IMG/VR virus record: IMGVR_UViG_3300005805_000464
Location: 1 to 24,748 of that record
DNA length: 24,748 bases
Direction: 5' to 3' (one strand)
From: a virus
Taxonomy: Duplodnaviria > Caudoviricetes
Shown: positions 1-24,748 of the stretch, one piece after another
Position numbering within the stretch: position 1 is the first letter of the stretch
How the letters are laid out: each line of letters begins with the position of its first letter
Translations under genes and position numbers: made by a program
Notes under the pieces: model-generated
Told to the model about the DNA's origin: nothing
Databases searched by the model: none
What the model saw: the letters and a program-made list of their open reading frames with translations, nothing else

Positions 1-920
1 GCTACAGCTATATTAACACCATCCATTACGTGACAAAGATTATTAGGACAGAATGGTCCAATACCAGGAGCATACATCAATTTGGTTGTGCATTTAGGAC
101 ACTCACCATGATCTATATCTATATTCTCATCAACATCTTCTTCCTTTTTAGCAGGTGGTGGCAAGGCCGCTGCCCAACGCATACTGCTATTAGCTGCAAG
201 AATCAATGCTATAGCCAAAGGATCAAATACTATAACGATAATAATTATTACCCAACGCACTGCTTTTTCCAGTAAGTTGGTGTCAGGATTATCACCGTAG
301 ATTAAGGCTGCTACGTACTTAATTGGCCCGACCTCTGCTTCAACCTTACGTAGTTCGCTAGCTATAGGTGCACGTTCTTCATTTAAAGCAGCAATTTTTT
401 TCTGTGCCGCAGCAATCTCATTTTGTAATTGTTGACGTTCCTTTGCCTGCTGTCGTCTAATCTGTACCGCACGTTCAGCACCCTTGTCGTCAGCACTGCG
501 ACTCAAACGTTGGTCTACTTGTGCATCCATTTGTAATAAAGCGCGGCGAGCAGCTTCAATATTATCGCGTTCTGTTTTGATCTTTTCGTCTAATAACTGA
601 ACCTTGGCTGCAACATCACCAGTAGGTACTGCTTGGTCTAGGTGTGCCTTACTAAGGAAACCAAAAATTCCCATGCTGGTAATTAACATTAATACGGCCA
701 CAGCAAAGGTAAGATAAATTTTTAAGGCAAGGCTAGCTTGATGCCAATACTTCTTTAACCAAACACTGGTAACAATTTTACCAAATTCTAGTACCCCGCC
801 CATAATAACAATGGGCCAAAAGGCAGCAGCAAATATGGCGGTTAGGCCTATGATGCTGTAATATGCTGCTACACCACTGATGGTGAGTGCTGTGAATAAA
901 GTTAAGAATTCAAACCACAT
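1..920 (-). CDS. Membrane protein with coiled-coil region (3' end runs off the window)
   Basis: Absent from the ORF track; translated by hand from ATG at 920: MWFEFLTLFTALTISVVAAYYSIIGLTAIF... It has three N-terminal hydrophobic helices, a long coiled coil, a further TM segment (VIIIIVIVFDPLAIALIL) and a CPKC...CPNNLC motif. The frame is open to the window edge. Confidence 0.85.
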   Translation of the reverse strand, partial: MWFEFLTLFTALTISGVAAYYSIIGLTAIFAAAFWPIVIMGGVLEFGKIVTSVWLKKYWHQASLALKIYLTFAVAVLMLITSMGIFGFLSKAHLDQAVPTGDVAAKVQLLDEKIKTERDNIEAARRALLQMDAQVDQRLSRSADDKGAERAVQIRRQQAKERQQLQNEIAAAQKKIAALNEERAPIASELRKVEAEVGPIKYVAALIYGDNPDTNLLEKAVRWVIIIIVIVFDPLAIALILAANSSMRWAAALPPPAKKEEDVDENIDIDHGECPKCTTKLMYAPGIGPFCPNNLCHVMDGVNIAV

Positions 921-984
921 GTATTATTTAATTGATCTTATAGATATAATATACTACTTGTATCTGATATGCGATAGCACTATC

Positions 985-1015
985 AAAAAAATCCCGCTTT
1001 GTATTTAGCGGGATT
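985..1015 (-). terminator. Intrinsic terminator
   Basis: Minus strand reads AATCCCGCT-AAATACAA-AGCGGGATT followed by a T-tract, just downstream of the 1033..1392 gene. Confidence 0.8.
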
Positions 1016-1032
1016 ATTTGAGTAAATGTGTA

Positions 1033-1392
1033 TTAAAAAATTTTAATTTTGTCTGGTTGAAACCTGTTGCTGTATATTTTGTTACCTCTAGCACGTATAA
1101 GATCCGCGCTGGTTTGAGGACTGTCCTCGAACATTTCTTTTATATCATCGGCACTGATATTCTCATCAGTCTGCACAGAGTAGATCTCGTAATGCCTCTG
1201 AGGATTGGCTTTAGCCCGTAATAGCATCATGTTAACATACCTACTCAACGTATGCCCACCTCTGGCAGGTTGATAAGGCGTATTAAAATCCTGCTTTAAC
1301 ATCTCAACCAACTCATCTTGTTCCATTGCGTCCACATCTATAACGGCTTCAACGCCAAGATTGTCCCAGCTTATAATAAACGTTTTGCTCAT
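1033..1392 (-). CDS. Hypothetical phage protein
   Basis: 119-aa ORF with an ATGA overlap to the upstream gene, followed by a terminator. Confidence 0.8.
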   Translation of the reverse strand: MSKTFIISWDNLGVEAVIDVDAMEQDELVEMLKQDFNTPYQPARGGHTLSRYVNMMLLRAKANPQRHYEIYSVQTDENISADDIKEMFEDSPQTSADLIRARGNKIYSNRFQPDKIKIF

Positions 1393-1625
1393 GCAATTAT
1401 AACCCTTATAATACCCATAATGTAGATTGCTAACAGCCCTGCGTTAACTGCAATCATAGCAGGCTCACGTATCCGTATAGCCCAAATTAGAAACAACACC
1501 GCACCCACGTTAAGCAGGTAAACGTTGTAGGGGTCTATGGCCAAACTGGTAAACAGTGCGCCCACCAATGTAACTACCGTGGCGCTCCACTTGTAAAACT
1601 TGCTGAGCTTATCTTCTGTCATCAT
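1389..1625 (-). CDS. Small three-TM membrane protein
   Basis: 78 aa with three hydrophobic segments; translationally coupled on both sides. Confidence 0.8.
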   Translation of the reverse strand: MMTEDKLSKFYKWSATVVTLVGALFTSLAIDPYNVYLLNVGAVLFLIWAIRIREPAMIAVNAGLLAIYIMGIIRVIIA

Positions 1626-1945
1626 TAGTATTGGTTCAGTGCAGGTGCAAGTTCTGCAATCAGTTCACGTTCTCTAGCATGCGCGGGCTTGCGACCACGC
1701 AGCACTTCAACTATCTCTACCATAAAGTTTTCTGCGCCATAGCTACGAATACTTTTGCAGAGGTTCCAAACCCTATTTTCAGTAACTGCGCGGCGCACAT
1801 GTTTCTGAAAACGCACCTTAACCGCACGTTTGGGAGCGGCACCACACACAGTAATGCCAATGTAGAAATCACCCGTTACCATGTTTTTCAACATGTAAAC
1901 GGCGTGTTTGGTATCTTGTCTACGTCTACGTTTAGCTTTAAGCAT
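1625..1945 (-). CDS. Stand-alone GIY-YIG nuclease
   Basis: AVY-x10-FYIG motif, a conserved Arg (VRFQKH) and Glu (RERELI). Start moved to ATG 1945 because the sigma70 promoter lies inside the longer ORF call. Confidence 0.8.
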   Translation of the reverse strand: MLKAKRRRRQDTKHAVYMLKNMVTGDFYIGITVCGAAPKRAVKVRFQKHVRRAVTENRVWNLCKSIRSYGAENFMVEIVEVLRGRKPAHARERELIAELAPALNQY

Positions 1946-1951
1946 AGTCAT

Positions 1952-1980
1952 ATTATATAGAAAAGGGCATTTTTTGTCAA
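1952..1980 (-). promoter_or_regulatory. Consensus sigma70 promoter
   Basis: TTGACA (1980-1975), 17-nt spacer, TATAAT (1957-1952); perfect consensus. Confidence 0.9.
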
Positions 1981-2020
1981 CCAAAATACTTGACAAATAA
2001 TGCCCCAAAAACTCTATATA

Positions 2021-2033
2021 AATCAATAACTTA
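2021..2033 (+). promoter_or_regulatory. Candidate IHF-binding site
   Basis: AATCAATAACTTA matches WATCAANNNNTTR, about 40 bp upstream of the -35 box. Confidence 0.45.
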
Positions 2034-2035
2034 GC

Positions 2036-2233
2036 TTAGTGTAAGGTTTGCTGTTGCATAAATGCTTGATTTTTAAAGATTTTCATAATTTTTTTAATAT
2101 TTGTTGGCATCTCATCCATATATTCTATGTTTTCTGGAACAGCATATGACTTGAGGTTTCCAGATCCATCAATTACAAAAATATAATCCCCATCTTGAAT
2201 TTCGTCCAAAAAATCTTCTGATTCAGTATCCAT
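2036..2233 (-). CDS. Hypothetical acidic protein
   Basis: 65-aa ORF with a purine-rich RBS (GAAAGGG). Confidence 0.7.
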   Translation of the reverse strand: MDTESEDFLDEIQDGDYIFVIDGSGNLKSYAVPENIEYMDEMPTNIKKIMKIFKNQAFMQQQTLH

Positions 2234-2262
2234 GATGTCGCCCTTTCTTGTTGGGCTGGATT

Positions 2263-2574
2263 TTATCTAAATACGATAAAGGCCAGCAGTATTGCTTGAA
2301 CTACAAACCCAGTGCCAATCGTAATAATATTCAAATTATCCTTTAGGACAATAGCCTTAGCAAAAAGTAGCACCAATCCTGTCCATACAAATAATACTAG
2401 ATCAATATTGGGTGGTCTGTCAGTAAGTCCTGCCATCAATGCCAGCATACTTGGTACAGTGGCACAGTGTAACACTATTGCTGCCAGCCAACCTAAGGTA
2501 TCAGCAGTTAGTTTTTTTAGATGTTCACGCAAAAAATCTGCTGCAATTTTGAATGGATTAGCAAGCATTTTCAT
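2263..2574 (-). CDS. Three-TM membrane protein (holin candidate or PQ-loop-like)
   Basis: Three hydrophobic helices; ATG 2574 preferred because it follows AGGAGA; directly downstream of the cell-wall hydrolase. Confidence 0.7.
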   Translation of the reverse strand: MKMLANPFKIAADFLREHLKKLTADTLGWLAAIVLHCATVPSMLALMAGLTDRPPNIDLVLFVWTGLVLLFAKAIVLKDNLNIITIGTGFVVQAILLAFIVFR

Positions 2575-2618
2575 AAAATCTCCTTGAATAGTTTTGAACA
2601 ATTTGTTGGCATACATGC

Positions 2619-3197
2619 TTATTTATAAAAAATATGTCTACCGATTTTAGCCAGTTGTTGTTTGTTCCACCCTGGGTTAACATAGTCTGCGTGAAAGTAC
2701 ATGGCCTCATTGAGACTAGGCAAGCGGAAGTTTTCAAATAATACTTTTTTGGCCACTTCTTCGCTGTCAGCATAGTTCTTGCTCATTACAGGTTTGTTTA
2801 ATTTCCAATTGCCTTCACAAACCCAGCTGAACTGACAAATCACTTTTTCATATACAATATTTTTTTGGTGCACAGTGCTACACACATCTGAACCAAATTT
2901 ACCACTGTTTACTCTGTTCATGGTAACTTGGGCCACAGCAACCTTACCTTCAAAAGGTTCAGACCCGGCTTCCCAATAGATGTTTCTTGTCAAACATTCT
3001 AATTGTTTGAATTTTACATCGGCGTTATTTCTTACTTGGGCGGCCTGTTCCAGTTGTGTTTCAAGTTTAGCAAACTTCTTTTCAACAACCTTTGACAAAA
3101 CACCACCAACTGCTAAAACACATATAACAATAATACAAGATTTAATGATGTTTGGCCATAAACCAAATTCATTATTTTCTCCCATAGTAGTGACCAT
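2619..3197 (-). CDS. SleB/Hydrolase_2-family cell-wall hydrolase with N-terminal TM anchor
   Basis: Motifs CLTRNIYWEAGSE, GKVAVAQVTMNRV, CQFSW and IGRHIFY; strong RBS GAAAGGAG. Confidence 0.9.
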   Translation of the reverse strand: MVTTMGENNEFGLWPNIIKSCIIVICVLAVGGVLSKVVEKKFAKLETQLEQAAQVRNNADVKFKQLECLTRNIYWEAGSEPFEGKVAVAQVTMNRVNSGKFGSDVCSTVHQKNIVYEKVICQFSWVCEGNWKLNKPVMSKNYADSEEVAKKVLFENFRLPSLNEAMYFHADYVNPGWNKQQLAKIGRHIFYK

Positions 3198-3262
3198 AAT
3201 TCAGTCTCCTTTCTGTTAGAGCGTAGTTTTATATACCATATGATTTGGTAAGAAAACTACTA
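3198..3262 (-). promoter_or_regulatory. Structured 5' leader of the hydrolase gene
   Basis: GTAGTTTT-CT-TACCA-loop-TGGTA-TAT-AAAACTAC stem, then GCTCTAACAGAAAGGAG. An extended -10 element (TGCTATAAT) lies at 3293-3285. Confidence 0.55.
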
Positions 3263-3334
3263 TGTTAACCAAATAAACACGCACATTATAGCATGTTTCA
3301 GGTAAAAATTCCTAGTAATATGGTAAGATAACTG

Positions 3335-4978
3335 CTAAATGGTGCTAGTTATTCTAATGCCGGCATTGCTTAAAAATTCAATATTTTTGAATTGGCTAAT
3401 AACTGCCTGTACACATTGACCAGCCTCATTATCTAAGGCCATGTTATATAACATGTATCCTGTTTTTATATTATCTGTGTCTTGAGCATTACCGGGTATC
3501 GATGCGACAAAATCTAAAACTTGAATATTATCGCTATATGAAGTAACATCAAAATTTGCCTTGTTATAGTTTAGATATTCTACACGAATACTGCTACACA
3601 CATCTAAATAAAATTGATTTATATTTTGAACAATGTCAATAGTGTCAGGGTCTACAGCAGCATTACTCAATATAGTAAAATATGCATTTATTTCATTTTG
3701 TAGTTGGGTTGACATGCCAGTCGCTGCATATTTGCTTATATCCTCAAGACTTTTTCTTATAAGAGGTCCATACTTTGATTTATCCAATTCATTAATGTAT
3801 CTATTAACTTGCTGCATTTGATAAGTCAAATATCCACTGGCAGCACCGATAATGTTCAATATTGTGATTAATTGATTATCTACATTAGTAGGTAAAATTC
3901 TACGTAGATAATCAATCACATCTTGCGGCAATAAGCTTGTAGGTGAAGCCAATGCTTCCACCGCAGCACCTACAGTAGACAATATAGATTCAATCATATT
4001 TGCCAATTCTAATCCAGTAGTGGCGGTTAACGCTGGGGTCTTTTCAAAAAGATTATTTCCCACTTCGATGAATGTTTGAAAAGCACTATCATTCTGTAAA
4101 CCGCTGGCCGTCTCAATTTGACAGTAATCCAACGGATTTTTCATATTTGGAACTGTGCTTTCTAAGACAGTTTGTATGGTCTGCAAATCAGCAGGATTAG
4201 TAATTTTGGCCAATGATTCTGCAATTGCTAGACTATAGTTAGGATTGTAAATATCATCTAGATCAACACCTTTTGCTATCAGTTCTTCAGTCAATCCATT
4301 GATTTGTCCTAAACCATTGTCAATCATAGTCTTCGCTACTCCACCAGGGCTAGCAAAACAATTTAATCCATCATTGACTGTTTGTATATTTTTTCCTATA
4401 TTTTTCAAAGCTATCAACAGTGCTTGACCCTGTTGAAATTGATTTATACCCTGCGTTATCCATCCCGCATAGCTGTTAAACCCGTAATATTCAAGATTAG
4501 TTTCTTCTGCTAGGTTCAATGCAGATGTATAAGGATTTGATGTCTCAACCCACCCAGAGGCTTGATTAAAAACATTGATAAAATAGTTGGTATCAAAATA
4601 ATTACTACCAGATGCTCTAGTTAATTGTAAATCTAAATAATAGAGAAAATTTCCCTGTACATCGCTGAGACTAGATGGCATTACTCCAGTCAATGCCGGT
4701 ATAGCACTATTAGCGCCAAAGGTGCATTGCAATGGGTCCTTGTAATATTGTCTAATATATCCTGTCAGATATGGAGTTGGGTTGATTGAACCAGTATTCA
4801 ACAACATGGCAACCATACTGCCTTGTGAACTGAGGCTACCCCTATATACTCCGCTGTAATCTTCAGTATCTAATCTAGGTACAGCAGCACCTAAAGTATA
4901 TGCTCCTGATTCGTAGGTTGACTCTGTTGCTTGTGAAGCTGGACCTTGACCAGCTAATCCGTATCTAGCGAATGTCAT
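3335..4978 (-). CDS. Hypothetical protein, probable virion/baseplate-associated
   Basis: 547-aa N/S/T/A-rich ORF in the operon downstream of the PAAR gene. Confidence 0.75.
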   Translation of the reverse strand: MTFARYGLAGQGPASQATESTYESGAYTLGAAVPRLDTEDYSGVYRGSLSSQGSMVAMLLNTGSINPTPYLTGYIRQYYKDPLQCTFGANSAIPALTGVMPSSLSDVQGNFLYYLDLQLTRASGSNYFDTNYFINVFNQASGWVETSNPYTSALNLAEETNLEYYGFNSYAGWITQGINQFQQGQALLIALKNIGKNIQTVNDGLNCFASPGGVAKTMIDNGLGQINGLTEELIAKGVDLDDIYNPNYSLAIAESLAKITNPADLQTIQTVLESTVPNMKNPLDYCQIETASGLQNDSAFQTFIEVGNNLFEKTPALTATTGLELANMIESILSTVGAAVEALASPTSLLPQDVIDYLRRILPTNVDNQLITILNIIGAASGYLTYQMQQVNRYINELDKSKYGPLIRKSLEDISKYAATGMSTQLQNEINAYFTILSNAAVDPDTIDIVQNINQFYLDVCSSIRVEYLNYNKANFDVTSYSDNIQVLDFVASIPGNAQDTDNIKTGYMLYNMALDNEAGQCVQAVISQFKNIEFLSNAGIRITSTI

Positions 4979-5443
4979 TTATACTCCTTCTGGTGGAAGA
5001 TTTTCAAAAACATAATCAGCATCCCAATCACCACTTCCTCTAGCAGCAGTGCCGTTAATAATTGGTCCGCCAAAATAAGCAAAACTTTCTGGAGCAATTT
5101 GACTTTTAGTACCTATAAGTGTAAAAGTATATTCAGTTACATTGGGTTCTGGGTAACTTACATTCTGTACAAAAATATTGTTATTTTTTGTCACAAAGGC
5201 AAGATTACCTGCATAAATTGGATTAACATCAGGTTCTTTTGGTTGACCAGTAACATAATCTGTGGTCATTAAGCTAAGACAGTTTGTATCAGAATATTCT
5301 TTTACTGCTGCTAGAAATTCTTGATTTATACAAAAAGGCGGAATAGTACCTTGGTACATATATGCAGCTAATGCCAGTTGCAAAGGACTTAACACTGAAC
5401 TGATTGTTGGGCTTGCATTGGTATTAAGAACGTTTGGCGTCAT
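4979..5443 (-). CDS. Hypothetical protein, probable virion-associated
   Basis: 154 aa; abuts both neighbours with TAA-ATG junctions. Confidence 0.75.
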   Translation of the reverse strand: MTPNVLNTNASPTISSVLSPLQLALAAYMYQGTIPPFCINQEFLAAVKEYSDTNCLSLMTTDYVTGQPKEPDVNPIYAGNLAFVTKNNNIFVQNVSYPEPNVTEYTFTLIGTKSQIAPESFAYFGGPIINGTAARGSGDWDADYVFENLPPEGV

Positions 5444-5740
5444 TTATTTTTTACCAATGCGTACATTTTTGCTGGCTTTTGTAACTGTATGGCCGCAAGT
5501 TCCCTTATTGCCCAACAATACTGGCGTTTTACCATTAACTTTAACCCGTCTACTTGGTGCCGATACTGTGCCAAAACAATGAAGAGGACTGCATTTTGGT
5601 ATACCACAACACAGATGTGGACTATAAACTATACCGCTTAATGCAACAGAAATACCGTTCACTAAAACATTTAAGCTGGCAGGACTTAATAAAACTCCAC
5701 CTGGACCATATAAATCACCTTTTCTAGCTACGCCTGGCAT
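5444..5740 (-). CDS. PAAR-repeat spike-tip protein
   Basis: From ATG 5740: MPGVARKGD...NVLVNGISVA...PH...H...VKVNGKTPV...CGH...SKNVRIG, a typical PAAR pattern with His/Cys ligands. Confidence 0.85.
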   Translation of the reverse strand: MPGVARKGDLYGPGGVLLSPASLNVLVNGISVALSGIVYSPHLCCGIPKCSPLHCFGTVSAPSRRVKVNGKTPVLLGNKGTCGHTVTKASKNVRIGKK

Positions 5741-5741
5741 T

Positions 5742-6053
5742 TTATGTAATGATTCCACCTTTGTTAAGAGTTTTGATACCAGTTGTGGTTTCGTAATAAT
5801 GATCCGCAATTTGCTTGGTTGTTGCCGAATGCAACATAACATGGGCAAACTTTAACTCTATACTATTATTTATTTCAGCTGAAAATAGGCTCTGTATCAA
5901 GTGCAATCCCCCTTGTGCAGGTATAACTGTGCAGGGTTTTTCTATTACAAATGCAGAGTCTGTTTGATCCAATACTCTTGCAACGACCTCATCACCATTT
6001 ACTAATTTAAAGGTAACTATTTCCTTGTTTGCGTAGGGTTTAGACACAAGCAT
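5742..6053 (-). CDS. Conserved phage protein, possible Sm-like fold
   Basis: IVTFKLVNGDEVVARV resembles an Sm1-like motif; C-terminal YYETTTGI. Confidence 0.7.
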   Translation of the reverse strand: MLVSKPYANKEIVTFKLVNGDEVVARVLDQTDSAFVIEKPCTVIPAQGGLHLIQSLFSAEINNSIELKFAHVMLHSATTKQIADHYYETTTGIKTLNKGGIIT

Positions 6054-6294
6054 TGATCTTTTCCTTAATTTGATTTTCAGTTAACTTTGACAATCCAGTG
6101 AACCCGCCTTCAACAAACAAGGTTTCACCTAGGTAAATCTGTGGTACGGTTCGATGACCACGACTTAGAACAAATTCCTTTGCCAATGGATTTTCATCAA
6201 TTTTAATTTCTGTAAATGCGATATTCTTCTGTGTAAGATAATTTCTAGTTTGAACACAAAAAGGACAATTATTTTTTGAATATATAGTCAGCAT
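6040..6294 (-). CDS. grx: Glutaredoxin
   Basis: CPFC active site, TVPQI and GGF motifs; adjacent to nrdAB. Confidence 0.92.
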   Translation of the reverse strand: MLTIYSKNNCPFCVQTRNYLTQKNIAFTEIKIDENPLAKEFVLSRGHRTVPQIYLGETLFVEGGFTGLSKLTENQIKEKINACV

Positions 6295-6349
6295 ATTTTT
6301 TCCTTTGTTTACTATATATCACCTTATTTGAGGTTAGAATAGATTTTAG

Positions 6350-7489
6350 TTATAAACTAAATCCTTTAAAGGTGTTTTCATTTACATCTTGCACAGTACC
6401 GCCAATGATGTAACTGCTTAATTCTACTTCTTGTGGTGCGACTTGAACATCACTGCCACTGATCCACTTGCCAGTCCATGGCAAAGGATTGGAACCTACT
6501 TTGAATGGACATTTAAGACCCACACTGTTCATTCTCTTATGTGTGATCCATTCTACATATTCACATAATAACTGTTCGTTTAACCCAATCATACTGCCGT
6601 CTTTGAATAGATATTTTGCCCAAGTCTTTTCCTGTTCGGCAGCAGCAATAAACATTGCTTCACATTCTTCCTTAGTATCTTCAGCAATTTTTTCAAATGC
6701 CGGATCATCTTTTGGCAAAATCTTAAGAAGGGTTTGTGTGCTAGCTAGATGTAGATTTTCATCCCTACAAATTAATTTAATAATTTTGGCATTGCCTTCC
6801 ATTCTCTTTAACTCAGCAAATGCCCAACTACAGGCAAAACTTACATAGAATCTTATGCCTTCTAATACATTGACACTGTTTAATGCTAACCAGATTTTCT
6901 TTTTTAATTCACTGGTTTTGATATGAATCTGCTGTTCACCGTTCTTATTTTTTATTGTATGTTGGCCTGGTCCTAACATTCTATACCAACCACTATACTC
7001 AATTAAATCATCATAATATTTGCTGATGTCTTTGGCACAATCAACAATATCTTTAATGTCAGTGAGATCATCAAAAATCTTACTGGGATCAGAATAGATA
7101 TTGCGAATGATATGTGTATAACTGCGACTGTGGATAGTTTCGTTGAATGACCAAGTTTCAATCCAAGTCTCTAACTCTGGTATTGACACCAGTGGTAAAA
7201 ATGCAAGGTTAGGACTGCGACCCTGTACACTGTCTAACAATATCTGTCTTTTAAGGTTACTGGTAAAGATATGTTGTTCATATTCGCTGAGTTCTTTGAA
7301 ATCTTTAGCATCACGTAGAATATCTACTTCGCTGGGTTGCCAAAAGAATCCAATCTGTTTTTCAGTAATCTTTTCAAATTGACTGTATTTTAATTTTTCA
7401 TATCTTTGTATATTAACACCACCATCTAAAAATGCGGTGCAGTCTAAGTTTGATTTCTTTTTATTGATAGGAAATACTGAGTTGTTCAT
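6350..7489 (-). CDS. nrdB: Class Ia ribonucleotide reductase beta subunit
   Basis: FWQPSEV, LLDSVQGR, ETIHSRSY (radical Tyr), LEGIRFY, DENLH and VAPQE motifs. Confidence 0.97.
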   Translation of the reverse strand: MNNSVFPINKKKSNLDCTAFLDGGVNIQRYEKLKYSQFEKITEKQIGFFWQPSEVDILRDAKDFKELSEYEQHIFTSNLKRQILLDSVQGRSPNLAFLPLVSIPELETWIETWSFNETIHSRSYTHIIRNIYSDPSKIFDDLTDIKDIVDCAKDISKYYDDLIEYSGWYRMLGPGQHTIKNKNGEQQIHIKTSELKKKIWLALNSVNVLEGIRFYVSFACSWAFAELKRMEGNAKIIKLICRDENLHLASTQTLLKILPKDDPAFEKIAEDTKEECEAMFIAAAEQEKTWAKYLFKDGSMIGLNEQLLCEYVEWITHKRMNSVGLKCPFKVGSNPLPWTGKWISGSDVQVAPQEVELSSYIIGGTVQDVNENTFKGFSL

Positions 7490-7519
7490 AGGATTCTCTT
7501 TGTTATAGTTTATTATATA

Positions 7520-9817
7520 TTAAATTGTACAGCTATCGCAAACTTCTTCTACCGGTTTGGACTCTGCATTTTCGTTGGTCATTAAGGTGTTTACATCAAC
7601 TTCACCCTGGCCATCGTTGGTATTAAAATAATATAGAGTTTTAATACCATACTTATAACACATTATCAAATGTTTGAGCATCTCACTCATTGGGATCTTT
7701 TCATCTGGATAATGTTGCGGGTTATAACTGGTATTGGTGCTGATACTTTGGTCAATATACTTTTGCAGTACCGCCATAATTTTCAAATATCCTTCAGGGC
7801 TTTTTTGATCCCAAAGCAGCTCATATTTGTTTTTTAGCTTTCGATATTCAGGCACAATTTGTTTCAGCACCCCATCCTTACTTTGTTTAATACTGATATA
7901 ACTACGTGGGGGCTCAACACCATTTGTTGAATTACTAATTTGACTGCTAGTTTCACTGGGCATCAATGCCATTAAGGTTGCGTTACGTATGCCAGTGGCT
8001 TTCAACTGTTTACGTAGATCATCCCATTTCATTTTGAGATCTTTATTAACCAGCTCATCAACATCTTGCTTATACGTATCTACAGGTAAAATACCTTGAC
8101 CGTATTTTGTATCCTGCCAACGGGTGCATGGTCCCATTTCTTTCGCCAAATCAGCACTGGCCTTAATAAGATAATAACTCCAAGCTTCAGCATATTCATT
8201 GACCTTATTAAGACTCTTTGGATCGCTATAATTAAGATCATTTTTTGCTAACCAATAAGCAAAGTTAACAATGCCGATACCCAAAGGTCTAAATTCCTCA
8301 GTGCTGATCTGCGCTGCCTTAATTGGATAACTTTGGTAGCTGAGCAATGCATCCAAACCACGCACCGATAATACACAATATTTTTCAAATTCAGTTGGAT
8401 CTTTAATCAGTCCCCAGTTGATAGCACTAAGAGTACATAAGCTTATGCGTCCATTCTCATCATTAATATCATCCAATGGTACTGTGGGTAATGTAATTTC
8501 ACAGCAAAGATTACTCATTTTTACTGGGGCCTTTTGTTCAACAAAACTGCCGTGAGTATTAGCATGATCTACATTCATCAAATATATGCGTCCAGTATCC
8601 TTACGTTCCTGCATAAAGGTACTAAAAAGATCTAATGCCTTTACAGTTTTTTTACGTAGACGTGTGTTTCGTTCTGCTTTTTCGTATAACTCTCTAAATT
8701 TATCTTGGTCAACAAAGAAAGCATCATATAGTTCTGGCACATCATTGGGGCTGAATAAGGTTATATCACCACCTGTGATCAATCTCTCATACATAAGTTT
8801 GTTGAACTGCACCCCATAATCCATATGCCGTATGCGTGTATCTTCTGTGCCCTTGTTGTTTTTTAACACTAATAGATCTTCAACTTCTAAGTGCCAAATT
8901 GGATAGTACAATGTTGCAGCACCGTTGCGTACACCACCTTGACTACAGCTACGGGTAGCAGCTTGGAATAATTTATAGAATGGAATCACACCAGTGTGGT
9001 ATGCGTCACCGTTGCGTATTGGACTCTTAATAGCTCTTATTCTACCAGCACCCAAACCAATACCAGCCTTTTGACTTACATATTTTACCACACTGCTAGT
9101 TGTAGCATTAATACTGCTAAGACTATCATCAGTCTCAATTAAAACACAGCTACTAAATTGGCGTTGTGGGGTCCTAACTCCGGCCATTATGGGAGTCGGC
9201 AAGCTAATATAATGTAGACTAGTGGCGTCGTAATAATCTTTAACCCACTGCAACCTTGTATTTTTTGGATACTTAGAAAACAAAGTTGCTGCTATCAACA
9301 TATAAGCGACCTGCGGTGTTTCGTAGATTTGTTTGTTAACACGGTTCTGAACTAGATATTTCCCTCGCCATTGTTCCATAGCTGCATAGGTAAATTCACA
9401 ATCTCGCTCATGATCTATATGGCGGTCCAATTCTTCTAGTTCATCTTCAGTATATGAAGTTAGAATCTCAGAATCATAATATCCAATATCAACATTGCGT
9501 TTTACAAGTTTAACTAGTCTCCATGGTTTGATGTCACCATATACTTCCTTACGTAGATGATAATTAATCAATCTACCTGCCACAAATTGATAGTTAGGGT
9601 GTTCTTCGCTGATAAGATCGGCCGCACTCTTAATAAGAGTTTCTTGGATATCTACAGTTTTCATCCCATTATAAAATTGTATATGGCTTTTAATTTCTAC
9701 TTCACTTGCACTTACGTTGCTTAAATCTTCTGTAGCCCAAAAAACTACCTTGTGGATCTTATCTAAATTTAGTGGTTCTTTAGAACCATTTCTTTTTGTA
9801 ACTTGAATCTGTGTCAT
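7520..9817 (-). CDS. nrdA: Class Ia ribonucleotide reductase alpha subunit
   Basis: ATP cone (VTKRNG), FSSCVL, SNLCCEI, SLCTLS, TLYYFNT and C-terminal CDSC. Confidence 0.97.
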   Translation of the reverse strand: MTQIQVTKRNGSKEPLNLDKIHKVVFWATEDLSNVSASEVEIKSHIQFYNGMKTVDIQETLIKSAADLISEEHPNYQFVAGRLINYHLRKEVYGDIKPWRLVKLVKRNVDIGYYDSEILTSYTEDELEELDRHIDHERDCEFTYAAMEQWRGKYLVQNRVNKQIYETPQVAYMLIAATLFSKYPKNTRLQWVKDYYDATSLHYISLPTPIMAGVRTPQRQFSSCVLIETDDSLSSINATTSSVVKYVSQKAGIGLGAGRIRAIKSPIRNGDAYHTGVIPFYKLFQAATRSCSQGGVRNGAATLYYPIWHLEVEDLLVLKNNKGTEDTRIRHMDYGVQFNKLMYERLITGGDITLFSPNDVPELYDAFFVDQDKFRELYEKAERNTRLRKKTVKALDLFSTFMQERKDTGRIYLMNVDHANTHGSFVEQKAPVKMSNLCCEITLPTVPLDDINDENGRISLCTLSAINWGLIKDPTEFEKYCVLSVRGLDALLSYQSYPIKAAQISTEEFRPLGIGIVNFAYWLAKNDLNYSDPKSLNKVNEYAEAWSYYLIKASADLAKEMGPCTRWQDTKYGQGILPVDTYKQDVDELVNKDLKMKWDDLRKQLKATGIRNATLMALMPSETSSQISNSTNGVEPPRSYISIKQSKDGVLKQIVPEYRKLKNKYELLWDQKSPEGYLKIMAVLQKYIDQSISTNTSYNPQHYPDEKIPMSEMLKHLIMCYKYGIKTLYYFNTNDGQGEVDVNTLMTNENAESKPVEEVCDSCTI

Positions 9818-9834
9818 TGATATATCGCCTTAAT

Positions 9835-10278
9835 CTAAAATTTCTCTAATCCCAGTGACTCACTGGGAATAGTTTTCAACAGTTTTAAATTTTTGTTAAT
9901 GTGTTTCTTATTTACTACTTCGTCGTGGATGTAATTAAGTATATATTTTCCTTGCTCCACAAACACTAAATTATAATGTTCTTTGGTTGAAGGATCAATA
10001 TATACATTTATTTCTAAATTGGGTCTATGTTTTGTAAGATATAAAGTATAAACTATACCTAAAGCTTTTGCAAGATCACAATAGTAATTTTCGTACAATA
10101 ATTCCCATGGATCGGGCCATTTTTCTATATGATCAGTAGTCAAATAATGGGCAACAAAGGGTGCAAAACTCCATAAATGCTGCGTGGCAATTAAAGCATC
10201 TTCCAAAGTTTTGGTGTTAAGTTCTTGTCTAAAATTTTGCCAATAGCGAAGACGTTCGCTAGGATGTTGTTGCCACAT
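9835..10278 (-). CDS. Conserved hypothetical protein
   Basis: 147-aa ORF with a WPDPWELL...YCDLAKALG motif. Confidence 0.75.
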   Translation of the reverse strand: MWQQHPSERLRYWQNFRQELNTKTLEDALIATQHLWSFAPFVAHYLTTDHIEKWPDPWELLYENYYCDLAKALGIVYTLYLTKHRPNLEINVYIDPSTKEHYNLVFVEQGKYILNYIHDEVVNKKHINKNLKLLKTIPSESLGLEKF

Positions 10279-10287
10279 GCAATTAAG

Positions 10288-10794
10288 TTATAAAGTAGAA
10301 AAGCTATATGTTACGTTCGCATCATATCCGTTTGCCAAACTAACAGCAGAAACCTGCGCCGTAGTATTGCCAACGTTGGTCACTGATAAGTTACAAAGCA
10401 AATTTTCTGTCTCAGTGTATTCGTCGTCATAGCTAAGATTTGTACCGTAATAACTTATTTTCATTGACCCAGTTTTGACTGCAATATTAGTACCAGATAC
10501 ATTTCTTATTATTTGATAATTAAGAAATATGCTGGGAGTATTCGCAGTAAATGCGGCAGAAGCCAAATCAACTGTGGTTCCGTCAGGTACAGTTTCACTA
10601 TATTTTTGCTCTAAATCAAGCTCAGTTAATATACGTGTATTACCTACTTCTGGAGCACCTTCATCAATAGTACCGTTACCAATGTAAAGTTCTTGGCTAT
10701 CAATGCTCCATCCAAGTTCTGCAGAACTTAATTGAGGTAAGTTTTCTTGTAATCCCCGTCTATGTTGAATACGGCTAATTTGCACTACTGCCAT
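10288..10794 (-). CDS. Virion protein with Mtd_N-like (fibre-attachment) N-terminal domain
   Basis: IQHRRG...LSSAELGWSIDSQELYIGNG matches the major-tropism-determinant N-terminal pattern. Confidence 0.75.
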   Translation of the reverse strand: MAVVQISRIQHRRGLQENLPQLSSAELGWSIDSQELYIGNGTIDEGAPEVGNTRILTELDLEQKYSETVPDGTTVDLASAAFTANTPSIFLNYQIIRNVSGTNIAVKTGSMKISYYGTNLSYDDEYTETENLLCNLSVTNVGNTTAQVSAVSLANGYDANVTYSFSTL

Positions 10795-10831
10795 AGTTAC
10801 TTCCCTTTAATTTATTATATTTAGCTTTTTG

Positions 10832-10933
10832 TTATTCTGAGGGCAGTGTCTGAGTATAATATTTTTCTAACCTATCATACCATTTTTGAACCCAAAAATC
10901 AAAATCTTTACCTTCAATTACGAATATTTGACA
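10832..10933 (-). pseudogene. Orphan second copy of the exonuclease C-terminus
   Basis: Translates as CQIFVIEGKDFDFWVQKWYDRLEKYYTQTLPSE*, with no ATG. It aligns without gaps to the exonuclease end YQEFHVVDEEFDYYVNLWWDRVEQYYRNQL* (12/30 identical). Confidence 0.85.
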
Positions 10934-11000
10934 TAAATAAAAGTGTAGTTCACGGGATTGCAGTCCCCAACTACTCTAACACTGTAAAGGAGTGCCAGCA
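10934..11000 (+). promoter_or_regulatory. Late-type promoter motif plus structured leader of the HNH gene
   Basis: TAAATA (10934-10939); stem GTAGTT-CAC-GGGAT-TGCA-GTCCC-C-AACTAC; TCTAACA; RBS AAAGGAG partly inside a CACT/AGTG stem. Confidence 0.7.
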
Positions 11001-11747
11001 ATGATATTTATTGATAACAAATATACCAAGTGGTATTATAGCATCATTAATCGTGCTAAGTCTAGACAATTACCAGAAGAAATTAGAACCCAAACCCATC
11101 ATATAATACCGCAATCATTCTTTAAAAAAATAGTCCGAAAGGGACGGAAAGGATGGTTAGATGGAGACCCAGAGGAGCCCACAAATAAAGTAAGACTAAC
11201 TCTTCGAGAGCATCTAATATGTCATTGGTTATTGACCAAAATGATATCTGGTGATGGGAGATACCGAATGGTGGCGGCGCTAAAGCTAATGATCAATAAT
11301 AACAAAAAATCATCCAGGATGTATGAATATTGTAACCGGCTAATACTGGAATCTGGTAGCCCGCTGAAAGGCAGAAAATTTAATCGTACACCATGGAATA
11401 AAGGAATTCCTATGTCCTCACGATCTAAAGAACTCACATCTACTAATTGTAAATTATCTTATCAAAACGGTCGATCACTTTCTCCCACTGTTTTTACTTC
11501 TGGGCATATCCCACACAATGCCATTGGTAATGAATATTATTTTAGAGACCCAAATGGAAATATTTTCAAAACTGACAATGTGACTCGTTTCTGTAAGCGG
11601 CGAGGATTGTCTCCACAGGCGATGTGTGCCATTGCTAGGAAAGAGCGGGGATATCGTTCTTACAAGGGATGGACTTTGGCAAATCCCACAGAAGCTGTTA
11701 TAGTTGATTTCTATAATACTGTTCAACGCGATCCCACCATAAATTAA
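11001..11747 (+). CDS. Free-standing HNH homing endonuclease with NUMOD-like DNA-binding motifs
   Basis: THHIIPQS...NKVRLTLREHLICHWLL HNH core, PWNKG motif and C-terminal HTH-like YKGW module. ATG 11001 is 8 nt after the RBS. This is the only credible plus-strand gene. Confidence 0.88.
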   Translation: MIFIDNKYTKWYYSIINRAKSRQLPEEIRTQTHHIIPQSFFKKIVRKGRKGWLDGDPEEPTNKVRLTLREHLICHWLLTKMISGDGRYRMVAALKLMINNNKKSSRMYEYCNRLILESGSPLKGRKFNRTPWNKGIPMSSRSKELTSTNCKLSYQNGRSLSPTVFTSGHIPHNAIGNEYYFRDPNGNIFKTDNVTRFCKRRGLSPQAMCAIARKERGYRSYKGWTLANPTEAVIVDFYNTVQRDPTIN

Positions 11748-12384
11748 CATAGTAATCAAACTCTTCATCAACCACGTGGAATTCTTGATACTGAAAATCT
11801 TTACTACACATCATAATTAATCCCGACTTAATGTTGGTGCCAAACATTTGATTATGTGCCTGAGCGTAGGCCGCTAGCTGCAAAAAGTAATCCTCAATCC
11901 ACTCACGTTTCTTGGGCTTGTTAGTTTGTTTAAAATCAAAAATGGTTGGTCTATCCTTCCAAATCCCAATCTGATCGCTGGTTCCGGCATATAACCCACT
12001 ATAAAAAAGAGGTACCTCTATACCCCAAACTTCTGATACATTGGGTGAGAGTCCCTCTGCAATAATAGTATTTGCCATAGTATGGCTTTGTTTGCTATAG
12101 GGATTAGTACCAGGTTCATTTATTCGTCCATTCTTAACATAAAGTTCTAACCATTTATGCATCCTAGTACCTCTACTAGCTGCTTCTGTGGTTATTTGTT
12201 GGGCACGTTCTGCACCCATTCTCTTGCGCCAATTATTAAGAACTGCTTTTGCTTCTTCTGGTTTCGTCGCATCTAGAATTGTGGTGACGCTGGGTACCTT
12301 GGAACCGTCAGGAAGGCAGTAATGTCTTTTGCCATTTACTGTTTGTCTATCGATTTTTTTATAATTGAATTTTTCTATAAGCAT
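11698..12384 (-). CDS. PD-(D/E)XK exonuclease (Cas4/MGME1-like phage exonuclease)
   Basis: PSVTTIL, RGTRMH, IEVPL, YAGTSD, IFDFKQT and YFLQLAAYA motifs; start at ATG 12384. Confidence 0.9.
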   Translation of the reverse strand: MLIEKFNYKKIDRQTVNGKRHYCLPDGSKVPSVTTILDATKPEEAKAVLNNWRKRMGAERAQQITTEAASRGTRMHKWLELYVKNGRINEPGTNPYSKQSHTMANTIIAEGLSPNVSEVWGIEVPLFYSGLYAGTSDQIGIWKDRPTIFDFKQTNKPKKREWIEDYFLQLAAYAQAHNQMFGTNIKSGLIMMCSKDFQYQEFHVVDEEFDYYVNLWWDRVEQYYRNQL

Positions 12385-12385
12385 G

Positions 12386-12709
12386 TTACACCGCAAAACT
12401 TGATCCACAACCACATTGACCAGTAGCATTTGGGTTGCTGATCACAAAGCGAGATTCTGTAATAGATTGCTTATAGTCAATCGTCGCACCATTAAGATAT
12501 TGCATACTAGCAGCATCTACCAATGCAAGTTTGTCACCAATATGAATTTCAAAATCGTCATCGTTACGATTTTCATCTAAAGTAAAACCATATTGCATGC
12601 CGCTGCATCCCCCGCCCTCAATAAAGACACGCATGAACATGTTTTTATTTTCTTCTTCGTCAAGGATAGTTTTTATTTTTTTAATTGCTGATTCAGAAAA
12701 GGTAATCAT
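12386..12709 (-). CDS. erpA: A-type Fe-S cluster carrier (ErpA/IscA/HesB family)
   Basis: GGGCSGMQYGF and C-terminal CGCGSSF motifs. Confidence 0.9.
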   Translation of the reverse strand: MITFSESAIKKIKTILDEEENKNMFMRVFIEGGGCSGMQYGFTLDENRNDDDFEIHIGDKLALVDAASMQYLNGATIDYKQSITESRFVISNPNATGQCGCGSSFAV

Positions 12710-12741
12710 ACTTTATACTCCAATTGGTTAGTATAAAGTAT
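12708..12741. repeat. Perfect 12-bp inverted repeat over the erpA RBS and start
   Basis: ATACTTTATACT (12708-12719) and AGTATAAAGTAT (12730-12741), with a 10-nt loop. Confidence 0.85.
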
Positions 12742-12745
12742 TTAA

Positions 12746-13228
12746 TTAGTTTTGTCTACGTTTAAGAGCAGATTTAGCCATATTTGTTACCGTTTGCTCT
12801 GGATTGGTAACTACACTGCCTTCTTTGTCTTGAGGATTTGATACTTGAGTCTTAACGCCTGTGGTAACTGTTATTTTTTCAGGGGTTATGTTTTTCAAAA
12901 TTTCCTTCATCGCAGGAAGGTCTTCGTTGGCCTTGACTAGATCCTCATAATCAAAACCATCTATACCTGCATTTTGAATGTAATCAATTACCATCTGAGT
13001 TGGAATCTCAGGTTTGATGTTTTTGTCTTTTATTTCTCTTTGAATCTGACCTAACACCATAAGCACATCTGAATAATTATTCAAAGCAGTGGAATCATCA
13101 ACATCTTCATTGGCTTTTTTGCGACCTTGGCAATGAGCACGTTGACTAAAACCTTTAGGATTGTCACAATTAATGGAGCGTTTATACTTGTCGCTCCATT
13201 TTTCGTTTAGCAGTTCCCAAGCTCGCAT
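12746..13228 (-). CDS. Hypothetical protein with N-terminal basic Cys-containing module
   Basis: 160 aa; MRAWELLNE is followed by KWSDKYKRSINCDNPKGFSQRAHCQGRKK. Confidence 0.8.
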   Translation of the reverse strand: MRAWELLNEKWSDKYKRSINCDNPKGFSQRAHCQGRKKANEDVDDSTALNNYSDVLMVLGQIQREIKDKNIKPEIPTQMVIDYIQNAGIDGFDYEDLVKANEDLPAMKEILKNITPEKITVTTGVKTQVSNPQDKEGSVVTNPEQTVTNMAKSALKRRQN

Positions 13229-13881
13229 TATCTGCGTTCTCTATCTAACCCTGCTTCGTCAGCGCCACCTAACTCCTCACCAGCATCCATGTCACTTACT
13301 TCTGGTGGTAGTTCTGCACCCGGTTCTTGTGGCATTGTTGGTACTGCCATTGGCTCAGCGGGTGCTTCACCGCTTAGGCCTCTTGCACCGTTGTCCAGTG
13401 CTTCTCTAGCTGCGGCAAGAGCATCTACTAATCCTTGTAATGCTGAACTGGTTGTATTTTTATAAACATCAGCCTGTGCAGTACCAACTTGGTCTTTGAT
13501 GCTGTCAACCAATGGTGGTAGTTGCTCGTTCATCATCTTGCTGGCATCTTCCAACATCTTCTGTACAGAGTCAACCATGTCTTTGGCTGCTAAAACTACC
13601 TCAGCAGTTTCAAGTTCGCCTTCCATTAATGGTTCATGTTGGGTTAGCCAGGCATTTAAACCTTCTTCAACCATTAACATTTCCATATACTTTGAATTGC
13701 GTTCAGCAGTATGAATTCCATAGCTTTTGCGAATCTTACTTAACTGTTCGTTCAATGCTAGACTCAGCCTTTTAGCTTTAGCATAGGATAGGTTGTCATA
13801 ATTTATTTCAAAGCCAAAACGACTTTCCATAACCTTGTTAAGCCTTGTGATTTTCTTAGGTGTTATATCTTTTAAGTTCAT
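13228..13881 (-). CDS. Helical protein with acidic tail, possible head/scaffold protein
   Basis: 217 aa, helical, with a Pro/Glu-rich C-terminus; TAAATA upstream at 13905-13910. Confidence 0.75.
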   Translation of the reverse strand: MNLKDITPKKITRLNKVMESRFGFEINYDNLSYAKAKRLSLALNEQLSKIRKSYGIHTAERNSKYMEMLMVEEGLNAWLTQHEPLMEGELETAEVVLAAKDMVDSVQKMLEDASKMMNEQLPPLVDSIKDQVGTAQADVYKNTTSSALQGLVDALAAAREALDNGARGLSGEAPAEPMAVPTMPQEPGAELPPEVSDMDAGEELGGADEAGLDRERR

Positions 13882-13882
13882 A

Positions 13883-14401
13883 TTAGTCTTCCCAAACTTT
13901 AATATATTTAGCCTGGTTCAATTTTTTTAGCAAATCTTTATTTGCGGTTCTAAAACGTAATTGCAGATCTCTATGCCTAGATTGCCATAATTGATGCTTA
14001 AATGCGTTAGTAGGTTTTCTAACCTGCAATTTTTTATAGTAAAACAACATCTTATCGTATAGTTTCCCCGTTATAATGTCATTTTCTAACAATTCCTGTG
14101 CAATTTTTACACGGTATGTATATTTTGAATTATTCAATACCGCGTAAAATATAGCTGCTTTTTTGTTGTAAAATATATGAACTGTCTTATTATCTGTGCT
14201 AACCTTATATCGTTTATCACCCAGTTCAGTTATCCTATAATTGCCTATGATCCAAGTATGTTTATTCAATGGAACGCAGAGGGGGAATTTATCTTGATTT
14301 TGTAATGTAAAAACTTGTTTTTTAGCCCAACGGTTGATCTTGCTTACCGCAATATCAACCAACATTTTACCTAGTTCGTTTTTTATATGTGATTTGACCA
14401 T
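13883..14401 (-). CDS. Basic hypothetical protein
   Basis: 172-aa Lys-rich ORF; the true start may be slightly downstream. Confidence 0.7.
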   Translation of the reverse strand: MVKSHIKNELGKMLVDIAVSKINRWAKKQVFTLQNQDKFPLCVPLNKHTWIIGNYRITELGDKRYKVSTDNKTVHIFYNKKAAIFYAVLNNSKYTYRVKIAQELLENDIITGKLYDKMLFYYKKLQVRKPTNAFKHQLWQSRHRDLQLRFRTANKDLLKKLNQAKYIKVWED

Positions 14402-14579
14402 CTGCGTTTTTTCTCAATAGAATATCTTTGTTTACTAATTGATTTGCCAACATCTGCTGCCGTTCTGTCATAGTACTCTTAGCCATAACAGGAGTTTCTT
14501 CATCAAATTGAGCCAACAGATCTGCTTCTTCATTTGTAATGGCTACGTTAATATTACTAACAAGTTCGATGATTTTCAC
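14367..14579 (-). CDS. Small hypothetical protein, possible winged-helix-like
   Basis: 70 aa, GTG start; the pattern LANQLVNKDILLRK resembles a winged-helix end. Confidence 0.7.
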   Translation of the reverse strand: MKIIELVSNINVAITNEEADLLAQFDEETPVMAKSTMTERQQMLANQLVNKDILLRKNADGQITYKKRTR

Positions 14580-14583
14580 AGTT

Positions 14584-14844
14584 TTACTTATTAATTAAAT
14601 TTACCAAAAGAATAATAATTGCGGAAAACATAACGCCTATAATTGTTACAGATGCCGCAAAAAGAGCCTTGTTAATTCCACCTGTTTTAGTACTGACAGA
14701 TTCCCTAATGGCTACTACATTCTGCTCAACAATATCCATACGTTTGTCTAAATTGTCTAGTTTTCCGTTCAAAGCATCATACCTTTCCGCGCAAAGCTCT
14801 ACGTGCGCTTCTAGGTTCGTTTTTTCAATATTTGAAGATGACAT
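14584..14844 (-). CDS. Coiled-coil protein with C-terminal TM helix (XhlA/holin-like architecture)
   Basis: LEAHVELCAERY coiled coil followed by one C-terminal hydrophobic helix. Confidence 0.75.
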   Translation of the reverse strand: MSSSNIEKTNLEAHVELCAERYDALNGKLDNLDKRMDIVEQNVVAIRESVSTKTGGINKALFAASVTIIGVMFSAIIILLVNLINK

Positions 14845-14866
14845 CTTCTCTAGTCCTTGTCAAAAG

Positions 14867-14926
14867 GATGCGTTTAAATTGCCTTAATGTGTGCCTTGAT
14901 ATGAGCCTAAAAGTGCCTATTGCATC
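14867..14926 (-). repeat. Four AGGC repeats enclosed by a GATGC/GCATC inverted repeat
   Basis: Plus-strand GCCT at 14881, 14893, 14905 and 14915. Confidence 0.6.
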
Positions 14927-14939
14927 TAGTTTTATTTAT

Positions 14940-15338
14940 CTATAATGCAGGAATAAAAACTATGTTTTTAAGCGGCCCAGTTGTAAAAAATATGGGCAGC
15001 ATGAATCTTGCTGTTTCATTGAGTCCTGTGACTATAGGCACTTCATTAAACTCGTCTTCTAATTCTCTCATAGTATATTCGTAATTTTCACTGGTTACCG
15101 TAAAGGACCAAATTCTATGTTGCCCCTTATATACTTCACCAAAAAATGAATTAGCAGGCAGGTCTGTAGGTAGTTCTTTAATGCCTTCCGTTGGCTCTTT
15201 TATTATAATGGGTTGACAACGTAAACCTAATACTTGTAATACCGTTTCCCAATTACGCTGTTGATCTCGTTCCAATCCTTCACCTCGGGTTACGTTGGTT
15301 TTAGTTATGTCTGCAAGGGTTAAAACAAGATAGTTCAT
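14940..15338 (-). CDS. Conserved hypothetical protein
   Basis: MNYLVLTLADIT...RDQQRNWETVLQVLGLR; TAAATA just upstream. Confidence 0.75.
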   Translation of the reverse strand: MNYLVLTLADITKTNVTRGEGLERDQQRNWETVLQVLGLRCQPIIIKEPTEGIKELPTDLPANSFFGEVYKGQHRIWSFTVTSENYEYTMRELEDEFNEVPIVTGLNETARFMLPIFFTTGPLKNIVFIPAL

Positions 15339-15360
15339 GGTCAATGTTATTTATGAAGTC

Positions 15361-15386
15361 AAAAAGAAAGGCAGCATAAAGCTGCC
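15361..15386 (-). terminator. Intrinsic terminator
   Basis: Minus strand reads GGCAGC-TTTAT-GCTGCC-TTTCTTTTT, downstream of the 15419..15841 gene. Confidence 0.8.
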
Positions 15387-15418
15387 AGTCTTTTCCGTTT
15401 CCGGACTACCCGTGTTAA

Positions 15419-15841
15419 TTAAGCACCAGCTGCGGTCACAAACTGTAGACCTGGCTCAGCAACCTTAACACCAGTCAAGTTCACACCGCTGACTGTTCCC
15501 AGTGCAACAATGTTAGCTTCTAGGTTAGCTGCTGTCCATGCGCTTTCTTCAATAATAACGCTGATCAGACCATTGGTGATACCACCAATGCCTGCACTGC
15601 TAACTTGGTATGCTAGCAGAGTGCTTTGCAGACCCAGTGTGCGAAGAATTGCTTCAACAGCTTCACCTGTGCCTAGTGCATTGGTGAAAGCAACGTTTGC
15701 GTTGATTGAGAAAGCTTGAATTGGCTTACCAATACCTGTGCTGATAGGTACTCCCAAGCTGCTTGCTTCTGTGCTGAATGCGATATTGCCAACGCTAACA
15801 ACATTTTGTGCATTACCATTTGTACGTGTAAAAACTGGCAT
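15419..15841 (-). CDS. Probable abundant virion structural protein
   Basis: 140 aa, A/G/V/T-rich. It has its own TAAATA motif (15884-15889), a 5' hairpin TGCG/CGCA, an AAGGA RBS and a terminator. Confidence 0.75.
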   Translation of the reverse strand: MPVFTRTNGNAQNVVSVGNIAFSTEASSLGVPISTGIGKPIQAFSINANVAFTNALGTGEAVEAILRTLGLQSTLLAYQVSSAGIGGITNGLISVIIEESAWTAANLEANIVALGTVSGVNLTGVKVAEPGLQFVTAAGA

Positions 15842-15918
15842 TTTAAATTTCCTTTAAGTTATCTGCGAATTAACGCATATTTGTATTTATGTCTTAGCAA
15901 AAATTTTGGTGTTTTAGA

Positions 15919-17970
15919 CTAATCTTTCGACCAATTCTTTGTAGCTGTGAAGTTTTGTCTACTGAATTCCAGTCTATCCACTAACTTAACAGCACCACCA
16001 TCATGCCCAATTGCTACGAACCCCTCAGGTGTGGTAACCTTATAACCGGTGTTAGTTTTGATAAATGTACCTATGCTTTCTATACGTTGAAGTTTACCTA
16101 AAATCATTAATTTTAGTTCTATTATACGTTTATAGATAGCTAGAATACCCAATAATGTATTGCTATTATCTTCAATGAATTCTTCGTTTTTCTTTATCTT
16201 TTCTATGCGTTGTTTTGCTGCTGCGCTTTCAACCCCGCCTTTTAGTTTACTGATTTCTGCTTCTTGTTTCCCCTTATAAAAAGCAAGGAATTGATTCAAA
16301 AAGCCCACTGGATCACCAATCTGTTCTCCACTTTTAACCATACTGTTTATAAATGGTTTAATGTAATTGGCAAACTCAGGATTACCTAAAATTATATCAA
16401 ACTTTTTAGGATTGATCTTCTTAAGGGTAAGAGCAGACTGTCCTAAGGTTCTACTGATTCTAGCATTTTCTTCAGGGGTTAAACTTGCTATACCTGTGTA
16501 ATCTTTATAGGTAGCATCATCAAACCAAACATCCTTACTTTGATTTAATCCTGCTACCTCAGCCCCAAAGCTAGCCTGCATTTCTAGCAAACTAACTCCG
16601 CTATAGGCTGTGTGAAATATAATGCCAATTTTTGCATTAGCGATTCTTTGTCCAAGTTCGCTGTTTACTTTAACCGCATAGGTTATGGTGTTAGGTTGAA
16701 AGGCTAGATAATCTTCATTACCTATTTTAACATTCTGTACATCACCAGGAGTAAACATTAAGTCGCCTTGGAGAACATTGCCAATGCCTAGCTTACGTAG
16801 ATATTTTAATGCTGCGCTAAGTTTGGATGCTAGCCCTGCTTGTTCACCATAAAACTTTTTAATGTCTTTTTCTGTTTTGCAAATTTTAGGATCATTTTTG
16901 CTGAATACACTTTTGGTGCCAACGAAAAATTTACTATCAGCAGGATCAATACCACAAATGATAGCAGGAGCGCCATCCCACTTTACAGTTATCTTTGCTT
17001 TATCACCTTGACCAGTGTTCAGCATCTGGCGTAGATTTTCACAATAATTCAATGCACGTTTTGCGCCCAAATATCCTTCGTTGAATACTAGATCCTCTAA
17101 GTGTTCAAGATGAAGATTTTTACCTTCCTTACCTTCAACCAATTGCCAACGGAATGGTGAACGTTTTTGTGTCATCTTATTCCAAAGCAAATCACTTAGA
17201 TTTTTATTTTCTCCAATTCTAATAGGAGCACCACCTGCAGGGTTTGGTTTATATTTTGGCTTAGGTGCAGCAGGTTGTTTTAAACGTTTGGACCTAAATA
17301 CCGCCGGTGTTGCTGTGGCTGCTGCTGGCGCTGTTGCTGGAGTTGCTGGTGTTCTAATCTTACGCCTAAATACTGCTGGCATTGCAGGTTCTGGTTCAGG
17401 TATATCTGCATCCCCTTTAGCAATTTCTAATTGTTGAGTTAAAAATCTAGATATTGATGTTGGGGCCTGCAATACTCCTCGTTTACTATCGGTTACCCAT
17501 TTGCCATTATCAATAAAATATCTTCTATTGTCATATTGTAAAATAGCAGGGTCAGTACTTAAAACCTTAACCTCTGAATTAAGTTTAGCTGTTGGCTGCA
17601 CAGTGCTAGCTTTGGGTGCTGTTGGCTGAGGGCCAACCATAGTATTGTAGGCGTTAGCAGTACCCTGTGCCGCCAATGCTGCCTTTTGTTTGGCAGCAGT
17701 ATCCATATATGATTGTTTGTCTAGAATAAAGTTATGCAGTTGCCTTACAGCCAAAGCATTGGGTTTAGCATTGTAAATATCACGTAGCTGTTGAAATTCG
17801 TCTTTTTCTTCTTTGGTTTGTAATTCGTTAGCAAAATCATCTAAGGCCTTAGAATAATTTTGTTGTGCTTGTTTGGTTGCATTATTTTGAGCTTTACTTT
17901 GTTTCCACTGCCCATACAAATCGCTCAATGCGCCTTCAAGAATATTGTCTCCTAGATCATTTATTTTCAT
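15919..17970 (-). CDS. DUF6267-like protein with ligase/nucleotidyltransferase motifs and a long N-terminal extension
   Basis: KNLHLEHLEDL, TVKWDG, QGDLMF, PEGFV and VKLVDR motifs. The family name is from memory. Confidence 0.75.
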   Translation of the reverse strand: MKINDLGDNILEGALSDLYGQWKQSKAQNNATKQAQQNYSKALDDFANELQTKEEKDEFQQLRDIYNAKPNALAVRQLHNFILDKQSYMDTAAKQKAALAAQGTANAYNTMVGPQPTAPKASTVQPTAKLNSEVKVLSTDPAILQYDNRRYFIDNGKWVTDSKRGVLQAPTSISRFLTQQLEIAKGDADIPEPEPAMPAVFRRKIRTPATPATAPAAATATPAVFRSKRLKQPAAPKPKYKPNPAGGAPIRIGENKNLSDLLWNKMTQKRSPFRWQLVEGKEGKNLHLEHLEDLVFNEGYLGAKRALNYCENLRQMLNTGQGDKAKITVKWDGAPAIICGIDPADSKFFVGTKSVFSKNDPKICKTEKDIKKFYGEQAGLASKLSAALKYLRKLGIGNVLQGDLMFTPGDVQNVKIGNEDYLAFQPNTITYAVKVNSELGQRIANAKIGIIFHTAYSGVSLLEMQASFGAEVAGLNQSKDVWFDDATYKDYTGIASLTPEENARISRTLGQSALTLKKINPKKFDIILGNPEFANYIKPFINSMVKSGEQIGDPVGFLNQFLAFYKGKQEAEISKLKGGVESAAAKQRIEKIKKNEEFIEDNSNTLLGILAIYKRIIELKLMILGKLQRIESIGTFIKTNTGYKVTTPEGFVAIGHDGGAVKLVDRLEFSRQNFTATKNWSKD

Positions 17971-18208
17971 TTTGTATCTTTTTGACCCCGCGACTAAATT
18001 TGGTTGTATCTTGTTGTTTGATACTGTTTAGCAATCTACGTTCAAGCTCATCAGCTTGTTCGGCATTATAATTTTCTCTTATAAAATTAATTAAATTAAC
18101 TGCACCTTGAATAACGTGCAATGCCCTACTTTCAACGAGATTATTTTTATCCCGTTGTAACCCTAAGGTTTCTAATTCTTCTAATATGCTACGTGTTCTT
18201 TTCTGCAA
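17957..18208 (-). CDS. Conserved hypothetical protein
   Basis: 83 aa, TTG start after GGAG; exact TATAAATA upstream. Confidence 0.75.
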   Translation of the reverse strand: MQKRTRSILEELETLGLQRDKNNLVESRALHVIQGAVNLINFIRENYNAEQADELERRLLNSIKQQDTTKFSRGVKKIQNENK

Positions 18209-18230
18209 GATTCAGACTCCGAATTAACTA

Positions 18231-18238
18231 TATTTATA
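18231..18238 (-). promoter_or_regulatory. T4-type late promoter TATAAATA
   Basis: Exact T4 late consensus in an intergenic gap; the TAAATA core recurs upstream of many genes here. Confidence 0.65.
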
Positions 18239-18257
18239 CAAGAAATGTTAATTTAGT

Positions 18258-19673
18258 CTAATCATTTTCCAAACTATTAAGGCCTTTAATAAACGTTTTA
18301 AGCCTAGTACTGTTAACTTCAGCTTTTGGCGGTGCTGTAATCTCCCCAGTGGATTTGTCTATGGTATGTAGTTGGCTGTTAGGTTTGATTTGACTCATTA
18401 TACTACCTGTTTGAGGCTTTACAGTTCCTGGGGTTCCCTGTGCTTCTTCACCAGGATCAGTAATGCGTAGGCATTCTAAATCATAATCAAGATCCACTTT
18501 CATACCCACACCACTGCTGCTTCGAGTTTTCATCAGCTGAATTTGATATCGCCCCCGCTCACGCATCGCCCTAGAAGTGAAGATACCAAAAACATTATCT
18601 GCTGTGTTAATTTTACTAAGTCCACCTGCAATATGACTATGATCAAACTCAACTTCCTCCACAGCACTACGATTCAGCTGACTAGCAGTAATCATCAACA
18701 CTCCTAATTCTTTAGATAAATTACGTAGTTCCTCGCTAACATATTTGTCTTTAACAAAGAGATCGTTAGGGCTAACTTTTGCACTGACTGGCATGACCAA
18801 ATCCAAATAATCGACCATTATAAAGTCTATTTTCTTACCCGTCTGTACCTGTAGTTCTTTTAAGTAAGCACGAATTTGGTTCACATTGCTTTGTGCAGGC
18901 ATATATTTGATTCTTAAATTGCCGCTTTTCTTACCCAATAATGCGATCTTTAACTCTACGGTATCGATTTCTTTAAATATCTCTCTAGTGCTAACATTTG
19001 CTGCCATACTATCAATACGCATAGCACACAGTTCTTCACTTAGTTCCAATGTGAGATATACTCCATTAAGTCCAGCAATGATCCAATTTAATGCAATATT
19101 CTGCATAAACAAACTCTTACCACTACCAGATCCACCAGCAAAAATATTAAGTTCGCCCCTATTCATTCCGCCAAATAAACGCTTGTCTAAAGTAGACCAA
19201 CCAGTACTGACCTGACCATTATTGGCCTTAATTTTCATTAGACGTCCTTTGGGATCAGAAAAGTAATCTGTACCTAAGTCCTTAGTAAGGCTAATCTGCA
19301 CTGCATCTTTAATAATTTTCTCAACAGGATCATATTCACCCTTTTCTAACATATCAGCACATTTTAAAATGGCACGTTCTAATTCCTGTCTTTTTGTAAA
19401 GCTTTCAAACTCCTGCATGAACCAATCATAATGACTTTCATTTATCTCTGGTACCGGCTGTAAATTAACGGTTGTAACAGCTTTGATTTGTTCAGCAGTG
19501 GGCATGGCCTTATACTGGTCTACGTGCTCTTTAATAAATTTGGCAGCACTGCGTAATGTACGATCAAAGTTCTCAGGGTTATAAATATTTTGAACCCGCA
19601 CATAACTTTCTGCATTTTGCAGCATCATTTCTAAAAATAATGTTTGTAATTGAACAGTATATTCTTTATTCAT
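18258..19673 (-). CDS. Replicative helicase, DnaB/T4 gp41-like
   Basis: Walker A GGSGSGKS, TLELSE, IMVDYLDL, TASQLNR and MKTR motifs. Confidence 0.93.
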   Translation of the reverse strand: MNKEYTVQLQTLFLEMMLQNAESYVRVQNIYNPENFDRTLRSAAKFIKEHVDQYKAMPTAEQIKAVTTVNLQPVPEINESHYDWFMQEFESFTKRQELERAILKCADMLEKGEYDPVEKIIKDAVQISLTKDLGTDYFSDPKGRLMKIKANNGQVSTGWSTLDKRLFGGMNRGELNIFAGGSGSGKSLFMQNIALNWIIAGLNGVYLTLELSEELCAMRIDSMAANVSTREIFKEIDTVELKIALLGKKSGNLRIKYMPAQSNVNQIRAYLKELQVQTGKKIDFIMVDYLDLVMPVSAKVSPNDLFVKDKYVSEELRNLSKELGVLMITASQLNRSAVEEVEFDHSHIAGGLSKINTADNVFGIFTSRAMRERGRYQIQLMKTRSSSGVGMKVDLDYDLECLRITDPGEEAQGTPGTVKPQTGSIMSQIKPNSQLHTIDKSTGEITAPPKAEVNSTRLKTFIKGLNSLEND

Positions 19674-19693
19674 TGACTATTCCTATGATGATT

Positions 19694-20758
19694 CTATTTA
19701 GCGGCATATCTTTTCTTCATTAATTCAATTTTGAGTTTGTTGGTTTCAGTAGCAGCCAATATAGCTTTAAGGACAAACAATTTACCATACTTGCATACTG
19801 CTTCATTAATGTCCTTGCAGGTCTCATTCCAAACTGGAAAACTTACCCCCCAACCATATTCAATAGCTTTATCTACTAGATGTTGACCTGACCATTTTGA
19901 TTTCTTTTTTTCTCTAATCTGTTTGTCAAAATCAGGCACCACAATTATTTGTTTACCCAAAGCTTCTATCTGTTCTGCTTGTGATAAACTGATTTCATTG
20001 TGCTGTACACTGACTCCATCAATGCTCATTGCATCAAATGGACCTTCGCATACAATTACAAACTTATTATCATAGCTTTGATTATCCAAATTAAACACAA
20101 GTTCTGGTGGGAAATAAGATAGGTATTTGGGCAGGATGCCATCATTAACTGCTCTAGCCATGTAGCCCACTGTTTGTTTTTGGTATTTAAATGGAATGAT
20201 TACTCTATACTTTAACTTTTGTTCTGTGTCATCACTCCAAAGAAATTCATATTTCTGCATATTAATTTGTCTATTACCGACATATTCAACCGCAGTGTGA
20301 AATTCTTTGGGGACATTTTTCCAGTCTTGCAGTTCATAAACAGTGGCCAATTCCATAAAGCTACTAGCAGATTTAGGTAACCTTTGTGGAGTAAAATTTA
20401 TAGGCTCTGGTTCAGGTAGTACTTGATCAGGTGTAAATAATTCTTTGACTCTTAATGCTTCAATTACTAAACGCTGTATTTCACCATCAGGTGCACCCAT
20501 CCAGTTTAGTAATTTTTTAAATTTGATAGATAGTGGTCTACCAGTAACATAGCTAGCAGTAAATTGGCAATTGAAGCAGTGCCAACTTACGTTTCCGTCT
20601 GTATTAACGATAAGTCCACCGCGACCTCTAGTATCTGTAGTTTCACCATTATGTGGACAACAGACCGCATTACCGGTAATCCACCCGCCAGTGCCTTTTT
20701 TTGTTTTTCTACCACCGCACCAAAGCTGTGATGTATAATTCGCTACTTCATTGAACAA
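19694..20758 (-). CDS. DNA primase, T4 gp61-like
   Basis: Zn-binding CCPH...HCFNC, RVIIPF, TOPRIM CEGPFDA, PDFD and KDINE motifs. Confidence 0.9.
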   Translation of the reverse strand: MFNEVANYTSQLWCGGRKTKKGTGGWITGNAVCCPHNGETTDTRGRGGLIVNTDGNVSWHCFNCQFTASYVTGRPLSIKFKKLLNWMGAPDGEIQRLVIEALRVKELFTPDQVLPEPEPINFTPQRLPKSASSFMELATVYELQDWKNVPKEFHTAVEYVGNRQINMQKYEFLWSDDTEQKLKYRVIIPFKYQKQTVGYMARAVNDGILPKYLSYFPPELVFNLDNQSYDNKFVIVCEGPFDAMSIDGVSVQHNEISLSQAEQIEALGKQIIVVPDFDKQIREKKKSKWSGQHLVDKAIEYGWGVSFPVWNETCKDINEAVCKYGKLFVLKAILAATETNKLKIELMKKRYAAK

Positions 20759-20783
20759 TTTGTGACCCTTAGTAGATAAGGCT

Positions 20784-20812
20784 ATTATAGCAGATACCTA
20801 GTGCAGTATCAA
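20784..20812 (-). promoter_or_regulatory. sigma70 promoter for primase-helicase
   Basis: TTGATA, 17-nt spacer, TATAAT, with extended -10 TGn. Confidence 0.85.
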
Positions 20813-20843
20813 CTAATATGAAGTCAAAATCAATAAAAATAAG

Positions 20844-22388
20844 TTAGTTTGTTATCTCTTGCCAACCAAATTTCCAAATAAGATCAGCGTTGGCCTGTCC
20901 ATAACCTGCACATAATGTTAGTGTAATAGGGGTTCCATTAGCATAACGTTGTAATTGCAGACGTTTTTGAAGATCCTCACCTGCTTCAAATGTGTCTCTG
21001 CTACTAGACACTCCAGCATAAACTACTTCACCGTCACCAATCTCTACGGCACTAAGGTTAGCTTGAACTACTCCGCCGTTTACATTAGCATAAGTTAAAG
21101 CAGCTACGTTGCTAGCTCCTCTTACTAATTGCCACGCGCCATATTGTACGTCAGTTAATAGTAAATCAATCTGAGCAGGTATAATCACAGCATCAATGCA
21201 ATCAGGATTTAAACGGATAGTGGCTAAACTTACATAAACGTTGGCTGAAGAAATACGTGTAGGTCTTATTCCACTTGACACATAACTGATGGATGGAGAT
21301 GGTGAGTATCCGCCTTCAGAAATTACTGTTGAACAAATCTGCTTCATAGTTCTAGCACCTGCTGTATTTGCTGTATTTGTAATTTCGTATCTAGGGTTTA
21401 GTGTGGCTGACGTCATATAAACTTTAGTATTGCCACTTTGGTTAGCATGTTGAAAAACATGACAAATTATGAACTGGCCGTTTATAACGAAACCCGCACG
21501 TACATTACCAACACCCAACCACTCTATATCACTCCAGAAAATCTGTACTAATGTTGGGTCTAAATTAATTCCAGATGGGTTAGGTCCTGAACCAGTCTTT
21601 AAAGTATCAGTGTTCCAAGAAGTTTGTATTATACGTTCTTCAGTAACACTACCGCTAGCACTTGATCTTATTACCAAATAAAGATCTTCACCATCAGCTT
21701 CAAAGTATATACCATTTTTTTCAGTGAATTGACCTACACGTTGACGGCATCCAGCCACCAATGGCGCCATAGCAAAGGTATGCATACTTAATAGGCTTTT
21801 GCCTGGCTGGTACGGTTGTGTTGTTTTTGACTGAGTAATTACGCTGGATCCATTAGCAGAGGTAACAGCAAGATTAAAACTGCTTTCATTAGCTATATAG
21901 GTAATGGTACCACCACTAGCAGTTACATTGGAGAATTGACCACCATCTTTATACATGTTTTGACTATCAAATAATGTATAAGGATCACTTACACGTAATC
22001 TTCCAAACGCATCACTTTGTGTTGGGGCGAAAAAACTTCCGTCATTAATGCCAGACACGTAGATAGGATTAGTTAATGCATTTGGTGAAGTATTGGCACT
22101 AATCGGTATAGGATTATCAATGTCATTTTTTATTTCTACTTCAGGTAGACTGGTTATACTTACGTTGCCAGAAATTGGTAAGGTATTACCGCTGATATCA
22201 ACATTACCAAACTCTAATACATGCGTATCAACAAATCCTGGAATATTTACATTACCAGCAATTGTAACGTTACCTAAAGTAGCGTCGGTTCTTACATAAA
22301 CATTACCGGTAGTTTCGTTCAGTGCAAGAGCTTGAGTAATGTTGCGTAAGTACCATGGTGCTACTTCGGTAGGTTGCGGGTAAGCCAT
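20844..22388 (-). CDS. Probable virion/tail protein, beta-rich
   Basis: 514 aa; ISGNV-type repeats then DAFGRLRVSDPYTLFDS and IEWLGVGNVRAGF, motifs typical of large-phage structural proteins. Confidence 0.7.
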   Translation of the reverse strand: MAYPQPTEVAPWYLRNITQALALNETTGNVYVRTDATLGNVTIAGNVNIPGFVDTHVLEFGNVDISGNTLPISGNVSITSLPEVEIKNDIDNPIPISANTSPNALTNPIYVSGINDGSFFAPTQSDAFGRLRVSDPYTLFDSQNMYKDGGQFSNVTASGGTITYIANESSFNLAVTSANGSSVITQSKTTQPYQPGKSLLSMHTFAMAPLVAGCRQRVGQFTEKNGIYFEADGEDLYLVIRSSASGSVTEERIIQTSWNTDTLKTGSGPNPSGINLDPTLVQIFWSDIEWLGVGNVRAGFVINGQFIICHVFQHANQSGNTKVYMTSATLNPRYEITNTANTAGARTMKQICSTVISEGGYSPSPSISYVSSGIRPTRISSANVYVSLATIRLNPDCIDAVIIPAQIDLLLTDVQYGAWQLVRGASNVAALTYANVNGGVVQANLSAVEIGDGEVVYAGVSSSRDTFEAGEDLQKRLQLQRYANGTPITLTLCAGYGQANADLIWKFGWQEITN

Positions 22389-22393
22389 AGATT

Positions 22394-22696
22394 TTATGTA
22401 TTATAGAATGTTGTACTATTTTGATTCAACGCACTTTGGTAAACTGTGCCAATTTCTGTAACTGTTACACCTGTGCTAGTACCATTAACGCTGGCCACAG
22501 CTAATCGTTTATCTATACCACCCATGTTTACAGAAACTGGAAAATTAGCAGGAATCATTGCACCAACGTTGGCTGTGGCACTGGCTACACCATCTATAGC
22601 ATAATAACATGCATTATTTGCCACTACCTTTACTTTTGTGCTGCTAAGAGGGGCAGTATTGGCTGAAGTCGTAACGATAAGGGTTTGTGTTGCCAT
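22394..22696 (-). CDS. Small probable virion protein
   Basis: 100 aa, A/T/V/N-rich; TAAATA at 22718-22723. Confidence 0.7.
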   Translation of the reverse strand: MATQTLIVTTSANTAPLSSTKVKVVANNACYYAIDGVASATANVGAMIPANFPVSVNMGGIDKRLAVASVNGTSTGVTVTEIGTVYQSALNQNSTTFYNT

Positions 22697-22749
22697 ATTC
22701 TTTGTCCTATTTCAACTTATTTAGCAGGAAATAAAGTTTTTGGCAGCGG

Positions 22750-23535
22750 TTAGAATATGTTCCATTTATTAGCTAGATAAGTTTCAACCTGCGTTATTTC
22801 TGTTAAAGAAAGCGTTCTAGTCCAAATTAAAAGTTCAGCCACATAGCCACTATAATAATTTGCTGCTGGTCCTGTACCATCTGAACCTACATAAAATGTA
22901 TTGGCTGCTGCTGAGGTCGCAGTACCTACATTCGCACTAAATGTTAGTGTTTCTGTAACACCGTTAATTCTCATCTTAAGTCTTAGATTATTTTGTGTTG
23001 TGATGTCAGGGTTAGTCTGTGTCCCATCCAAGATCATACCCATATAAACATAGTTTGCTGTAGATCCGGTATTAGCACTTTTGGCTCTCCCGCCGGCGGT
23101 TTCAATCCCCCAGTAAGTATCCCAGAAGAATTGAAACCCGCCTGTGTTAGTTACTGTAATTCTAGGAGTTCCAGTAAGACTGACTGGTTTTGTAACAAGA
23201 TAAGTGGTTTGACCACTTAATGACAATGCCCAATCAATAGGGTTGAGAGTTAAAACATCTGAGGTTCCATCAAATTGAATTGTTCCTAGACCGTTCTGTT
23301 GGTTGCTACGCCAAGCCGGTTGACGTGTACCTGTGTTTTGGTTTGCATTTCTACCTACACCTGTTAACGATAACCATTGTTGAACTGATCCAGCATCCGC
23401 AGGAACTGGGCTAAATCTTGAAGCATCAGCTACACTAGCATCATACCAAAGACTTAGATTAGGCAATTGATTTGGAGCAATATTTAAGGCTTGCTGTGCC
23501 GCAAGCCCCAAGTAAGGCAATAAAATTCCACCCAT
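22750..23535 (-). CDS. Concanavalin-A/LamG-like tail-associated protein
   Basis: LSLWYDAS...VQQW, FDGTSD, GYVAELLIW and VETYLANKW pattern. Confidence 0.75.
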   Translation of the reverse strand: MGGILLPYLGLAAQQALNIAPNQLPNLSLWYDASVADASRFSPVPADAGSVQQWLSLTGVGRNANQNTGTRQPAWRSNQQNGLGTIQFDGTSDVLTLNPIDWALSLSGQTTYLVTKPVSLTGTPRITVTNTGGFQFFWDTYWGIETAGGRAKSANTGSTANYVYMGMILDGTQTNPDITTQNNLRLKMRINGVTETLTFSANVGTATSAAANTFYVGSDGTGPAANYYSGYVAELLIWTRTLSLTEITQVETYLANKWNIF

Positions 23536-24748
23536 TAGCTAAGACCTACACCAATAACAAACCAAGTGTCTGTTGCTACTTTTGTTAATGTAGCTGCTCC
23601 ATAACTGGTCAAAGTTCTATCAGCTGAGGTAGCATTACCTGCTAGATATAGAGTAACTCCAGACCCTCTCAATATACTAATATTACCGGTACCTTGATTA
23701 ATAATGTTAAAAGTACCACCTATATTCCAGCTTACTGTAGCATTATTTGCAAGGGTCAATGTGCTTATCGTAGCTAAGGTTGAATAATAATGCTTGCCAG
23801 CGGCGTTACTTGTAATTGTTGCGTTACCGGTATGACTGATTTGAGGAATATCTCTATATCCAACTGCAAATCCTGCCACATTTGCTTCAATATTACCTCC
23901 AACAAATAAAGCATTACCAGTAACAGTTAAGTTACCAGTTAAAGCGTTAAAAACAAATTTTGAAGTAGTAACATTTGCAGTTTGGTTGGTTCCATCTATT
24001 CCAACCATAACTGGATAAAGTGCTGTGGTTATCGTATTATTGGTAGCATTGATCGTAGTGCTAGGCCCTGTTGGTCCTTGTGGTCCACTTACACCTTGTG
24101 GTCCTTGAGGTCCTTGTGGTCCACTTACACCTTGTGGTCCTTGTTCGCCCTGTGGTCCTTGTTCCCCTTGCGGTCCTTGTTCCCCTTGTGGACCTTGTTC
24201 ACCCTGTGGTCCTTGTTCGCCCTGTGGACCAGAGACGCCCTGTGGCCCTTGTGGGCCGCTTACACCTTGCGGTCCTTGTACACCAGAAACGCCCTGAGGT
24301 CCTTGTACACCAGAGACGCCCTGTGGTCCTTGTGGTCCTTGTTCTCCACTTCCACTAGGTCCTTGCGGCCCACTTACACCCTGAGGTCCTTGTGGGCCTG
24401 TGTCACCCTGAGGTCCTTGTGGTCCTTGTTCTCCACTTCCACTAGGTCCTTGAGGTCCAACTTCACCTTGAGGTCCTTGTGGTCCTTGTTCTCCACTTCC
24501 ACTAGGTCCTTGCGGCCCGCTTACACCTTGCAGTCCTTGAGGTCCTTGTTCACCCTGTGGTCCTTGTTCACCCTGTGGTCCTTGTTCACCCTGTGGTCCT
24601 TGTTCACCTTGAGGTCCTTGTTCTCCACTTCCACTAGGTCCTTGCGGTCCAGCTTCACCCTGTGGTCCTTGCTCACCCTGAGGTCCAGCTTCACCCTGTG
24701 GACCTTGTGATCCAGCTGCGCCCTGTGGACCTTGTGATCCAGTTGCGC
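23535..24748 (-). CDS. Collagen-like tail fibre protein (5' end runs off the window)
   Basis: The frame of the 23535..24008 ORF continues upstream into Gly-X-Y repeats ([12 protein letters not shown]) and is in register at the window edge. The C-terminal domain ends [14 protein letters not shown]. Confidence 0.9.
24063..24748 (-). repeat. Gly-X-Y coding tandem repeats (9/18-nt units)
   Basis: Recurrent GGTCCTTGT-like units; markedly more GC-rich than the rest of the window. Confidence 0.9.

What the first reader, a model, noticed from the sequence alone, without database searches (positions are those of the whole stretch)
10832..11790. HNH cassette flanked by two diverged copies of the exonuclease C-terminus: an element that appears to replace its target gene's 3' end
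Seen: the intergenic gap at 10832-10933 encodes, on the minus strand, CQIFVIEGKDFDFWVQKWYDRLEKYYTQTLPSE*. This aligns gap-free (12/30 identical, many conservative changes) with the exonuclease's last 30 residues, YQEFHVVDEEFDYYVNLWWDRVEQYYRNQL*. It has no ATG, and the similarity stops where the HNH promoter motif begins (TGTCAA versus TATCAA at the two junctions). Deleting about 10931-11787 would give an intact in-frame exonuclease with the alternative tail. Established: free-standing homing endonucleases cut conserved neighbouring genes and co-convert flanking sequence. Inference: the cassette entered the exonuclease gene carrying its own cleavage-resistant 3' end and displaced the resident end, achieving intron-free, non-disruptive insertion in antisense orientation. 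The orphan frame is still open, which suggests a recent event or a switchable tail.
Basis: partly seen in the sequence, partly recalled or inferred. Interest (0 to 1): 0.85.

Follow-up and report, generated by a model that had tools for sequence, protein, structure and literature searches.

The report
Endonuclease swaps phage exonuclease gene end
A selfish DNA-cutting-enzyme gene has entered a lake phage's exonuclease gene backwards, bringing about 100 foreign codons that keep the gene whole and leaving the original last 30 codons stranded, likely by repair of its own cut; the layout is known from fungal mitochondria, and here a near-identical phage without the insert shows the state before the event.

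Summary
In another study, a 252-bp contig matches 10726-10925 (1 difference) and runs straight from the orphan tail into exonuclease codons: the empty allele. The orphan is therefore the resident end.

Two details are wrong. The joint is 10925/10926, not the TGTCAA/TATCAA match. The incoming tract is longer than the visible duplication: a second contig has 26 changes over 11897-12240, all 18 listed ones at or below 11995. So 10926 to about 11995 came in (promoter, leader, intact HNH, about 100 donor codons) and about 72 resident codons were lost. Excision would not restore the ancestor; a switchable tail is unsupported.

An independent twin exists (L129: same exonuclease family, different nuclease, same direction). 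Of 119 other nuclease loci, 3 show duplicated gene ends, all abutting the promoter. Likely mechanism: intronless homing repaired homologously on one side only; cleavage is untested. Closest known: fungal mitochondrial mORF gene hybrids and T4 one-sided homing. The scan has noted this theme on other DNA several times. New variant of a known kind.

The parts
10832..10925 (-). Stranded resident 3' end of the exonuclease gene (F217 to stop, 30 codons); no start codon
   Evidence: in run X6 this sequence is continuous with exonuclease codons. Its stop lies 37 nt before the next gene, within the 14-68 nt seen in 60 of 71 distinct relatives.
10926..11995 (.). Whole incoming tract: 7 nt, promoter, leader, HNH gene and donor exonuclease 3' part. 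Left end exact, right end approximate.
   Evidence: Left end: loose end behind 10925. Right end: last listed difference at 11995 in a 356-bp contig covering 11897-12240.
10933..10939 (+). ATAAATA, late-promoter-like motif for the HNH gene (name by analogy with T4 late promoters, recalled)
   Evidence: TAAATA within 22 nt before the hairpin in 116 of 117 distinct leaders; also precedes several other genes of the window.
10945..10974 (+). Conserved leader hairpin with a covarying inner stem
   Evidence: 43 cells with changes on both sides against 11.9 in shuffles. The outer stem is invariant by search design. No Rfam match.
10980..10994 (+). Small predicted hairpin overlapping the ribosome-binding site (AAGGAG, 10987-10992)
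   Evidence: Predicted; not recovered as a consensus helix.
11005..11011 (-). Second ATAAATA pointing outward, written into the first HNH codons
   Evidence: TATTTA within 62 nt after the hairpin in 109 of 117 leaders, against 3 of 188 control ORF starts (15-nt window).
11001..11747 (+). Free-standing HNH-type homing endonuclease gene, 248 aa, open frame; its last 50 nt overlap the exonuclease end in antisense
   Evidence: phrog_655 homing endonuclease, E 4.8e-26. H33, H34, N62, H71 and H75 are invariant in 14 of 14 aligned sequences. Pfam gives only a weak AHH hit.
11698..11995 (-). Donor-derived 3' part of the exonuclease (codons about 145-243 in the 243-aa numbering), containing the D-F-K motif
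   Evidence: The window departs from the family consensus at 10 of 59 conserved columns in 145-216; 2 of 119 homologues depart as much.
11996..12384 (-). Resident 5' part of the exonuclease gene (phrog_298; weak PD-(D/E)XK Pfam hit)
   Evidence: In run X5 no difference is listed in 11996-12240 and one contig is identical over 12211-12367.
10288..10794 (-). Downstream neighbour with an Mtd_N domain; directly follows the exonuclease in relatives

Best explanation
A free-standing HNH endonuclease cassette (10926 to about 11995) replaced about 72 codons of the resident exonuclease gene with about 100 foreign codons and left the resident last 30 codons stranded, likely by intronless homing that was repaired homologously on one side only. 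Shown: the layout, the empty allele, the direction, the left joint 8 nt upstream of TAAATA, the approximate crossover near 11996, and the open hybrid frame. Inferred: in a donor phage the HNH gene sat antisense against the exonuclease 3' end under its own promoter. In a mixed infection the enzyme cut the recipient's exonuclease gene, probably between codons 145 and 217, around the conserved catalytic motifs. The 5' broken end invaded the donor gene, copied the donor 3' part, the HNH gene and its promoter, then found no homology and rejoined the resected recipient end illegitimately. The donor allele is predicted to resist the enzyme. The orphan is a dead by-product, open only because the event is recent.
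For: 1) Empty allele: the X6 contig matches 10726-10925 with 1 difference and continues into codons reading MCSADFKYQE, in frame with F217 (read by hand). 2) Sharp break: the X5 contig over 11897-12240 has 26 substitutions and 2 gaps; all 18 listed substitutions and both gaps lie in 11938-11995. 3) The window protein is atypical in 145-216: 10 of 59 conserved columns deviate, 2 of 119 homologues deviate as much. 4) 0 of 71 distinct relatives carry two tails; 60 have the exonuclease directly before the Mtd_N gene. 5) Twin L129: same family (phrog_298), antisense nuclease with 80-nt overlap, stub 7 nt from TAAATA. The 7 cassette-free relative loci (3 distinct proteins) match the orphan at 74-83% and the attached tail at 50-59%. 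GC3 is 0.22 for the attached tail and 0.19 for the nuclease, against 0.49 for the orphan. 6) 3 of 119 other distinct nuclease loci exceed the null maximum, all with the stub at the promoter. 7) The HNH motif is intact. 8) Precedent: one-sided illegitimate repair in T4 and distal cleavage by free-standing endonucleases (PMC2988022 passages).
Against: No cleavage data. Each breakpoint rests on one short, low-depth contig (3.3x and 6.7x) from two different runs of one study, and no contig joins both. 8 of the 26 substitutions in the X5 contig were not listed, so their positions are inferred. The donor was not found: best exonuclease identity is about 72% and best HNH about 50-60% over the N-terminal part. 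Tail identity alone pointed the other way: 81 of 119 homologues are closer to the attached tail and 23 to the orphan (the tail is variable, and the query included part of the attached tail). The contrast between 16-144 and 145-216 is borderline (Fisher p = 0.053). GC3 does not separate the two tails in the window (0.30 and 0.21). 116 of 119 other loci show no duplication above the null.
Confidence: 0.8

Rival explanations
1. Same structure and direction, but the nuclease was a passenger: an ordinary break or replication-dependent strand invasion moved a donor block by one homologous and one illegitimate exchange, without HNH cleavage.
For: T4-like recombination systems can make illegitimate exchanges (PMC2993671 passages). 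No activity data exist. Only 3 of 119 other loci show the scar.
Against: The tract is just long enough to carry the nuclease and its promoter. A second exonuclease locus shows the same geometry with a different nuclease, and both tracts begin at or near the catalytic motifs. The HNH motif is intact.
Confidence: 0.13
2. Switchable tail: the cassette excises between the two tail copies and toggles two exonuclease C-termini.
For: An 857-nt deletion is in frame and the orphan frame is open.
Against: The natural cassette-free allele is not the excision product (8 of 30 differences upstream of the joint; dense differences in 11938-11995). The two copies share only short identical runs at DNA level. 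No recombinase was called among the 15 window proteins scanned. Recency explains the open frame.
Confidence: 0.02
3. Opposite direction or in-place duplication: the attached tail is native, and the orphan came with the HNH or is a diverged target-site duplication.
For: 81 of 119 distant homologues are closer to the attached tail; the orphan deviates at 2 of 9 conserved columns and the attached tail at 0.
Against: A 99.5%-identical relative has the orphan fused to its exonuclease. 40% amino-acid identity between the copies cannot arise while the flank stays 199/200 identical. L129 gives the same direction.
Confidence: 0.03
4. Assembly chimera of two related phages.
For: The population is mixed: run X5 holds both an identical and a roughly 92% variant of 12211-12367. 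Run X1 may be the source sample.
Against: A separately assembled 2,440-bp contig spans both joints with 0 differences. Run X2 has a 213-bp contig over 10727-10939 with 0 differences, reaching 14 nt past the left joint (too short to count as a bridge), and a contig over 11711-11995 with 0 differences, carrying the HNH/exonuclease overlap and the donor allele.
Confidence: 0.02

Closest known systems
Mobile endonuclease ORFs (mORFs) that make gene hybrids in fungal mitochondria: Allomyces macrogynus atp6; Glomus atp6, atp9, cox2, nad3 (PMC3630166, passages read)
   Same: A free-standing endonuclease brings a foreign C-terminal piece that completes the host gene; the native C-terminus is left downstream; the native end matches close relatives.
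   Different: Here a phage HNH, antisense, with its own promoter and a 3' overlap. About 72 resident codons are deleted rather than displaced, so the foreign piece is three times the visible duplication. In the Glomus cases the ORF (LAGLIDADG or GIY-YIG) is co-transcribed with the gene.
Intronless homing by free-standing T4 Seg/Mob endonucleases (SegF/gene 56, SegG/gene 32, MobE/nrdB; review PMC2988022, passages and section 17 read)
   Same: A free-standing nuclease beside a conserved gene, with conversion of that gene to the donor allele over hundreds of bases; hairpin control of the ribosome-binding site and embedded promoters for neighbours are also described.
   Different: Described homing uses homology between close relatives and replaces the allele. 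Here one side is non-homologous, the donor part is only about 70-75% identical, and a stub remains. 'Duplicat' has 0 occurrences in that review.
[quoted passage not shown]
   Same: Homology on one side, a non-homologous joint with resection on the other; proposed as a route to new sites.
   Different: Laboratory crosses with an intron; this is a natural, intron-free case with the empty allele in view.
Gene-splitting insertions mobE/nrdA of Aeh1 and mobA/gene 60 of T4 (PMC2988022 section 17)
   Same: A homing endonuclease inside a host gene without splicing.
   Different: Those split the protein into two chains; here one intact hybrid chain is made and the stub is not translatable.

Membership tests
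Free-standing HNH homing endonuclease (intronless homing) | HNH catalytic motif in an intact ORF | tested here: met
   phrog_655, E 4.8e-26; HH..N..H...H invariant in 14 of 14. Pfam weak only; no meaningful PDB match.
Free-standing HNH homing endonuclease (intronless homing) | Not inside an intron or intein | tested here: met
   No Rfam match in 10700-12000 at E up to 5; antisense to the host gene, whose frame is complete.
Free-standing HNH homing endonuclease (intronless homing) | An empty allele exists in close relatives | tested here: met
   X6 contig; one contig at depth 3.3.
Free-standing HNH homing endonuclease (intronless homing) | Co-conversion of the neighbouring gene | tested here: met
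   About 300-bp foreign tract with a sharp boundary.
Free-standing HNH homing endonuclease (intronless homing) | Site-specific cleavage of the empty allele and immunity of its own allele | not testable with these tools
   Needs an enzyme assay.
mORF gene-hybrid element (fungal mitochondria) | Foreign C-terminus in frame with the host gene, native C-terminus downstream of the endonuclease | tested here: met
mORF gene-hybrid element (fungal mitochondria) | LAGLIDADG or GIY-YIG ORF co-transcribed with the host gene in an organelle genome | tested here: not met
   HNH, antisense, own promoter, phage gene context. It works like an mORF but is not one.
Recombinase-driven tail switching or excisable element | Precise excision restores the empty allele through matching sites | tested here: not met
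   The empty allele differs from the excision product.

The most novel reading that the evidence does not exclude
A large family of freshwater-phage endonuclease cassettes shares one leader (promoter, hairpin, ribosome-binding site, outward promoter; about 1,200 copies estimated in IMG/VR, no Rfam match). Its promoter edge acts as a preferred non-homologous joint. These cassettes would need homology on one side only and could jump between distant phage lineages, each time grafting a foreign end onto an essential gene and supplying a promoter for the neighbour. The two exonuclease cases would be fresh scars of a general route for making hybrid phage proteins.
Probability: 0.3. Interest if true: 0.7.

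Novelty: new variant of a known kind. Interest (0 to 1): 0.42.

Why it matters
How free-standing homing endonucleases reach distant genomes without killing the essential genes they cut is usually inferred from laboratory crosses. This locus gives a natural before-and-after pair with both breakpoints, a defined window of about 210 bp for the cut site, and a ready assay. It also shows that the visible duplicated tail understates the foreign DNA threefold, which matters for single-gene phage phylogenies. The principle is known from fungal mitochondria and the scan has noted it in other phages, so the value is a well-mapped test case and an apparently uncatalogued leader, not a new principle.

Tried and rejected
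Tail identity among 119 homologues did not give the direction and leaned the wrong way. GC3 in the window was uninformative. A degenerate pattern for 'leader next to an exonuclease tail' found 0 matches in viral contigs. The one metagenome scan found 3 distant loci (47-63%) and no donor or empty allele. GenBank phages are all below 60% identical. Rfam gave no match for the window region or for 6 leader loci. PDB gave only a spurious repeat match. Seven exonuclease loci with long downstream gaps hold other genes, one a co-oriented GIY-YIG-like ORF, and none a second tail. Two weak 'DUP' flags (L234, L283; about 34%, E about 2-3e-4) match a motif in a downstream gene and were rejected. L005-L007 hits are tandem cassettes, not gene-end duplications. 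Lack of cover over the HNH in runs X5-X8 is not used as evidence. No RNA holder listed. Paper searches for a phage report of this layout found none; the library lacks most subscription papers, and no supplements were read.

Full report
Setting. The window is a single 24,748-base contig. Its gene set looks like that of a large tailed phage: nrdA- and nrdB-like ORFs (named from recall), a DnaB helicase, a Toprim primase and a cell-wall hydrolase. The best holders are lake and freshwater metagenomes of two studies. The exonuclease (11698-12384, minus strand) belongs to phrog_298. The antisense ORF at 11001-11747 matches phrog_655, homing endonuclease, at E 4.8e-26. Its HH..N..H...H residues are invariant in 14 of 14 aligned sequences.

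Observation. It is the highest-scoring peptide duplication in a whole-window self-comparison that left out the repeat region above 23,900. A 2,440-bp contig of run X1 spans 10188-12627 without a difference. X1 may be the source sample, so this checks the assembly, not independence. Among 84 exonuclease loci (71 distinct proteins), none has a second tail. Sixty have the Mtd_N gene 14-68 nt after the stop, 7 have other genes in between, and 4 gave no Mtd_N hit. The orphan's stop is 37 nt before that gene.

Which tail is resident. Identity to 119 homologues (the best of 8,000 scored, about 70% identical) did not settle it: 81 are closer to the attached tail, 23 to the orphan, 15 tie. Contigs of the second study did. 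In run X6 a 252-bp contig matches 10726-10925 with one difference, then continues for 52 letters unlike the window. The 30 letters shown read, on the minus strand and in frame with F217 of the orphan, MCSADFKYQE (translated by hand). This is an exonuclease gene ending in the orphan tail with no cassette. The left joint is therefore 10925/10926, 8 nt upstream of TAAATA. Those 30 letters differ at 8 positions from window 11783-11812, so the foreign part starts further upstream.

The other breakpoint. In run X5 a 356-bp contig covers 11897-12240 with 26 substitutions and 2 gaps. All 18 listed substitutions and both gaps lie in 11938-11995, and none is listed above. The other 8 were not listed; the table omits differences near contig ends, and an overlapping contig is identical from 12211, so I infer they lie in 11897-11927. 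The crossover is thus near 11996 (codon 145). Independently, the window protein departs from the family consensus at 10 of 59 conserved columns in 145-216, and only 2 of 119 homologues depart as much. In 16-144 it departs at 5 of 82, and 23 of 119 do as much; the contrast is borderline (p = 0.053). Read by hand, the X5 contig has the consensus residue at 151, 153 and 162, and the X6 contig at 210. So about 1,070 bp came in, about 72 resident codons were lost and 30 were stranded. Each breakpoint rests on one low-depth contig, from different runs.

Independent cases. The leader pattern gave 125 loci, with about 1,200 estimated in IMG/VR. The HNH query gave 80 of 312 loci. After removing duplicates and loci with short flanks, 120 remained, including the window. 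Flank-against-flank peptide scores above the maximum of 500 mismatched pairs (53) were L129 (169), L008 (87), the window (74) and L063 (70). L129 repeats the window's layout in a 33%-identical exonuclease. Its nuclease is different: no Pfam nuclease family was called, and my reading of its start as GIY-YIG-like is recalled. Its 7 cassette-free relative loci (3 distinct proteins, of 9 loci returned) match the orphan at 74-83% and the attached tail at 50-59%. DNA identity to the closest one drops from about codon 147, upstream of the stub start at 161. GC3 agrees. L008 and L063 duplicate the 5' start of a co-oriented baseplate wedge gene and of an exonuclease-family gene; their direction was not tested. 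In all four the stub lies 1-7 nt from TAAATA by alignment, which can over-extend (3 measured against 8 true in the window). L019 and L020 show sub-threshold stubs of what appear to be the same two genes.

Leader. TAAATA precedes the hairpin in 116 of 117 distinct leaders. A reverse copy follows in 109 of 117, mostly 3-5 nt into the ORF, against 3 of 188 control ORF starts. The inner stem covaries in 42 of the leaders: 43 double changes against 11.9 shuffled. Rfam has no match. Of 63 leader loci, 38 of 55 with a callable upstream neighbour are divergent and 41 of 58 with a callable downstream neighbour are convergent; 24 of those 41 overlap it. Antisense abutment on a host gene's 3' end is therefore common in this family, and explains why the donor tail travels with the nuclease.

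Mechanism. Most likely intronless homing with one-sided repair (0.8): a cut in the recipient exonuclease, homologous invasion on the 5' side, copying through the donor tail, HNH and promoter, and an illegitimate rejoin to the resected end. Cutting, its site and the immunity of the donor allele are inferred. A passenger model (0.13) cannot be excluded. Switching is contradicted because the natural empty allele is not the excision product.

Comparison with what is known. PMC3630166 (passages) describes the same outcome for mitochondrial mORFs in Allomyces and Glomus. PMC2988022 (passages and section 17) describes intronless homing, one-sided illegitimate repair, ribosome-binding-site hairpins and embedded promoters in T4. 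In passages of PMC10448857, PMC12724721 and PMC2993671 I saw no phage case with a stranded gene end; PMC7487136 passages mention free-standing GIY-YIG genes with atp9 duplications in fungi. The primary papers on Allomyces atp6, SegF, SegG and one-sided homing were seen only as citations. Six searches found no phage report, in a library that lacks most subscription papers; no supplements were read. The scan's own notes list eight similar findings on other genomes. They are unchecked and were not used as support.

Verdict. Real, directionally right, with corrected boundaries. New variant of a known kind; interest 0.42.

Noticed in passing
window 10933-11011; loci L085-L209: A conserved leader with no Rfam match (TAAATA, hairpin with covarying inner stem, ribosome-binding site, reverse TAAATA in the first codons) precedes many nuclease-like ORFs with differing N-termini. 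The reverse motif explains their shared M-x-I-Y, M-Y-L and M-I-F-I starts. It may be an outward promoter, an antisense-RNA source or an operator.
   Followed up: partly
L129 222-2046 (same contig as L293; exonuclease identical in L294): Second exonuclease 3'-end replacement by an antisense nuclease, with a 63-codon orphan; relatives and GC3 show the orphan is resident.
   Followed up: yes
L008 about 360-412 and 1246 onward; L019: Stub of a baseplate wedge gene start upstream of an HNH cassette, with the full gene restarted downstream.
   Followed up: partly
L063 about 1167-1232 and 2160 onward; L020: Stub of a phrog_107 exonuclease gene start upstream of an HNH, with the full gene downstream.
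   Followed up: partly
L005-L007: Two leader-bearing nuclease cassettes in tandem.
   Followed up: no
L236, L247, L282, after the exonuclease stop: A gene of about 320 aa with a CxxxCxxC motif (radical-SAM-like, recalled) sits between the exonuclease and the Mtd_N gene and overlaps the exonuclease stop, changing its last residues.
   Followed up: no
window 12197-12626: Runs X5 and X6 hold contigs with 10-15 differences per 150 bp beside identical ones: a mixed, possibly mosaic phage population.
   Followed up: no
window 1625-2026 (-): A small GIY-YIG protein (PF01541) without the leader; no duplicated flank stood out in the self-comparison.
   Followed up: partly
window 12386-12709 (-): Fe-S cluster biosynthesis (PF01521) gene directly upstream of the exonuclease.
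   Followed up: no
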